Positions 1-64,000 of a stretch of DNA of 64,000 bases are shown piece after piece. The notes beneath the pieces are model-generated. The model was not told where the DNA came from. It searched no databases and saw only the letters and a list, made by a program, of their open reading frames with translations. Numbering within the stretch: position 1 is the first letter of the stretch; every line of letters starts with the position of its first letter. Where the stretch lies: assembly GCF_044324785.1 (NCBI RefSeq), contig NZ_CP172127.1; one strand, given 5' to 3'. This DNA comes from Escherichia coli (GTDB taxonomy: Bacteria > Pseudomonadota > Gammaproteobacteria > Enterobacterales > Enterobacteriaceae). The translations under genes were made by a program, and so were the position numbers.

Positions 1-821
1 TGAATCAGCATGGATTTTCCCCTTCCCGCTCTGCGCGCGCTATGCGTGGGCAAAGCGATAAAGTGGTCGCCATCATTGTTACCCGTCTGGATTCGTTGTC
101 AGAAAATCTCGCCGTTCAAACCATGCTGCCAGCGTTCTATGAACAAGGTTACGATCCAATCATGATGGAAAGTCAGTTTTCCCCACAATTAGTTGCCGAA
201 CATTTGGGGGTGCTGAAACGGCGTAATATCGACGGCGTAGTGCTGTTCGGTTTTACCGGCATAACAGAAGAAATGTTAGCCCACTGGCAGTCATCGCTGG
301 TTCTGCTGGCGCGTGACGCAAAAGGCTTTGCTTCGGTCTGTTATGACGACGAAGGGGCAATCAAGATCCTGATGCAACGGCTGTATGACCAGGGGCATCG
401 TAATATCAGTTATCTCGGCGTGCCGCATAGTGACGTGACGACCGGTAAGCGACGTCACGAAGCCTACCTGGCGTTCTGCAAAGCGCATAAACTGCATCCC
501 GTTGCCGCTCTGCCAGGCCTTGCTATGAAGCAAGGCTATGAGAACGTAGCAAAAGTGATTACGCCTGAAACTACCGCGTTACTGTGCGCAACCGACACGC
601 TGGCACTTGGTGCAAGTAAATACCTGCAAGAGCAACGCATCGACACCTTGCAACTGGCGAGCGTCGGTAATACACCGTTAATGAAATTCCTCCATCCGGA
701 GATCGTCACCGTAGATCCCGGTTACGCCGAAGCTGGACGCCAGGCGGCCTGCCAGTTGATCGCGCAGGTAACCGGGCGCAGCGAACCGCAACAAATCATC
801 ATCCCCGCCACCCTGTCCTGA
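1..821 (+). CDS. treR: Trehalose operon repressor TreR (LacI/GalR family), 5' end truncated by window edge
   Basis: Frame is open from window start; translation ...NQHGFSPSRSARAMRGQSDKVVAIIVTRLDS... matches the ligand-binding domain of TreR as remembered; followed by treBC. Confidence 0.9.
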   Translation, partial: NQHGFSPSRSARAMRGQSDKVVAIIVTRLDSLSENLAVQTMLPAFYEQGYDPIMMESQFSPQLVAEHLGVLKRRNIDGVVLFGFTGITEEMLAHWQSSLVLLARDAKGFASVCYDDEGAIKILMQRLYDQGHRNISYLGVPHSDVTTGKRRHEAYLAFCKAHKLHPVAALPGLAMKQGYENVAKVITPETTALLCATDTLALGASKYLQEQRIDTLQLASVGNTPLMKFLHPEIVTVDPGYAEAGRQAACQLIAQVTGRSEPQQIIIPATLS

Positions 822-860
822 TCGTTTCCTGAACGATAAATTGTGATCTTCGCTGCGTTT

Positions 861-874
861 CGGGAACGTTCCCG
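861..874. promoter_or_regulatory. Perfect 14-bp palindrome CGGGAACGTTCCCG upstream of treB; candidate TreR operator
   Basis: Palindrome read directly in treR-treB spacer; a second inverted repeat ATCGTT-N5-AACGAT lies at about 821-837. Confidence 0.5.
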
Positions 875-939
875 TTTTTAAATTTTTCCGCGCAATATAT
901 TCTGCAGCCAACCAAAAATGTCATCTGCCATGGGGCTTT

Positions 940-2361
940 ATGATGAGCAAAATAAACCAAACGGATATCGATCGGTTGATTGAACTGGTCGGCGGGCGCG
1001 GCAATATTGCGACGGTGAGCCACTGTATTACTCGTCTGCGCTTTGTCCTCAACCAACCGGCCAATGCCAGACCGAAAGAAATTGAGCAACTCCCCATGGT
1101 GAAAGGCTGTTTCACCAATGCCGGGCAATTTCAGGTGGTGATTGGCACCAACGTGGGTGATTACTATCAAGCACTGATAGCGTCAACCGGACAGGCGCAG
1201 GTTGATAAAGAGCAGGTAAAAAAAGCCGCCCGGCAGAATATGAAATGGCATGAGCAGTTGATCTCTCATTTCGCGGAGATCTTCTTCCCGTTGCTGCCCG
1301 CGTTGATTAGTGGTGGTTTGATCCTCGGTTTTCGCAATGTGATCGGCGATTTGCCCATGAGCAACGGTCAGACGCTGGCGCAAATGTACCCTTCCCTGCA
1401 AACGATCTACGATTTTCTGTGGTTGATCGGTGAAGCGATCTTCTTCTACCTGCCGGTCGGGATTTGCTGGTCAGCGGTGAAAAAAATGGGCGGCACGCCG
1501 ATCCTTGGTATCGTGCTTGGCGTAACGCTGGTTTCTCCACAGCTGATGAACGCTTATCTGCTCGGGCAGCAGCTGCCGGAAGTGTGGGACTTTGGCATGT
1601 TCAGCATCGCCAAAGTGGGCTATCAGGCGCAGGTGATCCCGGCACTGTTAGCCGGGCTGGCGCTGGGCGTTATTGAAACTCGCCTTAAACGCATCGTGCC
1701 GGATTACCTCTATCTGGTGGTGGTGCCCGTCTGTTCGCTGATCCTCGCGGTGTTCCTCGCCCATGCGCTGATTGGTCCGTTTGGTCGCATGATTGGCGAT
1801 GGCGTTGCCTTTGCGGTACGTCACCTGATGACCGGCAGCTTTGCTCCGATTGGCGCGGCATTGTTTGGCTTCCTGTACGCCCCGCTGGTGATCACGGGCG
1901 TACACCAGACCACGCTTGCTATTGATTTGCAGATGATTCAAAGCATGGGTGGCACGCCAGTGTGGCCGCTGATTGCGCTGTCGAATATCGCTCAGGGTTC
2001 CGCCGTGATAGGCATTATCATTTCCAGCCGCAAGCACAATGAACGCGAGATCTCCGTGCCTGCTGCAATCTCCGCCTGGCTTGGGGTCACTGAGCCTGCA
2101 ATGTACGGCATCAACCTGAAATATCGCTTCCCGATGCTGTGCGCGATGATTGGTTCTGGTCTGGCAGGATTGCTTTGCGGCCTGAACGGCGTTATGGCGA
2201 ATGGCATCGGCGTAGGCGGCCTGCCGGGAATTCTCTCGATTCAACCGAGCTACTGGCAGGTGTTTGCGCTGGCAATGGCTATCGCCATCATCATCCCGAT
2301 TGTACTCACCTCGTTTATCTATCAGCGGAAATACCGTCTGGGCACGCTGGACATTGTTTAA
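940..2361 (+). CDS. treB: PTS trehalose-specific EIIBC component
   Basis: 473 aa, N-term MMSKINQTDIDRLIELVGGRGNIATVSHCITRLRF (EIIB Cys motif) then polytopic membrane domain; ATG at 940. Confidence 0.9.
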   Translation: MMSKINQTDIDRLIELVGGRGNIATVSHCITRLRFVLNQPANARPKEIEQLPMVKGCFTNAGQFQVVIGTNVGDYYQALIASTGQAQVDKEQVKKAARQNMKWHEQLISHFAEIFFPLLPALISGGLILGFRNVIGDLPMSNGQTLAQMYPSLQTIYDFLWLIGEAIFFYLPVGICWSAVKKMGGTPILGIVLGVTLVSPQLMNAYLLGQQLPEVWDFGMFSIAKVGYQAQVIPALLAGLALGVIETRLKRIVPDYLYLVVVPVCSLILAVFLAHALIGPFGRMIGDGVAFAVRHLMTGSFAPIGAALFGFLYAPLVITGVHQTTLAIDLQMIQSMGGTPVWPLIALSNIAQGSAVIGIIISSRKHNEREISVPAAISAWLGVTEPAMYGINLKYRFPMLCAMIGSGLAGLLCGLNGVMANGIGVGGLPGILSIQPSYWQVFALAMAIAIIIPIVLTSFIYQRKYRLGTLDIV

Positions 2362-2410
2362 TTTTCTTCGGGGCGCAATTGCGCCCCCTCGCATTTGCAG
2401 GAATAACGTA

Positions 2411-4066
2411 ATGACTAATCTTCCCCACTGGTGGCAAAACGGCGTTATCTACCAGATTTATCCAAAGAGTTTTCAGGACACCACGGGTAGCGGCACCGGC
2501 GATTTACGTGGCGTTATCCAGCGCCTGGACTATCTGCATAAACTGGGCGTTGATGCCATCTGGCTAACCCCCTTTTATGTCTCTCCCCAGGTCGATAACG
2601 GTTACGACGTAGCGAACTATACGGCGATTGATCCCACCTACGGCACACTGGACGATTTTGACGAACTGGTGACACAGGCAAAATCTCGCGGGATTCGTAT
2701 CATTCTCGATATGGTGTTTAACCATACCTCTACCCAACATGCCTGGTTTCGTGAGGCGCTGAACAAAGCAAGCCCTTACCGCCAGTTTTATATCTGGCGC
2801 GATGGAGAACCAGAAACACCACCGAACAACTGGCGTTCAAAATTTGGCGGTAGCGCGTGGCGCTGGCATGCGGAAAGCGAACAGTACTATTTGCATCTCT
2901 TTGCACCAGAACAGGCGGATCTCAACTGGGAGAATCCAGCGGTACGCGCAGAGCTGAAAAAAGTCTGTGAGTTCTGGGCCGATCGTGGGGTCGACGGGTT
3001 GCGCCTGGATGTGGTGAATCTGATCTCCAAAGACCCGCGTTTCCCTGATGACCTGGATGGCGACGGGCGTCGCTTCTACACCGACGGGCCACGAGCACAC
3101 GAGTTTTTGCACGAGATGAACCGCGATGTGTTTACGCCGCGCGGGTTAATGACCGTAGGTGAAATGTCCTCCACCAGCCTTGAGCATTGCCAGCGATATG
3201 CGGCACTGACAGGCAGTGAATTGTCGATGACCTTTAATTTTCATCACCTGAAAGTCGATTATCCCGGTGGTGAAAAATGGACGCTGGCTAAACCTGACTT
3301 TGTGGCGTTGAAAACATTGTTCCGCCACTGGCAACAAGGAATGCACAACGTGGCATGGAATGCCTTGTTCTGGTGTAACCACGATCAGCCGCGCATTGTT
3401 TCTCGCTTTGGTGATGAAGGTGAATACCGCGTGCCTGCGGCAAAAATGCTGGCGATGGTGCTGCATGGCATGCAGGGAACGCCATATATCTACCAGGGCG
3501 AAGAGATTGGCATGACTAACCCACATTTCACGCGCATTACTGACTATCGCGACGTGGAGAGCCTCAATATGTTTGCCGAGCTGCGCAACGATGGGCGTGA
3601 TGCCGACGAGTTATTGGCAATCCTCGCCAGTAAATCCCGTGACAACAGTCGCACACCCATGCAATGGAGCAACGGCGATAATGCCGGGTTTACGGCTGGC
3701 GAACCGTGGATTGGCCTGGGCGATAACTATCAACAAATCAACGTAGAAGCAGCGCTGGCCGATGAGTCCTCGGTGTTTTACACCTACCAAAAGTTAATCG
3801 CACTGCGTAAGCAAGAAGCCGTCCTGACATGGGGCGATTACCAGGATCTGCTGCCAAACAGCCCTGTATTGTGGTGCTATCGCCGTGAGTGGAAGGGGCA
3901 AACCTTGCTGGTCATTGCCAACCTTAGCCGTGAGACCCAACCCTGGCAGCCAGGGAAAATGCTCGGCAACTGGCAGCTTGTGATGCATAACTACGAAGAA
4001 GCCTCACCACAACCCTGTGCCATGACTTTACGGCCTTTTGAGGCTGTCTGGTGGTTACAGAAGTAA
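2411..4066 (+). CDS. treC: Trehalose-6-phosphate hydrolase (GH13 alpha-glucosidase)
   Basis: 551 aa from internal ATG (MTNLPHWWQNGVIYQIYPKSF...), GH13 motifs (DGLRLDVV, FNHT); longer ORF-track start at 2264 overlaps treB and is rejected. Confidence 0.9.
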   Translation: MTNLPHWWQNGVIYQIYPKSFQDTTGSGTGDLRGVIQRLDYLHKLGVDAIWLTPFYVSPQVDNGYDVANYTAIDPTYGTLDDFDELVTQAKSRGIRIILDMVFNHTSTQHAWFREALNKASPYRQFYIWRDGEPETPPNNWRSKFGGSAWRWHAESEQYYLHLFAPEQADLNWENPAVRAELKKVCEFWADRGVDGLRLDVVNLISKDPRFPDDLDGDGRRFYTDGPRAHEFLHEMNRDVFTPRGLMTVGEMSSTSLEHCQRYAALTGSELSMTFNFHHLKVDYPGGEKWTLAKPDFVALKTLFRHWQQGMHNVAWNALFWCNHDQPRIVSRFGDEGEYRVPAAKMLAMVLHGMQGTPYIYQGEEIGMTNPHFTRITDYRDVESLNMFAELRNDGRDADELLAILASKSRDNSRTPMQWSNGDNAGFTAGEPWIGLGDNYQQINVEAALADESSVFYTYQKLIALRKQEAVLTWGDYQDLLPNSPVLWCYRREWKGQTLLVIANLSRETQPWQPGKMLGNWQLVMHNYEEASPQPCAMTLRPFEAVWWLQK

Positions 4067-4078
4067 ATCTTCCCTAAG

Positions 4079-4108
4079 CCCCGGTAATGCCGATCATTCC
4101 GGGGTTTT
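4079..4108 (+). terminator. Rho-independent terminator after treC
   Basis: CCCCGG...CCGGGG stem followed by TTTT immediately after treC stop. Confidence 0.5.
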
Positions 4109-4239
4109 GTCTGTCAGTATGTTGTTTTTGTTGATTTTTCAACCAGCAAATTCATTAAAAAATTTACATAACGCTGTAGCGCCCGTCATCCGTACGCTCT
4201 GCTTTTTACTTTGAGCTACATCAAAAAAAGTTAAAACAT

Positions 4240-4330
4240 CCTTGATGCAAAGCACTATATATAGACTTTAAAATGCGTCCCAACCCAATATGTTGTATTA
4301 ATCGACTATAATTGCTACTACAGCTCCCCA
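4240..4330 (+). promoter_or_regulatory. nrdDG promoter region with two AT-rich near-palindromes (candidate NrdR boxes)
   Basis: cactatatatagac and ccaatatgttgtatt about 30 bp apart upstream of nrdD; assignment by resemblance to NrdR box consensus from memory. Confidence 0.3.
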
Positions 4331-4459
4331 CGAAAAAGGTGCGGCGTTGTGGATAAGCGGATGGCGATTGCGGAAAGCACCGGAAAACGAAACAAAAAAA
4401 CCGGAAAACGCCTTTCCCAATTTCTGTGGATAACCTGTTCTTAAAAATATGGAGCGATC

Positions 4460-6598
4460 ATGACACCGCATGTGATGAAACGAGACGGCTGCAAAGTGCC
4501 GTTTAAATCAGAGCGCATCAAAGAAGCGATTCTGCGTGCAGCTAAAGCAGCGGAAGTCGATGATGCCGATTATTGCGCCACTGTTGCTGCGGTTGTCAGC
4601 GAGCAGATGCAGGGCCGCAACCAGGTGGATATCAATGAGATCCAGACCGCAGTTGAAAACCAGCTGATGTCGGGTCCATACAAACAACTGGCTCGTGCTT
4701 ACATCGAGTACCGTCACGATCGCGACATTGAACGTGAAAAACGCGGTCGCCTGAACCAGGAAATCCGTGGTCTGGTCGAGCAGACCAACTCCTCGTTGCT
4801 CAACGAAAACGCCAACAAAGACAGCAAGGTGATTCCAACCCAGCGCGACCTGCTGGCCGGGATCGTGGCTAAACACTATGCACGCCAGCACCTGCTGCCG
4901 CGTGACGTGGTGCAGGCACATGAGCGTGGCGATATTCACTATCACGATCTCGATTACTCACCGTTCTTCCCGATGTTCAATTGCATGTTGATCGACCTGA
5001 AAGGCATGCTGACCCAGGGCTTTAAGATGGGGAACGCCGAGATTGAACCGCCGAAGTCGATCTCTACGGCAACCGCTGTAACTGCGCAGATTATTGCTCA
5101 GGTCGCCAGCCATATTTATGGCGGCACCACCATTAACCGTATCGATGAAGTGCTGGCACCGTTTGTCACCGCCAGCTACAACAAACATCGCAAGACCGCA
5201 GAAGAGTGGAACATCCCGGACGCCGAAGGCTACGCTAACTCTCGAACCATCAAAGAGTGCTACGATGCCTTCCAGTCGCTGGAGTACGAAGTAAACACCC
5301 TGCACACCGCCAACGGTCAAACACCGTTTGTGACCTTTGGTTTTGGTCTGGGCACCAGCTGGGAGTCGCGCCTGATTCAGGAATCTATCCTGCGTAACCG
5401 TATCGCAGGCCTCGGTAAAAACCGTAAAACTGCGGTGTTCCCGAAACTGGTGTTTGCGATTCGCGATGGCCTAAACCATAAAAAAGGCGATCCGAACTAC
5501 GACATCAAACAGCTGGCGCTGGAGTGCGCAAGCAAGCGCATGTATCCGGATATCCTGAACTACGATCAGGTAGTGAAAGTCACCGGTTCGTTTAAAACCC
5601 CGATGGGCTGCCGCAGCTTCCTCGGCGTGTGGGAAAATGAAAACGGCGAGCAGATCCACGATGGTCGTAACAACCTCGGCGTGATCAGCCTGAACCTGCC
5701 GCGTATTGCTCTGGAGGCAAAAGGCGATGAAGCCACCTTCTGGAAGCTGCTGGATGAACGTCTGGTGCTGGCACGTAAGGCGCTGATGACCCGTATCGCC
5801 CGTCTGGAAGGCGTGAAGGCACGCGTAGCTCCTATCCTCTATATGGAAGGTGCTTGTGGCGTGCGTCTGAATGCTGACGATGATGTTTCTGAAATCTTCA
5901 AAAACGGTCGTGCGTCTATTTCGCTGGGCTACATCGGCATCCACGAAACCATTAACGCGCTGTTCGGCGGCGAGCATGTTTACGACAACGAGCAGCTTCG
6001 CGCGAAAGGTATCGCGATTGTTGAACGTCTGCGTCAGGCGGTGGATCAGTGGAAAGAAGAAACGGGTTATGGTTTCAGTCTCTACAGCACGCCAAGTGAA
6101 AACCTGTGCGACCGCTTCTGCCGTCTCGATACCGCTGAGTTTGGCGTGGTGCCGGGCGTGACCGATAAAGGTTACTACACCAACAGTTTCCACCTTGATG
6201 TGGAGAAAAAGGTGAACCCGTATGACAAGATCGACTTTGAAGCGCCTTACCCGCCGCTGGCGAACGGTGGTTTCATTTGCTACGGCGAGTATCCAAACAT
6301 TCAGCACAACCTGAAGGCGCTGGAAGATGTCTGGGATTACAGCTATCAGCATGTACCGTATTACGGCACCAATACGCCGATCGATGAGTGCTACGAGTGT
6401 GGCTTTACTGGCGAGTTCGAGTGCACCAGCAAAGGCTTCACTTGCCCGAAATGTGGTAACCATGACGCCTCCCGTGTGTCGGTGACTCGCCGCGTGTGCG
6501 GATATTTAGGTAGCCCGGATGCACGTCCGTTTAACGCCGGTAAGCAGGAAGAAGTTAAGCGCCGCGTTAAACATTTGGGAAATGGGCAGATCGGTTAA
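4460..6598 (+). CDS. nrdD: Anaerobic ribonucleoside-triphosphate reductase (class III RNR)
   Basis: 712 aa; ATP-cone N-terminus, C-terminal Zn-ribbon CxxC...CxxC and glycyl-radical region (RVCGYLG). Confidence 0.92.
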   Translation: MTPHVMKRDGCKVPFKSERIKEAILRAAKAAEVDDADYCATVAAVVSEQMQGRNQVDINEIQTAVENQLMSGPYKQLARAYIEYRHDRDIEREKRGRLNQEIRGLVEQTNSSLLNENANKDSKVIPTQRDLLAGIVAKHYARQHLLPRDVVQAHERGDIHYHDLDYSPFFPMFNCMLIDLKGMLTQGFKMGNAEIEPPKSISTATAVTAQIIAQVASHIYGGTTINRIDEVLAPFVTASYNKHRKTAEEWNIPDAEGYANSRTIKECYDAFQSLEYEVNTLHTANGQTPFVTFGFGLGTSWESRLIQESILRNRIAGLGKNRKTAVFPKLVFAIRDGLNHKKGDPNYDIKQLALECASKRMYPDILNYDQVVKVTGSFKTPMGCRSFLGVWENENGEQIHDGRNNLGVISLNLPRIALEAKGDEATFWKLLDERLVLARKALMTRIARLEGVKARVAPILYMEGACGVRLNADDDVSEIFKNGRASISLGYIGIHETINALFGGEHVYDNEQLRAKGIAIVERLRQAVDQWKEETGYGFSLYSTPSENLCDRFCRLDTAEFGVVPGVTDKGYYTNSFHLDVEKKVNPYDKIDFEAPYPPLANGGFICYGEYPNIQHNLKALEDVWDYSYQHVPYYGTNTPIDECYECGFTGEFECTSKGFTCPKCGNHDASRVSVTRRVCGYLGSPDARPFNAGKQEEVKRRVKHLGNGQIG

Positions 6599-6619
6599 TC
6601 TTCACTCTGCGTTAAGCAA

Positions 6620-6746
<127 letters not shown>

Positions 6747-6755
6747 GGCGAAATA

Positions 6756-7220
6756 ATGAATTATCATCAGTACTATCCTGTCGACATCGTCAACGGCCCC
6801 GGCACTCGCTGTACCCTGTTTGTCTCCGGGTGTGTTCATGAATGCCCCGGTTGCTATAACAAAAGCACATGGCGGGTAAATTCTGGTCAGCCATTTACCA
6901 AAGCAATGGAAGACCAGATCATTAACGATCTGAATGACACTCGTATCAAACGCCAGGGGATTTCCCTCTCCGGCGGCGATCCGCTGCATCCGCAAAACGT
7001 GCCGGATATTCTGAAACTGGTACAACGCATCCGCGCCGAGTGTCCGGGTAAAGACATCTGGGTGTGGACAGGCTACAAGCTGGACGAGCTCAACGCCGCA
7101 CAAATGGAAGTGGTCGATCTCATCAACGTGCTGGTCGACGGTAAGTTTGTGCAGGATTTAAAAGACCCTTCCCTGATCTGGCGCGGCAGCAGCAATCAGG
7201 TGGTGCATCATTTGCGATGA
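6756..7220 (+). CDS. nrdG: Anaerobic RNR activating enzyme (radical SAM)
   Basis: 154 aa from internal ATG (MNYHQYYPVDIVNGPGTRCTLFVSGCVHECPGCYNK); Cys cluster typical of glycyl-radical activases. Confidence 0.88.
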   Translation: MNYHQYYPVDIVNGPGTRCTLFVSGCVHECPGCYNKSTWRVNSGQPFTKAMEDQIINDLNDTRIKRQGISLSGGDPLHPQNVPDILKLVQRIRAECPGKDIWVWTGYKLDELNAAQMEVVDLINVLVDGKFVQDLKDPSLIWRGSSNQVVHHLR

Positions 7221-7264
7221 TAAGTTCCCTGTTACCTGAGTGCAGGCAACAGGGAAATAAGGAA

Positions 7265-7654
<390 letters not shown>

Positions 7655-7834
7655 TCACTTCCTTTTTTATTTACACTTCATCCTTCACACTGCCTCATCG
7701 ACGGCTACGCTCATTCGACCGGGTCACCTACTACGAGTACGCTCCCCGGCCCTCATTCACTTTCCGTCTCGATGCAGTGCGAATGATTTTGTGTAATTTT
7801 TTAGTTTATAGCGCGGCAGGTCGCGCCAGTTTTT

Positions 7835-9187
7835 TTACTGCCCGGCGATTTTCATCTCCGGCAACAGCACAGAACCACACTGTATATTACTGCGTGTTTC
7901 AATATCGTTACCGACGGTGACAATATTGCGCCACATATCTTTCAAATTACCTGCGATGGTGATTTCACTAACAGGATACTGAATTTCGCCATTCTCTACC
8001 CAGAAGCCCGCTGCACCACGGGAATAATCACCGGTAATGGCACTCACGCCCTGGCCCATTAGCTCCGTCACCACCAGCCCGGTGCCCATCTCTTTGAGCA
8101 TTTGTTCGAAGCTTAGCCCTTGTCCGGCAATCCGCCAGTTATGAATACCGCCCGCGTGCCCAGTGCTTTTCAGCCCCAGTTTCCGCGCCGAGTAGCTGGT
8201 CAGCAGCCACTGAGTCAGAATGCCATCTTTAATAATATCGCGACGCTCGGTGCGCACACCTTCGCTGTCGAATGGTGTAGATGCCAGCCCTTTCAGCAGA
8301 TGCGGATGTTCTTCAATAGTCAGCCAGTCCGGCAGAATTTGTTTACCGAGCGAGTCGAGCAAGAAGGTCGATTTACGGTAGACCGCACCACCCGCTATCG
8401 CCCCCACCAAATGACCAAACAACCCTGTTGCCACTTCATTGGCAAAAATCACCGGCGCTTTCATGGTAGAAAGTTTACGCGGTGACAGGCGCGATAAAGT
8501 GCGGCGAGCACAGTCGGCCCCGACCCACTCTGGCGTTTGCAGATCGCTCATCGCACGACCAATGGTGTAGGCGTAATCACGCTCCATATCGCCATTTTCT
8601 TCGGCAATTACACAGCTGGAGAGCGAATGACGCGTTGAGCAGTAACCCTGCAACATGCCGTGGCTGTTGCCAAAAACTTTGACACCGTAGTGGCTGTTAA
8701 AGCTGCCACCTTCGGTATTGGTGATGCGTTTATCCGCCTGCAATGCTGCCTGTTCTGCGCGGGCCGCCAGTTCAATGGCTTCATCCGGGGAAACTTCCGC
8801 AGGGTGGAACAAGTCGAGATCCGGTGCGTCAAAGGCCAGCAGCTCTTTGTCTGCCACGCCGGCACAGGGATCTGGCGAGGTATAACGGGCAATATCCAGC
8901 GCCGCCTGTACGGTGCGGGCAATGGCCTGCGGGCTTAAATCGGTAGACGATGCGCTACCTTTGCGGTTCTGGTGATAAACAGTGATCCCCAGCGCGCCAT
9001 CGCTATTAAATTCAACATTCTCCACTTCACCATAGCGCGTGCTTACGCTAATGCCGGTGGTCTTGCTGACGGCAACTTCCGCACCGTCCGATTTGCCTGA
9101 GGCCAACTCCAGCGCAGTGGAAACTGCTTCTTCCAGAATCTTGCGCTGCGCTTCAACTTGAGAGATTACTTTCATTGCAAGTGCCAT
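7835..9187 (-). CDS. pmbA: Metalloprotease PmbA/TldE
   Basis: 450 aa, PmbA/TldD fold; conserved position next to cybC. Confidence 0.9.
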
Positions 9188-9280
9188 AATGTAGAGAGTT
9201 TCTCTGAAGTCTAACAGAGAACCGTTTTTCAGTGCGCATCTTAACTGGTAACATTAGCCTCTTTTTTTAAGGAGCCTGAG

Positions 9281-9832
9281 ATGACTAAGCAGCCCGAAGA
9301 CTGGCTCGACGACGTTCCCGGTGATGACATCGAAGACGAAGACGATGAAATTATCTGGGTCAGTAAAAGTGAAATTAAACGCGATGCCGAGGAGCTAAAA
9401 CGCCTTGGCGCGGAAATTGTTGATCTGGGGAAAAACGCGCTGGATAAGATCCCGTTAGATGCGGATCTGCGCGCGGCTATTGAGCTTGCCCAGCGTATTA
9501 AGATGGAAGGTCGCCGCCGCCAGTTGCAGCTCATCGGCAAGATGCTGCGCCAGCGCGACGTAGAACCTATTCGTCAGGCGCTGGATAAGCTGAAAAACCG
9601 CCACAATCAGCAGGTGGTGCTGTTCCATAAACTGGAAAACCTGCGCGATCGTCTGATCGACCAGGGTGATGATGCCATCGCTGAAGTATTGAATCTGTGG
9701 CCCGATGCCGATCGTCAGCAACTGCGTACTCTGATCCGTAACGCGAAGAAAGAGAAAGAAGGGAATAAGCCACCGAAATCCGCACGCCAGATTTTCCAGT
9801 ATCTGCGCGAGTTAGCAGAGAACGAAGGGTAA
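9281..9832 (+). CDS. yjgA: Ribosome-associated DUF615 protein YjgA
   Basis: 183 aa, acidic N-terminus, strong RBS GGAG 7 nt upstream. Confidence 0.85.
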
Positions 9833-9857
9833 TTTTCGTTGTTGATGTGAGTATGGT

Positions 9858-9890
9858 TTGCCGGATACGGTGTAAACGCCTTATCCGGCA
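9858..9890. repeat. REP element between yjgA and mpl
   Basis: GCCGGATACGGTGTAAACGCCTTATCCGGC palindromic unit. Confidence 0.5.
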
Positions 9891-9914
9891 ATGCTATATC
9901 AGGCTGAGGCCGAA

Positions 9915-11288
9915 TTACTGCGCGGCTTCCGCTTTCTTCGCCAGACCATCCAGCAGTTTCTGATGGATGCCACCAAAACCGCCGTTGCTCATCACCAGAA
10001 TATGGTCGCCAGGCTGAGCGGTTTTCACCACCATATCTGCCAGCGTATCCACATCGCCACTCCAGTGTGCAGGCTGAACGCAGGCTTCTGCCACTTCTGC
10101 CACCTGCCACGGAATATGCGCCGGTTGCAGCAGGAAGACTTCATCGGCACGACCTAATGAAGGTGCCAGATCGTCTTTGCAGATCCCCATTTTCATGGTA
10201 TTCGAGCGCGGTTCCAGCACGGCAATAATGCGCGCCGTACCGCCAACTTTGCCACGCAGCGCCGCCAGCGTTGCCAGAATCGCAGTCGGGTGATGGGCGA
10301 AATCGTCATATACCGTCACGCCATTGGCTTCACCACGCAACTCCAGACGGCGACGAGCATTAATAAACGAACCCAGCGCGTTAGCGGCATCTGCCGGCGC
10401 TACGCCAACATGGCGGGCCGCCGCAATCGCCATCAGGCCATTATGCATATTATGTTCGCCTACCAGCGACCATTTCACTTCGCCCACTTTTTCGCCATCC
10501 AGCAAGACTTCCCATTCGGAAGCATCGGTGGTCAGCTTTTTCGCCTGCCAGTGACCCTGCTCGCCCACCAGCTCCTGCTCGCTCCAGCAGCCCATCGCCA
10601 TGGTCTGTTTCAGGTTGATGTCGTTTTCCGGCCAGATAATACGGCCCTGCCCCGGAACGATACGCACCAGATGGTGGAACTGTTTCTGGATCGCTTTCAG
10701 GTCGTCAAAGATATCGGCGTGATCGAACTCAAGGTTGTTGAGGATCAGCGTACGCGGGCAGTAATGGACAAATTTAGAGCGTTTGTCGAAAAAGGCGCAG
10801 TCGTACTCATCCGCTTCGATAACAAAGAAGTCGCTTTCGCCCAGACGCGCCGAAACCTCAAAGTTCCCCGGCACACCGCCGATCACAAATCCCGGTTTGT
10901 AACCGCACTGTTCCAGAATCCAGGTCGCCATTCCCGCGGTGGTAGTTTTGCCGTGTGTACCGGCAACGGCCAGCACCCAGCGGTCGCGCAGCACAAAATC
11001 GTGCAGCCACTGTGGACCTGACATATAAGGGATGTTTTTTTCCAGTACCGCTTCCACACACGGATTTCCACGGGTCATGGCGTTGCCAATAATCACCAGA
11101 TCCGGCTGCGGGTCGAGCTGGCTGGCATCGTAACCCTGAATCAGTTCAATGCCTTGCTTCTCAAGTAAGGTGCTCATCGGCGGATACACATTGGCGTCCG
11201 AACCCGTTACTTCATGGCCTAACTGGCGCGCCAGCATCGCCAGACCGCCCATAAACGTGCCACAAATTCCTAAAATATGAATGCGCAT
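9915..11288 (-). CDS. mpl: UDP-N-acetylmuramate:L-alanyl-gamma-D-glutamyl-meso-diaminopimelate ligase (murein peptide ligase)
   Basis: 457 aa Mur-ligase family (GTHGKTTT P-loop). Confidence 0.9.
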   Translation of the reverse strand: MRIHILGICGTFMGGLAMLARQLGHEVTGSDANVYPPMSTLLEKQGIELIQGYDASQLDPQPDLVIIGNAMTRGNPCVEAVLEKNIPYMSGPQWLHDFVLRDRWVLAVAGTHGKTTTAGMATWILEQCGYKPGFVIGGVPGNFEVSARLGESDFFVIEADEYDCAFFDKRSKFVHYCPRTLILNNLEFDHADIFDDLKAIQKQFHHLVRIVPGQGRIIWPENDINLKQTMAMGCWSEQELVGEQGHWQAKKLTTDASEWEVLLDGEKVGEVKWSLVGEHNMHNGLMAIAAARHVGVAPADAANALGSFINARRRLELRGEANGVTVYDDFAHHPTAILATLAALRGKVGGTARIIAVLEPRSNTMKMGICKDDLAPSLGRADEVFLLQPAHIPWQVAEVAEACVQPAHWSGDVDTLADMVVKTAQPGDHILVMSNGGFGGIHQKLLDGLAKKAEAAQ

Positions 11289-11463
11289 ACGTCACTATCC
11301 TTTTTTAATCTGGCGCTCATTTTACGCATATGTCGGGCAAGTGAGAAACGCATTTCAGGATAATCCGTAATTTGCTGGCGCGATTCACCTGAGCGCAACA
11401 TTGAGATTATTTGTTAAGATTGTTGCGGTCGCTTTACTCCATAAACATTGCAGGGAAAGTTTT

Positions 11464-12462
11464 ATGAAAACGTTAGGTGAATTTATTGTCGAAAAGCAGC
11501 ACGAGTTTTCTCATGCTACCGGTGAGCTCACTGCTTTGCTGTCGGCAATAAAACTGGGCGCCAAGATTATCCATCGCGATATCAACAAAGCAGGACTGGT
11601 TGATATCCTGGGTGCCAGCGGTGCTGAGAACGTGCAGGGCGAGGTTCAGCAGAAACTCGACTTGTTCGCTAATGAAAAACTGAAAGCCGCACTGAAAGCA
11701 CGCGATATCGTTGCGGGCATTGCCTCTGAAGAAGAAGATGAGATTGTCGTCTTTGAAGGCTGTGAACACGCAAAATACGTGGTGCTGATGGACCCCCTGG
11801 ATGGCTCGTCCAACATCGATGTTAACGTCTCTGTCGGTACCATTTTCTCCATCTACCGCCGCGTTACGCCTGTCGGCACGCCGGTAACGGAAGAAGATTT
11901 CCTCCAGCCTGGTAACAAACAGGTTGCGGCAGGTTACGTGGTATACGGCTCCTCTACCATGCTGGTTTACACCACCGGATGCGGTGTTCACGCCTTTACT
12001 TACGATCCTTCGCTCGGCGTTTTCTGCCTGTGCCAGGAACGGATGCGCTTCCCGGAGAAAGGCAAAACCTACTCCATCAACGAAGGAAACTACATTAAGT
12101 TTCCGAACGGGGTGAAGAAGTACATTAAATTCTGCCAGGAAGAAGATAAGTCCACCAACCGCCCTTATACCTCACGTTATATCGGTTCACTGGTCGCGGA
12201 TTTCCACCGTAACCTGCTGAAAGGCGGTATTTATCTCTACCCAAGCACCGCCAGCCACCCGGACGGTAAACTGCGTTTACTGTATGAGTGCAACCCGATG
12301 GCATTCCTGGCGGAACAAGCGGGCGGTAAAGCGAGCGATGGCAAAGAGCGTATTCTGGATATCATCCCGGAAACCCTGCACCAGCGCCGTTCGTTCTTTG
12401 TCGGCAACGACCATATGGTTGAAGATGTCGAACGCTTTATCCGTGAGTTCCCGGACGCGTAA
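11464..12462 (+). CDS. fbp: Fructose-1,6-bisphosphatase class I
   Basis: 332 aa from internal ATG ([15 protein letters not shown]...); upstream extension of ORF track rejected. Confidence 0.92.
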
Positions 12463-12470
12463 TCTCCTGC

Positions 12471-12497
12471 GCCTCTCCACACGGAGAGGCGTTTTTA
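12471..12497. terminator. Hairpin plus T-run between convergent fbp and yjfF (bidirectional terminator)
   Basis: GCCTCTCC-ACAC-GGAGAGGC followed by TTTTTAT. Confidence 0.5.
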
Positions 12498-13490
12498 TCG
12501 CTGCGCAATGTTGACTCTTGTCACAGGCGAACTCTGACGATTCTCCCACAGCACCGTTAATCCACGCTGTAATGCTATAAAAATAAACAACAAAATACCG
12601 ATGGCGATTTTCGTCCACCATGAGCTCAGCGTGCCATCAAAGTTTATGTAAGTCTGAATCAGTCCCTGAATCGCCACGCCAAAAAGCGTCCCTAATACCG
12701 TTCCAACGCCACCGCTCAAAAGCGTACCGCCAATCACCACTGAGGCGATAGCGTCCAGTTCCACACCTACGCCCGCCAGCGCATATCCGGCCTGGGTATA
12801 AATCGAGAAGACAATCCCCGCCAGCGTTGCCAGTCCGGTGGAAAGCATATAAATGCGAATAGTGGTGCTGCGAGTGGAAATCCCCATCAGGTTTGCCGAC
12901 GTTGCGTTGCCGCCAATGGCGTATACCTGATTACCAAAACGGGTACGATGCGCGAGGAATATGCCGATAACCACCACCGCCAGCATCAGCAGTCCCATCG
13001 CACTTAAGCGACCGCCGCCAGGGATTTTCCACGCAAGGCTTGAGAGCGTGTCATAAACAGGATGGTTTATCGGGATCGACTCTTCCGAAACGAGATAGCT
13101 GACGCCACGCAAAAAGAACATTCCTGCCAAAGTAATGATAAACGCCGGGATCTTCAGGGCGTCGATCAAAAGCCCCATAAATGCGCCGAAGGCACAGCCC
13201 ATCACCAGCACCAGTGGAAACGCCAGCAGCGGCGAGAGGCCGAAATCGCCAATCACTTTTGCCAGAAACACGCCGGTAAAGGCGATCACCGAACCGACGG
13301 AGAGATCGATCCCACCGGAGAGGATCACAAAGGTCATGCCAACGGCAATGATCCCAAGAAAAGCATTATCGGTCAGGATATTGCAGATCACTCTTGTGGA
13401 AGCAAAACCGGGAAACTGCGTCAGACAGTAGAGATAACCCAGCACAAAGACGCCGATGGTGATCATAAGCGGCAGGTTACGTTTTATCAC
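12495..13490 (-). CDS. yjfF: ABC transporter permease (galactofuranose/sugar family)
   Basis: 331 aa polytopic permease; GTG start; overlaps ytfT 3' end by 14 nt. Confidence 0.85.
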   Translation of the reverse strand: MIKRNLPLMITIGVFVLGYLYCLTQFPGFASTRVICNILTDNAFLGIIAVGMTFVILSGGIDLSVGSVIAFTGVFLAKVIGDFGLSPLLAFPLVLVMGCAFGAFMGLLIDALKIPAFIITLAGMFFLRGVSYLVSEESIPINHPVYDTLSSLAWKIPGGGRLSAMGLLMLAVVVIGIFLAHRTRFGNQVYAIGGNATSANLMGISTRSTTIRIYMLSTGLATLAGIVFSIYTQAGYALAGVGVELDAIASVVIGGTLLSGGVGTVLGTLFGVAIQGLIQTYINFDGTLSSWWTKIAIGILLFIFIALQRGLTVLWENRQSSPVTRVNIAQR

Positions 13491-14502
13491 GGCTACGCAC
13501 TCCTTTAATCAGACTGATAAAGCGTTGCGACTGAACAATCAGCACGCAAAGCACCACTACCGCTTTCACCACCTGGTTCATCTCTGGCGGAAAGCCCGAA
13601 AGCAAAATTCCGGTGTTCATCCCCTGAATAATCAGCGCCCCTACCACTGAGAGCAGCAGGTTAAAACGCCCGCCCATCAGCGATCCGCCGCCAATCACCA
13701 CCGCAAGAATGGCGTCCAGCTCCAGCCATAATCCGGCGTTGTTGGCATCGGCACCGCGAATATCCGCCGCCACGATAATGCCCGCAATCGCCGCACACAG
13801 CCCGCTCAACACATAAGTGAGCATGACGATGATTCGTGTGTTGACTCCGGCATTTTTGGCCGCCCGAATGTTGATACCAACGGCTTCGATAAACATCCCC
13901 AGTGCCGTTTTGCGGGTCAACAGCCAGAAGAGGAGAAGCGTCAGTACCGCAATAATGACTGGTGTTGGCAAGAACACCAGCGATCCGCTGCCAAACCATG
14001 AAAGATCCGGCGAGTTAAACGTGACGATCTGTCCGGAGGTGATCAGTTGCGCCACGCCGCGCCCGGCGACCATCAGGATCAGGGTGGCAACAAACGGCTG
14101 AATTTTGAGGATCGCTACCAGTATGCCGTTCCACAATCCCGCCAGGATGCCAGTGCCCAGGGCACTTAACAAAACAATTGGCAGGCTGAATCCCGCGACC
14201 GTCATCGCAGCCGTTGTGGCTCCGGCGATAGCCATCACCGCCCCCACGGAGAGATCAATCCCACCTGTTGCGATCACCAGCGTCATTCCGATAGCCAACA
14301 GCGCAACGGGGGCCGCACGGTTAAGAATGTCGATAGGGCTACCGAACAAACGCCCATCCTGAAGCACCACCTGCCAGAAATGCGGGGCCACCAGACTGTC
14401 GACCAGCAGCACCAGCAATAGCGCTACCAGCTGCGGCATCCCCGTCGGCCAGCAAAAGCGCCTTTTTGGCGTAGTGGTGTCCGGAAGAGATTGAGGCATC
14501 AC
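13477..14502 (-). CDS. ytfT: ABC transporter permease
   Basis: Permease; start placed at GTG (V8 of ORF-track protein) 6 nt after a perfect AAGGAG RBS, giving 341 aa; ORF-track TTG start at 14523 is less likely. Confidence 0.8.
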   Translation of the reverse strand: MMPQSLPDTTTPKRRFCWPTGMPQLVALLLVLLVDSLVAPHFWQVVLQDGRLFGSPIDILNRAAPVALLAIGMTLVIATGGIDLSVGAVMAIAGATTAAMTVAGFSLPIVLLSALGTGILAGLWNGILVAILKIQPFVATLILMVAGRGVAQLITSGQIVTFNSPDLSWFGSGSLVFLPTPVIIAVLTLLLFWLLTRKTALGMFIEAVGINIRAAKNAGVNTRIIVMLTYVLSGLCAAIAGIIVAADIRGADANNAGLWLELDAILAVVIGGGSLMGGRFNLLLSVVGALIIQGMNTGILLSGFPPEMNQVVKAVVVLCVLIVQSQRFISLIKGVRSRDKT

Positions 14503-14512
14503 ACTGTTCTCC

Positions 14513-16015
14513 TTACGCCGCAATGGCGTTCATGATCGCCGGAACGGAAAGCTCTGCCAGCGGGATCTCCGCCACCTGTTTGCGATCGCGCATGATAATC
14601 ACCCGGTCGGCATAGCCCACCAGCTCTTCCAGTTCAGAGGAGATCACCAGCAGTGCCAGACCGTCAGCGCATAGCGTTTCAATCAGGCGGATGATCTCGG
14701 CATGCGCACCAACATCAATGCCGCGGGTTGGCTCATCAAGGATCAAAAATTGCGGTCGGGTCAGTAGCCAACGTGAAAGCAACACTTTTTGCTGATTGCC
14801 GCCGGAGAGAAATTCAATCGGTTGTTCAGTTGAAGGTGTGCGAATGCCAAGCTGGCGGATAAAGCGTTCGGCAATCTCTTGCTGTTCTTTGCGGGAAATC
14901 GGTCGTAACCAGCCGCGCTGGGCCTGGAGAGCGAGGATGATATTTTCCCGCACCGAGGCGGCGGCGATGATGCCATCGGTTTTCCTGTCTTCCGGGCAGA
15001 AGCCGATACCCAGTACCGAAGCCTGATGTGGCGATCGCAGGGTTTGCTGTTTGCCTTTGATCAACGCCGTGCCGCTGTCAGCAGGTTTGATACCGAAGAT
15101 CACTTCGGCGGTTTCGGTACGTCCTGATCCCAGCAAGCCTGCCAAGCCAACGATCTCGCCGGGGCGTACTTCGAGATCAAACGGTGCGATCGTTCCTTTT
15201 TTACCGTAATTTTTGAACGCGGCAACGGGTTTGTCGCTCAGCAATGTTCGTCCGGCACGCTGTAGCGCGTGGGTGTCCAGCTCGCGCCCCAGCATCATTT
15301 TTACCAGTTCGATCTGCGGTAGCTCGCGGGTTTCCCGACAGCCTACGAAACTGCCGTTGCGTAAGACGGTGATCCGATCGCTGACCTGATAGACCTGATC
15401 GAGAAAGTGAGTGACAAAGATCAGGCTGACGCCGCGATCGCGCAACTGGCGCATCAAGCCAAACAGCAACTCTACTTCCTGAGTGTCGAGGCTGGCGGTG
15501 GGTTCATCGAGGATCAGCACTTTGGCGGAGAGATCGATGGCCCGACAAATGGCGACGATTTGCTGCATCGCCACCGATAAACGGTTGAGCGGTTCCCGCA
15601 CGTCGAGGGAGAAACCATACGATGCCATCAGTTCGGTGGCGCGCTTTTCCATCTCTTTGCGGCGTAGAAGGCCGAAACGTTTGGGTTCGCGACCTATGAA
15701 TAGATTATCAGCGACCGACATATTGGGTAGCAGGTTGACTTCCTGATAGACGGTGCCGATGCCGAGTTGTTGTGCGTGGGCGGTATTTTTCGGTGAGATA
15801 GTCTGGCCTTCCAGCCAGATGGTGCCGCGATCGGCGTGGTAGACACCGGTTAATGCTTTGATTAGCGTTGATTTTCCCGCCCCGTTTTCACCGAGCAGCG
15901 CCATGATTTCACCACGGCGCAGGCTGAAATCAACGTTGTCTAACGCTTTGACACCGGGGAAAAATTTACTTAATCCTTCGGTGCGGAGGATTTCCTGGTG
16001 TTGGTTAGTATTCAT
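14513..16015 (-). CDS. ytfR: ABC transporter ATP-binding protein with two ABC domains
   Basis: 500 aa from internal ATG (MNTNQHQEIL...); two Walker A motifs (GENGAGKST, GLLGSGRT). Confidence 0.85.
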   Translation of the reverse strand: MNTNQHQEILRTEGLSKFFPGVKALDNVDFSLRRGEIMALLGENGAGKSTLIKALTGVYHADRGTIWLEGQTISPKNTAHAQQLGIGTVYQEVNLLPNMSVADNLFIGREPKRFGLLRRKEMEKRATELMASYGFSLDVREPLNRLSVAMQQIVAICRAIDLSAKVLILDEPTASLDTQEVELLFGLMRQLRDRGVSLIFVTHFLDQVYQVSDRITVLRNGSFVGCRETRELPQIELVKMMLGRELDTHALQRAGRTLLSDKPVAAFKNYGKKGTIAPFDLEVRPGEIVGLAGLLGSGRTETAEVIFGIKPADSGTALIKGKQQTLRSPHQASVLGIGFCPEDRKTDGIIAAASVRENIILALQAQRGWLRPISRKEQQEIAERFIRQLGIRTPSTEQPIEFLSGGNQQKVLLSRWLLTRPQFLILDEPTRGIDVGAHAEIIRLIETLCADGLALLVISSELEELVGYADRVIIMRDRKQVAEIPLAELSVPAIMNAIAA

Positions 16016-16037
16016 AGTTTCCCCCGTTGTAAAGCGT

Positions 16038-16145
16038 GCGCCAGATAAGACACAACAGCGTCGCATCAGGCATCTCGCACAACCGCCGGATGCGGCGTGA
16101 ATGCCTTATCCGGCGGCCCACAAGTCGGCATCAGGCATTGATGCC
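16038..16145. repeat. REP/BIME cluster between ytfR and ytfQ
   Basis: Multiple GCCGGATGCGGCG.../CGCATCAGGC palindromic units. Confidence 0.55.
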
Positions 16146-16147
16146 CC

Positions 16148-17104
16148 TCAATACCCCATGTTTTTCTTCTTCTCTAACTCTTCTTTTGCGGTATCAGGCA
16201 GGTAAAGGGTGGATTTGGTCAGGGTCAGCTTTTCAGGCATGGTGCCGTCTTTTTTGTATTTCTCCAGCGCGTCAAAAGCGGGTCCCGCCATGTTCGGCGT
16301 CAGTTCAACGCTGGCGTTCGCTTCGCCATCAATCATCGCTTTGTAGATGTCCGGCACGCCGTCGATAGAGCCTGTCAGGATATCTTTGCCCGGTTTCAGG
16401 CCCGCTTCTTTAATTGCCTGAATTGCACCAATCACCATGTCATCGTTATGGGCGTAAACCATGCAGATGTTTTTGCCGTTGTTTTCCGCTTTGATAAAGC
16501 TCTCCATGACTTCTTTGCCTTTACTGCGGGTGAAGTCACCTGACTGCGAGCGGATAATTTTGATATTTGGCGCATTCTTTATGGCTTCGGCAAAGCCTTT
16601 CTTACGGTCAATGGCGACGCTGGCCCCAACGGTGCCCTGCAGCTCCACCACGTTGCATGGTTTGCCATTCACTTCTTTTACCAGCCAGTCACCAATCAAC
16701 TTGCCTTCGAGGATGTTGTCGGCAGTGACGGTGGTCATATAGAGAGACTTGTCTTTCACATCGATGGAACGATCGAGCAAGAAGACCGGGATTTCGGCAT
16801 CTTTCGCCTCTTTTAATACCGGCTCCCAACCGGTCGCTACCACTGGAGCGATAAAGATCGCATCCACCCCTTGCGCGACGAAGGAACGTACCGCTTTAAT
16901 CTGGTTTTCCTGCTTTTGCTGACCATCGGCAATTTTCAACGTAATTCCGCGCTTTTCGGCTTCACTTTTCGCCACATTGGTTTCTGCGGCGCGCCAGCCG
17001 GATTCCGATCCGACCTGCGAAAATCCAACGGTTAATGGAGCGGCCAACGCCATAGACGACATGGCTGCCGAGACTGCAGAGACTACAAGTAAGCGTTTCC
17101 ACAT
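16148..17104 (-). CDS. ytfQ: Periplasmic sugar-binding protein (galactofuranose-binding) of the ytfQRT-yjfF ABC system
   Basis: 318 aa with signal peptide, periplasmic-binding-protein fold. Confidence 0.88.
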   Translation of the reverse strand: MWKRLLVVSAVSAAMSSMALAAPLTVGFSQVGSESGWRAAETNVAKSEAEKRGITLKIADGQQKQENQIKAVRSFVAQGVDAIFIAPVVATGWEPVLKEAKDAEIPVFLLDRSIDVKDKSLYMTTVTADNILEGKLIGDWLVKEVNGKPCNVVELQGTVGASVAIDRKKGFAEAIKNAPNIKIIRSQSGDFTRSKGKEVMESFIKAENNGKNICMVYAHNDDMVIGAIQAIKEAGLKPGKDILTGSIDGVPDIYKAMIDGEANASVELTPNMAGPAFDALEKYKKDGTMPEKLTLTKSTLYLPDTAKEELEKKKNMGY

Positions 17105-17413
17105 AGGGTTGTCCTCGTCGGGGTAATTATTATTGGTGAAAAGATGTTCGCGAAAAAACTATAGACAATTCGTTATGTAACGGATTGCGTTACATCACAC
17201 TTCAAAAAAGTAAATAAAACGTTAATCACAAGTTTGTAATCGCTTTCATCTCACTATGAAAAATGCGGCTACGGTTATGGATTTTCCTGCTCTTTAAACC
17301 ACCTTAAAACTGGCTAAAAAGGAAAATGAAGAAGAAAACAAGCGAAGACATTCGGCGCGAGTTGGCTATAATACTCGGCACTTGTTTGCCACATATTTTT
17401 AAAGGAAACAGAC

Positions 17414-17944
17414 ATGAGCTTACTCAACGTCCCTGCGGGTAAAGATCTGCCGGAAGACATCTACGTTGTTATTGAGATCCCGGCTAACGCAGATCCGATC
17501 AAATACGAAATCGACAAAGAGAGCGGCGCACTGTTCGTTGACCGCTTCATGTCCACCGCGATGTTCTATCCGTGCAACTACGGTTACATCAACCACACCC
17601 TGTCTCTGGACGGTGACCCGGTTGACGTACTGGTCCCGACTCCGTACCCGCTGCAGCCGGGTTCTGTGATCCGTTGCCGTCCTGTTGGCGTTCTGAAAAT
17701 GACCGATGAAGCCGGTGAAGATGCGAAACTGGTTGCGGTTCCGCACAGCAAGCTGAGCAAAGAATACGATCACATTAAAGACGTTAACGATCTGCCTGAA
17801 CTGCTGAAAGCACAGATCGCTCACTTCTTCGAGCACTACAAAGACCTCGAAAAAGGCAAGTGGGTGAAAGTTGAAGGCTGGGAAAACGCAGAAGCCGCTA
17901 AAGCTGAAATCGTTGCCTCCTTCGAGCGCGCAAAGAATAAATAA
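17414..17944 (+). CDS. ppa: Inorganic pyrophosphatase
   Basis: 176 aa, [44 protein letters not shown] signature. Confidence 0.93.
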
Positions 17945-18022
17945 GTTCTTCTAGCGTAATAACCCTGAACGCCGGGCTTCGGTTAGTAGGGGTTTTTTAT
18001 GCCCGCGATAAATAAACACACC

Positions 18023-18373
18023 TTATTCCACCACCGCCTGCAAACGTAATAACGCCTCTTCCACCACCTCACCCGCAGCCAGACCAATACGCTTTGCCAG
18101 CCGGGCGCGTAGATCCATCATCCGCACCTGATTCACCAGCACCACGCCGTGCACATCGCCTTCTTCGCAATGTAAAGGAACGCTAAATCCGGCATAACGG
18201 GCAAAATTTCCGCCCTGCGTAATGGGGGCCACCAGCGTCATTCCCAGTTGATTAAAGGCTTGAACGGAGAGCACAAGCGCAGGTCGACCAGCACCTTGCT
18301 GTTCATGGCCGCTTGCTGGATCAAAGCCAACCAGCACAATGTCTCCCCGTTCAAATTCACTTTTCTTTACCAT
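18023..18373 (-). CDS. chpB: Toxin ChpB (MazF-family mRNA interferase)
   Basis: 116 aa PemK/MazF fold (ERGDIVLVGFDPASGHEQQGAGRPALVLS); overlaps antitoxin gene by 7 nt. Confidence 0.88.
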   Translation of the reverse strand: MVKKSEFERGDIVLVGFDPASGHEQQGAGRPALVLSVQAFNQLGMTLVAPITQGGNFARYAGFSVPLHCEEGDVHGVVLVNQVRMMDLRARLAKRIGLAAGEVVEEALLRLQAVVE

Positions 18374-18618
18374 ATTTCGTCACCCGCAGGGGTGGATTTA
18401 CCCCAGACATCCTGCTCGCTAAGTTCCGTGGCGTTCATGTCACACTGTGCCAGCAGTTCATCAAGCGAGTAGCGCCTGGAGATGGGTGTCAGAATCAGTT
18501 GATTGTTGCTCACTTGCGCCTCCACGCTCTGCCCCGGCCGTAAGTTAAGTTCTTTCATCACAACATTAGGAATGACCATACCTGAACTGTTCCCCCATCT
18601 TTTTATGGTAATACGCAT
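18367..18618 (-). CDS. chpS: Antitoxin ChpS (AbrB/MazE-type)
   Basis: 83 aa from ATG preceded by AAGGAGG RBS (MRITIKRWGNSSGMVIP...). Confidence 0.85.
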   Translation of the reverse strand: MRITIKRWGNSSGMVIPNVVMKELNLRPGQSVEAQVSNNQLILTPISRRYSLDELLAQCDMNATELSEQDVWGKSTPAGDEIW

Positions 18619-18829
18619 CTGCACCTCCTTAAGTTATACAAAGTATAACTCACGGTGCTACAGGAAACGTTTTACCCCTGCGCATTTGTGAACGCCAGCA
18701 GAGTTTTTTATGCGTTAACAGATATGGAAAGCGGCTCGGAGAGAAAAGCAAAAGGTGAGGGAATTACAAAACAGAATGCGAGTCGTCTCGCAAAAAACAA
18801 CGCCACCCGAAGGTGGCGTATGCGTATGG

Positions 18830-19171
18830 TTACTTATCCCTGTCTAACCAGTCGCCGCTTTCAATTAGCTTTAATCCATCGACGGGTCGTTGATAAACGT
18901 ACATCCATGCACTCCCGTACGGCGTCTGAATCAACTGGCGCGCGTATTCACCGCCCCTGGTGCGCAAGGCATCAAGTTCGGCCAGCGTGGCGTTGTCAAT
19001 ACGATAAACTTCACCGTGTACTGTTCCGTTCCCCGGAACTGCGCCTGGATAGTGGCCCAGGCTATACAACTGGTAGTTATCGATACTGAAATCGCCCAGT
19101 AACTGGGCATTGGTCATCCAGTGACTGTTGCCTTGTTTGTGGCGTAAACTGCCGTAGACAAATATTCGCAT
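18830..19171 (-). CDS. ytfP: Gamma-glutamylcyclotransferase-family protein YtfP
   Basis: 113 aa, MRIFVYGSLRHKQGNSHWM... (GGCT/AIG2-like); 2 nt downstream of tamB. Confidence 0.85.
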   Translation of the reverse strand: MRIFVYGSLRHKQGNSHWMTNAQLLGDFSIDNYQLYSLGHYPGAVPGNGTVHGEVYRIDNATLAELDALRTRGGEYARQLIQTPYGSAWMYVYQRPVDGLKLIESGDWLDRDK

Positions 19172-19173
19172 TG

Positions 19174-24725
<5,552 letters not shown>

Positions 24726-24888
24726 TTAAACGGCTTAACAAAAATCCAGTAATATGGATTAAAAAGCAGACTAAACCCCAAATATTTCTTATGTTTTACT
24801 TTAGACCTATTCACGGCGGTTATTGTGTGCAAATACGCCTCTTGTTACAACCTTAACCCCAATGACCGATTTTCGGGAGAGCGATACC

Positions 24889-25527
24889 ATGAGTTTATTT
24901 GATAAAAAGCATCTGGTTTCCCCCGCCGATGCCCTGCCTGGACGTAACACCCCGATGCCCGTAGCCACACTGCATGCGGTCAACGGTCACTCAATGACCA
25001 ATGTACCTGACGGAATGGAGATTGCCATTTTTGCGATGGGTTGTTTCTGGGGTGTGGAGCGTCTGTTCTGGCAGTTACCCGGCGTTTACAGCACCGCCGC
25101 AGGCTATACCGGCGGCTATACGCCAAATCCGACTTATCGGGAAGTGTGTTCCGGTGATACTGGTCATGCCGAAGCGGTACGCATTGTTTACGATCCTTCC
25201 GTCATCAGCTATGAGCAGTTGCTACAGGTATTTTGGGAGAATCACGATCCCGCCCAGGGAATGCGTCAGGGCAATGACCACGGCACGCAGTATCGTTCAG
25301 CGATTTATCCGCTGACCCCAGAACAGGATGCCGCAGCTCGCGCCAGTCTGGAACGTTTTCAGGCGGCGATGCTTGCCGCCGATGACGATCGTCGCATCAC
25401 CACGGAAATCGCGAACGCCACACCGTTTTATTATGCCGAAGATGACCACCAGCAATATCTGCATAAAAACCCGTATGGTTACTGTGGAATTGGCGGAATT
25501 GGCGTCTGTCTGCCGCCGGAAGCATAG
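24889..25527 (+). CDS. msrA: Peptide methionine sulfoxide reductase A
   Basis: 212 aa from internal ATG ([19 protein letters not shown]...), active site GCFWG. Confidence 0.92.
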
Positions 25528-25573
25528 CGTTACGGGTACAAATGTAGATTGTTGATAAAGTGCGTTTTGTTTA

Positions 25574-25672
25574 TGCCGGATGCGACGTAAACGCCTTGCC
25601 AGGCCTACAAAACCCTCCAAATTCAATATATTGCAGGGACTTCGTAGGCCTGATCGGCATAGCGCATCAGGC
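25574..25672. repeat. REP elements between msrA and ytfL
   Basis: GCCGGATGCGACGTAAACGCCTTGCCAGGCCTACA and inverted partner. Confidence 0.5.
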
Positions 25673-25849
25673 AGTTTTTCATTTATCAACAGTCTGAATT
25701 TTAACCCTCTGGCGGCTTTACAGTACCTTACGCTATACTAGCCACTGAAAATGCCGGTTCACTTTCTTCGAATCGGCTTTCAATGTGTATTTCACACAAA
25801 TTAATCAACTTCCCCTTCCGAGGATCTGGCCTGAAAGGTCGGATAAGAT

Positions 25850-27193
25850 ATGTTAAACAGTATTTTAGTCATACTCTGCTTGATCGCTGTAAGTGCGTTC
25901 TTCTCGATGTCCGAGATCTCGCTTGCCGCTTCACGCAAAATCAAACTTAAACTGCTGGCTGATGAAGGCAATATAAATGCCCAACGCGTTCTGAATATGC
26001 AGGAAAATCCCGGCATGTTCTTTACCGTGGTCCAAATCGGTCTGAACGCAGTGGCGATTCTCGGCGGTATCGTCGGTGATGCGGCATTTTCTCCAGCTTT
26101 TCACAGCCTGTTCTCCCGCTATATGTCGGCAGAACTCTCTGAGCAACTGAGCTTTATTCTCTCTTTCTCGTTAGTGACTGGCATGTTTATCCTGTTTGCG
26201 GATTTAACCCCGAAACGCATCGGTATGATTGCGCCAGAAGCTGTGGCTTTGCGTATCATCAACCCGATGCGCTTCTGCCTGTACGTTTGCACCCCGCTGG
26301 TGTGGTTCTTCAACGGACTGGCGAACATGATCTTCCGTATTTTCAAACTGCCAATGGTACGTAAAGATGACATCACTTCTGATGACATCTACGCGGTAGT
26401 GGAAGCCGGTGCGCTGGCGGGCGTGTTACGTAAACAGGAACACGAGCTGATTGAAAACGTCTTTGAGCTGGAATCCCGTACCGTTCCGTCGTCAATGACA
26501 CCGCGTGAAAACGTGATTTGGTTTGATCTCCACGAAGATGAGCAAAGTCTGAAGAATAAGGTGGCGGAACATCCACACTCTAAGTTCCTCGTCTGTAATG
26601 AAGATATTGACCACATCATCGGCTATGTCGATTCTAAAGACCTGCTGAACCGCGTGCTGGCTAACCAAAGCCTGGCACTGAACAGCGGCGTACAAATTCG
26701 CAACACGCTGATTGTGCCGGATACGTTAACCCTTTCAGAGGCGTTGGAAAGTTTTAAAACCGCAGGTGAAGACTTCGCGGTGATCATGAACGAGTACGCG
26801 CTGGTAGTGGGGATCATCACCCTCAACGACGTGATGACCACGCTGATGGGCGATCTGGTCGGTCAGGGGCTGGAAGAGCAGATTGTCGCCCGTGATGAGA
26901 ACTCATGGCTGATTGACGGCGGCACTCCGATTGACGACGTCATGCGCGTGCTGGATATTGACGAGTTCCCGCAGTCGGGCAACTACGAAACCATTGGCGG
27001 CTTTATGATGTTTATGCTGCGTAAGATTCCGAAACGCACCGATTCGGTGAAATTCGCCGGCTACAAATTTGAAGTGGTGGATATCGATAACTACCGCATC
27101 GACCAGCTGCTGGTGACCCGAATCGACAGCAAGGCCACCGCCCTTTCGCCAAAATTGCCTGATGCTAAAGATAAAGAAGAAAGCGTCGCGTAA
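25850..27193 (+). CDS. ytfL: UPF0053/CNNM-family inner membrane protein (DUF21 + CBS pair + CorC_HlyC)
   Basis: 447 aa; N-terminal membrane domain, CBS region, C-terminal transporter-associated domain. Confidence 0.88.
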   Translation: MLNSILVILCLIAVSAFFSMSEISLAASRKIKLKLLADEGNINAQRVLNMQENPGMFFTVVQIGLNAVAILGGIVGDAAFSPAFHSLFSRYMSAELSEQLSFILSFSLVTGMFILFADLTPKRIGMIAPEAVALRIINPMRFCLYVCTPLVWFFNGLANMIFRIFKLPMVRKDDITSDDIYAVVEAGALAGVLRKQEHELIENVFELESRTVPSSMTPRENVIWFDLHEDEQSLKNKVAEHPHSKFLVCNEDIDHIIGYVDSKDLLNRVLANQSLALNSGVQIRNTLIVPDTLTLSEALESFKTAGEDFAVIMNEYALVVGIITLNDVMTTLMGDLVGQGLEEQIVARDENSWLIDGGTPIDDVMRVLDIDEFPQSGNYETIGGFMMFMLRKIPKRTDSVKFAGYKFEVVDIDNYRIDQLLVTRIDSKATALSPKLPDAKDKEESVA

Positions 27194-27209
27194 CCCCCAG
27201 AAACATCAA

Positions 27210-27236
27210 CGGCTCCTGAATCAGGAGCCGTCTTAT
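27210..27236. terminator. Hairpin between convergent ytfL and ytfK
   Basis: CGGCTCCTGA-ATC-AGGAGCCG then TCTTATT. Confidence 0.45.
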
Positions 27237-27254
27237 TACTGCATAGCACTTTGG

Positions 27255-27461
27255 TTAAGCCATCTCTGTTTGCAGACGCATAACCTGACGGTTAACTTCG
27301 GACATCACTGACAAATGCAGCTTATCCTTCACTTTTGGGATAAGAATCTTACCCTTATCAAATTCAAAAGCGCCAACGTCCTTGATGTATAACCGTCCAC
27401 GGAACAGGATCTTTACGTACTTCGCCACCTGAAGTGGGTTGTACCGTTGGAAAATTTTCAT
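27255..27461 (-). CDS. ytfK: Small DUF1107 protein YtfK
   Basis: 68 aa from internal ATG ([43 protein letters not shown]...). Confidence 0.8.
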
Positions 27462-27785
27462 TGTTATCTCCTGCTGAGTATTACGCCTGTGCGGTGCCAC
27501 AATCGGCCCAACTATTATGAGGCGCAAATTTTAATGCTTAGTGACTATAGACTATCCGGGCAATGTTTCCACCGCGTATAACTTTTTTTACCTAAAGGTT
27601 ACAATTATTCAGAATTATCTTTTTACCGAAGCGCGGTCTTCAGTATAAGCATTCATTTTTCATATGATTTGTGCGCTTGACCGCAAACTGGCATCACACT
27701 TGCGGGAAATTCGATAAATAGCACATATGATTAAAACTCAGACCCAAGTGGTCGGATCACCTGCATATCATAAGAAGGAAACACC

Positions 27786-28340
27786 ATGACCCTACGCAAG
27801 ATTCTGGCACTCACCTGCCTGCTGTTGCCGATGATGGCTTCCGCACATCAGTTCGAAACCGGTCAGCGAGTGCCGCCGATTGGCATTACCGATCGTGGCG
27901 AGTTGGTGCTTGATAAAGATCAGTTTAGCTACAAAACCTGGAACAGCGCGCAGTTAGTGGGAAAAGTGCGAGTACTGCAACATATTGCTGGTCGCACCTC
28001 TGCAAAAGAGAAAAATGCGACGCTGATTGAAGCGATTAAATCAGCAAAGTTACCGCACGATCGTTACCAGACCACCACCATTGTTAACACCGACGACGCA
28101 ATTCCGGGTTCCGGCATGTTTGTGCGCAGCAGTCTGGAGAGTAATAAAAAGCTTTATCCCTGGTCGCAGTTTATTGTCGATAGCAATGGCGTCGCGCGCG
28201 GTGCCTGGCAGCTGGATGAAGAAAGTTCCGCTGTAGTGGTGCTGGATAAAGACGGTCGCGTGCAATGGGCCAAAGACGGGGCGCTCACACCGGAAGAGGT
28301 GCAGCAAGTGATGGACCTGCTGCAAAAGTTGCTCAAATAA
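27786..28340 (+). CDS. ytfJ: Periplasmic protein YtfJ
   Basis: 184 aa with signal peptide (MTLRKILALTCLLLPMMASAHQ). Confidence 0.85.
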   Translation: MTLRKILALTCLLLPMMASAHQFETGQRVPPIGITDRGELVLDKDQFSYKTWNSAQLVGKVRVLQHIAGRTSAKEKNATLIEAIKSAKLPHDRYQTTTIVNTDDAIPGSGMFVRSSLESNKKLYPWSQFIVDSNGVARGAWQLDEESSAVVVLDKDGRVQWAKDGALTPEEVQQVMDLLQKLLK

Positions 28341-28373
28341 TGGCAATAACATAAATTCTGCAAAAATAATTTT

Positions 28374-28400
28374 CCCCTATCGTTATCTATGGGATAGGGG
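28374..28400 (-). terminator. Hairpin with downstream T-run on minus strand; terminator of ytfI
   Basis: CCCCTATC...GATAGGGG stem flanked by AAAATAATTTT. Confidence 0.4.
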
Positions 28401-28429
28401 AATTAAGCCTCTGAGTTCTTACGCTGAAC

Positions 28430-29341
28430 TCATACTGGTAACGCTAGTTGCTTTTTTTTAAACGCCTCAATGGTCGATTTATATTTCTCGCAAATCTTTT
28501 CTTCGGTAATATCACTATCTGCGGCCAGATTCGCACTTACTATCGCATCCACTTGTTCGGCTAATTCGACTTGTTGGCAACCTGCATTAACCAGAAAATT
28601 ATAAATAAGAGAGTAATCTTCATCCTCCAAAACAACAGAGGAACCATTACGAAAACGTTCATCCCCTCCATAGATTTTAAGCGCAAAGCCCAAAGATTCT
28701 ATGACTATGGCAAAATTATCATCAATTATTTTTTCGTAAATATACCATCCATCGCATTCTTTAATTCCACCTCCTGGAATTTGGAGGTCAAATTTACCCC
28801 GTTTTAATTTACTTACTATATCATCCAATACAGCATAACCTAAAGACACGTCACCAAACGCCTGGCGAATATAACCTTTAATCCTTTCCGGTATGTCAGA
28901 CTGTTTTTTCTGCAGAATATCCCAGGCATACAATCTTCTGTTTTGTTCTAACGGAAACTCGCGGTTTTTGAAATCCATGAATGAGTTATACTCATTTATT
29001 GTTATGGGAATTTCTTCGTATTCAAATCCACTGCCTCGCAATGTCATTATATATTCGGCACCGTTATCTTTAAGGCTGAAACTGATAAGAAACTTATCCA
29101 TGGCGTTAACAGTTTCATTTTTTGATGAAAGTACCTGATAACTATTTTTATCAATCTGAGTTGCGCAACGAAAGAACTCCCGCAAAGTTAACAGGCTATC
29201 ATAATTCGAAATCCAATCTTTTTTATTAAATGCATGCTGGATATTGTTAAAAAAATTGTTTGAATGTGTTTTTGTATGCGATGATTTTACGAATAACTCC
29301 ACCGCACCAATAAAATTATTGTGTCTGATCCTGGGTAACAT
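28430..29341 (-). CDS. ytfI: Uncharacterised protein YtfI (AT-rich orphan gene)
   Basis: 303 aa, no recognisable motifs, markedly AT-rich relative to flanks; position between ytfJ and cysQ matches ytfI. Confidence 0.7.
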   Translation of the reverse strand: MLPRIRHNNFIGAVELFVKSSHTKTHSNNFFNNIQHAFNKKDWISNYDSLLTLREFFRCATQIDKNSYQVLSSKNETVNAMDKFLISFSLKDNGAEYIMTLRGSGFEYEEIPITINEYNSFMDFKNREFPLEQNRRLYAWDILQKKQSDIPERIKGYIRQAFGDVSLGYAVLDDIVSKLKRGKFDLQIPGGGIKECDGWYIYEKIIDDNFAIVIESLGFALKIYGGDERFRNGSSVVLEDEDYSLIYNFLVNAGCQQVELAEQVDAIVSANLAADSDITEEKICEKYKSTIEAFKKKQLALPV

Positions 29342-29552
29342 ATGGCTACCTTATTTTATTTGGTTATTTTATGTCGCCATTAAATATCTCATTATAGAAG
29401 TAAACTATCAAAAAACGCTCATTATTAAAATGTAACTTATTAGCAATTGAATTTTTGCACTTTAAATACAATCTCTTTTTATTTATAACTTTTTAGGTTG
29501 GGAGAAATCAGGATGGCAGATTCAGGAAATACACTGTTTCTGCCATCTGAAT

Positions 29553-30293
29553 TTAGTAAATAGACACTCTGAATCCCGGATTCAGGAACGACTCGCGCGG
29601 AGTGTAATCCAGCGGTTTACCCTGCCAGTCGTGAACGTGCGCTCCGGCAGCTGCAGCCACAGCATGACCAGCGGCGGTATCCCAAATATTCGTTGGTCCG
29701 AAGCGCGGGTACAGCTGCGCCTGCCCTTCCGCCACCAGGCAGAATTTCAGCGAAGAGCCGATGGACGTGGTCTGATGTTCGCCAAGCTGTTGCAGATACT
29801 CTTTCAGCTCCGCATCTGCATGGGAACGGCTAATAACGACCAATGGCGGGCGCGCATCGCGGACCTGAATCTGCTTGCGCACGCCGCACTCTTCTTTCCA
29901 CGCTTTGCCTTCTGCCGCGCTGTACATTACGTTCATTACCGGCGCATACACCACGCCTAAAATCGGTTTTCCATGGTCAATGAGCGCAATGTTAACGGTG
30001 AATTCGCCATTACGTTTAATAAACTCTTTAGTACCATCCAGTGGGTCTACCAGCCAGTAACGCTGCCAGTGCTGACGGACTTCCCAACCGGGAGGATCTT
30101 CTTCAGAAAGCACCGGAATATCCGGTGTCAGCGTACGTAAACCGTCCATGATAACGGTGTGTGCGGCAATATCCGCTGCCGTTACCGGAGAATTGTCCGC
30201 TTTGCTGACGACGTCCATCGGTTTCGTCCCGTCGTAGACCTGCATAATGGCATCGCCTGCATTCCGTGCAAGCTGGCATACTTGATCTAACAT
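29553..30293 (-). CDS. cysQ: 3'(2'),5'-bisphosphate nucleotidase
   Basis: 246 aa inositol-monophosphatase fold ([17 protein letters not shown]). Confidence 0.92.
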
Positions 30294-30482
30294 TTCTCCA
30301 CCTCGTCTCTGTGAGCGGTGTTAACTTATTGTTTTACTTATACCCTATCGTTAATGAATGCGCCAACTGTGATAGTGTCATCATTTTCAAAGCGTAAAAT
30401 TGTGGCATTCTTCACTGTTCTATAAGTAAGACGTTTATTCTCCCTTTTCTTTCGTATTCCCGATGATAAAAGGATGTCCCTG

Positions 30483-32426
30483 ATGATTAAGTTTAGCGCA
30501 ACGCTCCTGGCCACGCTGATTGCCGCCAGTGTGAATGCAGCGACGGTCGATCTGCGTATCATGGAAACCACTGATCTGCATAGCAACATGATGGATTTCG
30601 ATTATTACAAAGACACCGCCACGGAAAAATTCGGACTGGTACGTACGGCAAGCCTGATTAACGATGCCCGCAATGAAGTGAAAAACAGCGTACTGGTCGA
30701 TAACGGCGATTTGATTCAGGGGAGTCCGCTGGCAGATTACATGTCGGCGAAAGGATTAAAAGCAGGTGATATTCACCCGGTCTATAAGGCATTAAATACG
30801 CTGGACTATACCGTCGGCACGCTTGGCAACCACGAGTTTAACTACGGTCTGGATTATCTGAAAAATGCGCTGGCGGGAGCGAAATTCCCTTATGTAAATG
30901 CCAACGTCATTGACGCCAGAACCAAACAGCCAATGTTTACACCGTATTTAATTAAAGACACCGAAGTGGTCGATAAAGACGGAAAAAAACAGACGCTGAA
31001 GATTGGCTATATTGGCGTCGTCCCGCCACAAATCATGGGCTGGGATAAAGCTAATTTATCCGGGAAAGTGACGGTGAATGATATTACCGAAACCGTGCGC
31101 AAATACGTGCCTGAAATGCGCGAGAAAGGTGCCGATGTCGTTGTCGTTCTGGCGCATTCTGGTCTGTCTGCCGATCCGTATAAAGTGATGGCGGAAAACT
31201 CAGTTTATTACCTCAGTGAAATTCCGGGTGTTAACGCCATTATGTTTGGTCATGCTCACGCCGTTTTCCCGGGTAAAGATTTTGCTGATATCGAAGGGGC
31301 TGATATCGCCAAAGGCACGCTGAATGGTGTTCCGGCGGTAATGCCAGGCATGTGGGGCGATCATCTTGGTGTGGTCGACTTACAACTCAGTAATGACAGC
31401 GGTAAATGGCAGGTGACGCAGGCGAAAGCGGAAGCACGGCCGATTTACGACATCGCGAATAAAAAATCCCTCGCGGCGGAAGACAGCAAGCTGGTAGAAA
31501 CACTCAAAGCCGATCACGATGCCACACGCCAGTTCGTCAGCAAGCCAATCGGTAAATCTGCCGACAATATGTATAGCTATCTGGCGCTTGTGCAGGACGA
31601 TCCGACCGTGCAGGTGGTGAACAACGCGCAAAAAGCGTATGTCGAGCATTACATTCAGGGCGATCCGGATCTGGCAAAACTGCCGGTGCTTTCAGCTGCC
31701 GCACCGTTTAAAGTTGGTGGTCGCAAAAATGACCCGGCAAGCTATGTGGAGGTGGAAAAAGGTCAGCTGACTTTCCGTAATGCCGCCGATCTTTATCTCT
31801 ATCCCAATACGCTGATTGTGGTGAAAGCCAGCGGTAAAGAGGTGAAAGAGTGGCTGGAGTGCTCCGCCGGACAGTTTAACCAGATTGATCCTAACAGCAC
31901 GAAACCACAGTCACTCATCAACTGGGATGGTTTCCGCACTTATAACTTTGATGTTATTGATGGTGTGAATTATCAGATTGATGTTACCCAACCCGCCCGC
32001 TATGACGGTGAATGTCAGGTGGTTAATGCCAATGCAGAGCGGATTAAGAACCTGACCTTTAACGGTAAGCCGATTGATCCGAACGCCATGTTCCTCGTTG
32101 CCACCAATAACTATCGCGCTTACGGCGGCAAATTTGCCGGTACGGGCGACAGCCATATCGCTTTTGCTTCACCGGATGAGAACCGCTCGGTGCTGGCAGC
32201 GTGGATTGCTGAAGAGTCGAACCGTGCGGGGGAAATTCACCCGGCGGCAGATAACAACTGGCGTTTAGCACCGATAACTGGCGATAAGAAACTGGATATC
32301 CGTTTCGAAACCTCTCCGTCAGATAAAGCCGCAGCGTTCATTAAAGAGAAAGGGCAATATCCGATGAATAAAGTCGCGACCGATGATATCGGGTTTGCGA
32401 TTTATCAGGTGGATTTGAGTAAGTAA
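30483..32426 (+). CDS. cpdB: 2',3'-cyclic-nucleotide 2'-phosphodiesterase/3'-nucleotidase
   Basis: 647 aa from internal ATG ([34 protein letters not shown]...), calcineurin-like phosphoesterase plus 5'-nucleotidase C-domain. Confidence 0.9.
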
Positions 32427-32440
32427 TACACTTCTTTTTC

Positions 32441-32552
32441 GGCCTATAAATCATCAACCGCATCCGGCACTTTTGTCGGATGCGATGCTGGCGCATCTTA
32501 TCCGTCCTACAAGCCATGCACCGTTGGCCGGATAAGCGCAGCGCATCCGGCA
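32441..32552. repeat. REP/BIME cluster between cpdB and ytfH
   Basis: Repeated GCATCCGGCA / GCCGGATAAGCGCAGCGCATCCGGCA units. Confidence 0.5.
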
Positions 32553-32553
32553 G

Positions 32554-32934
32554 TTATGCCGCACGTTCATCCCGCACCGCTAACACCTCGGGCAAATTCA
32601 ACTCAATCCAGTCCGCCAGTGCAGCAACCTTTTCGCTCACCTGCTCGCCCAGCGGCGTGAGGCTATATTCCACATGCGGTGGCACCACCGGATACGCGAT
32701 ACGGTTAAGAAAACCATCCTGCTCTAGCGCCTGTAACGACTGCGCAAGCATCTTTTCACTCACCCCCCCGATTTTGCGCCGCAGGTCGCTAAAGCGATGA
32801 GTACCTTCGCGTAGCGCCACCAGAATCAATACCCCCCAACGGCTGGTGACGTGTTTTAACACCTCACGCGACGGGCACTGTTCCGCAAAGAGATTTCCCT
32901 CTTTCAGTTGTTGCGACAGGCTAACCTGACTCAT
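32554..32934 (-). CDS. ytfH: HxlR-family transcriptional regulator
   Basis: 126 aa from internal ATG (MSQVSLSQQLKEGNLFAEQCPSREVLKHVTSRWGVLILVAL...). Confidence 0.8.
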   Translation of the reverse strand: MSQVSLSQQLKEGNLFAEQCPSREVLKHVTSRWGVLILVALREGTHRFSDLRRKIGGVSEKMLAQSLQALEQDGFLNRIAYPVVPPHVEYSLTPLGEQVSEKVAALADWIELNLPEVLAVRDERAA

Positions 32935-33022
32935 TTCATACTTACCTTTTTGTATGTACTTACTAAAAGTAAGTTTAGGTGGTAGCGTATTTAAACACAA
33001 GACAAAACGATGGAGGCTTCCC

Positions 33023-33883
33023 ATGATCGCTATTACTGGTGCCACTGGCCAACTTGGTCATTATGTTATTAACTCCTTACTGAAAACCGTTCCTGCCAGC
33101 CAAATAGTGGCTATCGCACGTAACCCGGCAAAAGCGCAGGCATTGAGCGCGCAAGGCATTACTGTACGTCAGGCTGACTACGGCGATGAGGCCGCACTGA
33201 CATCTGCGCTTCAGGGAGTGGAAAAACTGCTACTGATCTCTTCCAGCGAAGTGGGGCAACGTGCCCCGCAGCATCGAAATGTTATTAATGCCGCTAAGGC
33301 GGCGGGCGTGAAACTTATCGCTTATACCAGCCTGCTACATGCAGATACCTCCCCGCTCGGCCTCGCCGATGAGCACATCGAGACGGAGAAAATGCTGGCT
33401 GATTCTGGCATCGTTTACACCCTGCTGCGCAACGGCTGGTACAGCGAAAACTACCTCGCCAGCGCCCCGGCAGCACTGGAACACGGCGTATTTATCGGTG
33501 CCGCGGGCGATGGCAAAATCGCCTCAGCAACGCGGGCAGATTATGCGGCAGCTGCGGCACGCGTGATTAGCGAAGCCGGTCACGAAGGCAAGGTTTACGA
33601 ACTGGCGGGCGATAGTGCCTGGACGTTGACACAGTTAGCGGCAGAGCTGACCAAACAGAGCGGAAAATCCGTTACCTATCAAAATCTGAGCGAAGCCGAT
33701 TTCGCCGCGGCACTGAAAAGCGTCGGACTGCCCGACGGACTGGCGGATATTCTGGCGGATTCCGACGTTGGCGCATCGAAAGGTGGTCTGTTTGATAACA
33801 GCAAAACGCTTAGCAAATTGATTGGCCGCCCAACGACAACATTAGCCGAGAGCGTAAGCCATCTTTTTAATGTTAATAACTAG
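33023..33883 (+). CDS. qorB: NAD(P)H:quinone oxidoreductase (NmrA-like)
   Basis: 286 aa from internal ATG (MIAITGATGQLGHYVINSLL...), divergent from ytfH; K-12 synonym ytfG. Confidence 0.85.
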   Translation: MIAITGATGQLGHYVINSLLKTVPASQIVAIARNPAKAQALSAQGITVRQADYGDEAALTSALQGVEKLLLISSSEVGQRAPQHRNVINAAKAAGVKLIAYTSLLHADTSPLGLADEHIETEKMLADSGIVYTLLRNGWYSENYLASAPAALEHGVFIGAAGDGKIASATRADYAAAAARVISEAGHEGKVYELAGDSAWTLTQLAAELTKQSGKSVTYQNLSEADFAAALKSVGLPDGLADILADSDVGASKGGLFDNSKTLSKLIGRPTTTLAESVSHLFNVNN

Positions 33884-33990
33884 TTAATTAAAGTGGCATC
33901 CTCCCGTATCCTCTCTGATAATGACGGGATGCGGGGAGCAATCATGTCTGCTTCCTGAACTTTCTTCTGACAGATCAATGGATGCCAGTA

Positions 33991-34956
33991 ATGATTAGCG
34001 GCGTGCTGTACGCCCTGTTAGCAGGGTTGATGTGGGGGCTTATTTTTGTCGGGCCGTTGATCGTGCCGGAATACCCGGCGATGTTGCAGTCTATGGGGCG
34101 TTATCTGGCGTTAGGGTTAATTGCGCTGCCCATTGCCTGGCTGGGACGCGTGCGTCTGCGTCAGTTGGCGCGTCGCGACTGGCTTACCGCCTTGATGCTC
34201 ACCATGATGGGCAACCTCATCTATTACTTCTGCCTTGCCAGTGCCATTCAACGTACTGGCGCGCCTGTTTCCACGATGATTATTGGCACCCTGCCGGTGG
34301 TGATACCTGTCTTTGCCAATCTGCTTTATAGCCAGCGCGACGGCAAACTCGCGTGGGGAAAACTCGCCCCGGCGCTGGTTTGTATTGGCATCGGCCTGGC
34401 GAGTGTGAATATTGCTGAGTTAAACCACGGACTCCCCGATTTTGACTGGGCACGTTATACCTCTGGCATCGTGCTGGCGTTAGTTTCCGTGGTCTGCTGG
34501 GCGTGGTATGCCCTGCGCAACGCCCGCTGGCTGCGGGAAAATCCCGACAAACATCCAATGATGTGGGCAACAGCGCAGGCGCTGGTCACGCTGCCGGTTT
34601 CTCTCATCGGCTATCTCGTCGCCTGTTACTGGCTGAATATACAAACGCCGGACTTCTCCTTACCTTTTGGCCCCCGTCCGCTGGTGTTTATTAGTCTGAT
34701 GGTTGCGATAGCCGTGCTTTGCTCATGGGTTGGCGCACTCTGCTGGAACGTCGCCAGCCAGCGATTACCGACAGTGATTCTCGGGCCGCTGATTGTTTTC
34801 GAAACGCTGGCAGGTTTGCTGTACACCTTTTTACTCCGCCAGCAAATGCCGCCGCTAATGACGCTGAGCGGTATCGCGCTGTTAGTGATTGGCGTGGTCA
34901 TCGCGGTCAGAGCAAAACCAGAAAAACCTTTAACTGAATCTGTCTCAGAAAGTTGA
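33991..34956 (+). CDS. ytfF: EamA/DMT-family inner membrane protein
   Basis: About 321 aa, 10 predicted TM helices; start ambiguous (ATG at 33982 or 33991). Confidence 0.8.
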   Translation: MISGVLYALLAGLMWGLIFVGPLIVPEYPAMLQSMGRYLALGLIALPIAWLGRVRLRQLARRDWLTALMLTMMGNLIYYFCLASAIQRTGAPVSTMIIGTLPVVIPVFANLLYSQRDGKLAWGKLAPALVCIGIGLASVNIAELNHGLPDFDWARYTSGIVLALVSVVCWAWYALRNARWLRENPDKHPMMWATAQALVTLPVSLIGYLVACYWLNIQTPDFSLPFGPRPLVFISLMVAIAVLCSWVGALCWNVASQRLPTVILGPLIVFETLAGLLYTFLLRQQMPPLMTLSGIALLVIGVVIAVRAKPEKPLTESVSES

Positions 34957-35024
34957 CACGCTGGCAGTGAGTTAAATAAGCCTCTGCTACGTAAGGGTTA
35001 TAGCATTTGCCTTAAAGATGCATT

Positions 35025-35047
35025 TAAAATGCACCTTATATTATTAA
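35025..35047. promoter_or_regulatory. Candidate NsrR operator upstream of ytfE
   Basis: AAGATGCATTTAAAATGCACCTT, an AT-rich inverted repeat about 17 bp upstream of the ytfE start, resembling the NsrR consensus as remembered. Confidence 0.5.
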
Positions 35048-35063
35048 GAATGAGGTATCAGCT

Positions 35064-35726
35064 ATGGCTTATCGCGACCAACCTTTAGGTGAACTGGCGC
35101 TCTCTATTCCTCGCGCTTCGGCTCTGTTTCGTAAATATGATATGGATTACTGCTGCGGCGGTAAGCAGACGCTGGCGCGCGCGGCGGCACGTAAGGAGCT
35201 GGATGTTGACGTCATTGAAGCCGAACTGGCAAAGCTTGCTGAACAACCGATTGAGAAAGACTGGCGTAGCGCCCCGCTGGCTGAAATCATCGACCATATC
35301 ATCGTGCGCTACCACGATCGCCACCGCGAGCAGCTGCCGGAGCTGATCCTGCAAGCGACTAAAGTCGAGCGCGTTCACGCCGACAAACCGAGCGTGCCAA
35401 AAGGGCTGACAAAATACCTGACTATGCTGCATGAAGAGCTTTCCAGCCACATGATGAAAGAAGAGCAGATCCTCTTCCCGATGATCAAACAAGGCATGGG
35501 TAGCCAGGCGATGGGGCCAATCAGCGTAATGGAAAGCGAGCACGATGAAGCGGGCGAACTGCTGGAAGTGATCAAACACACTACCAATAACGTCACACCG
35601 CCGCCAGAAGCCTGCACCACCTGGAAAGCGATGTATAACGGCATTAATGAACTGATTGATGACCTGATGGATCACATCAGTCTGGAAAACAATGTGCTGT
35701 TCCCACGCGCGCTGGCGGGTGAGTGA
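35064..35726 (+). CDS. ytfE: Iron-sulfur cluster repair di-iron protein (RIC)
   Basis: 220 aa, ScdA N-domain plus hemerythrin-like His/Glu ligands. Confidence 0.92.
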
Positions 35727-35733
35727 TCTAAAA

Positions 35734-35758
35734 GCTGGATGGCATTGCGCCATCCAGC
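35734..35758. terminator. Bidirectional hairpin between convergent ytfE and cycA
   Basis: GCTGGATGGC-ATTGC-GCCATCCAGC. Confidence 0.5.
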
Positions 35759-35770
35759 ATGATAATGCGG

Positions 35771-37183
35771 TTATTTCCGCAGTTCAGCAGCCCGCTTCTT
35801 ACCAATAAACAGCCAGCCCAGCCCCAGTGCGATAAACCACAGCGGGGTAACCAGCAGCGCCTGGCGAGTGTCATCTTCCAGTGTCAGCAACACGACCACG
35901 AACACAAAGAACGCCATACATACCCAGCACATCAGCTTGCCGAGCGGCATCTTGTAGATCGACTTCTCATGCAGATGAGGACGCTGTTTGCGGTACACCA
36001 GGTACGAGCAAAGGATAATCGTCCAGACGAACATAAACAGAATCGCGGAAACGGTTGTAATCATCGTGAACGCGCCAATCACGCTGGGATTCACATACAA
36101 CATCACCACGCCGCCGAGCAGACAGATACAAGAGAAGGTCAGCCCTTTCGCGGGTACTGCGCGCTTAGAGAGTTTAGCGAACGCTTTCGGTGCCACACCT
36201 TCCTGCGCCAGACCAAACAGCATACGACTGGTAGAGAAGACGCCGCTGTTAGCGGAAGACGCCGCAGAGGTCAGCACCACAAAGTTAATCACGCTGGCGG
36301 CAGCAGGCAGCCCTACCAACACAAACAGTTCAACGAACGGACTTTTCTCCGGGACTACCGAACTCCACGGCGTCACGGACATAATCACAATCAGCGCGAA
36401 GACGTAGAACATAATGATACGGATCGGAATGGAGTTAATCGCGCGTGGCAGTGATTTCTCTGGATCTTTGGTTTCCGCAGCTGTTGTACCTACCAGCTCA
36501 ATCCCTACGAAAGCGAAAACCGCTATCTGGAATCCGGCAAAGAAGCCACTTAAACCTTTCGGGAACCAGCCGCCATCATTCCACAAATGCGCGAATGACG
36601 CTTCTACACCGGTCGGTGACTGAAAGTGCATCGCCACCATGACCAGGCCGACGACTATCAGCGACACAATGGCGACGATTTTGATCATCGCAAACCAGAA
36701 CTCCATCTCACCGAACATTTTCACGGTGGCGAGGTTGAGCGTCAGCAGCAGCACTATCACCGCCAGCGAGGCGACCCAGTCGGAGAGATCGGGGAACCAG
36801 AACTGAGCATAAGCCGTGATCGCCACCACGTCTGCCATACCGGTTACAACCCAGCAGAACCAGTAAGTCCAGCCGGTGAAATATCCTGCCCACGGCCCGA
36901 GTAAATCGGAAGCGAAGTCACTAAAAGATTTGTATTCCAGATTCGAAAGCAGCAATTCCCCCATTGCCCGCATCACGAAAAAGAGCATAAAACCAATGAT
37001 CATATAAACAAAAATGATCGACGGTCCGGCAAGACTGATTGTTTTACCGGACCCCATAAACAACCCAGTACCAATGGCACCGCCAATGGCAATAAGCTGA
37101 ATATGTCGGTTTGTGAGATTGCGCCGTAGCGACTGTTCAGCCGGAGCCTGATCATCGGCAACGACTTTTACCTGATCTACCAT
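35771..37183 (-). CDS. cycA: D-serine/D-alanine/glycine APC-family transporter
   Basis: 470 aa amino-acid permease (12 TM). Confidence 0.92.
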   Translation of the reverse strand: MVDQVKVVADDQAPAEQSLRRNLTNRHIQLIAIGGAIGTGLFMGSGKTISLAGPSIIFVYMIIGFMLFFVMRAMGELLLSNLEYKSFSDFASDLLGPWAGYFTGWTYWFCWVVTGMADVVAITAYAQFWFPDLSDWVASLAVIVLLLTLNLATVKMFGEMEFWFAMIKIVAIVSLIVVGLVMVAMHFQSPTGVEASFAHLWNDGGWFPKGLSGFFAGFQIAVFAFVGIELVGTTAAETKDPEKSLPRAINSIPIRIIMFYVFALIVIMSVTPWSSVVPEKSPFVELFVLVGLPAAASVINFVVLTSAASSANSGVFSTSRMLFGLAQEGVAPKAFAKLSKRAVPAKGLTFSCICLLGGVVMLYVNPSVIGAFTMITTVSAILFMFVWTIILCSYLVYRKQRPHLHEKSIYKMPLGKLMCWVCMAFFVFVVVLLTLEDDTRQALLVTPLWFIALGLGWLFIGKKRAAELRK

Positions 37184-37491
37184 GTTTTTTTCTTCCTGTA
37201 CCTGTCTGTGTTGTTCAGGCTCTACGGCCTTTAGTCAGTCTATGATACGACGAATCTGTATCGGGACTCATCGATATTAGGTAACAATACGCGGGATGAA
37301 TACTAAGATTTAGATCTAATGTTAATTTTATGTTTAAAGTGAGTGTCATATCACGGTGATAACGCGAAACAGCTCACAAAAATACACGCTTACGGGGTCT
37401 TTGCAACACAAAATAGCGCCGTTTGGCAAACTGAAGGGTTTATTGCTGAATGTCTGCTCCCCTCTGGTTCGAGGGGAACAGAATGCGCTGC

Positions 37492-38112
37492 TTAGAGGAT
37501 TTCCAGCAGTTCGACTTCAAACACCAGGGTGCTGAACGGAGGGATGGACGCGCCAGCGCCGCGCTCGCCATATGCCAGTTCCTGCGGGATAGTCAGTTCC
37601 CATTTAGAACCTACCGGCATCAGAGTCAGTGCTTCAATCCAGCCAGGGATCACGCCGTTAACCGGGAATTCAGCTGGCTCGCCGCGAGCAACGGAGCTGT
37701 CAAACACGGTGCCGTCGATCAGTTTTCCGGTGTAATGAACACGAACGCGGTCGGTACGTGCCGGAATTGCGCCTTCGCCCTGGTTGATCACGCGGAATTG
37801 CAGGCCAGATTCGGTGCTATTTACACCTTCTTTTTTGGCGTTTTCTTCCAGGTATTTCACACCTTCAGCAGCCATCGCCTGGAAACGCTGACGACGAACG
37901 GCATCGGCGCGTTCGTGGATTTCACGCAGCGCGCGGTGCACCACATCAACCGGAACAGCCGGATGTTTGCCTTCCAGCGCATCAGCAATGCCTGCAACCA
38001 GTGCTTCTGGCAGCAGCCCTTCCAGGCCAGATTCACTCAGTTGTTGCCCTACCTGCAAACCAATGCCGTAGCTTGCTTGCGCTTCGATGGTGTCAAAAGT
38101 TGGGGTGGTCAT
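37492..38112 (-). CDS. fklB: FKBP-type peptidyl-prolyl cis-trans isomerase
   Basis: 206 aa from internal ATG ([20 protein letters not shown]...), FKBP C-domain. Confidence 0.9.
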
Positions 38113-38329
38113 CGTATTTCCTTTCTTAGGGTATAAAGTAGCGGGCAGCATATCAGCCACACTTCTTTGGGTAAAACTTTGTCGCGGGAATGATGACAAA
38201 TCACGGGGAAAAAGAAACAATAGCAATATCCCGTATGAATATAATAAAGGCGGGTTTACCACGGACATCATAGCGTTAGCTTATTCATAGGCTATGATTG
38301 AGGAACAAGACGCGGAGCAGGAGGAAACC

Positions 38330-38968
38330 ATGCCCGGGCGCTTTGAACTAAAACCAACCCTGGAGAAAGTCTGGCACGCGCCGGACAATTTTCGCTTCAT
38401 GGACCCGCTGCCGCCGATGCATCGTCGGGGGATCATTATTGCCGCCATTGTATTGGTGGTCGGATTTCTGCTTCCATCTGATGATACGCCCAACGCGCCG
38501 GTGGTGACGCGTGAAGCGCAGTTAGATATTCAGTCGCAATCACAACCGCCGACAGAAGAACAGCTGCGGGCGCAATTAGTCACCCCACAAAATGATCCTG
38601 ATCAGGTGGCTCCGGTCGCTCCAGAACCTATACAGGAAGGCCAGCCAGAAGAGCAGCCGCAAACCACCCAAACGCAACCATTCCAGCCAGATAGCGGAAT
38701 TGATAATCAATGGCGCTCTTACCGTGTCGAACCCGGTAAAACGATGGCGCAGCTGTTCCGCGACCACGGACTGCCCGCTACCGATGTCTATGCAATGGCG
38801 CAGGTAGAAGGCGCGGGTAAGCCGCTGAGTAATTTGCAAAACGGGCAGATGGTGAAAATCCGCCAGAACGCCAGCGGCGTGGTGACGGGCTTAACCATTG
38901 ATACGGGGAATAATCAACAGGTCCTGTTTACCCGCCAGCCGGATGGCAGTTTTATTCGTGCGCGGTAG
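38330..38968 (+). CDS. ytfB: OapA/LysM-like cell-division-associated protein
   Basis: 212 aa from internal ATG ([23 protein letters not shown]...), membrane anchor, Pro/Gln-rich linker. Confidence 0.8.
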
Positions 38969-39599
38969 ATGAAGGATCAACCAAAAGCCAGCTAAGGAGC
39001 GTCTCTTTGATGACCTTACGTCTGGCTTCCAGTGCCTGGGGGGAAACCATACTGATATGATAAACTAGGCCAAGCGTATGCTGGTTGATCAAATAATATC
39101 CCCCAAGCGCAGCAATATTAATATTCACCTGCAATGGGTCGATATCTGGCTTAAAAATATTGTGTTTCTTCCCTTCATCCAATAAGGATTCCATTAACTG
39201 CAAGTGCGCATGGTTAATTTCTAAGAGACGCTGTGATTTTGCATAATGCACACCTTTACTTTGATTTTCACTATGCACAATTTTTAAAAACCAGGGGTTA
39301 GCAATATAATAATCCCATGTAAAATCAATAATTTTCTCAATGGCTTTTTGTGGCGGAAGATCTGAGAAATCAAGGGCCTTTTCTTTTTGTCGAATATCGT
39401 TCCAGGTATATTCCAGTACTTCAATAAATAAATTTTCTTTATTACCAAAGTGATGATAAACCGTCTGTTTACTACACCCCGCAGCCTTAACAATATTATC
39501 GACCCTGGCCCCTTCATAACCATATTCGGCAAATTCATTAACCGCGCATAACAGCAGCTTTTCCTTCAGGCTCTGTACGTTGCTGGTATCAAGATACAT
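38952..39599 (-). CDS. TetR/AcrR-family transcriptional regulator, divergent from the accessory operon (possibly the intact form of K-12 ytfA)
   Basis: 215 aa from ATG at 39599; N-terminal HTH ([23 protein letters not shown]); 3' end overlaps ytfB by about 17 nt. Confidence 0.8.
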
Positions 39600-39721
39600 A
39601 ACGCTTCCCCACGACCTCTTCAAGACAACTATCTTAACCCGATTAATTAGAAGCTCCAGTAAAAAGGATAAAAACTTGTACTTTCATCAAGTTATCAAAT
39701 GTCCTGTGATCACTATCGCAT

Positions 39722-39743
39722 ATCAACCAACCAGATGGTTGAT
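39722..39743. promoter_or_regulatory. Perfect inverted repeat ATCAACCA-N6-TGGTTGAT in divergent promoter region; candidate operator of the TetR regulator
   Basis: Verified against ORF-track translation of this region; a second repeat CTTGCG-N6-CGCAAG lies at about 39748-39765. Confidence 0.4.
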
Positions 39744-39809
39744 CTTTCTTGCGGCACGTCGCAAGCTAATTGTCACTTAGAAACAATATTCAAAAAAGAG
39801 AGCTATTGT

Positions 39810-40601
39810 ATGAAATCCACTCGTCCTGTTGCCGTGATTACCGGAGCCGCTCGTGGTATTGGAAAGGGCTGTGCGCTGGAGCTTGCTCGTGGCGGATTTA
39901 ACCTGCTGATTAACGATCGCCCCGATGATGACAGCGTAGAAAAATTACATGCCACGCAACAGGAATGTCTGGCAGAAGGTGTGGAAGTGATTTGCTTCCC
40001 TGCCGATGTCGGCGATCTCTCCTTGCATGAAGAGATGCTCGACGCGGCACAAAACCAGTGGGGACGTCTGGACTGCCTGCTCAACAACGCAGGCATTTCA
40101 GTGAAAAAACGCGGTGACCTTCTCGACCTCGAACCAGACAGCTTCGACCAAAATATTGCCATTAACACCCGCGCACCGTTCTTCCTCGCTCAGGCATTCA
40201 GTAAGCGCTTACTGGCACAGCCGAAACCGGAAGCAGAACTGCCGCACCGCTCGATTATTTTTGTCAGTTCCATCAACGCCATCATGCTGGCGATGAATCG
40301 CGGCGAATATACCATTGCCAAAACTGCCGTCTCTGCCGCTGCTCGTCTGTTTGCTGCTCGGCTTTGTAATGAACAAATTGGCGTTTATGAAGTGCGTCCT
40401 GGTCTCATCAAAACCGATATGACTATTCCGGCAACGGCCTATTACGACGAACTGATTGCCAAAGGTCTGGTGCCGTGGGGACGTTGGGGTTATCCGGCTG
40501 ATATTGCTTCCACTGTCCGCGCGATGGCGGAAGGTAAACTGATTTACACCTGTGGTCAGGCGGTTGCCATTGACGGCGGCTTAAGTATGCCGCGTTTCTG
40601 A
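39810..40601 (+). CDS. Short-chain dehydrogenase/reductase (classical SDR, FabG-like)
   Basis: 263 aa; TGAARGIGKG cofactor motif, NNAG, catalytic Y-x3-K (YTIAK); RBS AAAGAGAG upstream. Confidence 0.8.
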   Translation: MKSTRPVAVITGAARGIGKGCALELARGGFNLLINDRPDDDSVEKLHATQQECLAEGVEVICFPADVGDLSLHEEMLDAAQNQWGRLDCLLNNAGISVKKRGDLLDLEPDSFDQNIAINTRAPFFLAQAFSKRLLAQPKPEAELPHRSIIFVSSINAIMLAMNRGEYTIAKTAVSAAARLFAARLCNEQIGVYEVRPGLIKTDMTIPATAYYDELIAKGLVPWGRWGYPADIASTVRAMAEGKLIYTCGQAVAIDGGLSMPRF

Positions 40602-40610
40602 GGCTGAATC

Positions 40611-41453
40611 ATGAGAGATCTGTTACAACGCCCGGATTTATTCAGTATCAATACCGCGACACTGGGCTATAAAACGCCGCTTCCCGCCATTATTGATGCC
40701 TGCGCCGCACGCGGTATTGGCGCAATTGCCCCCTGGCGCAGGGAGTTGCAGGGTGAAGATCTCCAGCAAATCGCCCGCCAGCTTGCCGCCAGTAAGATGA
40801 ACGTTTCCGGTTTGTGCCGTAGCACTTACTACACCGCGCCGACACTGGCGGAACGCAAACTGGCGATTGATGATAACCGCCGGGCGCTGGACGACGCAGC
40901 GGTGCTTAACGCCGCCTGTTATATGCAGGTGGTTGGCGGGTTACCGCAGGGAACAAAAGATTTGTACGAAGCGCGGGAACAAGTAAAACAAGGGATTCGC
41001 CAGTTGCTGCCACATTCGAAAGATGTCGGCGTGCCAATTGCGCTGGAGCCGCTGCACCCGATGACTGCTGCCGACCGCTCTTGCCTGTGCACGTTACGTC
41101 AGGCGCTGGACTGGTGTGATGAACTCGATCCCGATGGTGAGTTTGGCCTCGGCGTAGCGGTAGATGTCTACCATGTCTGGTGGGACCCGGATCTCGCCAG
41201 CCAACTCCAGCGCGCCGGAAAACGCATCCTCGCGTTTCATGTTTCCGACTGGTTAGTACCAACCACCGATCTGGTCAATGACCGTGGAATGCCGGGAGAT
41301 GGCGTCATCAATATTCCGTCAATTCGTCGGCTGGTTGAAAACGCCGGATTTAATGGCGCTATTGAACTGGAAATATTCTCGCCGTACTGGTGGCAAAAAG
41401 ATATTAACAGCACGCTGGATATTAGCGTCGATCGCATCGCGCATTATTGCTAA
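40611..41453 (+). CDS. Xylose-isomerase-like TIM-barrel enzyme (sugar-phosphate isomerase/epimerase or dehydratase superfamily)
   Basis: 280 aa; conserved metal-ligand-like positions (LEPLHP, HVSDW, ELEIFS); starts 9 nt after SDR stop. Confidence 0.75.
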   Translation: MRDLLQRPDLFSINTATLGYKTPLPAIIDACAARGIGAIAPWRRELQGEDLQQIARQLAASKMNVSGLCRSTYYTAPTLAERKLAIDDNRRALDDAAVLNAACYMQVVGGLPQGTKDLYEAREQVKQGIRQLLPHSKDVGVPIALEPLHPMTAADRSCLCTLRQALDWCDELDPDGEFGLGVAVDVYHVWWDPDLASQLQRAGKRILAFHVSDWLVPTTDLVNDRGMPGDGVINIPSIRRLVENAGFNGAIELEIFSPYWWQKDINSTLDISVDRIAHYC

Positions 41454-41462
41454 GGAATGATT

Positions 41463-42239
41463 ATGAGTGACCAACCCGTTCTGTTCAGCAGAGCGGCGGC
41501 TTCCTGCCGTCTGACATTGAACCGTGAAGATAAATGTCATGCTATTAATGAAGAGATGATTGAATCTCTCGATCATTATTTAAATGAAATTGAAAACGAC
41601 ACCACATTACGATTAGTCGAATTAACGGCAACCGGCGATAAATTCTTTTGTGCGGGCGGCGATATTAAATCGTGGTCAGCCTATTCGCCATTAGATATGG
41701 GCAGAAAATGGATTAAACGCGGTAATGACGTTTTTAATCGCCTGCGCAACTTACCCCAATTAACCGTTGCAAATCTCAACGGTCATACCATCGGCGGTGG
41801 TATTGAACTTGCTTTGTGCTGCGATATTCGTATTGCCCGTCCCGGCGCGAAATTCTCTAACCCGGAAGTGATGCTCGGCATGGTGCCTGGCTGGATGGGC
41901 ATTGAACGTGTGCTTAATCAGGTCGGTCCGGTGGTCGGTCGCCAGATGCTGATGCTGGGTAAACGCCTGACGGCGCGGGAAGCTCAGGCGGCGAATTTAA
42001 TTGATGAAGTGGTAGAAAAAGAACAGGTGGAAAGCTGGATGGCGAACCAGTTAGCGCAGCTGGAAAAATGTGGTCCGGTGGCGCTCGCACATATCAAGCA
42101 ACTGATTCTGGCACTGGAAAATAAACATGCCGATTACCCGCACCAGCTACTGGCTGGATTAATGTCCGCCACTCAGGATTGCCAGCAGGCGACGCGCGCG
42201 TTTGCCGAAAAAAGTAGCGTGAGCTTCCACAATCAATAA
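41463..42239 (+). CDS. Enoyl-CoA hydratase/isomerase (crotonase fold)
   Basis: 258 aa; oxyanion-hole segments FCAGGDIKSW and NGHTIGGGIELALCCDIRIA; start taken at second ATG, 6 nt after AAGGA. Confidence 0.8.
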   Translation: MSDQPVLFSRAAASCRLTLNREDKCHAINEEMIESLDHYLNEIENDTTLRLVELTATGDKFFCAGGDIKSWSAYSPLDMGRKWIKRGNDVFNRLRNLPQLTVANLNGHTIGGGIELALCCDIRIARPGAKFSNPEVMLGMVPGWMGIERVLNQVGPVVGRQMLMLGKRLTAREAQAANLIDEVVEKEQVESWMANQLAQLEKCGPVALAHIKQLILALENKHADYPHQLLAGLMSATQDCQQATRAFAEKSSVSFHNQ

Positions 42240-42248
42240 GGAAATTGT

Positions 42249-43790
42249 ATGCGTAAGATAACAACCGCCGAGGCACTGGCGGCGCAAATTCAGGACGGCG
42301 CAACCATTGCCATTAGCGGTAACGGCGGCGGCATGGTGGAAGCTGACCATATTATGGCCGCCATTGAAGCGCGTTTCCTGCAAACCGGACACCCTCGCGA
42401 TCTGACATTGATCCACTCGCTGGGTATTGGCGATCGCGACAGCAAAGGCACTAACCGTTTTGCTCACGCCGAAATGCTCAAACGCATTATTGCCGGACAT
42501 TTTACCTGGTCGCCCAAGATGCAGGAACTGGTGAAAAGCAATGCTATTGAAGCCTACTGTTTCCCTGGTGGCGTGATTCAGGCGTTGCTACGGGAGATCG
42601 GTGCCGGACGTCCGGGGCTTTTTACCCACGTTGGGCTGGGATCGTTTGTTGATCCACGCAATGGCGGCGGTAAGTCGAATGAATGCACTACCGACGACCT
42701 GGTAGAACTGATTGAAATCGACGGTGAGACCAAACTTCGTTATCGCCCTTTCAAAGTGGATTACGCGATTTTGCGTGGCACTTATGCCGATCCACGAGGC
42801 AACGTTAGCCTCGAAGAAGAAGCGATTGATATGGATAGCTATTCGATGGCGCTGGCAGCACACAACAGCGGTGGCAAAGTGTTCGTACAGGTACGCGATG
42901 TGCTGGAAGCAGGTGCCATTGAACCACGCCGGGTTAAATTACCGGGGATTCTGGTTGATGGCATCGTTGAACACCGCGAACAGCCACAAACCTATCTTGG
43001 CAGTTACGACCTGACCATCAGCGGCCAACATCGCCGTCTGAGTTCTAACGACGCTATTGAGCTGGTTAGTCATCCGGTGCGTCGCCTGATTGCCCGTCGG
43101 GCAGCGCGGGAACTGGTGGCAGGCGCTTCAACCAACTTTGGCTTTGGTATTCCCGGCGGCATTCCAGGAGTAGCGCTGCGCGAAGGCGTGCCTTACCAAA
43201 GTTTATGGCTGAGCGTCGAGCAAGGCGTGCATAACGGTATGATGCTGGATGATGCGTTTTTCGGCTGCGCCCGCAACGCCGATGCCATTATTCCATCACT
43301 CGATCAATTTGAGTTCTACAGTGGTGGAGGGATCGATATCACCTTCCTCGGCATGGGAGAGATGGATCAGTACGGTAACGTCAACGTATCCCATCTCAAT
43401 GGCAATCTGATTGGCCCCGGCGGATTTCTCGAAATTGCGCAAAATGCCCGTAAAGTGGTGTTCTGCGGCACGTTCGACGCTAAAGGCAGCAAAATCGATA
43501 TAACGCCAGATGGCTTGCATATCGCCCAGTCAGGTCAAATCCCTAAACTGGTTACCCAGGTGGAAAAAATCACTTTTAGCGCCGCCTACGCACAGCAAAG
43601 TGGTCAGGAAGTGTTGTATATCACTGAGCGCGCAGTATTCCAGTTAACGGCAGAAGGCGTTGAATTAATTGAAATCGCGCCGGGTGTAGAGATTGAGCGC
43701 GACATTCTGCCGTTCATGGCTTTCCGTCCAATTATCAAGCACCCACGCCTGATGGAAAGTAGCCTGTTTACGCCGATGGAGGATGCATGA
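42249..43790 (+). CDS. Family-I CoA-transferase, fused alpha/beta subunits (YdiF / propionate-CoA-transferase-like)
   Basis: 513 aa; N-terminal ISGNGGG and later SGGGIDITFLGMGEMDQYGNVNVS segments typical of 3-oxoacid CoA-transferases. Confidence 0.75.
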   Translation: MRKITTAEALAAQIQDGATIAISGNGGGMVEADHIMAAIEARFLQTGHPRDLTLIHSLGIGDRDSKGTNRFAHAEMLKRIIAGHFTWSPKMQELVKSNAIEAYCFPGGVIQALLREIGAGRPGLFTHVGLGSFVDPRNGGGKSNECTTDDLVELIEIDGETKLRYRPFKVDYAILRGTYADPRGNVSLEEEAIDMDSYSMALAAHNSGGKVFVQVRDVLEAGAIEPRRVKLPGILVDGIVEHREQPQTYLGSYDLTISGQHRRLSSNDAIELVSHPVRRLIARRAARELVAGASTNFGFGIPGGIPGVALREGVPYQSLWLSVEQGVHNGMMLDDAFFGCARNADAIIPSLDQFEFYSGGGIDITFLGMGEMDQYGNVNVSHLNGNLIGPGGFLEIAQNARKVVFCGTFDAKGSKIDITPDGLHIAQSGQIPKLVTQVEKITFSAAYAQQSGQEVLYITERAVFQLTAEGVELIEIAPGVEIERDILPFMAFRPIIKHPRLMESSLFTPMEDA

Positions 43791-45859
43791 GTCAGCTTGA
43801 TGACACCATCCTTGATGCGCTGACGCACGTCACTTTCCCAAAGGGGTTTGTGTCAGCAGAGCCAACGTCAATTGTCACCGTTGAGGATGTTGATTACCCG
43901 ATCTGGCAAGTTGATGCGCTGGTCGTTGGTAGCGGCGCAGCAGGATTACGTGCGGCAGTTGAACTTAAACGCCGCCAGCAAAATGTGCTGATCGCCACCG
44001 CCGGGTTATATATGGGGACGTCGGCATGTTCTGGTTCCGATAAACAGACGTTGTTTACCGCCGCTACCGCGGGCAACGGCGACAACTTCGCCAAACTGGC
44101 AGAGGCACTTGCGAGCGGTGGGGCGATGGATCACGACACCGCTTATGTCGAAGCGGTAGGTTCTCTGCACACTCTTGGCGGGTTGCAATATCTTGGTCTG
44201 GAATTACCGGAAGATCGCTATGGCGCGATTCTTCGTTATCAAACCGACCATGACGAAGCCGGGCGTGCAACCTCGTGTGGGCCGCGTACCTCAAGGTTAA
44301 TGGTGAAAGTGCTGCTGGAAGAAGTACAGCGTCTTGCTATCCCAATGTTGACCAGTGCAACAGTGATTAAACTGCTGCATCAGCGTGACGAAAACGGCGA
44401 AGACCGCGTGGCGGGGGCTATCCTCGCGACCGGTCATCGCGCCCATAACCCATGGGGGCTGGCAATTGTGATTGCGCCCAATGTGGTACTGGCAACAGGA
44501 GGGCCTGGCGAGCTTTATCGCGACAGTGTGTACCCACACAAATGTTTCGGCTCGCTGGGTCTGGCGCTGGAGGAAGGTCTGACGCTAACGAATCTGACTG
44601 AAAGCCAGTTTGGTATAGGCACACCGCGCAGCACGTTTCCGTGGAATTTGTCCGGGACTTATGTACAGGTGATCCCATATATCTATTCCGTGGATGCTGA
44701 GGGTAACGAGTATAACTTCCTCGCGGATTACTATCGCACCACCCAGGAGCTGGCTTCAAACATTTTCCGTAAAGGCTATCAGTGGCCGTTCCACGCCACT
44801 CGGGTGATGGATTTTGGCTCCAGCTTGTTAGATATGGCAGTAGCGCAAGAGCAGCAATCAGGGCGTCAGGTATTTATGGATTTCAATCGCAATCCTGAAG
44901 CGGTGCCGGGTGACCTGCCCTTCTCATTAGATCGACTGGACGACGACGTTCGCGCGTATCTGGAAAATAACGACGCTCTGGCACCATCGCCCATCGAACG
45001 GCTGCAACGAATGAATCCGCTGTCTATCTCGCTGTATAAGATGCACGGTTACGATCTCACCACACAGCCATTGCAGTTTGCCATGAATAATCAGCATATG
45101 AATGGCGGCATTGAAGTCGATATCTGGGGACAAACATCTCTACCCGGTTGTTTTGCAGTGGGGGAAGTTGCTGGCACACACGGCGTCACCCGACCTGGCG
45201 GCGCGGCATTGAATGCCGGGCAGGTTTTTGCTGTTCGTCTGGCACGTTTTATTGGTTGCACGCAAAAGCGGAATATTGATGGAGATATAGCACAGCTGGC
45301 AGCTCCGGCACTGGCTTCTATAAGAGAGATCATTACTCAGGCGCACGATAACGGGACCGGGATGCCGTTGTCGGTTGTGAGAGAAAAAATTCAGGCACGA
45401 ATGTCTGACCATGCGGGATTTATTTGTCATGCCGATAAAGTCCGACGCGCCACTCGTGATGCCCTGCTATTGAACGAATTTGTCCAACGGCATGGATTGG
45501 CAATCAAACATGTGGGTGAAGTTTCCGAGCTGTTTATGTGGCGGCATATGGCGCTGACTTCTGCCGCGGTATTAACACAATTAACGCATTATATTGATGC
45601 TGGTGGCGGCAGTCGTGGGGCGCGGATGGTTATTGATCCACAAGGCAAATGCCTACCACAAACTCGTCGCGGCGTAAAAGAAGAATGGCGTTTTCGCTCT
45701 GAACTCGCTGAAGATAAAAATCACAAATTAACAATTCAATATTCGCAAGGTTCTTTTATTACCGAAGTAAAGTCTTTACGTATGCAACCGTGTATTAACG
45801 GTATTTACTTTGAAAAAAACTGGCCAGACTTTTTAAAGGGAGACATTTACACACAATAA
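43787..45859 (+). CDS. FAD-binding oxidoreductase of the fumarate-reductase/succinate-dehydrogenase flavoprotein superfamily
   Basis: 690 aa; dinucleotide fold VVGSGAAGLRAA, later GEVAGTHGVTRPGGAALNAGQVFAVRLARF; ATGA overlap with upstream gene. Confidence 0.75.
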   Translation: MSQLDDTILDALTHVTFPKGFVSAEPTSIVTVEDVDYPIWQVDALVVGSGAAGLRAAVELKRRQQNVLIATAGLYMGTSACSGSDKQTLFTAATAGNGDNFAKLAEALASGGAMDHDTAYVEAVGSLHTLGGLQYLGLELPEDRYGAILRYQTDHDEAGRATSCGPRTSRLMVKVLLEEVQRLAIPMLTSATVIKLLHQRDENGEDRVAGAILATGHRAHNPWGLAIVIAPNVVLATGGPGELYRDSVYPHKCFGSLGLALEEGLTLTNLTESQFGIGTPRSTFPWNLSGTYVQVIPYIYSVDAEGNEYNFLADYYRTTQELASNIFRKGYQWPFHATRVMDFGSSLLDMAVAQEQQSGRQVFMDFNRNPEAVPGDLPFSLDRLDDDVRAYLENNDALAPSPIERLQRMNPLSISLYKMHGYDLTTQPLQFAMNNQHMNGGIEVDIWGQTSLPGCFAVGEVAGTHGVTRPGGAALNAGQVFAVRLARFIGCTQKRNIDGDIAQLAAPALASIREIITQAHDNGTGMPLSVVREKIQARMSDHAGFICHADKVRRATRDALLLNEFVQRHGLAIKHVGEVSELFMWRHMALTSAAVLTQLTHYIDAGGGSRGARMVIDPQGKCLPQTRRGVKEEWRFRSELAEDKNHKLTIQYSQGSFITEVKSLRMQPCINGIYFEKNWPDFLKGDIYTQ

Positions 45860-45951
45860 TTTTCAATATTTCCTCTGTACCTGATTTTTATTGCCTATTA
45901 CATGGAAATACCAACAACCAGGGTTTATTAATATAATTAAAAGGTTTAAAA

Positions 45952-47229
45952 ATGAATAAAATAAAGAATTATCGATGGCATATGATTGCCCTCGTATGCT
46001 TTATCACTGTAATCAATTATCTGGACAGAACGGCGTTAGGTATTGCGGCTCCAACGATTATGGAGACAACCGGAATAACTAAAGAGCAATATTCATGGAT
46101 TGTCAGTGCATTCCAGTTGGCCTATACATTAGGGCAACCGGTAATGGGCTTCTTTATTGATACCGTGGGTCTGAAGTTAAGTTTTGCGATATGTGCCGCA
46201 ATTTGGGGCCTGGCGACAATGGGCCATGCACTAACCGGAACGTGGTCTGGTCTGGCATTTATGCGCGCCCTGATGGGTTTCAGCGAAGCGTCGGCAATTC
46301 CGGCGGGTGTAAAAACCGCATCAACATGGTTCCCGGCAAAAGAGCGTGGCGTGGCGACAGGTGTTTTCAATATGGGCACCTCACTCGGCGCGATGCTTGC
46401 TCCACCGTTGATTGCCTGGTGCATTATGTTTCATAGCTGGCAATTTGCGTTTATTGTTTCAGGTAGCCTTGCTTTGCTCGCGGCTTTATTTTGGTTCTTT
46501 TGTTATAAAGATCCGAAAGATGCCAAACGCCTTTCTGATGAAGAGCGCCACTATATTGAATCAGGGCAAGAACAGCATCTTAAAACAGATAAGAAAGAAA
46601 AAACGTCAATCAAGCATATCCTCAGCCAACGTAATTTCTGGGGGATTGGCATCGCGCGTTTTCTCGCAGACCCGGCATGGGGAACCATTAACTTCTGGGT
46701 GCCGATTTTCTTCGTCGAAACGCTGCATTTTAGCCTGAAAGAAATTGCCATGTTCGTCTGGCTGCCTTTCCTGCTGGGCGATCTCGGCTGTTTAGCCAGT
46801 GGTTTTGTCGCGAAGTTCTTCCACGATCGCGGCGTGAGTTTAATTAACTCACGAAGAATTACCTTCACTATTGCAGCCGTCATTATGATGACGATTGGCC
46901 TGGTGAGTATTGTCGAAAATCCCTACATTGCCGTATTACTGATTAGTATTGGCGCGTTCTCGCATCAATGTCTTTCTACTGTAGCAGCAACTCTGGGTGG
47001 CGATCTGTTCAAAAAAGACGAAGTAGCTACCGCAGTGGGTATGGCAGGAGCCTGTGCGTGGAGCGGTCAGTTGATTTTCAACCTGTTCATCGGGGCATTC
47101 GTTCACATTATCGGCTTCGCGCCGTTCTTTATTGCCCTGGCTTTCTTTGACATTATTGGTGCTATTGCGTTGTGGACGCTTATCAAAGTTAAAGATGAAG
47201 AACCGCAAGTACAGCTAGCTACCCATTAA
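45952..47229 (+). CDS. MFS transporter, anion:cation symporter (ACS) family, ExuT/DgoT-like
   Basis: 425 aa; N-terminus NYRWHMIALVCFITVINYLDRTALGIAAPTIME and FPAKERG loop resemble hexuronate/aldonate transporters. Confidence 0.85.
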   Translation: MNKIKNYRWHMIALVCFITVINYLDRTALGIAAPTIMETTGITKEQYSWIVSAFQLAYTLGQPVMGFFIDTVGLKLSFAICAAIWGLATMGHALTGTWSGLAFMRALMGFSEASAIPAGVKTASTWFPAKERGVATGVFNMGTSLGAMLAPPLIAWCIMFHSWQFAFIVSGSLALLAALFWFFCYKDPKDAKRLSDEERHYIESGQEQHLKTDKKEKTSIKHILSQRNFWGIGIARFLADPAWGTINFWVPIFFVETLHFSLKEIAMFVWLPFLLGDLGCLASGFVAKFFHDRGVSLINSRRITFTIAAVIMMTIGLVSIVENPYIAVLLISIGAFSHQCLSTVAATLGGDLFKKDEVATAVGMAGACAWSGQLIFNLFIGAFVHIIGFAPFFIALAFFDIIGAIALWTLIKVKDEEPQVQLATH

Positions 47230-47242
47230 TTATTTTAAATAA

Positions 47243-47272
47243 AAACGCTATAATTGAGGTTATGGCGTTTTT
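47243..47272 (+). terminator. Probable rho-independent terminator after the MFS transporter gene
   Basis: AAACGCTATAA...TTATGGCGTTT stem (one G-U pair) followed by T-run. Confidence 0.4.
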
Positions 47273-47499
47273 AAAGAAGCTTGAGTTATCGAACCTCGCT
47301 TACCAACGCGTTGTCAATCATATCCCCCCTCCCTGCTGCATCGTTATATCCACAATGAGCGATTTTTGATATTAATATCTTTCACCATCCGCTATTTTCA
47401 CTACTTCAGAAAACAAACTTATTTTTATTAATATCGATTCTTTATTCTGTAAACATTCAGCTGAGATATTTATAAAAACATTAAACAGGCAACGATACA

Positions 47500-48294
47500 A
47501 TGACATTACCAACCACTATTTATTCATTTCCTGCATATTCACCCCGTTTTTCGTCCACCGACAAACCAGTAAAATTAAAATTTCATCAATACGCACGCGC
47601 TACATTACTTTCAAATCGTGGAAGAGATCATAATTGCGATGGCAGACATACTGTTGAGATCCACAAACTAGATCTCTCAGACTGGCAAGCATTCAATAAA
47701 CTAGCGATGGCGTGTAATGCTTACGATGGAATAACAATGAATGGTGATAATTCTTTTGGATGGAACCATGAAGCTACATTAGATAATATTCACGCCCAGA
47801 AATACAATAAAGCTTACGCGGGTGCGAGGTTAACCGCAGAACTGAAATATTTATTGCAAGATGTCGAATCCTTCGAACCCAACAGTAAATACACAATACA
47901 CGAGGTTGTTTTGGGTCCAGGTTATGGTACTCCAGACTATACCGGCCAAACGATAGGATACGTTGTAACCCTTCCTGCCCAAATGCCTAATTGCTGGTCA
48001 TCTGAACTACCAACAATCGATCTTTATATCGACCAACTTCGCACTGTTACAGGCGTTTCTAATGCCCTCGGATTCATCATTGCTGCATTGCTAAACGCGT
48101 ATTCTGATTTACCCCATGATTTGAAAATTGGTCTGCGTTCCTTATCAAGTTCAGCAGCAATCTACTCGGGTTTGGGTTTCGAGCGAGTGCCGCAGGGCCG
48201 AGACATAAGGTGCGATCATATGCATCTAACGCCAGCAAACCATCCTGAATTATGGACACAAGAGAATGGTGAATGGATCTACTTGCGAAACTAA
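47500..48294 (+). CDS. yjfZ: Uncharacterised DUF2686-like protein YjfZ (AT-rich gene)
   Basis: 264 aa, no motifs recognised, preceded by 270-bp AT-rich spacer; position next to rplI matches yjfZ. Confidence 0.7.
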   Translation: MTLPTTIYSFPAYSPRFSSTDKPVKLKFHQYARATLLSNRGRDHNCDGRHTVEIHKLDLSDWQAFNKLAMACNAYDGITMNGDNSFGWNHEATLDNIHAQKYNKAYAGARLTAELKYLLQDVESFEPNSKYTIHEVVLGPGYGTPDYTGQTIGYVVTLPAQMPNCWSSELPTIDLYIDQLRTVTGVSNALGFIIAALLNAYSDLPHDLKIGLRSLSSSAAIYSGLGFERVPQGRDIRCDHMHLTPANHPELWTQENGEWIYLRN

Positions 48295-48317
48295 TACCTG
48301 ACGAAAAATAGAAAGCA

Positions 48318-48345
48318 AAACGCCGACCACTGGTCGGCGTTTTTA
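48318..48345. terminator. Bidirectional terminator between yjfZ and rplI
   Basis: ACGCCGACC-ACTG-GTCGGCGT followed by TTTT. Confidence 0.55.
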
Positions 48346-48364
48346 CGTCTCGTTGAATAACGAA

Positions 48365-48826
<462 letters not shown>

Positions 48827-48855
48827 TCAAAGTCGTATTAATGGACCGTGACCGA

Positions 48856-49402
<547 letters not shown>

Positions 49403-49408
49403 CAGAAA

Positions 49409-49822
<414 letters not shown>

Positions 49823-50130
49823 TTATTCAGCCTCCTGTCTGGGTCAGCCGAATCCCGGGGAGGCAAGGAACGTGTTAAAGGTCGGCTGAAAAATGACGCG
49901 TTATAGTACTGACATACCCCGCTAAACTCAAGGCCAGCCGACAAATAAATCTCATCTTTCACCAAATCGTACTAACACACTGATTTGAAGTTCATCACAC
50001 ATCATCATGGTGTTTTTTTGAACAACTGCATCAGAAATGGTCACCATCAACTTCTTTATCATTGATTAAAATTAAATCAGAAGATCATCACAAAGGAGAG
50101 CACACAAAGTCAGCCGTCGAGGAGGTATCT

Positions 50131-50406
50131 ATGTTCAGTCGTGTTTTAGCCCTTCTGGCTGTGCTTTTGCTAAGTGCAAATACATGGGCAGCCATTGAAA
50201 TTAATAACCACCAGGCCAGAAATATGGACGATGTGCAAAGCTTAGGCGTGATTTATATCAACCATAACTTCGCCACTGAAAGTGAAGCACGTCAGGCATT
50301 AAATGAAGAGACAGATGCGCAGGGCGCAACGTACTACCACGTGATTCTGATGCGGGAACCGGGGAGTAACGGCAATATGCACGCCAGCGCGGATATTTAT
50401 CGCTAG
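50131..50406 (+). CDS. yjfY: Small periplasmic DUF1471 (YdgH/BhsA/McbA-family) protein
   Basis: 91 aa from internal ATG after GAGGAG RBS; signal peptide; C-terminal Y-x-hydrophobic...IYR motif. Confidence 0.8.
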   Translation: MFSRVLALLAVLLLSANTWAAIEINNHQARNMDDVQSLGVIYINHNFATESEARQALNEETDAQGATYYHVILMREPGSNGNMHASADIYR

Positions 50407-50446
50407 CACCAGGTATAACCAACGAAACATTGCCATAGTTTGCTTT

Positions 50447-50471
50447 GCCCCCTTCGCAGGGGGCTTTTTTT
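50447..50471 (+). terminator. Rho-independent terminator after yjfY
   Basis: GCCCCC-TTCGCA-GGGGGC followed by TTTTTTT. Confidence 0.55.
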
Positions 50472-50534
50472 GAAAAACGGCTGCGGAATTAGACCAGTTA
50501 TCTCCCGAGGAAGGAAATTTCCGCAGCGCGTGTT

Positions 50535-51221
50535 TTACTTCTGCCCGTAATAAGCGTTGGGACCATGCTTACGCATGAAGTGTTTATTCATCAGGAAGCT
50601 GTCGATGTGATTCAGTTGTGGGTTAATGCCGCGGGCAATCCACGCCATTTTCGCCACTTCTTCCATCACCACCGCATTATGCACCGCATCGTGAGCATCT
50701 TTCCCCCAGGCGAACGGCCCGTGCTGATACACCACAATCCCCGGTGTATGCAGCGGCTCGGCGTTGCCCAGCGTTTCGATAATTACTTTGCCGGTGTTCA
50801 GTTCGTACTCGCCCTGCACCTCTTCTTCGCTTAATCCGCGCGTACACGGGATATCGCCAAAGAAGTAGTCGGCGTGCGTGGTGCCTAACGCCGGGATCGC
50901 CAGCCCCGCCTGCGCCCATGCGGTAGCATGAGTGGAGTGGGTATGGACAATGCCACCAAGCGACGGATAACGACGGTAGAGTTCGAGATGCGTCGCAGTA
51001 TCGGAAGACGGGCGATACGCCCCTTCCACCACCTTGCCGCTCATATCGACCACCACCATATCGCCTGCTTTCATGGTTTCGTAGGCGACGCCGCTGGGCT
51101 TGATCACCACCAGCCCGCGTTCGCGGTCGATGGCGCTGACGTTGCCCCAGGTAAAGGTCACCAGCCCGTAACGCGGCAGATCCATGTTGGCTTCAAATAC
51201 CTGCTGTTTCAGCTTTTGCAT
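50535..51221 (-). CDS. ulaF: L-ribulose-5-phosphate 4-epimerase (ascorbate utilisation)
   Basis: 228 aa from internal ATG ([21 protein letters not shown]...), class II aldolase/adducin fold. Confidence 0.9.
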
Positions 51222-52075
51222 TATGCCGCCTCCACCATGCCAGCTTTGGCCATGCGCGCTTTCACCCAATCACGCGCTTTCGCCACTTCCGCCGCCGGGT
51301 CTTCCGCCGTTTCGCTCCACATCTCAATCAGGTACGGCCCGCAATAGCCACTCTGTTTGAGCGTTTCGAAGCAACGTTCGAAATCCACTACGCCTTCGCC
51401 AAACGGCACATTTTTGAAGACGCCTGGTTTGGTGTCTTTCACATGCACCGCGACGATATGCCCAATTCCGGCCTGCAATTCCATCTGCACGTCGTTGTCC
51501 CACGCCGACAGGTTGCCGATATCCGGATAGAGCTGGAACCACGGGTTGTTGAGATAGTGCGCATAGCCCAGCGCCTTGCTGATGGAGTTCATCAATGGAT
51601 AATCCATGATCTCCATTGCCAGCGTCACCTGCGCGCGGCTTGCCATCTCAACGCTCTCTTTCAGGCCGTCACGGAAACGACGACGCGTTTCGTTATTGGC
51701 TTCCTGATAGTAAACGTCATAGCCCGCCAGTTGGATCACGCGAATGCCAACGTCCTGGGCGAACTGGATAGCTTTACGCATAATCTCCAGCCCCTGCGCC
51801 CGCACCGCGTCATCTTCGCTACCCAGCGGGAAACGACGATGAGCAGAAAGGCACATAGACGGTACACGCACGCCGGTTTCAACAATCGCATTCACCAGCG
51901 CCAGACGCTGCTCGCGGCTCCAGTCGAGGCGCGACAGGCGATCGTCAGTTTCATCTACCGACATCTCGACAAAATCGAAGCCTAACGTTTTTGCCAGTTG
52001 CAGCCGTTCCAGCCAGCACTCCCCGGCGGGGAGCGCTTTTTCATAGATGCCAAGCGGGATTTGTTTGGACAACAT
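51221..52075 (-). CDS. ulaE: L-ribulose-5-phosphate 3-epimerase
   Basis: 284 aa xylose-isomerase-like TIM barrel. Confidence 0.9.
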
Positions 52076-52084
52076 ATCCGCTCC

Positions 52085-52735
52085 TTAGCCCCACAGTTCG
52101 GCGATGGAACGTTTGAACTGACGCGCAGCTTCAACCGGAGAAGCGGCATCACGGATACTGCGACCAGCGATAAACACATGAATCGGAATGCCTTTGAACA
52201 GCGGCAGATCTTCCAGCGCTAGGCCACCGGTGACGGTCACTTTAAAGCCCATATCGGACAGACGTTTGATCGCGGTAATGTCAGCTTCGCCCCACGCCAC
52301 GCCTGCGGCCTGCGCGTCACGGCTGCGGTGATAAACCACCTGCTGAATACCTGCGTCGCGCCACTGTTGCGCCTGTTCCCAGGTCCAGTAGCCAGTCAGT
52401 TCGATCTGCACGTCGCCGTTAAACTCTTTTGCCACGTCCAGCGCGCCCTTGGCGGTGTTGATATCCGCACAGCAAATTACGGTCACCCAGTCAGCGTTGG
52501 CTTCGAAGCACATACGAGAAAGGATTTTGCCCGCATCGGCAATTTTGGCGTCTGCCAGTACGATTTTGTGCGGGTAAAGCGCTTTCAGGTCACGAACTGC
52601 ACGCACGCCTTCGCCTACGCACAGAATGGTGCCCACTTCGATAATGTCGACTTCTTCGGCAATCAGGCGAGTGGTTTCGTAGGCGCTATCCATAGTCTGG
52701 TTGTCCAGCGCGACTTGCAACATTGGTAATGACAT
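52085..52735 (-). CDS. ulaD: 3-keto-L-gulonate-6-phosphate decarboxylase
   Basis: 216 aa from internal ATG ([20 protein letters not shown]...), OMP-decarboxylase-like. Confidence 0.9.
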
Positions 52736-52748
52736 GTTCAATTCCTTC

Positions 52749-53213
52749 TTAAGCTGCCGCGTTGGTGCGGTCAATGAGATCCAGTACTTCCTGCTCGGTA
52801 CGGCAGGCACGTAAACGGTCGAAATTCTCTTCATCTTCAAACAGATTGACGATCTGCATGATGCCCACTTCCTGGTGAGTGTTGGCATCGACCGCCGCCA
52901 TGGTGATGAGGATATCCACCGGATCGTTATCTTCGTGGTTGAACTCCAGCGGCTTTTTCAGCGTCACCAGCGCAAAACCGGTTTTCTTAACGCCCTCTTC
53001 CGGGCGACCGTGCGGCATTGCCAGGCCTGGTGCGAGCACAAAGTACGGACCGTGCTGTTCAACCGCATCCAGAATCGCCTGGTAGTAACGCGGCTCGACA
53101 ACATCCGCCGCCACCAGCAGGTCAACGCCGATTTTCACTGCGTCCTGCCATGTCTCAGCTTCAGCCTGCAGGCGGATGGATTTATTCTCCGCCAGCGAAT
53201 CACGTAATTTCAT
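52749..53213 (-). CDS. ulaC: PTS ascorbate-specific EIIA component
   Basis: 154 aa PTS EIIA-2 fold. Confidence 0.9.
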
Positions 53214-53222
53214 GGCGCGTCC

Positions 53223-53528
53223 TTACTTCACGTCCTGCGGGAAATGCTCTTTGATCACTTCCAGCAGTTTCGGGCCAAAGTCGGCAGGAGAGAGCATGTT
53301 GCGCACACCAACCACGTATTTGTTGCCGGTCACGGTGATTTCGCCCGCAATGTGCGTAGAAGCGATGATGATATCCGCGCCGCTCAACTCGCTTTTGTAT
53401 TCGCCAACCGCGCAGCTGTTTACCGTGTGGTCAATGTTTGATTGGGTTAAAAACTGGTCCACTTTCATCTTCATGATCATGGAACTGCCTTGTCCGTTGC
53501 CACACACAGCCAGAATACGTACGGTCAT
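53223..53528 (-). CDS. ulaB: PTS ascorbate-specific EIIB component
   Basis: 101 aa from internal ATG ([20 protein letters not shown]...), active-site Cys. Confidence 0.9.
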
Positions 53529-53543
53529 AATCAAAACTCCTTA

Positions 53544-55295
<1,752 letters not shown>

Positions 55296-56360
55296 ATGAG
55301 TAAAGTGAAAAGTATCACCCGAGAATCCTGGATCCTGAGCACTTTCCCGGAGTGGGGTAGCTGGCTGAATGAAGAAATTGAACAAGAGCAGGTCGCCCCT
55401 GGCACATTTGCGATGTGGTGGCTAGGCTGCACCGGGATCTGGCTGAAATCAGAAGGTGGCACCAACGTTTGCGTTGATTTCTGGTGCGGCACTGGCAAAC
55501 AAAGTCACGGTAACCCGTTAATGAAACAGGGTCACCAGATGCAGCGCATGGCTGGCGTGAAAAAACTGCAGCCAAACCTGCGCACCACCCCGTTTGTTCT
55601 TGATCCGTTTGCGATTCGCCAGATCGACGCGGTACTGGCGACTCACGATCACAACGATCATATCGACGTTAACGTCGCTGCTGCCGTGATGCAGAACTGT
55701 GCTGATGACGTACCGTTCATTGGACCGAAAACCTGCGTTGATTTGTGGATTGGCTGGGGCGTACCGAAAGAGCGTTGCATCGTGGTCAAACCTGGCGATG
55801 TTGTAAAAGTGAAAGACATTGAAATTCATGCGCTTGACGCTTTCGACCGTACTGCACTGATCACCCTGCCTGCCGATCAAAAAGCGGCTGGCGTACTGCC
55901 AGATGGCATGGACGATCGCGCAGTAAACTACCTGTTCAAAACCCCTGGCGGTTCCCTGTATCACAGTGGCGATTCCCACTACTCTAACTATTATGCGAAG
56001 CACGGTAACGAACATCAGATCGATGTGGCGTTAGGATCGTATGGTGAGAACCCGCGCGGTATTACCGACAAAATGACCAGCGCCGATATGCTGCGTATGG
56101 GTGAAGCCCTGAATGCGAAAGTGGTTATCCCGTTCCACCACGACATCTGGTCAAACTTCCAGGCCGATCCGCAAGAAATCCGCGTGCTGTGGGAGATGAA
56201 AAAAGATCGTCTGAAGTATGGCTTCAAGCCGTTTATCTGGCAGGTGGGCGGCAAATTTACCTGGCCGTTGGATAAAGACAACTTCGAGTACCACTATCCG
56301 CGTGGTTTCGATGATTGCTTCACTATTGAACCGGATCTGCCGTTCAAGTCATTCCTGTAA
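55296..56360 (+). CDS. ulaG: L-ascorbate-6-phosphate lactonase (metallo-beta-lactamase fold)
   Basis: 354 aa from internal ATG ([20 protein letters not shown]...), HDHNDH-type metal motif. Confidence 0.9.
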
Positions 56361-56383
56361 TCTGTCGTTTATACCGGATAGCG

Positions 56384-56414
56384 TGGAGTAGTTCGCGCTA
56401 TCCGGCGTAGTATT
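56384..56414. repeat. Palindromic hairpin after ulaG (REP-like or terminator)
   Basis: CCGGATAGCG...CGCTATCCGG inverted repeat. Confidence 0.35.
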
Positions 56415-56467
56415 TCCTGGCTATTTCAAATATCATCTAAAAAAATCAAATTTTATCGGAATAGCTC

Positions 56468-57223
56468 ATGACTGAAGCACAAAGACATCAAATCCTCCTG
56501 GAAATGCTCGCACAATTGGGCTTTGTGACCGTTGAGAAAGTCGTTGAGCGTCTGGGAATTTCGCCTGCCACTGCGCGACGCGATATCAATAAACTTGACG
56601 AAAGCGGCAAACTGAAAAAAGTGCGCAATGGCGCAGAAGCTATTACCCAACAGCGCCCACGCTGGACGCCGATGAATCTGCATCAGGCGCAGAATCACGA
56701 TGAAAAAGTACGTATTGCTAAAGCGGCCTCGCAGCTGGTTAATCCGGGCGAAAGCGTAGTCATCAACTGCGGCTCCACCGCGTTTCTGCTTGGGCGGGAA
56801 ATGTGTGGCAAGCCAGTGCAAATCATCACTAATTATCTACCGCTGGCAAATTACCTGATCGATCAGGAGCATGACAGCGTGATCATTATGGGCGGACAGT
56901 ACAACAAAAGTCAGTCCATCACTTTAAGCCCGCAAGGCAGCGAAAACAGTCTCTATGCCGGGCACTGGATGTTTACCAGCGGCAAAGGGCTGACAGCAGA
57001 AGGGTTGTATAAAACCGATATGTTGACGGCAATGGCAGAGCAGAAGATGCTGAGCGTGGTAGGGAAATTGGTGGTACTGGTTGATAGCAGTAAGATTGGC
57101 GAACGCGCGGGAATGCTTTTTAGCCGTGCCGATCAAATCGATATGCTGATCACCGGCAAAAATGCTAACCCGGAAATCCTGCAACAACTGGAAGCGCAAG
57201 GGGTCAGCATTCTGCGTGTTTAA
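56468..57223 (+). CDS. ulaR: DeoR-family repressor of the ula regulon
   Basis: 251 aa, N-terminal HTH, C-terminal sugar-phosphate-binding domain. Confidence 0.9.
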
Positions 57224-57969
57224 AGATGCTGGCGGAAAAATGTCACGGCAGCATCTAACGCCTCAGGCGTAATGCGGTGACGCACGCCTGGCTGCCATGA
57301 ACAGGTTAGCAGTTTATCCCGTCCCGTCTCGCTTAAGGCCTGCTGCAAACGTAGTGATTCGTCGGCAGGCACGACGTCATCGTCAAGGCCATGCCACAGC
57401 AGTAGAGGTCTGTCAGCAAGTTGTTCCAGGTGGTTTGTCGCTTCCCACTCTGCCAGCGGCGCGACAATGTTATTGAATTCATTCTGCTGTGCTGCCGTTT
57501 CAGGTATCAGCGGTGGAAACAGTGAACGGGCGAGTGATGTAAAATAGCCCGATCCCATCATGCTGGCGGTACATTTCACCGTGGGGTGGCGAGCGGTAAT
57601 TCCCAGTGCCGTCATCGCGCCCATCGACGCGCCACCGACTGCCAGACGGTCAGCAAGCAGCCAGTTTTCTTCGGCTATTGCCGCACGTAACGTAGTGAAT
57701 TCCTGCATACTTTGTAGCAAAATTTGCCAAAATTGATTTAACCGCCGCGCTGCGTCGCCCCTAAAACGGCTACCGTGATCGGGCGCATCCGGCATGATCA
57801 CTCGCAAACCAGCCTGCGCCAGCGCAACGGCAAAATAGCTATACACCAGACTGGACGAAGTAAAGCCGTGATAAAAAATCACGCACGGTAATGGGGTATC
57901 TTTTTGCCCGACAGGATAAGCATGAAGAACGGGAATATCTGCCAGCTCGCGTGATTCTATTTCAATCAT
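57220..57969 (-). CDS. yjfP: Alpha/beta-hydrolase esterase
   Basis: 249 aa, nucleophile elbow GGASMG; convergent with ulaR, stop codons overlap. Confidence 0.85.
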
Positions 57970-58150
57970 CTGTCTCTCCTTTTTGTCTGGTATGACATGA
58001 AGAAATCCTTAGCACAAGTTTCTGCTGGCGGTATTAGTTCATAATGTTGAGATGTGGGTTACGCTTTCATCACGTTTTCATTCGAAAATCGCGTACCAGG
58101 TAACAATTCGGGAACATTCCCCCAAAGTTAAATTAATAAGGCACTACACT

Positions 58151-58480
58151 ATGGTTAGCAGGAAACGTAATAGCGTTATTTACCGGTTTGCCAGTTTATT
58201 ATTGGTGTTGATGTTAAGTGCCTGTAGCGCACTGCAAGGTACGCCACAGCCAGCACCGCCAGTAACGGACCATCCGCAAGAGATTCGCCGCGACCAGACG
58301 CAAGGGTTACAGCGAATAGGTAGCGTAAGCACGATGGTTCGGGGTTCTCCGGATGACGCATTAGCAGAAATCAGAGCGAAAGCTGTCGCGGCAAAAGCTG
58401 ATTATTACGTTGTCGTCATGGTGGACGAAACCATCGTGACAGGACAGTGGTATTCACAAGCCATTTTGTACCGTAAATAA
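58151..58480 (+). CDS. bsmA: Lipoprotein BsmA (biofilm/stress), DUF1471-like
   Basis: 109 aa from internal ATG (MVSRKRNSVIYRFASLLLVLMLSAC lipobox); C-terminal YYVVVM...ILYRK. Confidence 0.8.
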   Translation: MVSRKRNSVIYRFASLLLVLMLSACSALQGTPQPAPPVTDHPQEIRRDQTQGLQRIGSVSTMVRGSPDDALAEIRAKAVAAKADYYVVVMVDETIVTGQWYSQAILYRK

Positions 58481-58628
58481 ATCAGACAACTTACATAGTC
58501 AGCTTTACATTGCTTTGCGTCCCTATGCGTTTACCTGTGCACAATAAATTACCGGCTGGAAGCCTGGGCGTTTATTACCGCGATGGAATGCCCTGCAACA
58601 TGTGGGGAAACGAAAAATGGAGCTGACG

Positions 58629-58904
58629 ATGAAACAATTACTTGCCTCACCCTCGCTGCAATTAGTGACTTATCCTGCGAGCGCCACGGCACAGTCTGCA
58701 GAATTCGCCAGTGCTGACTGCGTGACAGGCCTGAATGAAATAGGTCAGATCTCAGTTAGCAATATTTCAGGGGATCCGCAGGACGTGGAACGTATCGTGG
58801 CGTTAAAGGCTGATGAACAAGGTGCGTCATGGTACCGCATTATTACCATGTACGAAGACCAGCAGCCTGATAACTGGCGCGTACAGGCGATCCTGTATGC
58901 GTGA
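58629..58904 (+). CDS. yjfN: Small periplasmic DUF1471 protein
   Basis: 91 aa from internal ATG (MKQLLASPSLQLVTYPASATAQS...); C-terminal WYRIITM...ILYA. Confidence 0.75.
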   Translation: MKQLLASPSLQLVTYPASATAQSAEFASADCVTGLNEIGQISVSNISGDPQDVERIVALKADEQGASWYRIITMYEDQQPDNWRVQAILYA

Positions 58905-58928
58905 GTGTCATCTACAGCAAATGAACAA

Positions 58929-58959
58929 TGCCGGATGCGGCGCGAGCGCCTTGTCCGGC
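58929..58959. repeat. REP element after yjfN
   Basis: GCCGGATGCGGCGCGAGCGCCTTGTCCGGCC. Confidence 0.5.
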
Positions 58960-59011
58960 CAACAATTTTCACATATTTCATATAGTTAATCGAAACCAGC
59001 GTCGTATACGC

Positions 59012-60637
59012 TTACAAACACACTCCTCCCGTCGCCCGCAGCAATAAATCATTCTGGATCTGCTCTGACAACCGTACGCCGCCGCGCGTATCTAACATCA
59101 CCTGACACCACGCCTGCGCCATTGGCGGAGAGGCATATTTCAACATTTGCGCACCGCAGCCCAGCAGGAATAGCTGATGAGTAATCTCTCGCCCCAGTTC
59201 TTCAGCTGGCTTACGCAGCTGCTGCTGTAAACGACGAACCGCGCGATCAAAATAGCGCTCCTGCCCTTTCACTTCCACAAATGCTTCCGACAATAAGTCG
59301 TATACGCCCGCTTGCTTATTGAGAACGCGCAGCACATCCAGGCACATAATATTGCCGGAACCTTCCCAGATACTGTTTACCGGCATCTCCCGGTAAAGCC
59401 GCGGCAGCTCGCTCTCCTCGCAATAACCAATGCCGCCCAGCACCTCCATCGCTTCGGCCACAAACGGCATACCTCGTTTGCAGATCACAAATTTCGCCGC
59501 AGGCGTAAATAAACGCGCCCACAGGGCTTCTTTGGCATCGGCACGCCGGTCCCACGCTCGCGCAAGACGAAACAGCAACGCCGTTTGCCCTTCAAGCTGA
59601 AGTGCCATGCGACTTAAGACATGACGCATAAGGGGCTGTTGGATCAATGGATTACCAAAAACATGGCGTTGATGTGCATGATAAATCGCCAGCGAAAATG
59701 CACGGCGCATCATGGCATGGCTACCCAGGGCGCAATCAAAACGCGTCATCCCACCCATTTTCAGGATCAGACGAATTCCTTCCCCTTCCTGCCCCAACAA
59801 CCAGCCAATGGCATCCTGAAACTCCACTTCGCAGCTGGCGTTAGAGCGATTACCCAGCTTATCTTTCAGCCGCTCGAGGCGAATCGCGTTGCGTTGCCCG
59901 TCAGGCAAAAAGCGCGGCACAAAAAAGCAGGACAAACCGCCCGTAGTCTGCGCCAGCACCAGATGCGCATCGCTTTGCGGCACCGAGAAAAACCATTTAT
60001 GCCCCACCAGCCGATAAGAGCCATCTTCCAGGCGCTCTGCGCGGGTGGTGTTGCTCATGACATCGGAACCGCCCTGCTTTTCCGTCATTCCCATGCCAAT
60101 CAACAAACCGCGTTTTTGTCCACCTGGCAATAAGTGAGAATCGTAGCGATCGCTCAGCAGCGGGGTGGTCCAGTCCTGAAACAGCGCGGGTAACATCTGT
60201 AACAGCAATGGCGTGGCGGCAAAGGTCATGGTTATCGGACATAACGACCCTGCCTCAACCTGTGCGTGCAACATAAAACGCGCCGCGCGCGCCACAAATG
60301 CGCCAGAGCGAGCGTCTTCTTCCCAGGCCAGATTATGTACCCGATTGGTACATAGCGCCTGCATCAGCAGGTGCCAGGCGGGGTGAAAACGCACATCGTC
60401 CAGACGGCGTCCTTGCGCATCGTAGCGCAATAATTCAGGCGGATTCACATTCGCCAGACGCCCCAGTTCAAGGGATTCAGCCGTTCCTAACTGCTGACCA
60501 ATACTGGCTAGAAAATCGCTATCCCAGCCAGCACCTTCACGCGTTACCGCTTCGCAGAGCGCGCCATCAGACAGGTATAAGTTGCTGTTATTTAATGGTA
60601 TAGGTTGATTAAAAACGGTGTGAGTTTGCCAGTGCAC
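59012..60637 (-). CDS. aidB: AidB, acyl-CoA-dehydrogenase-like adaptive-response protein
   Basis: 541 aa with non-ATG (GTG) start at V7 of ORF-track protein (..HWQTHTVFNQPIPLNNSNLY..), ACAD fold. Confidence 0.9.
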   Translation of the reverse strand: MHWQTHTVFNQPIPLNNSNLYLSDGALCEAVTREGAGWDSDFLASIGQQLGTAESLELGRLANVNPPELLRYDAQGRRLDDVRFHPAWHLLMQALCTNRVHNLAWEEDARSGAFVARAARFMLHAQVEAGSLCPITMTFAATPLLLQMLPALFQDWTTPLLSDRYDSHLLPGGQKRGLLIGMGMTEKQGGSDVMSNTTRAERLEDGSYRLVGHKWFFSVPQSDAHLVLAQTTGGLSCFFVPRFLPDGQRNAIRLERLKDKLGNRSNASCEVEFQDAIGWLLGQEGEGIRLILKMGGMTRFDCALGSHAMMRRAFSLAIYHAHQRHVFGNPLIQQPLMRHVLSRMALQLEGQTALLFRLARAWDRRADAKEALWARLFTPAAKFVICKRGMPFVAEAMEVLGGIGYCEESELPRLYREMPVNSIWEGSGNIMCLDVLRVLNKQAGVYDLLSEAFVEVKGQERYFDRAVRRLQQQLRKPAEELGREITHQLFLLGCGAQMLKYASPPMAQAWCQVMLDTRGGVRLSEQIQNDLLLRATGGVCL

Positions 60638-60720
60638 TGTGTCTCCCTCCATCAATGGCAGTCACCCTTAGTATGGTCACTGCCATGGATTCATGACAGA
60701 AAGAGATTGCTAAAACATTC

Positions 60721-61884
60721 TTATCCAGCAATGTAATGCGGAACGAAACGTGAGGTGTCTTTGGTGATCAGCGTGTTATCTTCACGGATCCCCATTCCGC
60801 ACGCTTCATCATCGACAATCCAGCTACCGATGAGTGTGTAGCTATCGCCAAATCGCGGCAGAGGTTGAAACGCCTGGTAGATCATCGGTTCATCGGCGTA
60901 ATCACCATCAGCGTGGTCAACGACGTTATTCTGACCGTCGAAAATGGTGACGTTTCCGCCTTCGCGTGAGTAGATCGGTTTACGCACATAGCTTTCGCCA
61001 GCGGCAATCTGCGGTTTTTCGCCCTCAAACCAGGATGCAAGAAGGTTAGGATGACCAGGAAAGAAGCGCCAAAGCAGCGGCATTAACCCTTTGTTGCTCA
61101 AGATACTTTTCCATAACGGCTCCACCCATTGCTCGCGGCGCTTGCGCAGCAGCGGACCGTTATCGTCACGCATCATCCACTCCAGCGGATACAGCTTAAA
61201 TGCACGCTGGATGACATTATCATCAAGATCGGTCAGCACACCGCCGACGCCCAAACCGAGATCTTCAATGTAGATAAACCGCGACTCCTGCCCAGCCTGC
61301 TGGGCGCAGTCCTGCAAGTACAGCACGGTACTCCTGTCTTCATCGGTGTCCTGACAGCAGCAAAAATAAAACGGGTCCCGACTGTAAAGCTCACTAAAGC
61401 GCGAAATCAGGCGTTCCTGAATGGCATTGTACTGATCGGCATCACGCGGAATAATGCCGCTGCGCCGGGCATCTTCCAGCCACAGCCACTGGAAATAAGC
61501 CGATTCATACAACGAGGTTGGCGTATCGGCGTTGTACTCCAGCAGCTTCACCGGCGCATTGCCACACCAGGCAAAATCCATCCGGCCATACAGCGAAGGA
61601 TCGCGTGCGCGCCAGCTTTCGGCGATCACATCCCAGTACAACGGAGGGATCGCCAGTTGCGTCAGGATTTCTTCGTCTTTAACCACGCGATCCACCACCT
61701 CAAGGCACATCTGATGCAGTTCCGCAGTTGGTTTTTCGATCTGCTCTTCAATCTGGCGCAGGGTAAAGCGGTAAGCCCGACTCTCATCCCAATAGATTTC
61801 ATTGTCGATGATATGAAAGTCGAAACCGTTGTCAGCGGCGATCTGGTCCAGATCCCGCCGTACAGGAACGTTGTGTCTCAGCAT
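60721..61884 (-). CDS. yjfC: Glutathionylspermidine-synthase-like ATP-grasp protein
   Basis: 387 aa from internal ATG (MLRHNVPVRRDLDQIAADNGFDF...), GspS pre-ATP-grasp family. Confidence 0.8.
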   Translation of the reverse strand: MLRHNVPVRRDLDQIAADNGFDFHIIDNEIYWDESRAYRFTLRQIEEQIEKPTAELHQMCLEVVDRVVKDEEILTQLAIPPLYWDVIAESWRARDPSLYGRMDFAWCGNAPVKLLEYNADTPTSLYESAYFQWLWLEDARRSGIIPRDADQYNAIQERLISRFSELYSRDPFYFCCCQDTDEDRSTVLYLQDCAQQAGQESRFIYIEDLGLGVGGVLTDLDDNVIQRAFKLYPLEWMMRDDNGPLLRKRREQWVEPLWKSILSNKGLMPLLWRFFPGHPNLLASWFEGEKPQIAAGESYVRKPIYSREGGNVTIFDGQNNVVDHADGDYADEPMIYQAFQPLPRFGDSYTLIGSWIVDDEACGMGIREDNTLITKDTSRFVPHYIAG

Positions 61885-61886
61885 GA

Positions 61887-62525
61887 TTAGCCTCCCCAAT
61901 GCCCACGGGCGCTGGAAGAACGACCATAGCCGCCGCGAGAAACGGTTGACGCTTTTTTGGTGGTAAAGCCGCCCGAAGAATAAGACTCTTTTTTGCCAGA
62001 ACCGGAGCGCCAGGAGTAATCACCGGAAGTGTTGCGCCAGACGGGGCGCGAAGCAAAAGAGGAACCGCCGCTGTTATAAACAAACTGCTCATCGCGATCT
62101 TTACGAATAACCCGGCTTAACAAAAATCCAGAAACAACCGGGATCCAACTCTGTTCAACGTTGTCGTAGTAACAATTTTCATACTTAGACTGACAATTCT
62201 GCTGAGTCATATTCTTCGGAACATCGGCATAAAATGCCGCTTTGGCATTGTTCCAGCCACGCGCGCAAATGTCTGCATTATTACCGTCATCAATACAATC
62301 CTGCACTGTCGAGTAAAACGTTCCGTCGCCGTCGTTATCGACATCGCTACTTTCACTCCATCCTTTGACTATTAAAAAAGCAGCACCGCCCATTAGCGCC
62401 AACGTTAAGTATTTTTGTGCGTAGCGATTGCGGCGCGGCTCAAAAGGATTATGCGGTCTTCCAATGCGACTGATTGCCCCATGTCCGATATTTTTGTTAT
62501 TTCTGGATTTGCGTTTTCTGGCCAT
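61887..62525 (-). CDS. yjfM: DUF1190 protein, Gly/Ser-rich C-terminus
   Basis: 212 aa, basic N-terminus, one TM segment, C-terminal GGSSFASRP...SSARGHWGG low-complexity tail. Confidence 0.75.
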   Translation of the reverse strand: MARKRKSRNNKNIGHGAISRIGRPHNPFEPRRNRYAQKYLTLALMGGAAFLIVKGWSESSDVDNDGDGTFYSTVQDCIDDGNNADICARGWNNAKAAFYADVPKNMTQQNCQSKYENCYYDNVEQSWIPVVSGFLLSRVIRKDRDEQFVYNSGGSSFASRPVWRNTSGDYSWRSGSGKKESYSSGGFTTKKASTVSRGGYGRSSSARGHWGG

Positions 62526-62534
62526 GATCGTCCA

Positions 62535-62933
62535 TTACCATGTCATACAAGCTGCGTTAAAAATACCGCCAGCCAGCGCGGCGGTTCCCATAAACATTCC
62601 TGCTGCGGTATTGTGATTAATAATTTTTTCGCTTAATGAGGGCATATAAAGTCTGACACCAGCAAAAACGAGTAACTGAATCACCAGTGCAATCCCGCCC
62701 CAGGCGAAATAGTCTGGAATACTCACCGCATTGATTGCCGCACTGGATAACGGGATCACGTACCCCAACAATGTTCCGCTGAACGCCAGTGACGCCGCGG
62801 TATTATTGTTTTTGATTAACTGCCATTCGTTGTGCGGTGTAATTTTGGAGTAGATAAACAGAAAAATAATCACCATCGCCACGCCAATAAAAAAATAGGC
62901 GCTAAAGGCAAGAAGTGAATCCAGTATATGCAT
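62535..62933 (-). CDS. yjfL: DUF350 inner membrane protein
   Basis: 132 aa from internal ATG (MHILDSLLAFSAYFFIGVAMVIIFLFIYS...), 4 TM. Confidence 0.75.
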   Translation of the reverse strand: MHILDSLLAFSAYFFIGVAMVIIFLFIYSKITPHNEWQLIKNNNTAASLAFSGTLLGYVIPLSSAAINAVSIPDYFAWGGIALVIQLLVFAGVRLYMPSLSEKIINHNTAAGMFMGTAALAGGIFNAACMTW

Positions 62934-62950
62934 TGTAAACGTCCTTGTAA

Positions 62951-63610
62951 TTAACCAATAATATGAAGTGATGTCAGCGGGATATCGACACCCAGCGCGC
63001 GCGAAAATAACCACTCCGGCTCGCCGAGATCGTTAAAAGATTCCTCACCATTTAACAGCAAATATTCGTAAGTATCTCCGGTCACCTGCCGTTGGTAGCC
63101 CATGCTAAAATTATGGACCTCCCATTTGGCATGGTTTTGATTTTCTACTTTTTCCAGCATGTAGACAGGTTCGATATTTCCTGGTTCTTCGCTGTTAAAA
63201 AATCGCTGCCAGCGTTTTTCCTGCCAGTTTAAGGTCATTGCCCCCATCGCTTTGGCGTTGATCGCCTCGCGCCAGTGACTCTCTTTACTGATACCGTAGC
63301 TCTCTTCATAGACAAAGAGCTTGATATCATCAATGTCATCAATATCTTCGCCGCCGGTGGTATTGATTTGCAGAAATTCATCGCCCGAAGTGTAGTAGCG
63401 GAAAATCTGGCTACCGCCGCCCAGATCGATGCGGCTGACGGCGGCTACCGTAAATTCCTCACCCGGCAGCGCAATCAGCAATTCATCTTCCAGCAAACGA
63501 AACGCTAACGTGTCGAGCGTAAAGCCACTATTGAGATGCAGACCCAGCGGACCGCGAGCGATAGCAGGCTTATTATCCTTGCCAAACAGACGCTGGAAAA
63601 AACCAGACAT
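62951..63610 (-). CDS. yjfK: DUF2491 protein
   Basis: 219 aa soluble protein in yjfJ-yjfC cluster. Confidence 0.75.
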   Translation of the reverse strand: MSGFFQRLFGKDNKPAIARGPLGLHLNSGFTLDTLAFRLLEDELLIALPGEEFTVAAVSRIDLGGGSQIFRYYTSGDEFLQINTTGGEDIDDIDDIKLFVYEESYGISKESHWREAINAKAMGAMTLNWQEKRWQRFFNSEEPGNIEPVYMLEKVENQNHAKWEVHNFSMGYQRQVTGDTYEYLLLNGEESFNDLGEPEWLFSRALGVDIPLTSLHIIG

Positions 63611-63659
63611 ATTTTATCCTTAAAATAGTTGCCAGCCTTTTAGCGAGGCTGGCAAAAAA

Positions 63660-64000
63660 TTACTCGCCCTGTTGGCGTTGCAGTCTTGCTAATACATCCT
63701 GGGCGCTACTTTTATTGCTACCGCCAATTCCGGCTTCCGCCAGCTTTTCATCAAGATCGCGACCGTCTGCGACTTTTTCCAACTGTGCGGCAGCATCCAG
63801 GCGAGCCTGACGTTCGGCCTGACGCGTTTGCAGGCGTTTTAAGGATTCTGCCGCTGTCGAAACGCTGGAAGATGCGCCAACGGTAGAGGTCGTTACAGCC
63901 TGTTGTGCACGCTGCATGGCTTCAGTAGCTTTAACGACTTCCATTTGCTGCTCAAACTGAGCGATACGCTGCGCTGTCGCTGTAACTGCTTTTTCCACAC
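63660..64000 (-). CDS. yjfJ: PspA/IM30-family protein, C-terminal part only (gene continues beyond window end)
   Basis: Coiled-coil rich C-terminus (...QRIAQFEQQMEVVKATEAMQRAQQ...); frame open to window edge. Confidence 0.75.
   Translation of the reverse strand, partial: VEKAVTATAQRIAQFEQQMEVVKATEAMQRAQQAVTTSTVGASSSVSTAAESLKRLQTRQAERQARLDAAAQLEKVADGRDLDEKLAEAGIGGSNKSSAQDVLARLQRQQGE

Follow-up and report, generated by a model that had tools for sequence, protein, structure and literature searches.

A probable carboxylate-activating CoA-transferase of the YdiF/Pct type in a compact Escherichia coli operon

The gene at 42249-43790 of the window (the whole stretch of 64,000 nucleotides of Escherichia coli DNA that was analyzed) probably encodes a CoA-transferase of the YdiF/Pct type that, as the product of the fourth gene in a compact operon controlled by a TetR-type regulator, activates a carboxylate for crotonase and redox steps. 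In this reading, the overlap between the transferase gene and the flavoprotein gene that follows it is ordinary coupling.

Results

The transferase

Sequence comparison indicates that the transferase is a single-chain, family-I enzyme of the YdiF/Pct type that looks catalytically competent. Residues 5-241 matched PF01144 (family-I CoA-transferase, Pfam), and residues 6-508 aligned with residues 17-518 of YdiF (PDB 2ahu, E 5.3e-115), well above chance level. Identity with K-12 YdiF was 40% by BLASTP (508 columns). The original prediction that both halves of a CoA-transferase are carried in one chain was borne out by this full-length alignment and by half-domain models, as residues 4-244 correspond to NCBIfam pcaI/scoA and residues 278-483 to pcaJ/scoB. 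Solved A subunits matched the N half and solved B subunits the C half, separately.

That prediction also hinged on a catalytic glutamate, which was found by comparison with YdiF. Glu324 (VEQG) pairs in the alignment with YdiF Glu333 (VETG) and with the glutamate in the SENG motif of pig SCOT. Glu324 and GPGGF are invariant among 14 transferase homologues, which fall into two subgroups; the Glu motif of the second subgroup is EQGAVGG. The motif here, EQGVHNG, has Asn as its sixth residue and Gly as its seventh and so fits EXGXXXG and deviates from the published EXGXXG. Short-chain CoA-transferase activity for acetate and lactate has been demonstrated for YdiF, which has the motifs EXGXXG and GXGGF (PMC9636275), and the ping-pong mechanism of the family-I CoA-transferases has been described (PMC3180442). 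Against the NCBIfam equivalog model for staphylococcal FadX, NF052271, the transferase scored 385 bits versus a cut-off of 750; judged by this comparison, it is a relative of FadX and not an equivalog. In RefSeq, the orthologue is annotated as 'acyl CoA:acetate/3-ketoacid CoA transferase'. The transferase is recognizable as a YdiF paralogue, is already named correctly by RefSeq, and adds little by itself.

The operon and its distribution

The operon runs in the order SDR, TIM-barrel protein, enoyl-CoA hydratase, CoA-transferase, flavoprotein, and MFS carboxylate transporter, as seen in Table 1, with intergenic gaps of 9, 3, 9, -4, and 92 nt. The Klebsiella and Salmonella orthologues of the divergent regulator matched Pfam TetR_N and TetR_C_29. 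The palindrome between the regulator and SDR genes is a putative TetR operator, and an exact copy lies in the same place in the E. coli N3, E. whittamii, E. coli SCPM, Entomohabitans, and Salmonella loci. A promoter and terminator scan of 38900-47600 returned fewer promoter-like sites than shuffled sequences and no convincing terminator.

Table 1. Features of the operon region, with positions in the window
Feature	Position	Strand	Description
TetR/AcrR-family regulator	38952..39599	-	Divergent from the operon; NCBIfam TetR-type matches; annotated by RefSeq at the E. coli N3 locus
Segment missing from K-12 MG1655	39355..47330		Holds the 5' part of the TetR gene and all six operon genes
Candidate TetR operator	39722..39743		Perfect palindrome ATCAACCA-N6-TGGTTGAT; TetR/SDR intergenic region; from repeat search
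SDR, FabG-like	39810..40601	+	First gene of the operon; Pfam adh_short_C2, 6.6e-42; NCBIfam PRK12745, 420 bits, above cut-off
Xylose-isomerase-like TIM-barrel protein	40611..41453	+	Sugar phosphate isomerase/epimerase family; Pfam AP_endonuc_2, 1.4e-37
Crotonase-type enoyl-CoA hydratase/dehydratase	41463..42239	+	Pfam ECH_1, 3.8e-44; catalytic E117 and E137 both kept
CoA-transferase gene	42249..43790	+	513 aa, ATG start; family I, YdiF/Pct type, single chain
Catalytic Glu324 codon	43218..43220	+	GAG; motif VEQGVHNG
GPGGF motif	43413..43427	+	Residues 389-393; GXGGF signature of Pct/YdiF-type transferases
Transferase/flavoprotein junction	43778..43790	+	GGAGGATGCATGA; GGAGG 43778-43782, flavoprotein ATG 43787-43789, transferase TGA 43788-43790
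FAD flavoprotein	43787..45859	+	Stand-alone, 690 aa; Pfam FAD_binding_2; divergent branch of the FrdA/SdhA/NadB superfamily
MFS transporter	45952..47229	+	Last gene of the operon; anion:cation symporter type (D-galactonate transporter subfamily); Pfam MFS_1

The start of the SDR gene was taken from RefSeq; the start of the mechanical ORF, at 39699, lies too far 5'. The SDR contains the GxxxGxG and YxxxK motifs. The solved structures nearest to the TIM-barrel protein, 3qc0 and 3ju2 (SMc04130) at E 7e-85 and 7vpf, are uncharacterized, and a full-text literature search on 7VPF, 3JU2, 3QC0, and SMc04130 gave chance matches only. The best solved relative of the hydratase is 3-hydroxypropionyl-CoA dehydratase (5zai, E 2.5e-40), with whose catalytic motifs GGGIE and PEVMLG of the hydratase align. 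The MFS transporter scored 315 bits with NCBIfam TIGR00893, under the cut-off of 395. Full-text literature searches found no paper on the operon.

Of the 5426 complete E. coli genomes, 3126 have the operon. At the corresponding site, all seven genes are also present in E. coli N3, Klebsiella oxytoca, and Salmonella, and the N3 locus is 98% identical. When K-12 4424000-4433000 was compared with the window by blastn, homology ended at 39354, inside the TetR gene, and resumed at 47331. The ytfA pseudogene, which alone is annotated between ytfB and yjfZ in K-12, is a remnant of the regulator that is full length in the window. O157 Sakai also lacks the operon, and its site is occupied by IS609. The ytfB-yjfZ site is an old enterobacterial chromosomal locus, and K-12 has lost the operon. 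Since the operon is missing from both K-12 and O157 Sakai, the model strains never reported on it.

The flavoprotein and its family

The most unusual part of the operon is the flavoprotein, which belongs to a widespread, uncharacterized branch of the FrdA/SdhA superfamily. The family profile matched PDB chains of SdhA, FrdA, and NadB (E 1e-27 to 1e-20). An AF2 model (pLDDT 83) matched FrdA/SdhA by Foldseek at E 1e-27 and TM 0.6-0.79, with 14-19% identity. In this model, the flavoprotein has an FrdA-type fold with FAD, capping, and helical domains, and it carries an extra C-terminal beta domain. Every NCBIfam equivalog score was far under its cut-off. The dicarboxylate site is incomplete, with only H437 and R469 kept; both are invariant and correspond to the His/Arg pair that binds carboxylate in FrdA/NadB. 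SQFGIG, with invariant G276, stands where NadB has NQFHPT, so that the His of QFHPT is replaced. Neither the RGEGG catalytic Arg motif nor an FMN_bind domain was found in the flavoprotein. The family comprises 603 cluster representatives (E <= 1e-30) from Proteobacteria, Planctomycetota, Lentisphaerota, and Verrucomicrobiota.

A flavodoxin gene lies directly 3' of the flavoprotein gene in Raoultella, and an OYE-like FMN domain is joined to one member of the family. These two observations hint indirectly that the flavoprotein receives electrons and has a reductive role. According to a preprint (bioRxiv 10.1101/2022.01.20.477176), an OYE-like domain also occurs in NADH-dependent FAD_binding_2 enzymes known to reduce unsaturated acids.

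Of 80 flavoprotein-family loci, about 13 also have a transferase homologue (38-41% identity) and a hydratase, including those of Raoultella, Pantoea, Bradyrhizobium, and Rhodobacterales. This recurrence speaks for a functional link among transferase, hydratase, and flavoprotein. The minimal Raoultella operon consists of transferase, hydratase, MFS transporter, flavoprotein, and flavodoxin only. Most flavoprotein-family loci have sugar-type partners and no transferase within 7 kb; these partners are Gfo/Idh/MocA proteins related to levoglucosan dehydrogenase, GMC oxidoreductases, CUT1 ABC transporters, and KDG-kinase-like or DhaK kinases. The conserved core around the flavoprotein in most taxa is a TIM-barrel protein plus an SDR and/or Gfo/Idh/MocA protein, under a LacI regulator and without a transferase. 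Transferase-linked flavoproteins were considered as a clade of their own, which would suggest specificity for CoA esters, and this was rejected since the tree follows taxonomy, with linked and unlinked members intermixed.

The overlap of the transferase and flavoprotein genes

The transferase stop and flavoprotein start share 4 nt (ATGA, 43787-43790), an overlap that had been claimed originally and was read directly in the sequence. GGAGG lies 4 nt 5' of the flavoprotein ATG, and the ribosome-binding site of the flavoprotein gene thus falls inside the end of the transferase gene. Both ATGA and GGAGG are kept in eight orthologous loci from Escherichia species, Klebsiella oxytoca, and Salmonella; the overlap in Entomohabitans is 14 nt. 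Because the overlap and GGAGG are conserved over three genera, co-translation can reasonably be expected, and translational coupling of the two genes is plausible. Ribosomes ending the transferase would start the flavoprotein at ATGA/GGAGG, which would tie both expression levels together. The original proposal of stoichiometric co-expression is plausible to this extent, while a stoichiometric complex gained no support.

A hairpin was predicted in which GGAGGAU pairs with AUCCUU of flavoprotein codons 8-9 and sequesters the ribosome-binding site (z -2.4), as would fit coupling. In the covariation test, the pairs were kept in all eight orthologues via invariance or wobble only; the covariation term was positive and gave the hairpin no support. 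An ATGA overlap is also present at tamA/tamB in the same window, and ulaE and ulaF overlap by 1 nt. Such ATGA overlaps are common punctuation in bacterial operons. The overlap here would give translational coupling of the ordinary kind and is, on its own, no indication of a complex or of channelling.

Two other explanations of the overlap were considered. It is very improbable that the overlap is a start-codon artefact, with the flavoprotein truly beginning further 3' and the genes not overlapping. The first in-frame start 3' of the ATG, a GTG at codon 22, would allow this, but it is disfavored because flavoprotein residues 5-21, which are conserved in 46 family members from many phyla with P18 invariant, would be lost. 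The position of GGAGG also argues for the ATG at 43787, and RefSeq and the Klebsiella and Salmonella gene calls use this same ATG. On the 5' side, no in-frame flavoprotein start that would remove the overlap was present in the ORF listing of the window or in six orthologous loci. Quite unlikely as well is a transferase-flavoprotein complex of fixed stoichiometry that channels acyl-CoA from activation to the redox step and for which the overlap exists. The conservation of the overlap and ribosome-binding site described above is consistent with such a complex, as is the fact that K-12 ydiF likewise precedes a flavoprotein gene, ydiO, 13 nt away. However, the order of transferase then flavoprotein is restricted to Enterobacteriaceae. 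At the approximately 13 distant loci where a homologous transferase accompanies this flavoprotein family, the 4-nt overlap of the transferase gene is with the enoyl-CoA hydratase gene, and the flavoprotein gene stands apart or is divergently transcribed. Unrelated neighbors in the same window also have ATGA overlaps, and all junctions from the SDR to the flavoprotein are tight. The only proteins that join both genes, P0006 (1078 aa) and P0029 (1043 aa), contain both Pfam domains and were considered as natural fusions, but they are products of in-frame internal deletions with essential parts missing from one partner: transferase residues 1-386 or 1-~455 are joined onto the flavoprotein from residue 3 or ~92. 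They reflect locus decay and are not evidence of a transferase-flavoprotein interaction. The substrate channelling suggested in the original prediction was thus left without support, and ordinary coupling is the reading that we keep.

Discussion

A proposed pathway and its alternatives

In the pathway that we propose, the MFS transporter would import a short hydroxy- or unsaturated carboxylate. The transferase would take CoA from acetyl-CoA or from the pathway's own CoA-ester product, and the CoA would pass via a Glu324-CoA thioester, by the ping-pong mechanism of the family, to the imported carboxylate. The adjoining crotonase would then hydrate or dehydrate the CoA ester, and the SDR and flavoprotein would carry out the redox steps. 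In this scheme, any step of the flavoprotein on a CoA ester is tentative, and the TIM-barrel protein has no assigned step. The substrates weighed were 3-hydroxypropionate/acrylate, quinate/shikimate, malate to fumaryl-CoA, and deoxy-sugar acids, and none had discriminating evidence.

The family-I fold has been recruited for a non-transferase reaction in IpdAB of steroid degradation. A similar role here, in which the transferase homologue would act as a hydrolase or open a ring, as in the case of the IpdAB-type family-I proteins that lack the catalytic Glu, is extremely improbable. SDR and crotonase genes adjoin the transferase gene as in the IpdAB system, but the catalytic Glu and GXGGF are both present and invariant, and the nearest relative is YdiF, a genuine transferase. 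A question with more weight is the substrate of the flavoprotein. It is possible, although we think it rather unlikely, that the flavoprotein acts on a free sugar-derived carboxylate or enone and not on a CoA ester, and that the transferase and hydratase form a separate module, downstream or upstream in the pathway, that only shares the operon with it. Since most family loci have sugar-type partners and no transferase, the flavoprotein may act on a free sugar-derived acid, and the mixing of transferase-linked and unlinked members in the tree, together with the invariant carboxylate-binding pair H437/R469, is consistent with this. Yet several unrelated lineages have a transferase and a hydratase next to the flavoprotein, and the minimal Raoultella operon, with five genes only, leaves the flavoprotein as the sole redox enzyme available there for a CoA-ester pathway. 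Taking the CoA-ester reading to its full extent, the operon would encode a CoA-dependent pathway undescribed so far, in which a flavoprotein from a new branch of the FrdA/SdhA superfamily, having lost the thioester-facing half of its dicarboxylate site, would reduce or desaturate the acyl-CoA that the transferase and crotonase generate. We regard this as unlikely. If true, the flavoprotein would be the first FrdA-type enzyme that works on a CoA ester, and E. coli, Klebsiella, and Salmonella with the operon would gain a Cai-like use of a diet- or host-derived hydroxy acid.

The setting outweighs the transferase itself, as the tightly packed operon is carried by more than half of complete E. coli genomes, by Klebsiella oxytoca, and by some Salmonella. 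Knowing either the inducer of the TetR regulator or what the transferase acts on would give the whole flavoprotein family a function. It could also bring to light a metabolic trait that varies among strains of gut Enterobacteriaceae.

Comparison with known systems

YdiF (PDB 2AHU/2AHV/2AHW) and the transferase have in common fused alpha and beta halves, the catalytic Glu, and GXGGF, and each gene is followed by a flavoprotein gene. The two are paralogues at different chromosomal sites and in different operons. The flavoprotein here has the FrdA/SdhA fold, whereas the ydiO product has the acyl-CoA dehydrogenase fold, and the Glu motif is ETGPIGG in YdiF and EQGVHNG here.

The flavoprotein has its superfamily fold in common with the soluble FAD_binding_2 reductases, which include fumarate and urocanate reductases, the Vibrio harveyi acrylate reductase ARD, and the Vibrio ruber cinnamate reductase. 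The carboxylate-binding His/Arg of the FAD domain is kept as H437 and R469. The OYE-like FMN domain on the one flavoprotein-family member is of a type that, according to the preprint, also occurs in those enzymes. Unlike these reductases, the flavoprotein has QFGIG for QFHPT, lacks RGEGG and FMN_bind, and has the extra C-terminal beta domain; its identity is only 14-19%, and its gene neighbors are of the sugar type and the CoA type.

By analogy, the proposed logic resembles the acrylate (Pct) and carnitine (CaiB/CaiD/CaiA) pathways. Pct of the acrylate pathway (Clostridium propionicum, Megasphaera) is of the same subfamily and has the same motifs (PMC9636275), apart from the deviation in the Glu motif here. 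The pathways may also be alike in that a hydroxy acid is activated, dehydrated, and reduced, and CoA is recycled. They differ in that the operon has neither a lactoyl-CoA dehydratase nor an ETF-dependent acryloyl-CoA reductase; here, a crotonase serves as the dehydratase and an FrdA-like protein is the candidate reductase. The carnitine pathway of E. coli uses a CoA-transferase, a crotonase-type dehydratase, and a flavoprotein reductase, and its CoA is passed back from the product to the substrate. The CaiB transferase belongs to family III and CaiA has the acyl-CoA-dehydrogenase fold, and neither is homologous to the proteins here. The likeness to CaiB/CaiD/CaiA is one of operon logic and an analogy only.

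Identity and active site of the CoA-transferase

By its sequence, the 513-aa protein is an intact-looking YdiF-type CoA-transferase of a known family. It had been predicted to carry both halves of a family-I enzyme in one chain, and both halves were indeed matched. Residues 6-508 could be aligned with E. coli YdiF (PDB 2ahu) with an E of 5.3e-115, and its identity to K-12 YdiF is 40%. Pfam PF01144 matched the N half, NCBIfam pcaI/scoA and pcaJ/scoB matched residues 4-244 and 278-483, and solved A and B subunits each matched one half separately. All the sequence-level tests placed the protein in family I. It fell short of the FadX equivalog cut-off of NCBIfam (385 vs 750 bits).

The conserved catalytic glutamate, whose absence would have counted against the original prediction, was found at E324 (LSVEQG), which aligned to YdiF Glu333 (LTVETG) and to the Glu of SENG in pig SCOT. 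E324 and GPGGF (389-393) were invariant in 14/14 transferases from two subgroups. The Glu motif, EQGVHNG, departs slightly from the published EXGXXG (PMC9636275). Family-I enzymes use a ping-pong mechanism via a glutamyl-CoA thioester (PMC3180442), and in vitro YdiF accepts acetate and lactate as recipients of CoA (PMC9636275). The RefSeq name of the orthologue, 'acyl CoA:acetate/3-ketoacid CoA transferase', already places the protein correctly, and the finding as stated adds little. Its significance is raised somewhat by the uncharacterised operon and flavoprotein family described below.

Features of the operon and of the transferase/flavoprotein junction
Feature	Position	Strand	Detail or basis
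TetR gene, divergent from operon	38952-39599
Perfect 8-nt inverted repeat ATCAACCA-N6-TGGTTGAT	39722-39743		TetR gene/operon intergenic region
SDR, first gene	39810-40601	+	Pfam/NCBIfam-type domain matches
Xylose-isomerase-like TIM barrel	40611-41453	+
Crotonase (enoyl-CoA hydratase)	41463-42239	+	both catalytic Glu present
Transferase, fourth gene	42249-43790	+	ORF listing of the window
Catalytic-Glu codon (E324), GAG	43218-43220		alignment to YdiF/SCOT
Flavoprotein start, ATG	43787-43789	+	GGAGG 4 nt upstream
Flavoprotein	43787-45859	+
Transferase stop, TGA	43788-43790	+	read from DNA
Anion-type MFS transporter	45952-47229	+

Operon and putative operator

The six genes, of which the transferase gene is the fourth, form a compact operon. 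The mechanically called SDR ORF begins at 39699 and takes in the promoter/operator region (39699-39809); the true start is likely the RefSeq-equivalent one at 39810, which is preceded by AAGAGAG. The inverted repeat in this region is likely the TetR operator, and exact copies of it were found at loci of Escherichia, Entomohabitans, and Salmonella.

The transferase/flavoprotein overlap

The junction DNA (43778-43790, GGAGGATGCATGA) bears out the predicted 4-nt ATGA overlap at 43787-43790. An in-frame start further upstream, which would remove the overlap, was looked for in the window and in six orthologous loci, and none was found. The next start downstream, a GTG at codon 22, would remove residues conserved across 46 family members. 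ATGA and GGAGG are kept in E. coli, E. whittamii, E. albertii, and Escherichia sp. MOD1, and the Klebsiella and Salmonella gene calls give the same 4-nt overlap; in Entomohabitans it is 14 nt. The transferase itself is preceded by its own AAGGA site and starts 9 nt past the stop of the preceding gene.

In the predicted RNA fold of 43730-43840 (-33.6 kcal/mol, z -2.4), the flavoprotein Shine-Dalgarno, GGAGGAU, pairs with AUCCUU of codons 8-9. No covariation was seen in this hairpin among eight orthologues, with pairing possible in 8/8 by invariance or wobble only. Since the overlap and GGAGG are conserved and the predicted hairpin lacks covariation, translational coupling of the two genes is plausible but unproven. 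The original prediction had gone further, taking the overlap to mean stoichiometric co-expression and perhaps substrate channelling; a complex or channelling found no support. The overlap is not special: in the same window tamA/tamB share ATGA (22950-22953) and ulaE/ulaF overlap by 1 nt (51221), a yardstick for how commonplace junctions of this kind are. In other lineages (Raoultella, Bradyrhizobium) the homologous transferase (38-41% identity) has its 4-nt overlap with the hydratase gene instead, with the flavoprotein gene apart from the transferase gene or divergent. This points to compaction of the operon and away from a complex of transferase and flavoprotein.

The flavoprotein and its family

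The 690-aa flavoprotein is a remote relative of FrdA/SdhA/NadB (phmmer E about 1e-9; family profile E 1e-27). Its AF2 model (pLDDT 83, pTM 0.89) gave Foldseek TM values of 0.6-0.79 at 14-19% identity. H437 and R469 are kept as the equivalents of NadB H351 and R386, SQFGIG replaces NadB NQFHPT, and G276 is invariant. The flavoprotein lacks both an RGEGG motif and a histidine for covalent FAD (TSACSGSD), and across its branch QFGIG is invariant where relatives have QFHPT. Its site residues did not qualify as those of a true fumarate reductase or aspartate oxidase.

With 603 cluster representatives at E <= 1e-30, the family makes up a large, so far uncharacterised branch within the FrdA/SdhA/NadB superfamily. 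Homologues of ~55% identity were found in Rhizobium, Agrobacterium, Bradyrhizobium, Rhodobacterales, Accumulibacter, Planctomycetota, Lentisphaerota, and Puniceicoccaceae. The usual neighbours are the same TIM barrel and SDR, a Gfo/Idh/MocA enzyme related to levoglucosan dehydrogenase, GMC oxidoreductases, CUT1 ABC transporters, and LacI regulators, together with KDG-kinase-like PfkB or DhaK kinases. Outside this operon the neighbours are sugar-type enzymes. A transferase and hydratase lie nearby at about 13/80 loci, often with an aldehyde dehydrogenase, and the flavoprotein tree tracks taxonomy, not transferase presence. The substrate of the flavoprotein may be a CoA ester or a free acid; the reading of an FrdA-type enzyme with a CoA-ester substrate seems improbable.

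Two hints favour a reductive role. One member (P0150; 8001-11255 of locus L094) carries an OYE-like FMN domain as a fusion, and its gene lies between TIM-barrel and SDR genes. In Raoultella (locus L089), where the order is transferase, hydratase, MFS transporter, flavoprotein, flavodoxin, the flavodoxin gene (12134-12637) lies directly 3' of the flavoprotein gene. Together these suggest an FMN-based electron donor. An OYE-like domain is also present in NADH-dependent FAD_binding_2 enzymes already known to reduce unsaturated acids (bioRxiv 10.1101/2022.01.20.477176).

Distribution and decay of the locus

The window is E. coli chromosome with flanks 98% identical to K-12, and the transferase gene is present in 3126/5426 complete E. 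coli genomes. Klebsiella oxytoca and Salmonella carry the same seven genes between ytfB and the rplI region. K-12 MG1655 lacks 39355-47330 (7976 bp), and its only remnant of the locus is a truncated TetR gene, the pseudogene ytfA. In O157 Sakai, IS609 occupies the operon site, so that the operon cannot be seen in the main model strains. Two E. coli proteins, P0006 (1078 aa) and P0029 (1043 aa), have both CoA_trans and FAD_binding_2 domains. They were considered as domain fusions and rejected, as each results from an in-frame internal deletion that left a truncated transferase attached to the flavoprotein. In some strains the locus is thus decaying.

In an alignment to E. coli N3, the DNA of the operon matches at 100% identity on either side of a divergent stretch covering the 3' transferase and most of the flavoprotein gene (42750-45750). 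Identity is lowest (72%) at flavoprotein residues ~488-571, especially 45250-45500, and the last ~80 residues differ again in other E. coli alleles. This pattern looks like a recombination mosaic.

Proposed pathway and comparison with known systems

Judged by homology, the transferase is of the YdiF type and looks intact, the hydratase is canonical, the transporter is of a carboxylate type, and a TetR switch is present. The transferase is co-located, and probably co-translated, with a new FrdA-like flavoprotein. The transporter would import a short hydroxy or unsaturated acid, and the transferase would form its CoA ester with acetyl-CoA or the pathway's product-CoA as donor. The crotonase would then add or remove water on the ester, and the SDR and flavoprotein would carry out the redox steps.

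In K-12 (locus L091, 7588-10348), the quinate/shikimate genes ydiB and aroD come before the paralogue ydiF, and ydiO, which encodes an acyl-CoA-dehydrogenase-type flavoprotein, comes after it at a gap of 13 nt. This transferase-then-flavoprotein layout parallels that of the operon, though with an unrelated redox enzyme. The Cai and acrylate pathways follow the same logic as the one proposed here, but the parts of the operon are not homologous to theirs.

Follow-up and report, generated by a model that had tools for sequence, protein, structure and literature searches.

An ExuT-subfamily symporter encoded at the end of a putative TetR-controlled operon of Escherichia coli is a probable importer of a glucuronate-like uronic acid

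The window analysed here is a stretch of 64,000 nucleotides of Escherichia coli DNA (assembly GCF_044324785.1, contig NZ_CP172127.1) and contains an intact structural gene for a predicted transporter, which starts with ATG and is free of internal stop codons. The deduced protein matches exactly a protein cluster with 2811 member sequences, the equivalent gene is annotated in RefSeq as encoding an MFS transporter, and the region from 39,000 to 48,500 is 97.8% identical to its best E. coli match. Five enzyme genes are located upstream of the transporter gene and on the same strand, and a gene for a TetR/AcrR regulator is transcribed divergently from them (Table 1). Between the regulator gene and the gene for the short-chain dehydrogenase/reductase (SDR) lies a palindrome of the form ATCAACCAAC[CT]AGATGGTTGATCTTT that is conserved over four genera and is predicted to be the likely operator. 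The TIM-barrel protein has its best solved structures in 3QC0 and 3JU2, both without known function, and relatives in its family use keto-sugar acids as substrates. The crotonase possesses one Glu in each of two catalytic motifs and is structurally closest to 3-hydroxypropionyl-CoA dehydratase (5ZAI). Genes of the UxaC/UxuA type are absent from this set of enzymes. The original prediction for this DNA had emphasized that the transporter gene is paired with genes for CoA-dependent enzymes, and this holds: the genes for the CoA-transferase and the enoyl-CoA hydratase lie upstream in the same orientation, and this co-orientation with a transporter gene is kept in every other genus sampled. The GC content of the transporter gene is 0.47 as compared to 0.49–0.55 for most enzyme genes of the cluster.

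Table 1. Features at the locus, with positions counted from the first nucleotide of the window.
Feature	Position	Strand	Remarks
Divergent TetR/AcrR regulator	38952..39599	-	TetR_N + TetR_C_29
Palindrome ATCAACCAACCAGATGGTTGAT, candidate TetR operator	39722..39743	.	Kept in E. coli, Klebsiella, Salmonella, Citrobacter
SDR oxidoreductase	39810..40601	+	NCBIfam PRK12745, 420 bits
Xylose-isomerase-like TIM-barrel protein	40611..41453	+	Sugar isomerase/epimerase family
Crotonase-family enoyl-CoA (de)hydratase	41457..42239	+
Fused family-I CoA-transferase, YdiF-like	42249..43790	+	E. coli YdiF structure 2AHU, E 5e-115
FAD_binding_2 flavoprotein, 690 aa	43787..45859	+	SdhA/FrdA-like fold
Variable cassette (flavoprotein 3' end + MFS + yjfZ)	45628..48311	+	TRAP dctQMP instead in the other E. 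coli haplotype
Gap between flavoprotein and transporter genes, 92 bp	45860..45951	+
Predicted ExuT-subfamily ACS/MFS anion:H+ symporter, 425 aa	45952..47229	+	ORF, profiles, tree
NYLDR motif, TM1, residues 22-26	46015..46029	+	Y23, D25, R26 = DgoT Y44, D46, R47
FPAKERG cytoplasmic loop motif, residues 127-133	46330..46350	+	K-12 ExuT counterpart FPAKERS
Intrinsic-terminator-like hairpin + U-run, probable operon end	47240..47273	+	MFE -15.6 kcal/mol; directly 3' of transporter stop codon

Comparison of the deduced transporter with Pfam gave a match to MFS_1 (E 3e-62) and its best solved structure was DgoT (E 2e-40), with residues 9–410 aligned to residues 29–437 of DgoT, so that profile and alignment agree on the MFS fold of two six-helix bundles. 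A crude hydropathy scan was consistent with an MFS protein, although the 12 helices were not resolved individually. The top NCBIfam family was TIGR00893 (ACS family, 2A0114) with an E value of 6e-94 and 315 bits, a score which falls short of the curated cut-off of 395 bits. When controls were run against the same model, K-12 ExuT (427 bits) and DgoT (495 bits) passed the cut-off whereas a uxu-linked relative from Providencia (323 bits) and a paralogue from Klebsiella (314 bits) failed, and therefore the cut-off excludes whole clades of ExuT proteins and not specifically the transporter studied here. The NYLDR and FPAKERG motifs noticed in the original prediction are both present; FPAKER is the form characteristic of ExuT, whereas DgoT reads WFPEHERA at this place. 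That prediction had also confined the similarity with ExuT/DgoT/GudP-type proteins to the N-terminal 190 residues, and while the family stands, this limit does not, as the homology to K-12 ExuT extends over the full length of the protein (47% identity, E 1e-151).

In order to place the transporter within the family, a neighbour-joining tree was built from BLOSUM62 distances over 424 columns with 100 bootstrap replicates. The transporter grouped with ExuT of E. coli in a clade with 100% bootstrap support, to the exclusion of DgoT, GudP, GarP, LgoT, and RhmT; DgoT, GudP, GarP, and LgoT formed a separate clade (97%), and the K-12 proteins DgoT, GudP, GarP, LgoT, and RhmT are only 20–25% identical to the transporter. 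The generic grouping proposed originally was therefore right as to a family of acid transporters and narrows to the ExuT subfamily, and a placement with non-acid transporters, which would have spoken against that proposal, was not obtained. Within the ExuT clade three groups are apparent: clade A, which contains the transporter (100% bootstrap), clade B, formed by an ExuT-like protein from Salmonella Typhimurium and the cluster copies from Klebsiella and Salmonella, and K-12 ExuT as sister to both. Judged by its sequence, the transporter belongs to the ExuT hexuronate subfamily of ACS-family MFS symporters, of which it is an ordinary further member.

K-12 ExuT (P0AA78), a hexuronate:H+ symporter (TC 2.A.1.14), is of the same length class and shares with the transporter the FPAKER and RFLA(D/E)PAWGT motifs, the Y/R/Y/E anchor residues, and an ExuT-specific Arg at the position of DgoT Q264. 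A K-12 strain deleted for exuT no longer grows on glucuronate or on galacturonate (bioRxiv 10.64898/2026.05.20.726482). Unlike K-12 ExuT, the transporter falls in a separate clade, is not encoded beside uxaCA/exuR, and has no gene for a GntR regulator downstream. In the D-galactonate:H+ symporter DgoT (6E9N/6E9O), mutagenesis has assigned the role of carboxylate anchor to Y44, R47, and Y79 and that of a proton pair to D46 and E133 (PMC10149257). Although only 25% identical to DgoT, the transporter has the same ACS fold and keeps both sets, the anchor as the TM1 arginine R26 with the two tyrosines Y23 and Y58, and the pair as D25 in TM1 and E112 in TM4. At the position of DgoT D46 there is Asp in the transporter, Thr in K-12 ExuT, and Ala in the Klebsiella paralogue. 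The C-domain pocket differs from that of DgoT at ExuT-specific positions (Q264 to R236, S370 to T343, N393 to G366, and Q164 to T143), as is expected for a transporter of a ring-form uronate compared to one of an open-chain aldonate.

Ten members of clade A, from Morganellaceae, Orbaceae, Erwiniaceae, Yersiniaceae, and Hafniaceae, were compared and found to be 79–90% identical to each other; the transporter shows 79–86% identity to the other members, several of which are uxu-linked. Four of the ten adjoin or diverge from uxuA-uxuB-uxaC, namely in Providencia, in Gilliamella, and on a mobile island of E. coli which additionally carries genes for a PfkB kinase and a KDPG aldolase, and this context is that of the classical glucuronate route. 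Because the transporters of Providencia, Gilliamella, and S. Typhimurium are encoded beside or divergently from these genes, they are presumed to be glucuronate importers. The uxu-linked proteins from Providencia and Gilliamella are 81–85% identical to the transporter, and all nine pocket and coupling positions defined by DgoT are the same in it and in its uxu-linked relatives. Given this near-identity the transporter should carry their substrate, most simply glucuronate. In contrast to these relatives, the copy in the window is linked neither to uxaC, uxuA, and uxuB nor to a gene for a GntR-type regulator but ends a putative TetR/CoA/redox operon. Six positions (S77, L145, L275, G276, A308, and A390) separate the cluster-linked copies, from the window and from Citrobacter tructae, from the eight other clade members, and L145 is located two residues past the pocket position T143. 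The gene contexts of the clade copies from Pantoea, Edwardsiella, and P0035 are uninformative or merely suggestive, a GH4 glycosidase gene adjoining the one in Edwardsiella. Further clade-A copies occur in mobile contexts of other E. coli strains.

The same cluster of seven genes, flanked by ytfB and rplI, is present in the genomes of Klebsiella oxytoca, Klebsiella pneumoniae, Salmonella, and C. tructae that were sampled, and it is widespread in K. pneumoniae assemblies. In those genomes the SDR, the TIM-barrel protein, the crotonase, and the CoA-transferase are 87–96% identical to those encoded in the window, and the flavoprotein is 77–79% identical. The transporter gene occupying the same slot in Klebsiella and Salmonella encodes a different ExuT paralogue, of clade B, with 50% identity to that of the window. 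Among relatives whose context was checked, this paralogue is nearest to the uxu-linked transporter of S. Typhimurium (about 62% identity), whose gene diverges from uxuA-uxuB-uxaC and fits the description of STM3134 (PMC7660916). The enzyme genes are found in 3152 of 5426 complete E. coli genomes (58%), the MFS gene of the type seen in the window in 1692, and genes for a TRAP system (dctQMP) in exactly the same slot in 1481; the latter two counts, each obtained as a separate total, add up to about the number of enzyme holders. E. coli K-12 retains just the 3' part of the TetR gene as pseudogene ytfA and lost enzymes and transporter together in one deletion. We found no paper describing the cluster.

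The binding protein of the alternative TRAP system has its best structural relatives in 4OVR, 4X8R, 4N8Y, 4N15, and 4N91 (E 1e-71 to 1e-63). Of these, 4X8R, 4N8Y, and 4N91 are reported to contain glucuronate or galacturonate as ligand, and 4N15 was the template used for STM3169, a glucuronate binder (PMC11668362, PMC7660916). Compared with the hexuronate TRAP group as a whole (STM3169; 4N91, 4MHF, 4N15, 4X8R, and 4N8Y), matches ranged from 1e-71 to 1e-60 and the R/R/N triad was kept. Residues N31, Q32, R146, R166, N206, and D233 correspond with a constant offset of 4 to the glucuronate set of STM3169, which is a match of numbering and not an alignment. TRAP systems are unrelated to MFS transporters as a class, and since this one is absent from the window it contributes evidence from context only. 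The slot therefore holds three unrelated or distantly related importers, the MFS transporter of the window, a second ExuT paralogue, and a TRAP system, and as relatives of each are connected with uronates through their gene context or their bound ligands, a uronate-like substrate of the operon is likely.

Whether the transporter gene forms part of this operon was evaluated from the sequences around it. The gap of 92 bp which precedes it contains no terminator-like site, and a terminator-like hairpin follows the gene. No box of the UxuR type (TTGGTnnACCAA) was detected in the gap, whereas such boxes are present upstream of the uxu-linked relatives; as the pattern missed the exuT operators of K-12, this comparison is only indicative. 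One weak promoter-like match (9/12) overlaps the stop codon of the flavoprotein gene, and a search of the gap for a second TetR operator yielded just a short palindrome, AACCAGGGTT, that is not conserved across the other genera. A different explanation would be that the gene encodes an independent second importer of glucuronate and galacturonate which serves the UxaC-UxuAB/UxaAB pathway and merely adjoins an unrelated CoA/redox cluster. The close similarity to uxu-linked members of clade A with an unchanged set of binding-site residues fits this equally well, the GC content is lower than that of most neighbouring enzyme genes, the gap could house a promoter of its own, extra clade copies occur in mobile contexts of other E. 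coli strains, and an orphan glucuronate TRAP system of S. Typhimurium that is located apart from metabolic genes offers a precedent (PMC7660916). However, three different uronate-type importers lie in exactly the same slot across lineages, the separate E. coli totals for MFS and TRAP genes together match the number of enzyme holders, and the equivalent gaps in the TRAP and Klebsiella/Salmonella variants shrink to 20–57 bp. The lack of a terminator before the gene and the clear one after it, the loss of UxuR-type boxes (by the indicative pattern), and the removal of enzymes and transporter from K-12 by a single deletion point in the same direction, and we consider an independent importer unlikely. 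That the transporter gene closes a TetR-controlled operon and would be co-transcribed with the enzyme genes is, taken together with the import of a glucuronate-like acid, moderately well supported by the sequence comparisons.

In the reading that we prefer, the transporter would probably import a glucuronate-like uronic acid in a proton-coupled manner and feed the operon it ends. By analogy with DgoT, D-glucuronate or a close analogue would enter together with protons through a 12-helix fold, its carboxylate may be held by R26, Y23, and Y58, and D25 may hand a proton to E112; once inside, the substrate would be supplied to the SDR, the TIM-barrel isomerase, the crotonase, the CoA-transferase, and the SdhA-like flavoprotein. 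We infer the identity of the substrate, the co-transcription, and any link between the imported acid and the CoA chemistry from these comparisons. Since E. coli already has ExuT and a complete pathway for glucuronate and galacturonate, plain glucuronate as substrate of the operon would be redundant, which counts against this reading. A second dedicated operon might instead suggest a different compound, a look-alike ring-shaped or polyhydroxy carboxylate that is taken up by an importer of relaxed or shifted specificity, and L-iduronate, the alginate uronates mannuronate and guluronate, a 4-deoxy or unsaturated uronate, or quinate/shikimate would be candidates. The six lineage-specific substitutions, with L145 near the pocket residue T143, the set of enzymes devoid of UxaC/UxuA types, and the use of keto-sugar acids by relatives of the TIM-barrel protein are in line with such a compound, and so is the likeness of the CoA-transferase to YdiF, whose gene in K-12, as we take it, adjoins the quinate/shikimate genes ydiB-aroD. 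On the other hand, none of the nine residues mapped to pocket and coupling differs from those of the uxu-linked relatives, the TRAP binding protein has the full residue set of a glucuronate-specific binder (by numbering match only), and nothing points toward any one of the alternative compounds, so that these candidates, even taken jointly, appear rather improbable to us.

The predicted model of the flavoprotein (pLDDT 82.7) superposes on SdhA/FrdA over the whole length. An assignment to the Old-Yellow-Enzyme/FadH or BaiCD type was rejected, as both Pfam and the predicted fold indicate an SdhA/FrdA-like FAD_binding_2 protein, and so was an identity as true fumarate reductase, as H232, T234, E245, R287, and H355 of FrdA and the histidine for covalent FAD attachment are not conserved; R390, corresponding to R469, is the sole catalytic residue of FrdA that is retained. 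The C-terminal part of about 200 amino acids evolves rapidly, and because it diverges in every pairwise comparison, the low identity of the flavoproteins does not mark a recombination edge linked to the type of transporter and that idea was discarded. A census of the neighbourhoods of 80 relatives of the flavoprotein covered 78 further loci in other species at 36–59% identity. Genes for SDR and TIM-barrel proteins, Gfo/Idh/MocA proteins, PfkB kinase, KDPG aldolase, LacI regulators, and GMC oxidoreductases were found as neighbours, and the transporters at these loci were ABC sugar, TRAP, or other ACS-like MFS types. No single recognisable pathway emerged from the census of 80 relatives, but the presence of carbohydrate genes places the flavoprotein family in carbohydrate or sugar-acid catabolism. 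In other bacteria, relatives of the flavoprotein, the SDR, and the TIM-barrel protein are encoded in the absence of CoA genes, and the census loci show that CoA-transferase and crotonase are an add-on present in some lineages only.

These neighbourhoods also bear on the possibility that the transporter carries a non-sugar anion and serves a CoA pathway resembling beta-oxidation, the anion being an aromatic or aliphatic acid, for instance phthalate, hydroxyphenylacetate, or one of the short hydroxy acids. The ACS family does include permeases for phthalate and 4-hydroxyphenylacetate, the transporter has a weak match to HpaX of this family (E 5e-16), and CoA-transferase, crotonase, and flavoprotein resemble a module for short-chain acyl-CoA. 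However, the tree sets the transporter firmly in the ExuT clade and does not favour an aromatic or hydroxy acid, the binding protein of the alternative TRAP system is of the uronate type, the flavoprotein relatives lie amid carbohydrate genes, and the cluster itself includes a TIM barrel of the sugar-isomerase type, all of which makes a non-sugar anion very improbable.

For the import of a glucuronate-like acid, entry of the acid into a CoA-thioester route, as proposed originally, is a plausible hypothesis. The cai operon of E. coli encodes the transporter CaiT, the CoA-transferase CaiB, the crotonase CaiD, and the reductase CaiA and acts on a beta-hydroxy acid. By analogy, the cluster would share with it the logic of an importer combined with a CoA-transferase, a crotonase, and a flavin oxidoreductase, whereas homology of the parts is limited to the crotonase family and the cluster, unlike cai, encodes a family-I CoA-transferase, an SdhA-like flavoprotein, and an additional SDR and TIM-barrel isomerase. 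If the analogy held, a hexuronyl-CoA would be formed by the YdiF-like transferase and would then lose its beta-hydroxyl group (C4-OH) in an elimination by the crotonase, with a 4,5-unsaturated uronate as product, the TIM-barrel isomerase and the SDR might take this product toward 2-keto-3-deoxygluconate in the way of KduI and KduD, and the SdhA-like flavoprotein might contribute a redox step. We found no paper naming a uronyl-CoA species, and a hitherto undescribed pathway of the carnitine type, by which this operon would process a uronic acid as its CoA thioester, appears doubtful to us.

For E. coli, Salmonella, and Klebsiella, sugar acids are an important source of nutrition in the gut, and the deletion in K-12 may explain why this operon has escaped study. 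Three interchangeable importers in one slot, with relatives tied to uronates, provide a concrete hypothesis for its substrate. If the enzymes do not convert a uronate by way of CoA thioesters, the gene would simply encode a second hexuronate permease. If they do, they would represent a new type of sugar-acid catabolism, and by the CoA route E. coli and Klebsiella living in the gut could gain access to a uronate closed to the UxaC pathway, for instance the L-iduronate of host glycosaminoglycans. The transporter thereby hints at a mode of utilization, so far undescribed, for a nutrient that resembles a uronic acid.

A stretch of about 8 kb of the window (39355-47330), which includes the transporter gene, is missing from K-12 when compared with NC_000913.3 4427423-4428095. 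As ytfA, an annotated K-12 pseudogene, is the 3' remnant of the TetR gene of the cluster, and as K-12 also retains a fragment of about 100 bp of the SDR gene, the operon was lost from K-12 by deletion.

Among E. coli strains carrying the cluster, its 3' end occurs in two haplotypes, one with the ExuT-like MFS transporter and yjfZ and the other with TRAP dctQMP and without yjfZ. Between them, the enzyme region common to both is only 91% identical whereas the rplI flank is 99% identical, and this difference in sequence identity suggests that the haplotypes are old alleles that have been maintained separately. In the flavoprotein, the C-terminal 200 or so residues show 46-82% identity, against 83-98% for the first 490 residues, and so evolve much more rapidly; even between two E. 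coli sharing the same haplotype, this C-terminal part is 82% identical.

The intergenic region between the divergent TetR and SDR genes contains a perfect palindrome, which is probably the TetR operator; both the palindrome and the sequences flanking it are conserved in Klebsiella, Salmonella, and Citrobacter. For the SDR gene, the mechanical ORF has its start codon at 39699 and would encode 300 aa; a start at 39810 (263 aa) is supported by the RefSeq start and by an alignment to PRK12745 beginning at residue 38.

Features of the cluster and their coordinates
Feature	Coordinates	Description
Perfect palindrome	window 39722-39743	ATCAACCA-N6-TGGTTGAT; TetR-SDR intergenic region
SDR start-choice region	window 39699-39809	between mechanical-ORF start and RefSeq start
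Variable 3' end of cluster	window 45628-48311; L021 (E. coli, TRAP haplotype) 11842-15004	haplotype comparison
Fast-evolving flavoprotein C-terminus	window 45257-45859	residues ~491-690

The Edwardsiella transporter of clade A, the ExuT-subfamily group holding the window transporter, has as neighbours an AraC regulator gene and a gene for a glycoside hydrolase of family 4, not uxu genes (locus L012, 12050-13402).

A second type of enterobacterial cluster, detected in Escherichia sp. ESNIH1, Pseudescherichia vulneris, and Mangrovibacter (loci L025-L027), has the gene order TetR, SDR, Gfo/Idh/MocA, TIM barrel, ACS-like MFS transporter, and flavoprotein, and its SDR, TIM barrel, and flavoprotein are 47-59% identical to those of the window. 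In contrast to the window cluster, these three loci possess the Gfo/Idh/MocA gene and lack CoA-transferase and crotonase, as if an NAD-dependent oxidoreductase took the place of the CoA pair in one cluster type and the CoA pair that of the oxidoreductase in the other.

Follow-up and report, generated by a model that had tools for sequence, protein, structure and literature searches.

yjfZ, an accessory Escherichia gene at a variable site beside rplI, and a tentative GNAT-like fold for its DUF2686 product

yjfZ is an accessory gene that stands on its own and is confined to Escherichia. It occupies positions 47500-48294 on the + strand of the window, the whole 64-kb stretch of DNA that was analysed, and encodes from an ATG start a 264-residue protein of DUF2686 (the YjfZ/YjiC family). 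The window is Escherichia coli chromosome, and in this region it aligns at 95-99% identity with thousands of complete E. coli genomes. The gene itself is ordinary, an already catalogued and annotated E. coli y-gene; the only new element of the present analysis, a modest one, is a low-confidence but consistent set of model-based matches that would link DUF2686 to the GNAT superfamily. We regard as evenly balanced the joint reading in which this accessory, Escherichia-specific gene would be silenced by H-NS and its product would adopt a divergent GNAT fold.

Gene identity, composition and flanking sequences

The order of genes in the window is ytfB, a TetR-family regulator, a six-gene catabolic operon, yjfZ, rplI-rpsR-priB-rpsF, yjfY and the ula genes. 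yjfZ is the sole long ORF at its position in the ORF list, and RefSeq gives it this name with the description 'DUF2686 family protein'. This agrees with the first-pass annotation of the ORF as an uncharacterised yjfZ, DUF2686 being a family of unknown function. To the left of the gene lie an MFS transporter and an FAD-binding protein, whose operon is absent from K-12, and to the right lies the convergent rplI, so that the proposed position between an accessory operon and rplI is indeed what we observe. The M-[TS]-x-P N-terminus common to YjfZ and its paralog YjiC backs the start codon. The protein has no N-terminal hydrophobic stretch and is therefore probably cytoplasmic.

Both the gene and the spacer ahead of it had been described as AT-rich, and calculation bears this out. 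The spacer (47230-47499), bounded by the stop codon of the MFS gene at 47229 and by the yjfZ ATG, is exactly 270 bp long, as described, and has a GC content of 0.326, within the lowest 0.8% of 270-bp windows. The 264-codon ORF has a GC content of 0.423 and a GC3 of 0.355, within the lowest 4% of 795-bp windows, against a GC content of 0.513 for the window as a whole. Chance does not explain the low GC of spacer and gene. The AT content of the window peaks elsewhere, near 28.4-29.5 kb.

In other genomes, yjfZ is accompanied by no more than the final ~165-195 bp of the spacer. Alignment of nine yjfZ genomes shows this part to be near-identical whatever lies further upstream, and in blastn comparisons the upstream homology restarts at 47331 in K-12 and O55:H7 and at 47305 in strain 755. 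The first ~100 bp of the spacer consist of the 3' flank of the MFS gene and its terminator-like hairpin, which falls within the first ~45 bp (47240-47273, + strand; an inverted repeat with 14-nt arms, 93% complementary, and a 6-nt loop, followed by a T run). This hairpin stretch is missing upstream of yjfZ in K-12-type genomes and belongs to the operon, not to yjfZ.

The conserved AT-rich region upstream of yjfZ (47331-47499, + strand) is the presumed promoter and H-NS-bound region. A repeat scan finds in it two copies, 56 bp apart, of a palindromic (T)ATTAATATC motif (47368-47379 and 47424-47435, + strand), and a TATAAA hexamer lies 24 bp before the ATG (47471-47476, + strand). A scan with the sigma-70 consensus gave no promoter in the leader and a single match inside the ORF. 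Because these 165-195 bp are kept independently of the more distal DNA, and the terminator is shared, yjfZ constitutes its own regulatory unit.

Two further roles for the leader were considered and rejected. As an RNA element, it reaches the threshold of no Rfam family, and its folding is no better than that of shuffled sequence (z = -0.12). As for a leader peptide, the 35-aa ORF (47262-47369) shares sequence with the MFS terminator, and part of it falls outside the stretch that is conserved with yjfZ.

On the 3' side, a terminator scan and an inverted-repeat search locate a perfect hairpin with 13-bp arms (48317-48343; 100% complementary), which starts 22 bp past the yjfZ stop codon. Flanked on each side by A and T runs, it is a bidirectional terminator for yjfZ on the + strand and rplI on the - strand. 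The rplI terminator sequence AAAGCAAAACGCCGACCA.TGGTCGGCGTTTTT is joined on its left to four different contexts, that of the window and those of three comparison loci (L006, L007 and L008).

The DUF2686 family and the predicted fold of YjfZ

YjfZ matches the Pfam family DUF2686 (PF10887) with a score of 500.6 bits (cut-off 25) and an E-value of 1.3e-150, residues 5-264 aligning with profile positions 17-285 of 285, and the domain is found in all seven family members scanned. The protein had been said to carry no recognisable motif and to be an orphan. The first statement gives way to a full-length domain match, although DUF2686 is, as implied, uninformative as to function. Of the two findings that were to refute the first-pass reading, a domain assignment was thus obtained, which leaves the function as it was, and the calculated composition of the gene is not host-like. 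The second statement goes too far, since YjfZ, belonging to a Pfam family, is not a strict orphan and has a paralog, YjiC, with 41% identity over residues 40-262 (E 6e-58). yjiC is present in 4,900 of 5,426 E. coli genomes (90%) and also in E. albertii, where a 273-aa protein with 43% identity to YjfZ is encoded between uxuR and iraD, the position of E. coli yjiC.

Beyond these two paralogs, three kinds of search reach the same boundary. A word-index search of 5.8 billion protein clusters returned only E. coli YjfZ and the E. albertii protein for a YjfZ query, and for a YjiC query the proteins returned were all from Escherichia and Shigella, some of them variants at 62-69% identity. When 1.84 billion representative proteins were searched exhaustively with a HMMER profile, 32 matched, of which 31 are Escherichia-type sequences of 50-166 aa and one is a weakly matching repeat protein (P0038, 893 aa). 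The short fragments, at 30-50% identity, were rejected as new relatives after alignment showed them to be frameshifted, truncated or misassembled pieces of YjiC or YjfZ, and they did not deepen the family alignment. Among 100,044 species, each represented by one genome, matches were confined to E. albertii and to a contig of a 'Collinsella' MAG that is plainly contaminating E. coli DNA. No YjfZ homolog outside Escherichia was thus found by the word-index, profile and GTDB species-representative searches, and DUF2686 is, as far as these sequence searches reach, a family of two paralogs, yjfZ and yjiC, restricted to Escherichia. Sequence and profile searches of NCBIfam, PHROGs, PADLOC and PDB sequences gave no function-bearing match beyond DUF2686.

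For yjiC, two experimental observations are available. One atypical EPEC strain with a transposon insertion in the gene no longer formed biofilm or pellicle (PMC4100040), and the gene is induced 11-fold by AZT, that is, under replication stress, independently of LexA (PMC11228462). By analogy, both observations point to a family role linked to stress or to surfaces, which does not transfer automatically to yjfZ.

Structure prediction was carried out with AlphaFold2 on alignments of three and of seven sequences, giving models with a mean pLDDT of 34.6 and 41.3 and a pTM of 0.34 and 0.43, respectively. No residue reaches a pLDDT of 70 in these models, whose low confidence is due to an alignment with only about five effective sequences. 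In the seven-sequence model (mean pLDDT 41), strands (E) and helices (H) follow each other as E51-57, H62-75, H107-120, E132-139, E150-158, E175-182, H189-200, E210-212, H216-224, E227-230 and E242-245. For this low-confidence model, the order of elements is that of the GNAT topology, beta1-alpha1-alpha2-beta2-beta3-beta4-alpha3-beta5-alpha4-beta6-beta7. The three-sequence model has a broadly similar order, with alpha4 (216-224) missing and an extra N-terminal strand. Foldseek searches against the PDB place GNAT-type acyltransferases in all of the best 36 positions, and nearly all of the top 50 matches are GNAT-fold proteins. The E-values run from 4.5e-3 upward and the probabilities up to 0.97, with TM-scores to GNATs of only 0.24-0.44 for these low-confidence models. 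The best structural matches are HAT1 (2p0w/1bob), PanZ (4cry, in second place), AAC(6')-Ie (4qc6) and AAC(6')-Ib (1v0c).

The most conserved block of the family, IDxYIDQxxTVxGVxNxxGFxxAALLNA, would comprise beta4, the pyrophosphate loop and alpha3 of such a fold. Within it, YjfZ has T-V-T-G-V-S and YjiC has T-V-S-G-V-A, with an invariant G185 and a T that replaces the Q/R of motif A; the resulting T-V-[TS]-G-V-[SA] (residues 182-187) would be a variant of the acyl-CoA pyrophosphate loop Q/R-x-x-G-x-G/A. In GNATs, the Y-x-x-x-G-F motif of alpha4 carries the usual general-acid tyrosine. Y222-x-x-x-G-F in YjfZ, which is H-x-x-x-G-Y in YjiC, would be this motif, the presumed catalytic Tyr of YjfZ being a His in its paralog. 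Residues ~1-50, which contain the conserved motif RGxxHNxDG, are specific to the family, and no counterpart of them was identified.

The protein we propose would be a highly divergent member of the GNAT fold, with an N-terminal region (~1-50) and a GNAT-like core (~50-264). It would bind acyl-CoA and then either acylate an amine substrate or act as a CoA-sensing regulator in the manner of PanZ, a GNAT that works as a CoA-dependent regulator and not as an enzyme. We consider a GNAT fold slightly more probable than not, and acyltransferase activity less likely than the fold.

The main competing reading is that DUF2686 has a new or non-GNAT alpha/beta fold and that the GNAT matches are an artefact of low-confidence modelling, in which case no function could be inferred from the structure. 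We consider this unlikely, while giving it real weight. AlphaFold may have fallen back on a widespread type of alpha/beta fold. A Pfam search of seven family members at E <= 10 returned only DUF2686 and no GNAT family (of the PF00583, PF13508 and PF13673 type), and a profile search against PDB sequences returned no GNAT. A comparison with a RimI alignment by hhalign gave a probability of 0.2%, with little power, both profiles being shallow and the RimI set 83-100% identical. An artefact of this kind would nevertheless have to account for the convergence, almost exclusively on GNATs, of two models from different alignments and two search programs, for the element-by-element match of helix and strand order in the seven-sequence model, and for two GNAT signature motifs at the expected positions and spacing in conserved blocks.

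The variable site downstream of rplI and the age of yjfZ

Complete E. coli genomes carry yjfZ in 2,538 of 5,426 cases (47%), and a near full-length copy at 95-99% identity is found in 2,513 of them; distribution across strains, which had been put forward as a check, thus identifies an accessory gene. Since it occurs in only 47% of complete genomes, yjfZ is a poor species marker. A published qPCR assay for 'YjfZ' actually targets yjiC.

The same 5,426 genomes show several states of the site downstream of rplI. In 289 genomes (5%), as in the window, the operon with the MFS transporter is followed by yjfZ, and in about 2,250 (2,538 minus 289), including the K-12, O157, O55 and O111 types, the operon is deleted and yjfZ retained. 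A hipA/HTH toxin-antitoxin module replaces yjfZ beside the operon in 1,047 genomes (B2 strains, e.g. O18:H1 and Nissle 1917), and in about 1,446 the operon ends in a TRAP transporter that abuts rplI, with no yjfZ. An MFS gene directly beside rplI and IS-mediated truncations of yjfZ were also seen and are given here without counts. The state with both operon and yjfZ could be ancestral, the others having arisen by deletion or replacement. For the MFS-rplI junction without yjfZ (locus L006), a simple deletion between two GGCGTTTTTA repeats was considered and rejected, a different hairpin being present there.

From AAAGCAAAACGCCGACC, the rplI terminator, at about position 48312 of the window, all of these states have the same sequence. 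Conserved core DNA resumes at this point, and yjfZ is the last variable cassette, not core. It had been suggested that the gene marks one edge of the variable region; the right edge is indeed here, all configurations being collinear from ~48312, but yjfZ is itself variable and is no marker of the core. A segment of 7,976 bp (39355-47330, + strand) forms the other half of the variable region; it is missing from K-12, as seen when the K-12 locus is compared with the window by blastn. It contains the N-terminal part of the TetR-family regulator and the genes for a 3-ketoacyl-ACP reductase, a sugar-phosphate isomerase, an enoyl-CoA hydratase, a CoA transferase, the FAD protein and the MFS transporter. 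K-12 has about 103 bp of unrelated filler in its place, and the loss of the segment has left K-12 ytfA as a TetR pseudogene, truncated, which is the scar of this 8-kb deletion. The site downstream of the rplI terminator is a clean example of alternative cargo across lineages.

A mobile-element origin of yjfZ was considered and rejected. There is no integrase, transposase or IS ORF next to yjfZ in the window, no tRNA in the interval 36-52 kb, and no meaningful flanking repeat, the only repeat being the 10-nt GGCGTTTTTA, which corresponds to the 3' arms of the two terminators. No copies of yjfZ were found on phages. Nine matches labelled as plasmids are all non-mobilizable records of 0.37-4.9 Mb, sized more like chromosomes or chromosome fragments. 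Together with the lack of a homolog outside Escherichia and a dS like that of the neighbouring genes, these results give no sign of a recent horizontal acquisition, so that the earlier view of yjfZ as horizontally acquired goes too far.

Among seven intact yjfZ alleles (21 pairs), the mean dN is 0.0156 and the mean dS 0.0527, corresponding to a dN/dS of about 0.30. The dS values of 0.02-0.07 fall within the range of neighbouring genes in the same genomes (MFS 0.04, ulaE 0.07-0.17), which argues that yjfZ has resided in E. coli for about the same time as the genes beside it and is not a recent import. Its dN is 4-7 times that of the neighbours, and annotation marks two of the nine alleles sampled as frameshifted. 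Across the YjfZ/YjiC paralogs, 68 columns are invariant at about 40% identity, and they are arranged in blocks. Judged from these alignments, yjfZ is a real coding gene under relaxed purifying selection, and it looks like an old Escherichia-specific resident that has been repeatedly lost or replaced. Its loss in 53% of genomes, the dN/dS of 0.3 and the frameshifts further indicate that it is dispensable.

Such a pattern raises the question of a relic, that is, a silenced, dispensable ORF kept at almost no cost through H-NS, whose product has no current role and whose likeness to GNATs is ancestral or spurious. We consider this unlikely. The absence of the gene from 53% of complete genomes, its replacement or deletion in several independent ways and the frameshifted alleles would all fit a relic, but 2,513 genomes retain a near full-length copy at 95-99% identity. 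Similarly, the dN is 4-7 times that of the neighbours at similar dS, yet the dN/dS of 0.30 is clearly below 1, and the 68 positions that stay invariant, in blocks, at about 40% paralog identity require long-term selection at the protein level. The papers found to mention yjfZ report no phenotype or function for it, whereas the paralog yjiC has the biofilm phenotype (PMC4100040) and the 11-fold induction by replication stress (PMC11228462) described above.

A toxin-like protein or conflict effector, for instance a GNAT toxin acetylating aminoacyl-tRNA or another target, is very improbable: the hipA/HTH module at the same site in 1,047 genomes, the GNAT toxins (7byy and TacT3 6g96) and the GNAT anti-CRISPR AcrVA5 among the structural matches, and a patchy distribution and fast evolution typical of conflict genes all point that way, but the toxin structures stand far lower in the ranking than HAT1 and PanZ, PADLOC and PHROGs give no match, phages and mobilizable plasmids carry no copy, nothing lies between yjfZ and its terminator, and, where TacT, AtaT and KacT toxins have about 160-180 aa and a co-transcribed small antitoxin gene, yjfZ encodes a much larger protein of 264 aa and has no conserved partner ORF, the small upstream ORFs having 21-35 aa on the + strand and 46 aa on the - strand and the one of 35 aa lying partly in DNA not conserved with yjfZ.

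Regulation and comparison with known systems

The reading of yjfZ as an H-NS-silenced accessory gene draws on published binding data. Shimada et al. (2014) class the spacer between yjfZ and ytfA in K-12 as one of the type-A spacers that have a binding site for the RpoD holoenzyme and mark it 'HNS', which denotes an H-NS site within the spacer from in vitro genomic SELEX (PMC3946193). The yjfZ-proximal ~170 bp of the K-12 spacer are conserved in the window. The yjiC leader figures among the H-NS-bound 'promoter islands' (PMC3661553), and genomic SELEX with FlhDC gave a peak between yjfZ and ytfB (PMC9962212). The high-affinity H-NS consensus TCGATAAATT is not enriched in the yjfZ leader.

H-NS silencing of yjfZ is therefore well motivated and plausible, the binding being in vitro and for K-12 only. 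The possibility of H-NS regulation, raised by the first-pass annotation, retains its plausibility through this site and the ~170 bp shared with the window. In vivo, H-NS would polymerise along the AT-rich DNA of leader and ORF and so keep yjfZ largely silent, as for other xenogene-like DNA, and the gene would be expressed only under particular conditions.

More tentatively, and with somewhat less than even confidence, we propose for the family as a whole that DUF2686 may be a genus-restricted, fast-evolving branch of the GNATs that sequence methods do not see. Its members would be H-NS-silenced acyltransferases or PanZ-like CoA sensors with a role in stress or biofilm formation, and yjfZ would be the strain-variable second copy. 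Both yjfZ and yjiC belong to the genes of E. coli K-12 still without a function, and a GNAT assignment narrows the experiments to CoA binding, the acetylome or acylation of metabolites, and derepression in hns. If true, it would give a biochemical class to two long-standing y-genes and would present 'orphan' genes as extremely diverged members of old folds.

AT-rich, H-NS-bound, patchily distributed y-genes are common in E. coli, and yjfZ will be no surprise to the specialist. It resembles the H-NS-silenced xenogeneic genes of enterobacteria in having a GC content clearly below that of the genome, a patchy distribution and an H-NS site in the K-12 spacer. In contrast to these genes, yjfZ has no sign of a foreign donor or mobile vehicle, its family is confined to Escherichia and its dS is as old as that of its neighbours, and 'foreign' may be the wrong word for its origin.

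Among the closest known systems is YjiC, for which RefSeq uses the name 'YjfZ/YjiC family protein'. This protein has a similar length (276 aa) and is likewise restricted to Escherichia, and its gene, like yjfZ, is an AT-rich ORF (GC 0.40) behind a more AT-rich leader (GC 0.30). The two leaders have no similarity at the DNA level, and yjiC differs from yjfZ in its locus, between uxuR and iraD, and in being much more widespread.

YjfZ differs from GNATs in having no similarity to Pfam GNAT profiles and in missing the Q/R of motif A, and the likeness is that of low-confidence models. In these models, YjfZ would share with the GNAT superfamily the order of elements, a G-x-[SA] loop after beta4 and a Y/H-x-x-x-G-[FY] motif in alpha4. 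With HAT1, the model would also have in common an additional N-terminal region in front of the core.

Leader and base composition

Within the AT-rich leader 5′ of yjfZ, two copies of the palindromic motif (T)ATTAATATC are located at 47368-47379 and 47424-47435 of the window, with a spacing of 56 bp. Both copies lie inside the portion of the leader that is kept across all yjfZ genomes, where they could bind a regulator or serve as a nucleation site for H-NS. The minimum GC content of the entire window is observed at approximately 28430-29500 (0.26-0.34, for windows of 270-1,065 bp), in a stretch lower in GC than the yjfZ locus that may be the ytfI region named in the first-pass annotation.

Operon loss and alternative cargo next to rplI

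A segment of 7,976 bp (window 39355-47330), comprising the N-terminal portion of the TetR gene and the entire operon for the reductase, isomerase, hydratase, CoA transferase, FAD protein, and MFS transporter, is missing from K-12, where approximately 103 bp of unrelated filler replace it (L002:5891-5994). The ytfA pseudogene of K-12 is thus the scar left by this deletion. In several K-12-type configurations, the truncated TetR remnant 5′ of yjfZ adjoins the tnpA gene of an IS200/IS605-family element (IS609), found at positions 1-145 of the yjfZ loci L013, L014, and L015 from O55:H7 and related strains. In strain 2017.06.04CC (L003), most of yjfZ has been lost to another insertion sequence, an ISKpn26 element.

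A ytfA remnant of the K-12 type is also present 5′ of yjfZ on JAIJJM010000835.1 (L004), a contig of 1,283 bp labeled "MAG: Collinsella sp." whose encoded YjfZ is 100% identical to the window protein. The contig is E. coli DNA mis-binned in an actinobacterial MAG, and the corresponding GTDB species representative is contaminated.

The position of yjfZ, between the MFS gene and rplI, is occupied in 1,047 of the 5,426 complete E. coli genomes by a hipA-family toxin gene and an HTH gene, as observed in an O18:H1 strain (L007:10421-12184) and in Nissle 1917; the hipA copy of strain CFSAN067215 is annotated as frameshifted. In approximately 1,446 genomes, the same catabolic operon closes with a three-gene TRAP transporter in place of the MFS transporter and directly abuts rplI (L008:3098-5942). 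Only the transporter has been exchanged, inside an otherwise homologous operon.

The paralog yjiC

At the same locus, yjiC of E. albertii (L005:3490-4956) and of E. coli (L009:2441-3863) share approximately 69% DNA and 62% protein identity. This looks well under the usual level for orthologs of the two species, and the YjfZ/YjiC family therefore appears to evolve unusually fast.

A qPCR primer pair published under the name "YjfZ" gave near-universal detection (PMC11057252). Its forward and reverse primers align to yjiC of strain AUSMDU00014361 (L009:3304-3417) with 0 and 1 mismatches, respectively, and the yjfZ-containing window offers no match to the forward primer even when 3 mismatches are allowed. 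The true target of the assay thus seems to be yjiC, which would explain near-universal "YjfZ" detection despite the carriage of yjfZ in only 47% of complete genomes.

Follow-up and report, generated by a model that had tools for sequence, protein, structure and literature searches.

Three genes for small secreted proteins of the DUF1471 type lie within 9 kb of one another in Escherichia coli, with the ula regulon between them. This raises the question of whether the three genes are local duplicates that have since diversified, as the earlier note had suggested, and whether their position around ula has any part in it. The genes were studied in the window, i.e. the whole stretch of 64 kb of E. 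coli DNA that was analyzed.

Gene identity and coordinates

The region contains the following features, with the basis of each assignment in brackets.

50131..50406, plus strand: yjfY, DUF1471 protein of 91 aa (open reading frame, RefSeq annotation of the orthologous locus, PF07338, orthologues)
50447..50471, plus strand: intrinsic-terminator-like hairpin GCCCCCTTCGCAGGGGGC followed by a T-run (terminator scan)
50535..57223, both strands: ula regulon cassette, outside the DUF1471 family (annotation)
50535-54941, minus strand: ulaFEDCBA (annotation)
55296-56360, plus strand: ulaG (annotation)
56468-57223, plus strand: ulaR (annotation)
57220..57969, minus strand: yjfP esterase, divergent from bsmA (open reading frame, annotation, conserved between yjfY and bsmA)
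58151..58480, plus strand: bsmA (yjfO), putative DUF1471 lipoprotein of 109 aa (PF07338, NCBIfam, invariant Cys25)
58620-58623, plus strand: GGAG Shine-Dalgarno of yjfN (sequence)
58629..58904, plus strand: yjfN, DUF1471 protein of 91 aa ending in ...AILYA (PF07338, sequence, C-terminus conservation, literature)

The open reading frames ended at 50406 (yjfY), 58480 (bsmA) and 58904 (yjfN), and in an E. coli genome of 98.6% identity annotated by RefSeq the positions of the three genes were the same, with lengths of 91, 109 and 91 codons. The coordinates, strands and lengths given earlier were thus right, and the C-terminal strings quoted with them were all found in the three proteins. The genes are the already named E. 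coli yjfY, bsmA (yjfO) and yjfN, and RefSeq carries these names. The hairpin is located 3' of yjfY, between the convergent yjfY and ulaF, and was kept in ula-containing and ula-less genomes alike. The stop codons of yjfP and ulaR overlap at 57220-57223. A conserved 'MELTM' extension upstream of yjfN was rejected as an alternative start, because the Shine-Dalgarno of the annotated ATG falls within it. The RpsF leader was the sole Rfam match over the region. A promoter scan gave no sigma-70 consensus upstream of yjfY, bsmA or yjfN, a result that is uninformative and no proof of absence.

Gene order and the ula cassette

With random placement, the probability of finding three of the ten E. coli paralogues within 8.8 kb is about 1.3e-3. 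In Serratia and in about 17 Enterobacteriaceae species lacking ula at this site, the gene order was rpsF, yjfY, yjfP, bsmA, yjfN, aidB, and the order and orientation of the trio were always the same. The trio spanned 1.9-2.1 kb in most of these genomes and about 3.3 kb in two. In the ula-less Enterobacteriaceae loci the gap between yjfY and yjfP was mostly 68-173 bp (about 1.4 kb in two). Serratia liquefaciens CP014017 carried rplI-rpsR-priB-rpsF followed by a DUF1471 protein of 88 aa, yjfP, a lipoprotein DUF1471 protein of 102 aa, a DUF1471 protein of 91 aa, a DUF350 protein and aidB; the best E. coli matches of its trio were YjfY (E=3e-18), BsmA (E=3e-35) and YjfN (E=6e-28).

Among the Enterobacteriaceae loci surveyed, which are the nearer BsmA loci and do not include 66 more distant ones, about 55 carried ula at exactly the yjfY/yjfP site and about 17 lacked it there. 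Remnants of the ulaR 3' end were observed in the ula-less gap of Kluyvera georgiana (71 nt, 87% identity) and of Enterobacter vonholyi (23 nt). ula has been lost at least two times, with ulaR 3' remnants left behind, and the block of about 6.7 kb is a gain/loss cassette between the convergent yjfY and yjfP. In Serratia, Raoultella terrigena and Kluyvera cryocrescens the clean ula-less state may be ancestral or may go back to an old loss.

Because the three genes lie within about 2 kb in ula-less genomes, ula is to be regarded as an interruption of the cluster, and the cassette would have stretched a cluster of 2 kb to 8.8 kb in the window. The four-gene block of yjfY, yjfP (on the opposite strand), bsmA and yjfN between the rpsF operon and aidB is old and conserved, and is probably older than the split between Enterobacteriaceae and Yersiniaceae. 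The paralogues do flank the ula regulon in the annotation, as the earlier note stated, but they are not organized around it. A common local origin of the trio is supported by the gene order, not by the position beside ula, and the gene order shows no functional reason for the trio to flank ula, which interrupts an older cluster.

The genes, the family, the number of paralogues in E. coli and the yjfN-yjfO adjacency were already published, and the original observation is correct but ordinary. What goes beyond the published accounts of the DUF1471 family that were consulted is the 2-kb cluster in ula-less genomes, with ula as a gain/loss cassette inside it. The value of the result is mainly corrective, in that ula becomes a variable 6.7-kb insert in an older cluster; its importance for discovery is little.

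Relationship between bsmA and yjfN

bsmA and yjfN are adjacent and on the same strand, with a spacer of 148 bp. A first neighbour-joining (NJ) bootstrap, which used only representatives at 50% identity, was unresolved (BsmA+YjfN 39%). The split became clear only once syntenic orthologues from Serratia, Edaphovirga, Nissabacter and a Phytobacter-like genome had been entered, and was then found in 401 of 500 bootstraps (80%), the best support among the 12 E. coli domains. YjfN was the best hhalign partner of BsmA (86, versus 70 for the next, YhcN), and scored 51 bits on the NCBIfam BsmA model. Within genomes of other genera, the BsmA and YjfN domains were 38-43% identical. The top E. coli match of YjfN itself was YhcN (z 18.7, hhalign 105). 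The sequences support bsmA and yjfN as putative sister subfamilies and local tandem duplicates, and this is the sole pair for which the word duplicates appears warranted on such evidence. A tandem duplication would thus have given rise to bsmA and yjfN. The local duplication proposed earlier for the whole trio was supported for this pair, on the bootstrap value, the adjacency and the best profile partner, but the sequences did not demonstrate it for yjfY; a clade of all three was found in only 94 of 500 bootstraps (19%). YhcN scored at least as high as the cluster partners for both YjfN and YjfY.

Origin of yjfY

YjfY appears unplaceable by sequence, with YhcN as an equally good relative. The deep branching is essentially unresolvable, because there are 57 alignable columns and the distances between subfamilies exceed one substitution per site. 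It is possible, although rather doubtful, that bsmA-yjfN is the sole local duplicate, and that yjfY came from a YhcN/SrfN/YdgH-like branch and was brought in by rearrangement or transfer, the cluster being partly coincidental. The low bootstrap value of the trio clade is in line with such an origin, as are the Smith-Waterman z values of the YjfY domain, which were higher for YdgH domain I (15) and YhcN (12.4) than for YjfN (9.9) and BsmA (6.4). The best NCBIfam match of YjfY was the YhcN model, and its best PDB relative, 2jna, is outside the cluster; yhcN sits elsewhere in the genome, away from the trio. However, YhcN is the best or near-best partner of most subfamilies and its high score therefore says little about ancestry. 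In hhalign, YjfN practically tied with YhcN as the partner of YjfY (76 versus 77).

The distribution of yjfY points in both directions. Five genera (Nissabacter, Edaphovirga, Siccibacter, Intestinirhabdus and Superficieibacter) had bsmA-yjfN but no yjfY at the site, and the gene may therefore have joined a pair that was already in place. A search of the rpsF-yjfP interval of Edaphovirga and Nissabacter gave no decayed yjfY. Against a separate origin, yjfY holds the same rpsF-yjfP slot in Serratia and in Enterobacteriaceae, and its linkage is therefore ancient. Three of ten genes within 9 kb by random placement (p about 1e-3) also argues against coincidence. From this linkage, yjfY would most likely be the product of an older duplication at the same place.

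Homologue searches with YjfY were of no help on distant relatives, as all 120 matches listed were at least 82% identical. Among these matches, orthologues in Escherichia, Citrobacter, Salmonella and Enterobacter were 82-99% identical; E. coli YjfY was 82-89% identical to that of Salmonella, Citrobacter or Enterobacter. A beta-hairpin loop longer by three residues is common to YjfY, BsmA, YjfN and the YdgH domains, and was dropped as a clade marker ('long-loop' clade in 7 of 300 bootstraps). P0242 (L009), P0235 (L011, Serratia marcescens) and P0319 (Erwinia mallotivora) were set aside as members of other subfamilies at unrelated loci, as judged by gene context.

The reading considered probable is that the three genes are known DUF1471 paralogues in an ancient yjfY/yjfP/bsmA/yjfN block, with bsmA-yjfN as a tandem pair, yjfY as an older local copy, ula as a cassette and the copies since diversified. 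YjfY is uncharacterized, highly conserved and predicted to be secreted, and its fixed spot beside yjfP, bsmA and yjfN is a modest functional lead.

Possible shared function of the block

A second explanation is that the proximity was kept by selection and is not a leftover of duplication, yjfY, yjfP, bsmA and yjfN being an envelope-stress module with a common function or regulation. The order and orientation of the four genes are conserved in about 75 species of two families while ula comes and goes inside the block, and the literature describes YjfN as acting on DegP and outer-membrane proteins, and BsmA as a lipoprotein with stress phenotypes. The arrangement of the genes argues otherwise: yjfY is closed by a terminator of its own and points towards yjfP, yjfP and bsmA point away from each other, and an insertion of 6.7 kb between members is tolerated. 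Furthermore, the Cpx iModulon includes only yjfN of the block, and in a study of YdgH double mutants of ydgH with bsmA, yhcN or yjfN showed no compound growth defects. Selection for a module is unlikely. In a fuller version, which seems improbable, the four genes would be an envelope-quality-control module, for example with the lipoprotein BsmA acting at the outer membrane, YjfN feeding DegP in the periplasm, and the esterase YjfP working in the same pathway together with YjfY, while ula would be a cassette exchanged by recombination that repeatedly enters and leaves the yjfY-yjfP gap.

Family membership and pairwise similarity

All three proteins scored far over the Pfam PF07338 cut-off of 27 bits (YjfY 71.6, BsmA 56.9, YjfN 63.4; E values from 5e-20 to 2e-15), as expected from the YdgH/BhsA/McbA-like membership proposed earlier. 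Of the 55 model positions, 1-55 were covered in YjfY and BsmA and 1-54 in YjfN. The match was located at residues 35-91 of YjfY, and the DUF1471 domain of BsmA at residues 53-108. BsmA also scored 152.7 bits on the NCBIfam BsmA equivalog NF011433 (cut-off 100). A six-frame HMM scan found no other DUF1471 domains in the window. The link of the family to biofilm and stress, also proposed earlier, is in the literature (PMC4092069). Ten E. coli paralogues and 12 subfamilies have been described (PMC4092069; PMC12096828); YjfY, YjfO and YjfN are three of the about 12 subfamilies of Eletsky et al. 2014 (PMC4092069), who read a duplication from the neighbouring positions of yjfN and yjfO.

The solved members of the family (SrfN, YahO and the YdgH domains) have a mixed alpha+beta fold. 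With the ten E. coli paralogues combined in one profile, six solved DUF1471 chains were reached. With YjfY alone as query, PDB 2jna, 2ma8 and 2m2j were found, 2jna being the best; no solved DUF1471 structures were found with BsmA alone or YjfN alone. The DUF1471 family is small, since out of 1.84 billion representatives it accounted for 562 clusters at 50% identity, and the named relatives belonged to Escherichia, Salmonella, Citrobacter, Enterobacter, Klebsiella, Kluyvera, Buttiauxella, Serratia, Nissabacter, Edaphovirga and Erwinia. The family was restricted to Enterobacterales, apart from a few records labelled Pseudomonas lundensis, 'Chryseobacterium' and MAG 'Proteobacteria'. One off-label record (L054) seems mislabelled.

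Full-length BLASTP aligned BsmA with YjfN (E=4e-8, 30% identity) and YjfY with BsmA (E=1e-4, 27% identity, partly via the signal peptides), and gave no alignment of YjfY with YjfN. For these two reasons, the failed pair and the use of the signal peptide, Smith-Waterman scores of the 57-residue domain only were compared with shuffles. The z values were 10.5 for BsmA/YjfN, 6.4 for YjfY/BsmA and 9.9 for YjfY/YjfN, and none of 300 shuffles matched the observed score. Significant pairwise similarity, the lack of which would have spoken against the earlier note, was thus found, and the similarity of the trio is real but weak. That the likeness is due to chance or convergence of short secreted proteins, as pairwise identities of merely 23-32% and the missing YjfY/YjfN alignment might suggest, was refuted by the end-to-end matches to a curated Pfam model and the shuffled Smith-Waterman scores, together with the reach of the family profile to solved structures, and is extremely improbable.

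Export signals and C-termini

Each paralogue would be one small alpha+beta domain sent to the cell envelope. Export signals were judged by a hydrophobicity calculation (maximum 10-residue Kyte-Doolittle mean). The earlier note assigned a signal peptide or lipobox to all three proteins, which was well borne out for two. YjfY has a predicted canonical Sec signal peptide, MFSRVLALLAVLLLSANTWA|A, with a hydrophobic core of 3.48. BsmA has a core of 2.89 and a lipobox, L-S-A-C, with Cys25, invariant in six orthologues, and Ser at +2; a Pro-rich linker lies between the predicted lipidated Cys and the DUF1471 domain. These features suggest that BsmA is an outer-membrane-type lipoprotein. The literature connects it with biofilm, peroxide and acid stress. 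In YjfN, a conserved cleavage-site-like ATA|QS follows a core that is weak in Escherichia (1.45; all other E. coli paralogues had 2.09 or more). Because of this unusually weak core the signal peptide of YjfN is the least secure part of the assignment, and export of E. coli YjfN would rest on a weak signal peptide.

The C-termini also differ. Of 86 YjfN orthologues, 82 had A, V or L as the C-terminal residue, which is Ala in the window, while in YjfY and BsmA the last residue is R/K or polar. Together with the lipobox Cys of BsmA and the basic tail of YjfY, this agrees with the diversification of the copies proposed earlier. YjfN is a suicide activator of DegP (Kim et al. 2018, J Bacteriol 200, as cited in PMC12096828), and its hydrophobic C-terminal residue is needed for DegP activation, according to PMC12096828. 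In line with this literature, YjfN may have gained the hydrophobic residue and so bind and activate the periplasmic protease DegP, being itself consumed, while YjfY would have retained the basic tail of the family. Two of the three genes, bsmA and yjfN, have assigned roles in the literature.

Comparison with known systems

The trio shares with the DUF1471 family an N-terminal export signal and a domain of about 57 residues, all three being full-length members with a single domain, and no difference was found at the family level. BsmA stands apart from most DUF1471 proteins as a predicted lipoprotein with a Pro-rich linker. YjfN departs from the family motif of a C-terminal Tyr and a basic residue, its last residue being hydrophobic and that of the others K or R. 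The orthologous locus and the equivalog pass identify the BsmA of the window as BsmA (YjfO), the biofilm peroxide resistance protein of E. coli K-12, and the same locus and the same C-terminal ...AILYA identify its YjfN as the suicide activator of DegP. Local duplication of DUF1471 is known from YdgH, which has three DUF1471 domains as internal repeats in one protein, and from the E. coli ybiJ-mcbA pair, located about 4 kb apart on one strand. YbiJ and McbA are far more alike (z 22.4, hhalign 132) than the members of the yjf trio, which is older and more diverged.

The rpsF-aidB region and its gene order

The rpsF-aidB region of E. coli lies at 48.3-60.7 kb of the window. By megablast, positions 50000-59000 matched all but one of 5426 complete E. 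coli genomes (5425; best identity 98.6%). The GTDB species representatives of Escherichia showed 90-96% identity to the same segment. The source belongs to E. coli sensu stricto, but none of the complete genomes in the set is very close to it in this region. Gene order was taken from the RefSeq annotation of the best-matching genome, moved onto the window by a constant offset, and the ORF list concurred with it.

Features of the region (RefSeq annotation transfer; Rfam for the leader)
to 49804, minus strand, rplI-rpsR-priB-rpsF
49802-49886, minus strand, RpsF leader (RF02893, 110 bits)
50131-50406, plus strand, yjfY
50535-54941, minus strand, ulaFEDCBA
55296-56360, plus strand, ulaG
56468-57223, plus strand, ulaR
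57220-57969, minus strand, yjfP
58151-58480, plus strand, bsmA
58629-58904, plus strand, yjfN
from 59012, minus strand, aidB

The RpsF leader is upstream of rpsF, in the spacer common to rpsF and the divergently transcribed yjfY. Just 3' of yjfN, at 58931-58960, an imperfect GC-rich palindrome was observed, GCCGGATGCGGCGCGAGCGCCTTGTCCGGC, which we take to resemble a REP element.

Three members of the DUF1471 family

YjfY, BsmA (YjfO) and YjfN matched the PF07338 model (YdgH/BhsA/McbA-like, formerly DUF1471) across its full length, scoring 71.6, 56.9 and 63.4 bits (cut-off 27 bits), and BsmA also passed the NCBIfam BsmA equivalog. The assignment of all three to this family in the earlier note was thereby upheld, and its protein lengths (91, 109 and 91 aa) and C-terminal strings were correct. 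Direct comparison of the pairs gave less strong evidence. BLASTP aligned BsmA/YjfN (4e-8) and YjfY/BsmA (1e-4) but not YjfY/YjfN, so that this pair falls to the refuting condition set in the earlier note. The missing alignment is an effect of BLAST seeding, as the two sequences are short and 23% identical. Smith-Waterman alignment of the 57-residue domains supported all three pairs, with z-scores of 10.5 (BsmA/YjfN), 6.4 (YjfY/BsmA) and 9.9 (YjfY/YjfN), and the observed scores were reached by none of 300 shuffles.

A scan of all six frames with the family HMM found exactly three DUF1471 domains, and no pseudogene copies, in the 64 kb. The seven other K-12 paralogues were located (rclB/ykgI, yahO, ybiJ, mcbA, bhsA, ydgH and yhcN). 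Random placement of ten genes in a 4.64-Mb genome put three within 8.8 kb in 0.125% of simulations.

Conservation of the cluster and variable presence of ula

Among the evidence on relatedness, gene order carries the most weight. The Serratia liquefaciens CP014017 locus reads rplI-rpsR-priB-rpsF / 88-aa DUF1471 / yjfP / 102-aa DUF1471 lipoprotein / 91-aa DUF1471 / DUF350 / aidB / rlmB / rnr, without ula genes between rpsF and aidB. The best E. coli matches of its three DUF1471 proteins were YjfY (3e-18), BsmA (3e-35) and YjfN (6e-28), and the first has the mature N-terminus EIxxHQA and the tail HEPxxN...H.SA..YR in common with YjfY.

Species-representative genomes were scanned with a BsmA alignment, and the 80 Enterobacteriaceae loci among the matches listed were mapped with the proteins of the window. 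The ula-containing order was seen in about 55 of these 80 (trio span 8.6-10.1 kb) and the compact order rpsF / yjfY / yjfP / bsmA / yjfN / aidB in about 17. Most compact loci had a trio span of 1.9-2.1 kb and a yjfY-yjfP gap of 68-173 bp; in Citrobacter amalonaticus AUH and Enterobacter sp. JUb54 the gap was ~1.4 kb and the span ~3.3 kb. A Phytobacter-like contig (L007) had the gene order of E. coli apart from an additional MFS-type sugar transporter gene (858-1979) between yjfY and ulaF. The yjfY-yjfP gap is similar, at ~8.1 kb versus 6.8 kb, in Klebsiella, Raoultella planticola, Kosakonia and part of the Citrobacter loci (L026, L027, L064, L075, L076, L079, L089). A typical Enterobacteriaceae rpsF-yjfY-ula-yjfP-bsmA-yjfN-aidB locus was also found under the label 'Chryseobacterium sp. 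18061' (L054, CACSKA010000007.1); it is almost identical to that of Citrobacter sp. 18056 (L052), which the same study produced, and the assembly is probably mislabelled or contaminated.

Retention of bsmA-yjfN with yjfY missing from the rpsF-yjfP interval was observed in Siccibacter (L063), Intestinirhabdus (L081), Superficieibacter (L077), Nissabacter and Edaphovirga (L016, L017). Edaphovirga has rpsF / yjfP / bsmA / yjfN / aidB and Nissabacter rpsF / 132-aa gene without Pfam match / MCP / bsmA / yjfN / aidB; an HMM scan of these two found no yjfY remnant.

Across Enterobacteriaceae the ula regulon varies in presence at exactly the yjfY/yjfP junction (window 50407-57223; loci L037, L040, L051, L058, L060, L071, L080, L082, L084, L087, L090, L091). 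There it is missing from Kluyvera cryocrescens, K. intermedia and K. georgiana but present in K. ascorbata, and missing from Raoultella terrigena but present in R. ornithinolytica; presence alternates also within Buttiauxella, Enterobacter and Citrobacter. In the window the cassette has a precise right-hand boundary, at which the stop codons of the convergent ulaR (plus) and yjfP (minus) overlap at 57220-57223 (TTAA). The gap in K. georgiana retains the final 71 nt of ulaR, 87% identical to K. ascorbata (24 aa by tblastn), and that in Enterobacter vonholyi a 23-nt ulaR piece, so that ula was deleted secondarily in these two. No ula sequence was present in the remaining ula-less gaps.

The unit is yjfY / yjfP / bsmA / yjfN, which predates the Enterobacteriaceae/Yersiniaceae split, and ula is a cassette gained and lost within it. 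That the trio flanks the ula regulon is true of the gene order in the window, but it is an accident of this genome. Recognition of ula as a cassette within an ancient 2-kb cluster is a modest addition to what was known.

Relationships and diversification of the copies

Judged by sequence, BsmA and YjfN appear to be each other's closest relatives. YjfN was the best partner of BsmA by domain z-score (10.5) and by profile-profile score (86, versus 70 for YhcN), and YjfN scored 51 bits against the NCBIfam BsmA model, equal to its best match. Within one genome the two domains were 38-43% identical in Serratia, Edaphovirga, Nissabacter and the Phytobacter-like genome, and 32% in E. coli. Neighbour-joining of 150 family representatives alone was unresolved (BsmA+YjfN in 39% of bootstraps). 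With syntenic orthologues added, BsmA+YjfN was recovered in 401/500 bootstraps; no other split of the twelve E. coli domains had as much support, the three YdgH repeats reaching 347/500.

At domain level YjfY matched YdgH domain I (z 15) and YhcN (12.4) best, followed by YjfN (9.9) and BsmA (6.4), with tied profile-level scores for YhcN (77) and YjfN (76). The trio was monophyletic in 19% of bootstraps, equal to BsmA+YjfN+YhcN. Nearly every subfamily scores highly with YhcN, which therefore behaves as a slowly evolving, central member. Over the 57 alignment columns, subfamilies are more than one substitution per site apart, and we do not think that sequence can resolve whether YjfY is the closest relative of BsmA/YjfN. 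The observation in the earlier note was confirmed, and its proposal of local duplication supported in part: well for bsmA-yjfN, while linkage makes it plausible, though not proven, for yjfY.

The finding itself is already known, as Eletsky et al. cited the yjfN-yjfO adjacency as consistent with expansion by gene duplication, and reported that BsmA/YjfO influences biofilm formation under stress (PMC4092069). YjfY is uncharacterised. YjfN is a 'suicide activator' of DegP, acting through a hydrophobic C-terminal alanine (PMC12096828); a Cpx-associated iModulon includes yjfN. The role in DegP activation fits the C-termini: of 86 YjfN orthologues 82 end in A, V or L, and R occurs there only in Nissabacter and Edaphovirga, whereas the last residue of YjfY and BsmA is R or K, or a polar residue directly after it. 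BsmA has a lipobox with an invariant Cys and then a proline-rich linker. In comparisons between genera YjfY shows the highest conservation of the trio (82-89% identity, E. coli versus Salmonella, Citrobacter or Enterobacter, among the matches listed).

The putative signal peptide of YjfN in Escherichia (residues 1-23, window 58629-58697), MKQLLASPSLQLVTYPASATA, is unusual in the weakness of its hydrophobic core: the highest Kyte-Doolittle mean over 10 residues was 1.45, compared with 2.09 or more in all other DUF1471 paralogues of E. coli. Klebsiella, Raoultella and Kluyvera likewise have weak cores (1.0-1.6), and values of about 2.0-2.3 were obtained for Citrobacter, Enterobacter, Salmonella and Serratia. 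The mature N-terminus, AQSAEFASADC, shows high conservation.

Comparison with other local duplications

Another local duplication that has been split in this way is ybiJ/mcbA, two DUF1471 paralogues 4 kb apart on one strand (L003, NC_000913.3 837665-842056) with ybiI, ybiX and fiu between them. No other pair in the family is as similar (z 22.4, hhalign 132). YdgH carries three tandem DUF1471 domains in one protein, and a tandem DUF1471 gene pair occurs in one further taxon. Together with ybiJ/mcbA, these are positive controls for local duplication in the DUF1471 family.

Follow-up and report, generated by a model that had tools for sequence, protein, structure and literature searches.

A shared TTAA at the convergent 3' ends of ulaR and yjfP in Escherichia coli and its conservation across Enterobacteriaceae

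The ulaR and yjfP gene ends

The window, which is the whole 64,000-nucleotide stretch of Escherichia coli DNA that was analysed, contains ulaR and yjfP on opposite strands, 3' end to 3' end (ORF list; RefSeq agrees). The product of ulaR is the DeoR-family repressor of the L-ascorbate (ula) regulon. The product of yjfP is an alpha/beta-hydrolase carboxylesterase, and the two genes are functionally unrelated. The junction reads ...CGT GTT TAA AGATG..., in which T57220, T57221, A57222 and A57223 form one TTAA tetramer (Table 1). Base 1 of the tetramer doubles as the third base of the last Val codon of ulaR, and base 4 doubles as the third base of the last Leu codon of yjfP. The initial annotation had placed both stop codons on this TTAA, and the sequence and the six-frame ORF list bear it out. 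Its count of 3 shared nucleotides was an arithmetic slip. The stop codons have 2 nt in common (57221-57222), while the coding sequences overlap by 4 nt (57220-57223). It had also stated that no terminator lies between the genes, which is true by geometry since intergenic DNA is absent.

Table 1. Features at and around the ulaR-yjfP junction, in window coordinates
Feature	Position	Strand	Description	Source
ulaR CDS	56468..57223	+	251 aa, ends ...SILRV, stop TAA 57221-57223	ORF list, NCBIfam, RefSeq
yjfP CDS	57969..57220	-	249 aa, ends ...FFRQHL, stop TAA = complement of 57220-57222	ORF list, NCBIfam, RefSeq
TTAA tetramer with both stop codons, 4-nt CDS overlap	57220..57223	.		sequence
Inverted repeat AGATGCTGGCG / CGGCAGCATCT	57224..57256	.	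adjoins TTAA, inside yjfP 3' coding end	repeat search
C-rich, G-poor stretch, candidate rut-like region for yjfP read-through	56979..57136	-	starts ~85 nt after yjfP stop; antisense to ulaR codons ~175-222	

Short gene overlaps sometimes stem from miscalled gene ends. One of the two stops would then not be a true protein end, and the overlap would be unreal. Nothing was found in favour of such an artefact, and we see practically no chance of it. A stop codon, in contrast to a start codon, leaves no room for ambiguity. The alignments of both proteins to curated equivalog models run up to the last residue: UlaR matches NCBIfam NF010034 end to end (1-251 of 251, 485.8 bits) and YjfP does the same with NF007857, esterase PRK10566 (1-249 of 249, 449.6 bits). 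The C-termini (...RV-stop and ...FFRQHL-stop) are conserved across genera. The equivalog alignments and the conserved C-termini rule the artefact out, and judged by them both gene calls are sound and neither end is miscalled. Start sites are a separate matter in two nearby genes on the + strand. The mechanical ORFs of bsmA (58052-58480, 142 aa) and yjfN (58602-58904, 100 aa) exceed the annotated genes (330 nt and 276 nt), and the true start of each is internal.

The overlap was already known. It is present in the reference annotation, the class to which it belongs was described in 2007, and the pair has been listed as a convergent excludon. RefSeq has the same 4-nt overlap in strain 18KM2445 and in K-12 MG1655 (yjfP 4416952..4417701, ulaR 4417698..4418453), and of 5426 complete E. 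coli genomes 5424 carry the 1.8-kb ulaR-yjfP stretch. Fourteen convergent pairs lie in the corresponding 64 kb of MG1655, 12 of them made up of intact genes. Among these 12, yjfP-ulaR (-4) is the sole overlap, and the other eleven pairs are 32-205 nt apart. Apart from yjfP-ulaR, this segment has just one convergent overlap, of 17 nt between the ytfA pseudogene and ytfB, at MG1655 4428079-4428095 (about 46826-46842 in the window if the two are collinear).

Convergent 4-nt overlaps on CTAA, TTAA, CTAG and TTAG were described by Lillo & Krakauer (2007, Biol Direct, PMC2174442), who found a spike at 4 in the overlap lengths and 58 convergent overlaps in E. coli. About 36% of convergent overlaps are 4 nt or shorter, as calculated from their Tables 2 and 3 (1890 in total, 1218 of at least 5 nt). 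The ulaR-yjfP pair is a member of this 4-nt convergent stop-stop overlap class, [C/T]TA[A/G], which is common on the scale of whole genomes. The overlap is a fixed gene arrangement rather than a statistical signal.

Conservation of the junction across Enterobacteriaceae

The locus was surveyed by a UlaR scan with one genome per species, and the best 80 Enterobacteriaceae loci were taken. A yjfP homologue follows ulaR directly and convergently in 78 of these 80. The two without an adjoining yjfP are an 'Erwinia' MAG and Edwardsiella hoshinae. The 4-nt overlap is kept in 70 of the 78, even where YjfP is down to 57-60% identity. The stops abut in three loci (a MAG, Kosakonia oryziphila and Cedecea), are separated by spacers of 9-12 nt in another three (two Phytobacter and one Kosakonia), and lie within a 14-nt overlap in one (Entomohabitans). 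One of the 78, from Enterobacter sp. EA-1 (CP025776.1, ~3223-3240), has partial matches and was left uninterpreted. Spacing in the 77 aligned loci runs from a 12-nt gap to a 14-nt overlap, which leaves no room for an intergenic terminator in any of them.

Two oddities of the survey must be noted. In the Enterobacter sp. EA-1 locus the UlaR match ends at residue 242, the YjfP match covers only residues 27-235, and the apparent TTAA junction is shifted. These may be frameshifts, pseudogenes or assembly errors. An assembly titled Chryseobacterium sp. 18061 (CACSKA010000007.1) carries an enterobacterial ulaR-yjfP locus with UlaR 89% identical, and at the junction it does not differ in sequence from the sibling assembly Citrobacter sp. 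18056. It is probably mislabelled or contaminated.

The tetramer was aligned in 72 sequences, which are the 70 species loci, the window and locus L001. TTAA occurs in 48 of them, TTAG in 18, CTAA in 4 and CTAG in 2. The inner TA is invariant, and the outer bases have changed repeatedly in separate genera. Each outer base is a synonymous third position in one gene and a choice between TAA and TAG in the other. The last Val of ulaR is only ever GTT or GTC in these 72 sequences, and the last Leu of yjfP is always CTT or CTC. Where the stops abut or are separated, which is so in six taxa, the last Val is GTG in five cases and the last Leu is CTG in three. This is a direct demonstration of the dual codon constraint. 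The tetramer changes seen are only those that both genes allow, and this is the pattern predicted by purifying selection on two protein ends. Since selection on both C-termini fully explains the conservation, the conservation gives no argument for regulation. The present analysis establishes how the junction is built, which genes meet there, that the arrangement is conserved and that its codons are under a dual constraint.

A 4-nt overlap is the tightest packing that leaves both proteins unchanged. One of the stop codons would be lost with any change of the inner TA, and likewise if base 1 became a purine or base 4 a pyrimidine. The arrangement would also act as a ratchet, in that insertions could not part ulaR and yjfP without duplicating the tetramer. 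The dual stop constraint and such a ratchet would account for the persistence of the overlap across Enterobacteriaceae, and a regulatory role is not needed.

Where the two transcripts could end

Because there is no intergenic DNA, each full-length mRNA continues into the partner gene as untranslated antisense RNA. Untranslated antisense read-through RNA is the usual substrate of Rho. The terminators of genes in the overlap class lie necessarily inside the coding sequence of the partner (PMC2174442). For ulaR, a consensus scan of the + strand from the junction to 58600 found no intrinsic-terminator-like site. For yjfP, the closest candidate on the - strand lies ~585 nt into ulaR, at 56635..56622, and has a weak stem of 5 bp. 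It is unconvincing as an intrinsic terminator. It folds no better than shuffles (z -0.72), and its T-run lies opposite two adjacent Lys codons.

One can imagine that the inverted repeat beside the TTAA is a dedicated bidirectional terminator. Its hairpin would form in both nascent RNAs and would position head-on RNA polymerase collision or termination, with sharp ends at the boundary and little read-through. The hairpin is stable in E. coli. It folds with -20.4 kcal/mol (z -4.1) on the + strand and -15.4 kcal/mol (z -2.5) on the - strand, and on the ulaR strand 0 of 200 shuffles are as stable. Perfect stems of at least 8 bp with loops of up to 20 nt are infrequent, at only 0.48 per kb of the window. 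Wang, Watters, Ju & Liu (bioRxiv 10.1101/2022.10.23.513370) describe bidirectional terminators and programmed RNA polymerase collisions for convergent genes, and their single-molecule work reports that collisions take place at defined positions between the genes only if a stem-loop is present. However, neither strand has a U-tract after the stem at the ulaR-yjfP junction (AACGCC follows on + and UUAAACAC on -), and the terminator scan makes no call there. The stem is not conserved beyond Escherichia. There is no covariation in it, with 65.0% of cells paired versus 64.7% in shuffles. Structure at the junction is not in excess across the 72 sequences either, with a median z of -1.17 versus -2.28 for an internal ulaR control, and no Term-seq 3' end is recorded at the hairpin. 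On these grounds we reject the idea of a conserved element here, be it a hairpin or a bidirectional terminator. A terminator dedicated to this boundary is highly improbable, and the hairpin is probably incidental.

Three other segments were noted in the region. In most of the 72 sequences the internal ulaR control segment (~57016-57066 and homologous positions, 51 nt) exceeds its mononucleotide shuffles in folding stability (median z -2.3), and this may be a composition effect of the G-rich patch. The 107-nt ulaG-ulaR spacer contains a 14-bp GC-rich hairpin (CCGGATAGCG...CGCTATCCGG) on the + strand at 56374-56405; it probably terminates ulaG or belongs to a REP-like element. Just after yjfN, at 58886-58960 on both strands, lies a sub-threshold match to Rfam naRNA4, which is REP-derived (29.6 bits, gathering threshold 59.5). 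It is probably a REP element. An Rfam scan of 55000-59500 gave nothing but this match, which is far from the junction.

The composition of the - strand suggests another way for the yjfP transcript to end. The core of the C-rich stretch (57022-57115) is 105-200 nt past the yjfP stop. It reaches a C-minus-G value of 23 in 78 nt (32 C, 9 G), the highest for any stretch of that length on the - strand across all 64 kb. A C-rich patch is found at the same offset in most of the best 80 loci. Read-through from ulaR has a C/G ratio of only 1.1-1.6 at 57549-57820. Thus a C-rich, G-poor untranslated stretch of the Rho type downstream of the stop is present for yjfP read-through only. One might suppose that the antisense patch was selected for its C-richness. 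The codon positions argue that it is mostly driven by amino acids. In the ulaR sense, G/(G+C) within the patch is 0.69 at codon position 1 versus 0.54 elsewhere, and 0.53 versus 0.49 at position 3. The patch is C-rich mostly because of the amino-acid composition of UlaR, with its G-starting codons. In Escherichia the third codon positions are biased as well, with 20 G to 7 C in the ulaR sense. Selection for C-richness is rejected on this analysis, and the patch is kept as a candidate only.

The tables of Adams et al. (PMC7815308) have no curated Term-seq 3' end and no bicyclomycin-sensitive or Rho region from 4416702 to 4425120 of MG1655, and low expression could hide a Rho region. The SMRT-Cappable-seq tables (PMC6131387) have no entry for ulaR-yjfP. 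The best reading, as predicted from composition, is that Rho-dependent termination probably takes place inside the partner gene. The yjfP mRNA would have a Rho-dependent end with a candidate site in the C-rich patch, from ~85 nt downstream of its stop. The Rho-dependent end of the ulaR mRNA would be more diffuse. Collision of RNA polymerases may contribute to the ending of the transcripts.

We argue that the junction is the end state of ordinary compaction, held by selection on both protein ends, and that the transcripts end inside the partner gene, probably via Rho, with consequences that are probably minor. We regard this as the likely explanation, and we hold it with good confidence. Within it, the sites and the manner of transcript ending are inferred, and so is the minor scale of the regulatory consequence. 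Any mutual dampening of ulaR and yjfP would probably be small.

Antisense overlap, regulation and known systems

ExcludonFinder (NAR 2025, PMC12288877) has yjfP-ulaR in its Table 1 among 165 convergent excludons of MG1655. Its criterion for an excludon is that the transcription units defined by RNA-seq overlap in no fewer than 50% of 58 MG1655 samples. The mean intergenic distance of its convergent excludons is 95 nt, and its proposed mechanism is transcriptional interference together with RNase III cleavage of overlapping 3' ends. The pair is listed because its 3' ends overlap. Two expressed genes whose coding sequences overlap will receive this call almost automatically. The initial annotation had proposed that convergent transcription could couple ula repressor levels to yjfP expression. 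The geometric part of that proposal holds, given the 4-nt overlap and the published listing as a convergent excludon. What the listing shows for yjfP-ulaR is only overlapping RNA-seq coverage, and the coupling of UlaR level to yjfP is a proposal.

In a functional convergent excludon there would be reciprocal antisense transcription, and expression of the partner would be lowered either by transcriptional interference or by RNase III cutting the RNA duplex. Induction of yjfP would then reduce UlaR and derepress ascorbate utilisation in advance. The place of yjfP-ulaR in the MG1655 'excludome', at 50% or more of 58 RNA-seq samples, is consistent with this, and excludon pairs in general show higher synteny (PMC12288877). 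The two genes stay adjacent, with spacing close to zero, in 78 of the best 80 Enterobacteriaceae loci, and in the 77 aligned loci this unbroken pattern would fit a selected excludon as well as neutral retention. There is also an RNA polymerase-sigmaS ChIP-seq peak in the bsmA/yjfP divergent promoter region (PMC4447067). Several observations point the other way. The near-automatic call applies to any overlapping coding sequences, and the conservation is already accounted for by purifying selection on two stop codons. The locus is absent from the p19 dsRNA capture tables (PMC7373196), which have no entry for ulaR, yjfP, yjfQ, b4190, b4191, ulaG, ulaA or bsmA, although low expression or the construction of the tables may explain this. 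The SMRT-Cappable-seq tables (PMC6131387) have no entry for ulaR-yjfP. The literature searched turned up no link between a carboxylesterase and ascorbate catabolism.

The autoregulation of ulaR can be argued both ways. Genomic SELEX places a UlaR site upstream of ulaR, in the ulaG-ulaR spacer (PMC5934670), which suggests that ulaR is autoregulated. On the one hand, the level of an autoregulated repressor could respond to small perturbations. On the other hand, autoregulation would tend to buffer small antisense effects. Weighing these points together, we think it unlikely that ulaR and yjfP form a functional excludon.

One can also imagine a selected cis switch. Here stationary-phase transcription of yjfP, driven by sigmaS, would cross the 3' third of ulaR in antisense and be halted by Rho on reaching the C-rich patch. 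This would lower UlaR and prime the ula regulon, and the 4-nt lock-in would then reflect selection for obligatory transcript overlap and not only for the protein ends. We consider such a switch very doubtful. If coupling in cis were true it would add one more validated excludon, in which a stationary-phase esterase is linked to a sugar-acid repressor. That would be useful and unsurprising.

The overlap of ulaR and yjfP has little significance beyond bookkeeping. The analysis makes three small additions. The first is a clear comparative view of the way in which an overlap becomes locked across species, with four interchangeable tetramers and restricted Val and Leu codons. The second is that no intrinsic terminator was found that serves ulaR or yjfP. 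The third is a candidate Rho-loading patch for yjfP read-through.

The junction can be compared with four known systems. The pair ulaR-yjfP is one of the excludons named in PMC12288877, and the mechanism proposed there is the same idea as the coupling suggested in the initial annotation, which is thus already in print at the level of a catalogue. Unlike typical members of that catalogue it has a distance of -4 nt, so overlap of the transcripts is unavoidable and not informative. It resembles the systems of bioRxiv 10.1101/2022.10.23.513370 in being a convergent pair with a palindromic stem-loop near the boundary. It differs from them in its stem, which is part of the yjfP coding sequence, lacks A- or U-tracts on its flanks, and shows neither conservation nor covariation. 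As with Rho-dependent termination in E. coli, read-through past either stop is untranslated and antisense, and a C-rich stretch follows ~85 nt after the yjfP stop. It departs from known Rho terminators in that no bicyclomycin-sensitive region is reported at ulaR-yjfP (PMC7815308) and the C-richness largely mirrors UlaR composition. The closest likeness is to the class described in PMC2174442. The geometry is the same, with both stops in one [C/T]TA[A/G] tetramer, and there is no difference in kind. What is added for ulaR-yjfP beyond that description is the cross-species record: four tetramers, an invariant inner TA and the restriction of the last codons to GTY and CTY.

Follow-up and report, generated by a model that had tools for sequence, protein, structure and literature searches.

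What do the genes yjfJ, yjfK, yjfL, yjfM and yjfC do, and on what does their ligase act? They belong to the Escherichia coli "y-ome", genes of unexplained function that nearly all strains carry, and they raise this question at one end of the 64,000-nucleotide stretch of E. coli DNA that we analyzed (the window). Two published puzzles meet here. First, a 2025 review still calls the natural peptide substrate of the ligases YgiC and YjfC unknown (PMC11762307), in agreement with the first-pass annotation, which held that no function was established for the cluster as a whole. Second, a PspA-paralogue operon improves high-temperature growth by a mechanism that was left open (PMC12492005, PMC11472167). 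Our best explanation, to which we assign as a whole a probability of roughly 0.38, is that the region comprises the E. coli yjfIJKLMC cluster from its second gene on, and that this cluster is a two-module envelope system.

A core-genome locus and its five proteins

All five genes lie on the minus strand of the window (ORF list; Table 1), and the expectation of five co-directional genes with 2-50 nt spacings was borne out, the gaps from yjfJ through yjfC being 49, 17, 9, and 2 nt, in that order. Next after yjfC comes aidB, at a spacing of ~83 nt, while yjfI and the cluster promoter are outside the window, past its end beyond yjfJ. Over 4 kb, the sequence is 95-99% identical to that of 5425 among 5426 complete E. 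coli genomes, which carry the annotation yjfJ/K/L/M/C here, and the cluster is a core-genome locus at a fixed rlmB-aidB site, not an island. This near-universal presence at one site speaks against an anti-phage defense or abortive-infection system built around the PspA-like protein, a reading invited by the name "phage shock protein" and by the membrane and ion-channel components of related clusters. PADLOC defense models gave no matches for the five proteins beyond weak coiled-coil matches to YjfJ, which we regard as noise, and we rejected this reading as extremely improbable.

Table 1. Features of the yjf region, with positions in the window
Feature	Position	Strand	Description	Basis
yjfJ	63660 to beyond 64000	(-)	last 112 codons and stop only	ORF; annotated yjfJ in E. 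coli
Hairpin	63629-63655	(-)	10-bp GC-rich hairpin with weak U tract, inside the spacer (49 nt) between yjfJ and yjfK	terminator-like scan
yjfK	62951-63610	(-)	DUF2491 protein	Pfam
yjfL	62535-62933	(-)	DUF350 small inner-membrane protein, 3-4 TM	Pfam, hydropathy
yjfM	61887-62525	(-)	DUF1190 protein	Pfam, hydropathy, composition, allele alignment
YjfM C-terminal tail codons, SRGGYGRSSSARGHWGG-COOH	61890-61940	(-)	proposed to be recognized and used as acyl substrate by the ligase	
yjfC	60721-61884	(-)	ATP-grasp amide ligase, glutathionylspermidine-synthetase family	PDB matches

The domain calls made at first pass (PspA/IM30, DUF2491, DUF350, DUF1190, and a GspS-like ATP-grasp enzyme) were upheld by Pfam and PDB matches. 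Because the window carries only the C-terminal half of YjfJ, this protein was scored on its full-length orthologue (L001:4641-5339), which matches PF04012 (PspA_IM30) at 5.9e-58 over model positions 1-220 of 220; judged by sequence, YjfJ is a member of the PspA/IM30 (ESCRT-III-like) family, and its structure has been reported as a homology model on Vipp1 (PMC12492005). YjfK matches PF10679 (DUF2491; 3.5e-70) and is a cytoplasmic, acidic, beta-rich protein with invariant R71, Y73, Q81, E153, R174, E182, and E189, whose fold found no match among solved structures; sequence searches of YjfK, YjfM, and YjfJ (phmmer for YjfJ) against the PDB likewise matched no solved structure. YjfL matches PF03994 (DUF350; 5.4e-34), and its hydropathy profile shows three hydrophobic segments clearly and a fourth more weakly.

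YjfM matches PF06693 (DUF1190; 8e-18). Its N-terminus is basic, with 12 K/R among 38 residues, and it also has a single hydrophobic anchor, a domain with 4 Cys, and a Gly/Ser/Arg tail that is disordered. The lipobox [LVI][ASTVI][GAS]C was not found in the window allele of YjfM, the Cys being missing: allele alignment places Trp56 there (FLIVKGW), where other E. coli alleles have a lipobox-like Cys (FFVLKGC), the Lys at -2 being atypical. A lipobox is present in most other DUF1190 proteins (64 of 79 linked to a ligase and 70 of 98 family representatives). Across the family, lipoprotein-type or anchor signal peptides accompany four conserved Cys residues, and these features imply that the mature tail is periplasmic.

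A polyamine ligase and its DUF1190 neighbor

YjfC matches PDB 7UK6, the "putative acid-amine ligase YjfC", over residues 1-387 (E = 1.8e-273; 7UK7 is also YjfC), as well as YgiC (7UK8; 3e-130), trypanothione synthetase (1.6e-38), and GspSA (4.9e-33). Together with PF03738 (GSP synth), a precomputed assignment on all YjfC homologues, these similarities place YjfC in the glutathionylspermidine synthetase ATP-grasp family. GspSA and trypanothione synthetase have the ATP-grasp synthetase fold in common with YjfC, but YjfC, at 387 aa versus the 619 of GspSA, is devoid of the N-terminal CHAP amidase domain, and it reached only 166 bits against a cut-off of 882 for the bifunctional GspSA equivalog NF007801, the C-terminal synthetase part alone being matched. 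GspS amidates the glycine carboxylate of glutathione with spermidine, and trypanothione synthetase likewise joins a glycine carboxylate to spermidine. YjfC has been reported to be without Gsp synthetase activity (PMC12506659; PMC11762307), and YgiC and YjfC are credited with peptide-spermidine ligase activity in vitro (Pederick 2023, as cited in PMC11762307 and PMC12568646). Further, spermidine amidation of ...GG-COOH protein termini has been documented for SUMO and ubiquitin, as a +127.15 Da shift (bioRxiv 10.1101/2024.12.05.626486).

The check on co-occurrence suggested at first pass, which we ran on about 80 related loci (79 ligase loci from distinct species), revealed both a tight coupling of DUF1190 to the ligase and a set of modular architectures. 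In 77 of 79 loci, ligase and DUF1190 genes shared a cluster: the DUF1190 gene lay directly upstream, no more than 150 nt away and mostly at ~8-20 nt, in 69, at 150-600 nt upstream in three further loci, and elsewhere in the cluster in five. A single locus among the 79 had intact flanks and no DUF1190 gene, and even the very divergent DUF1190 members had GSP_synth immediately downstream (3/3). Five ORFs in which DUF1190 and ligase are fused (P0001-P0005) were rejected as Rosetta-stone evidence; their sequences are 98-99% identical to E. coli, and a 1-nt indel at the 2-nt junction would account for the fusion.

The architectures seen were I-J-K-L-M-C, L-M-C, and M-C. The cluster is therefore modular, with a core of yjfL-M-C or M-C that is accompanied by yjfI-J-(K+ channel)-K in some loci and not in others. 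Specifically, yjfL was present in 53 of 81 loci and accompanies yjfM-yjfC even where yjfIJK are missing (the L-M-C-only loci); DUF350 also recurs beside polyamine enzymes in other operon types (PMC11237479). The operon type of YjfI-like, PspA, ATP-grasp, DUF350, DUF1190, and DUF2491 genes, with an optional K+ channel, was described by Ravi et al. 2024 as their third, PspA-CesT/Tir polyamine-ligase group (PMC11237479). The orthologous locus L001 and ~33 related loci carry all of its components, and yjfIJKLMC is a member of this group, represented in the window without yjfI and without the channel. The channel gene is ancestral to the cluster and was lost here; it is absent from the window, and the yjfJ-yjfK spacer at its position showed no remaining similarity to the corresponding gene of locus L002. 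Hence, the five-gene unit of the first-pass annotation has to be redrawn: it begins with yjfI outside the window, its ancestral form had a gene for a K+ channel, and it falls into two modules.

The E. coli pair ygiB-ygiC, downstream of tolC, is paralogous to yjfMC and similarly has a DUF1190 gene directly upstream of a GspS-like ATP-grasp ligase; it falls among the M-C loci, with ~25 others. YgiC has been solved (7UK8), and the YgiB tail ends ...SRSMGG. Unlike yjfMC, ygiBC is adjoined by no DUF350, PspA, DUF2491, or YjfI genes, and YgiB has a canonical lipoprotein signal peptide where YjfM has its long basic N-terminus. ygiB is Cpx-regulated in C. rodentium, and YjfMC and YgiBC buffer tolC defects in functions reported as parallel (PMC11762307).

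The conserved Gly-Gly tail and what may be joined to it

Among DUF1190 proteins, the tail follows an acid-free consensus, ...SRGGFG-x(~11)-[W/F/M]GG-COOH. We compared tails of the 79 ligase-linked proteins and of 98 family representatives (<50% identity) with the expectation from shuffled tails: a GG terminus was found in 76 of the 79 (3.3 expected) and in 76 of the 98 (5.0 expected), and an RGGFG-like motif, R[GS]G[FYWVL]G, in 78 of the 79. Asp and Glu account for 1.2% of residues over the final 25 positions when both sets are pooled, so that in most tails the C-terminus is the sole carboxylate. Longer tails repeat ...SWGG units and keep GG at the very end; a few ligase-adjacent DUF1190 proteins end otherwise. 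A full-text literature search, with Pederick 2023, Sui 2012, Dhamdhere 2010, and Li 2019 outside its scope, returned no earlier proposal of spermidinylation or of the DUF1190 C-terminus as a substrate. The modular architecture, the DUF1190-ligase coupling, and the conserved GG tail are new here. The cluster itself is already known, including YjfC structures, the operon type, an iModulon, and the tolC link; the core reading of the first-pass annotation, a membrane-stress module coupled to peptide or polyamine ligation, stands, but it had missed these published results and the activity of YjfC.

We tentatively propose that YjfC amidates the C-terminal glycine of YjfM with spermidine before export. 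In this scheme, the conserved core yjfL-yjfM-yjfC would constitute a first module, in which cytoplasmic YjfC, by the chemistry published in vitro, activates a peptide C-terminal carboxylate with ATP and amidates it with spermidine. Its natural acyl substrate would be the acid-free tail of YjfM, whose gene ends 2 nt before yjfC, with the RGGFG motif as docking element and the terminal glycine as the site of modification. Since YjfM is exported and membrane-anchored, the modification would have to reach the precursor either ahead of Sec export or in the course of it, and would yield an envelope protein bearing a polycationic spermidine tag, with YjfL (DUF350) as its membrane partner, either anchor or conduit. 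More broadly, and doubtful for now, DUF1190 proteins such as YjfM and YgiB could be dedicated ribosomal substrates, spermidine-amidated at the C-terminal glycine by their partner ligases before export, and thus a new class of polyamine-tagged envelope proteins.

The main objection to amidation of YjfM is topology, as the mature tail would be periplasmic and the ligase depends on ATP from the cytoplasm; a modification that precedes export may be the answer. An AF2 model of YjfC joined to the tail through a linker (linker pLDDT ~30) gave TKKASTVSRGGYGRSS values up to 59-65 as a beta strand, a moderate confidence for the TVSRGGYG segment, but the last 8 residues (SARGHWGG) fell below 50, leaving the terminal GG without a predicted placement in the active site. 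These points are accommodated if YjfC instead makes a soluble, small peptide-polyamine conjugate that YjfL exports or flips and that DUF1190 binds or uses in the periplasm, the conserved tail then being a binding or sorting element and not a substrate. With the ligase cytoplasmic and DUF1190 exported, the topology problem disappears, and the in vitro activity, as related in citing papers, came with free peptides (PMC11762307; PMC12568646); the recurrence of DUF350 with polyamine enzymes elsewhere would also fit. However, the cluster has no peptide-making gene, and such a conjugate would explain neither the sole carboxylate of an acid-free conserved tail on an invariant Gly-Gly nor the pairing of DUF1190 with ligase in M-C-only loci that have no DUF350. 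We regard this alternative as possible, if on balance doubtful.

A Gly-Gly end on a disordered tail also recalls protein tags. ATP-dependent C-terminal ligation has precedents in Pup-PafA, RimK (ribosomal protein S6), and tubulin tyrosine ligase, and Pup has a disordered, GG-containing end. These enzymes activate a protein C-terminal carboxylate, as proposed for YjfC, but they add amino acids or attach to lysines, whereas the amine for YjfC is spermidine and its proposed substrate is exported. If YjfM were a Pup-like or ubiquitin-like tag, its C-terminal glycine would end up not on free spermidine but on an amine of a macromolecule, be it a protein lysine, phosphatidylethanolamine, or peptidoglycan. 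In ~15 marine loci, the cluster is adjoined by a rhomboid-family protease that most resembles rhombosortase (42 bits against a cut-off of 84), which would favor such a tag; no rhomboid gene lies in the window. Against it, spermidine is the only amine substrate demonstrated, in the accounts given by citing papers (PMC11762307; PMC12568646), the ligase family is built on the spermidine-binding GspS scaffold, and YjfM has neither a beta-grasp domain nor the TM helix after the tail that defines GlyGly-CTERM signals, all of which makes the tag quite improbable. In the GlyGly-CTERM/rhombosortase system, a C-terminal Gly-Gly feature likewise ends with glycine amide-linked to an amine-bearing moiety, but DUF1190 tails stop at GG, with no TM helix or basic cluster after it; given this, and a rhomboid found only in some marine loci and below cut-off, we rejected that reading of the tail. 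YjfK, many homologues of which end in -I-I-G, was rejected as the ligase substrate as well, its C-terminus being a structured strand and the protein absent from L-M-C and M-C loci.

The PspA-type module and its proposed tie to the core

Under the favored explanation, a second module, yjfI-yjfJ-(K+ channel, lost here)-yjfK, would provide, with a CesT-like chaperone, a PspA/ESCRT-III-type membrane-stabilizing scaffold that a subset of Proteobacteria has recruited to this process. YjfJ resembles the proteins of the canonical Psp response (pspF-pspABCDE) and of other PspA/IM30/Vipp1/LiaH systems in its full-length PspA_IM30 domain and in a link to heat and envelope stress, but it has no PspB/PspC/PspF partners; its partners are instead CesT-like YjfI, DUF2491, DUF350, DUF1190, and the ligase (PMC11237479). 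Canonical Psp regulation was rejected: no sigma-54 -24/-12 site (TGGCAC-N5-TTGC-like) was found in the rlmB-yjfI spacer, upstream of yjfI, matches across the genome region were at chance level, and the neighbors are yjfI/K/L/M/C. The P. aeruginosa bac cluster (BacA/PA3732-BacB/PA3731) has in common with yjfIJ the dyad of a YjfI-like (DUF2170) and a PspA-like protein, but no polyamine ligase, DUF1190, or DUF350 module (PMC10948618); YjfI matches the BacA model at 6.7e-27.

Whether the two modules act together bears on a further alternative, that a PspA-type heat and envelope module, yjfIJKL, merely neighbors a yjfMC pair that, like its paralogue ygiBC, has its own role. yjfIJKL form a heat-adaptation iModulon linked to growth at 42 C (PMC12492005, PMC11472167), and since this iModulon excludes yjfMC (PMC12492005), the two sets may not be co-regulated, which bears on the independent transcription that the first-pass annotation named as a possible refutation. 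M-C and L-M-C also occur without I-J-K, as in Citrobacter sp. R56 and an Enterobacteriaceae MAG, which have L-M-C at the same rlmB/aidB site. Finally, a hairpin (fold -18.5 kcal/mol, z = -2.1) separates yjfJ from yjfK, at the place of the K+-channel gene in related genomes. It may be a partial terminator or an RNA-stabilizing hairpin, and it is not a full stop, because the yjfIJKL iModulon spans it (PMC12492005). Against separate units, the order I-J-(channel)-K-L-M-C is kept in ~33 loci, from several gammaproteobacterial orders and one Desulfurivibrionaceae MAG (L049), and in alphaproteobacterial Pseudovibrio the same genes are rearranged yet still clustered. Promoters would not fit into the gaps of 17, 9, and 2 nt, and consensus matches to internal promoters or terminators within the cluster were no more frequent than in shuffles. 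As yjfL groups with I-J-K by expression and with M-C by phylogeny, it ties the halves of the cluster together, and we consider two independent units unlikely.

If YjfM is indeed tagged, the tethered polycation could affect membranes or block channels, for instance the K+ channel or the co-encoded DUF350 protein, which would explain the link to PspA and to PMF protection; the system as a whole may protect the PMF and the inner membrane during heat or efflux stress. The conserved Gly-Gly tail offers a concrete candidate substrate for YjfC. If it is confirmed, C-terminal spermidinylation of proteins would be established as a modification in the bacterial envelope, and polyamine metabolism would be linked with stress related to TolC and with membrane protection of the PspA type.

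Gene layout and published background of the yjf cluster

Five closely spaced, co-directional open reading frames (ORFs), as described in the first-pass annotation, were all found on the minus strand, with intergenic gaps of 49, 17, 9 and 2 nt from yjfJ to yjfC and with aidB ~83 nt downstream of yjfC. In an orthologous locus, rlmB is followed directly by yjfI as the first cluster gene, which places that first gene and its promoter just beyond the window. Of 5426 complete E. coli genomes, 5425 match the 4-kb cluster stretch at 95-99% identity and have its genes annotated as yjfJ, yjfK, yjfL, yjfM and yjfC; the cluster is a known, partly characterised E. coli locus, not a new one.

Coordinates of the cluster genes within the window
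Gene	Position	Strand	Description
yjfJ	63660 to beyond window end at 64000	-	last 112 codons only
yjfK	62951-63610	-	ORF, DUF2491
yjfL	62535-62933	-	ORF, DUF350
yjfM	61887-62525	-	ORF, DUF1190
yjfC	60721-61884	-	ORF, GspS-related ligase

Profile and structure-sequence matches upheld the earlier domain calls for all five proteins: YjfJ to PspA_IM30 (5.9e-58, scored on the full-length orthologue, as the window holds the 3' part only), YjfK to DUF2491 (3.5e-70), YjfL to DUF350 (5.4e-34, with 3-4 hydrophobic segments), YjfM to DUF1190 (8e-18), and YjfC residues 1-387 to the E. coli YjfC crystal structure 7UK6/7UK7 (E = 1.8e-273), its relatives by sequence being YgiC, trypanothione synthetase and GspSA. 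Residues R71, Y73, Q81, E153, R174, E182 and E189 of YjfK are invariant, which suggests a binding or catalytic pocket. Most YjfK homologues (alignment A2) end in -[IV]-[IV]-G (62951-62965 in the window), so that this cytoplasmic protein has a conserved glycine at its C-terminus; YjfK was considered on this account as an alternative ligase substrate and set aside. Defence-system models returned no matches for the cluster proteins.

Besides a dyad of CesT/Tir-like YjfI and PspA, the operon type described by Ravi et al. (mSystems 2024, PMC11237479) contains an ATP-grasp ligase related to GspS, a 4-TM protein of the DUF350 family, a lipoprotein with DUF1190, a K+ channel and DUF2491; the authors proposed that it links PspA-based membrane dynamics to polyamines. 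The earlier reading of the cluster as a membrane-stress module coupled to ligation chemistry is essentially this published one. According to later accounts of the primary work, neither YgiC nor YjfC is a glutathionylspermidine synthetase (Sui 2012, via PMC11762307, PMC12506659), both ligate peptides to spermidine in vitro (Pederick 2023, via PMC11762307, PMC12568646), and the growth defect of tolC is worsened by loss of YgiBC and YjfMC (Dhamdhere and Zgurskaya 2010, via PMC11762307). The physiological substrate of the ligase was still described as unknown in 2025 (PMC11762307). The genes yjfIJKL form the "YjfJ iModulon", which was switched on by a 1-nt promoter deletion in E. coli evolved at 45 C (PMC12492005), and cells expressing the iModulon genes from a plasmid grew 1.21-fold faster at 42 C (PMC11472167).

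Promoter and terminator matches in the cluster did not exceed those in shuffled sequences, which, together with the gaps of 17, 9 and 2 nt, argues for co-transcription of yjfK, yjfL, yjfM and yjfC. However, the YjfJ iModulon extends across a hairpin between yjfJ and yjfK and does not include yjfMC (PMC12492005), so that independent transcription, which the first-pass annotation held would count against its reading, is neither established nor excluded. No sigma-54 motif was found upstream of yjfI, which indicates that the cluster is not a PspF-type regulon.

Modular architecture and an ancestral channel gene

In 80 loci encoding YjfC relatives, each from a distinct species, with ORFs classified by profiles that took the E. 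coli proteins as seeds, three architectures recurred. The order yjfI-yjfJ-(K+-channel-family gene)-yjfK-yjfL-yjfM-yjfC was present in ~33 loci, most of them spread over several gammaproteobacterial orders and one in a Desulfurivibrionaceae MAG (L049); yjfL-yjfM-yjfC in ~15, including Citrobacter sp. R56 and an Enterobacteriaceae MAG; and yjfM-yjfC alone, the ygiBC type beside tolC, in ~25. In alphaproteobacterial Pseudovibrio the genes are reordered and remain clustered. These architectures point to an invariant core of DUF1190 and ligase, usually with DUF350, and YjfI, PspA and DUF2491 are present or absent together as a block. Citrobacter sp. R56 and the Enterobacteriaceae MAG (L003, L006) carry rlmB...yjfL-yjfM-yjfC...aidB, the site used in E. 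coli, with yjfI, yjfJ and yjfK absent, so that within the family the PspA module has been lost as a block.

The product of the K+-channel-family gene, ~350 aa long, combines an Ion_trans_2 pore with a weak TrkA_N domain (for example, L002:3070-4140). The gene separates yjfJ from yjfK in 27 of the 80 loci; among 5426 complete E. coli genomes, only 19 carry it. Where it is present, its start and stop overlap the neighbouring genes. In the window, its place is taken by the 49-nt yjfJ-yjfK spacer (63611-63659), which forms a 10-bp hairpin and in which no residual homology to the channel gene was found. The ancestral channel gene has been lost in this genome. The ligase gene of one divergent DUF1190-ligase locus, from a metagenome, is followed directly by a gene for a small Ion_trans_2 channel (L082:1771-2160); this may be a second, independent link of the pair to a K+-channel pore, and it adds weight to the channel connection.

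Other genes also adjoin the cluster. A rhomboid-family intramembrane protease gene (PF01694, 8.6e-19), whose product has rhombosortase as its best NCBIfam match, under cut-off, does so in ~15 marine loci at two positions, downstream of the ligase (L011, L012, L013, L017, L026, L030, L035, L041, L046, L067) or upstream of yjfI (L065, L070, L073, L078, L049). A ~94-aa gene absent from E. coli, whose product is probably a helix-turn-helix protein and a candidate local regulator, diverges from yjfI in 17 loci (L011-L013, L017, L019, L022, L026, L030, L035, L041, L046, L065, L069, L070, L072, L073, L078).

The DUF1190 tail as a candidate ligase substrate

Co-occurrence across genomes, a check proposed at the outset, bore out the pairing: DUF1190 clusters with the ligase in 77 of 79 loci. 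Its gene is directly upstream on the same strand in 69 (spacing mostly ~8-20 nt), 150-600 nt upstream in three and elsewhere in the cluster in five; of the remainder, one is cut by a contig end and only one has no DUF1190 within 10 kb. Seen from the DUF1190 side, the genes of three very divergent members are each followed at once by a GSP_synth gene. Public assemblies also contain YjfM-YjfC ORFs of 548-601 aa with 98-99% identity to E. coli (P0001-P0005, P0048, P0052), one cluster having 130 members. Their lengths are consistent with indels of 1 nt at the 2-nt junction (61884-61889), so that frameshift variants or sequencing errors are more probable here than true domain fusions.

In a full HMMER scan, 129 DUF1190 relatives were recovered from 1.84 billion cluster representatives. 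The full-length ones end in ...S-R-G-G-F-G, followed by a stretch of 7-28 Ser/Gly/Ala/Arg residues (mode 11) and by [W/F/M]-G-G-COOH. The GG end is present in 76 of 79 ligase-linked proteins (WGG 34, MGG 18, FGG 14), against 3.3 expected when each tail is shuffled, and in 76 of 98 full-length representatives, against 5.0 expected; an RGGFG-like motif is found in 78 of the 79. Longer tails carry repeated ...SWGG units and keep the GG end. With both sets pooled, Asp and Glu account for 1.2% of the 25 C-terminal residues; 56/79 ligase-linked and 80/98 representative tails contain neither, leaving the C-terminus as the sole carboxylate there. YjfM in the window ends in ...TVSRGGYGRSSSARGHWGG and YgiB in ...SRSMGG. 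The last 21 YjfM residues (STVSRGGYGRSSSARGHWGG) are invariant in E. coli and Citrobacter, whereas the N-terminal anchor region is highly polymorphic: its 121 coding nt (62320-62440) show 80-99% identity across E. coli genomes, with at least 95% in only ~24%, far more variation than in the cluster as a whole. Codon 56 (62358-62360) in this region is Trp in the window (FLIVKGW) and a lipobox-like Cys (FFVLKGC) in K-12-like, O157 and APEC alleles.

Enzymes of the GspS family phosphorylate a glycine carboxylate and then transfer it to spermidine. ATP-grasp enzymes also act on protein C-termini, as RimK (on S6) and tubulin tyrosine ligase do, and PafA ligates Pup, which is disordered and GG-containing. 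The ...GG-COOH ends of SUMO and ubiquitin can be amidated by spermidine, with a mass shift of 127.15 Da (bioRxiv 10.1101/2024.12.05.626486). Given that the one conserved partner of the ligase has an acid-free, flexible Gly-Gly tail and is encoded 2 nt upstream, this tail is the simplest candidate substrate. RGGFG would serve as its recognition element for YjfC, and the terminal Gly would be the site of spermidine amidation. A fold model in which the 40 C-terminal residues of YjfM are attached to YjfC through a Gly/Ser linker of 30 residues (locus-paired alignment, 23 species) lends modest support to docking of the RGGFG motif: the linker has pLDDT ~30, while TKKASTVSRGGYGRSS reaches 59-65 with a beta strand at TVSR, although this is a weak test on a single construct. 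The final SARGHWGG falls under pLDDT 50, and the model does not support a placement of the terminal carboxylate.

The main objection is topological. The first 38 residues of YjfM include 12 K/R, and the protein has a single hydrophobic segment, a DxDxDG-like loop and four conserved Cys; nearly all full-length DUF1190 relatives begin with a lipoprotein-type signal peptide, and most relatives have a lipobox. The mature tail should consequently be periplasmic, beyond the reach of an ATP-dependent enzyme, which leaves real room for an alternative: a soluble conjugate made by the ligase, exported by DUF350 and bound by DUF1190. The tail hypothesis requires the YjfM precursor to be modified before or during Sec export, which may occur because the C-terminus is the last part to cross the membrane. 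We therefore hold the YjfM tail as the natural acyl substrate of YjfC at a probability of only about 0.35-0.4. Beyond the published comparative genomics, the present analysis adds to this locus a modular dissection, the finding that this genome has lost the ancestral channel gene, and a specific, cheaply testable candidate for the natural substrate of the ligase.
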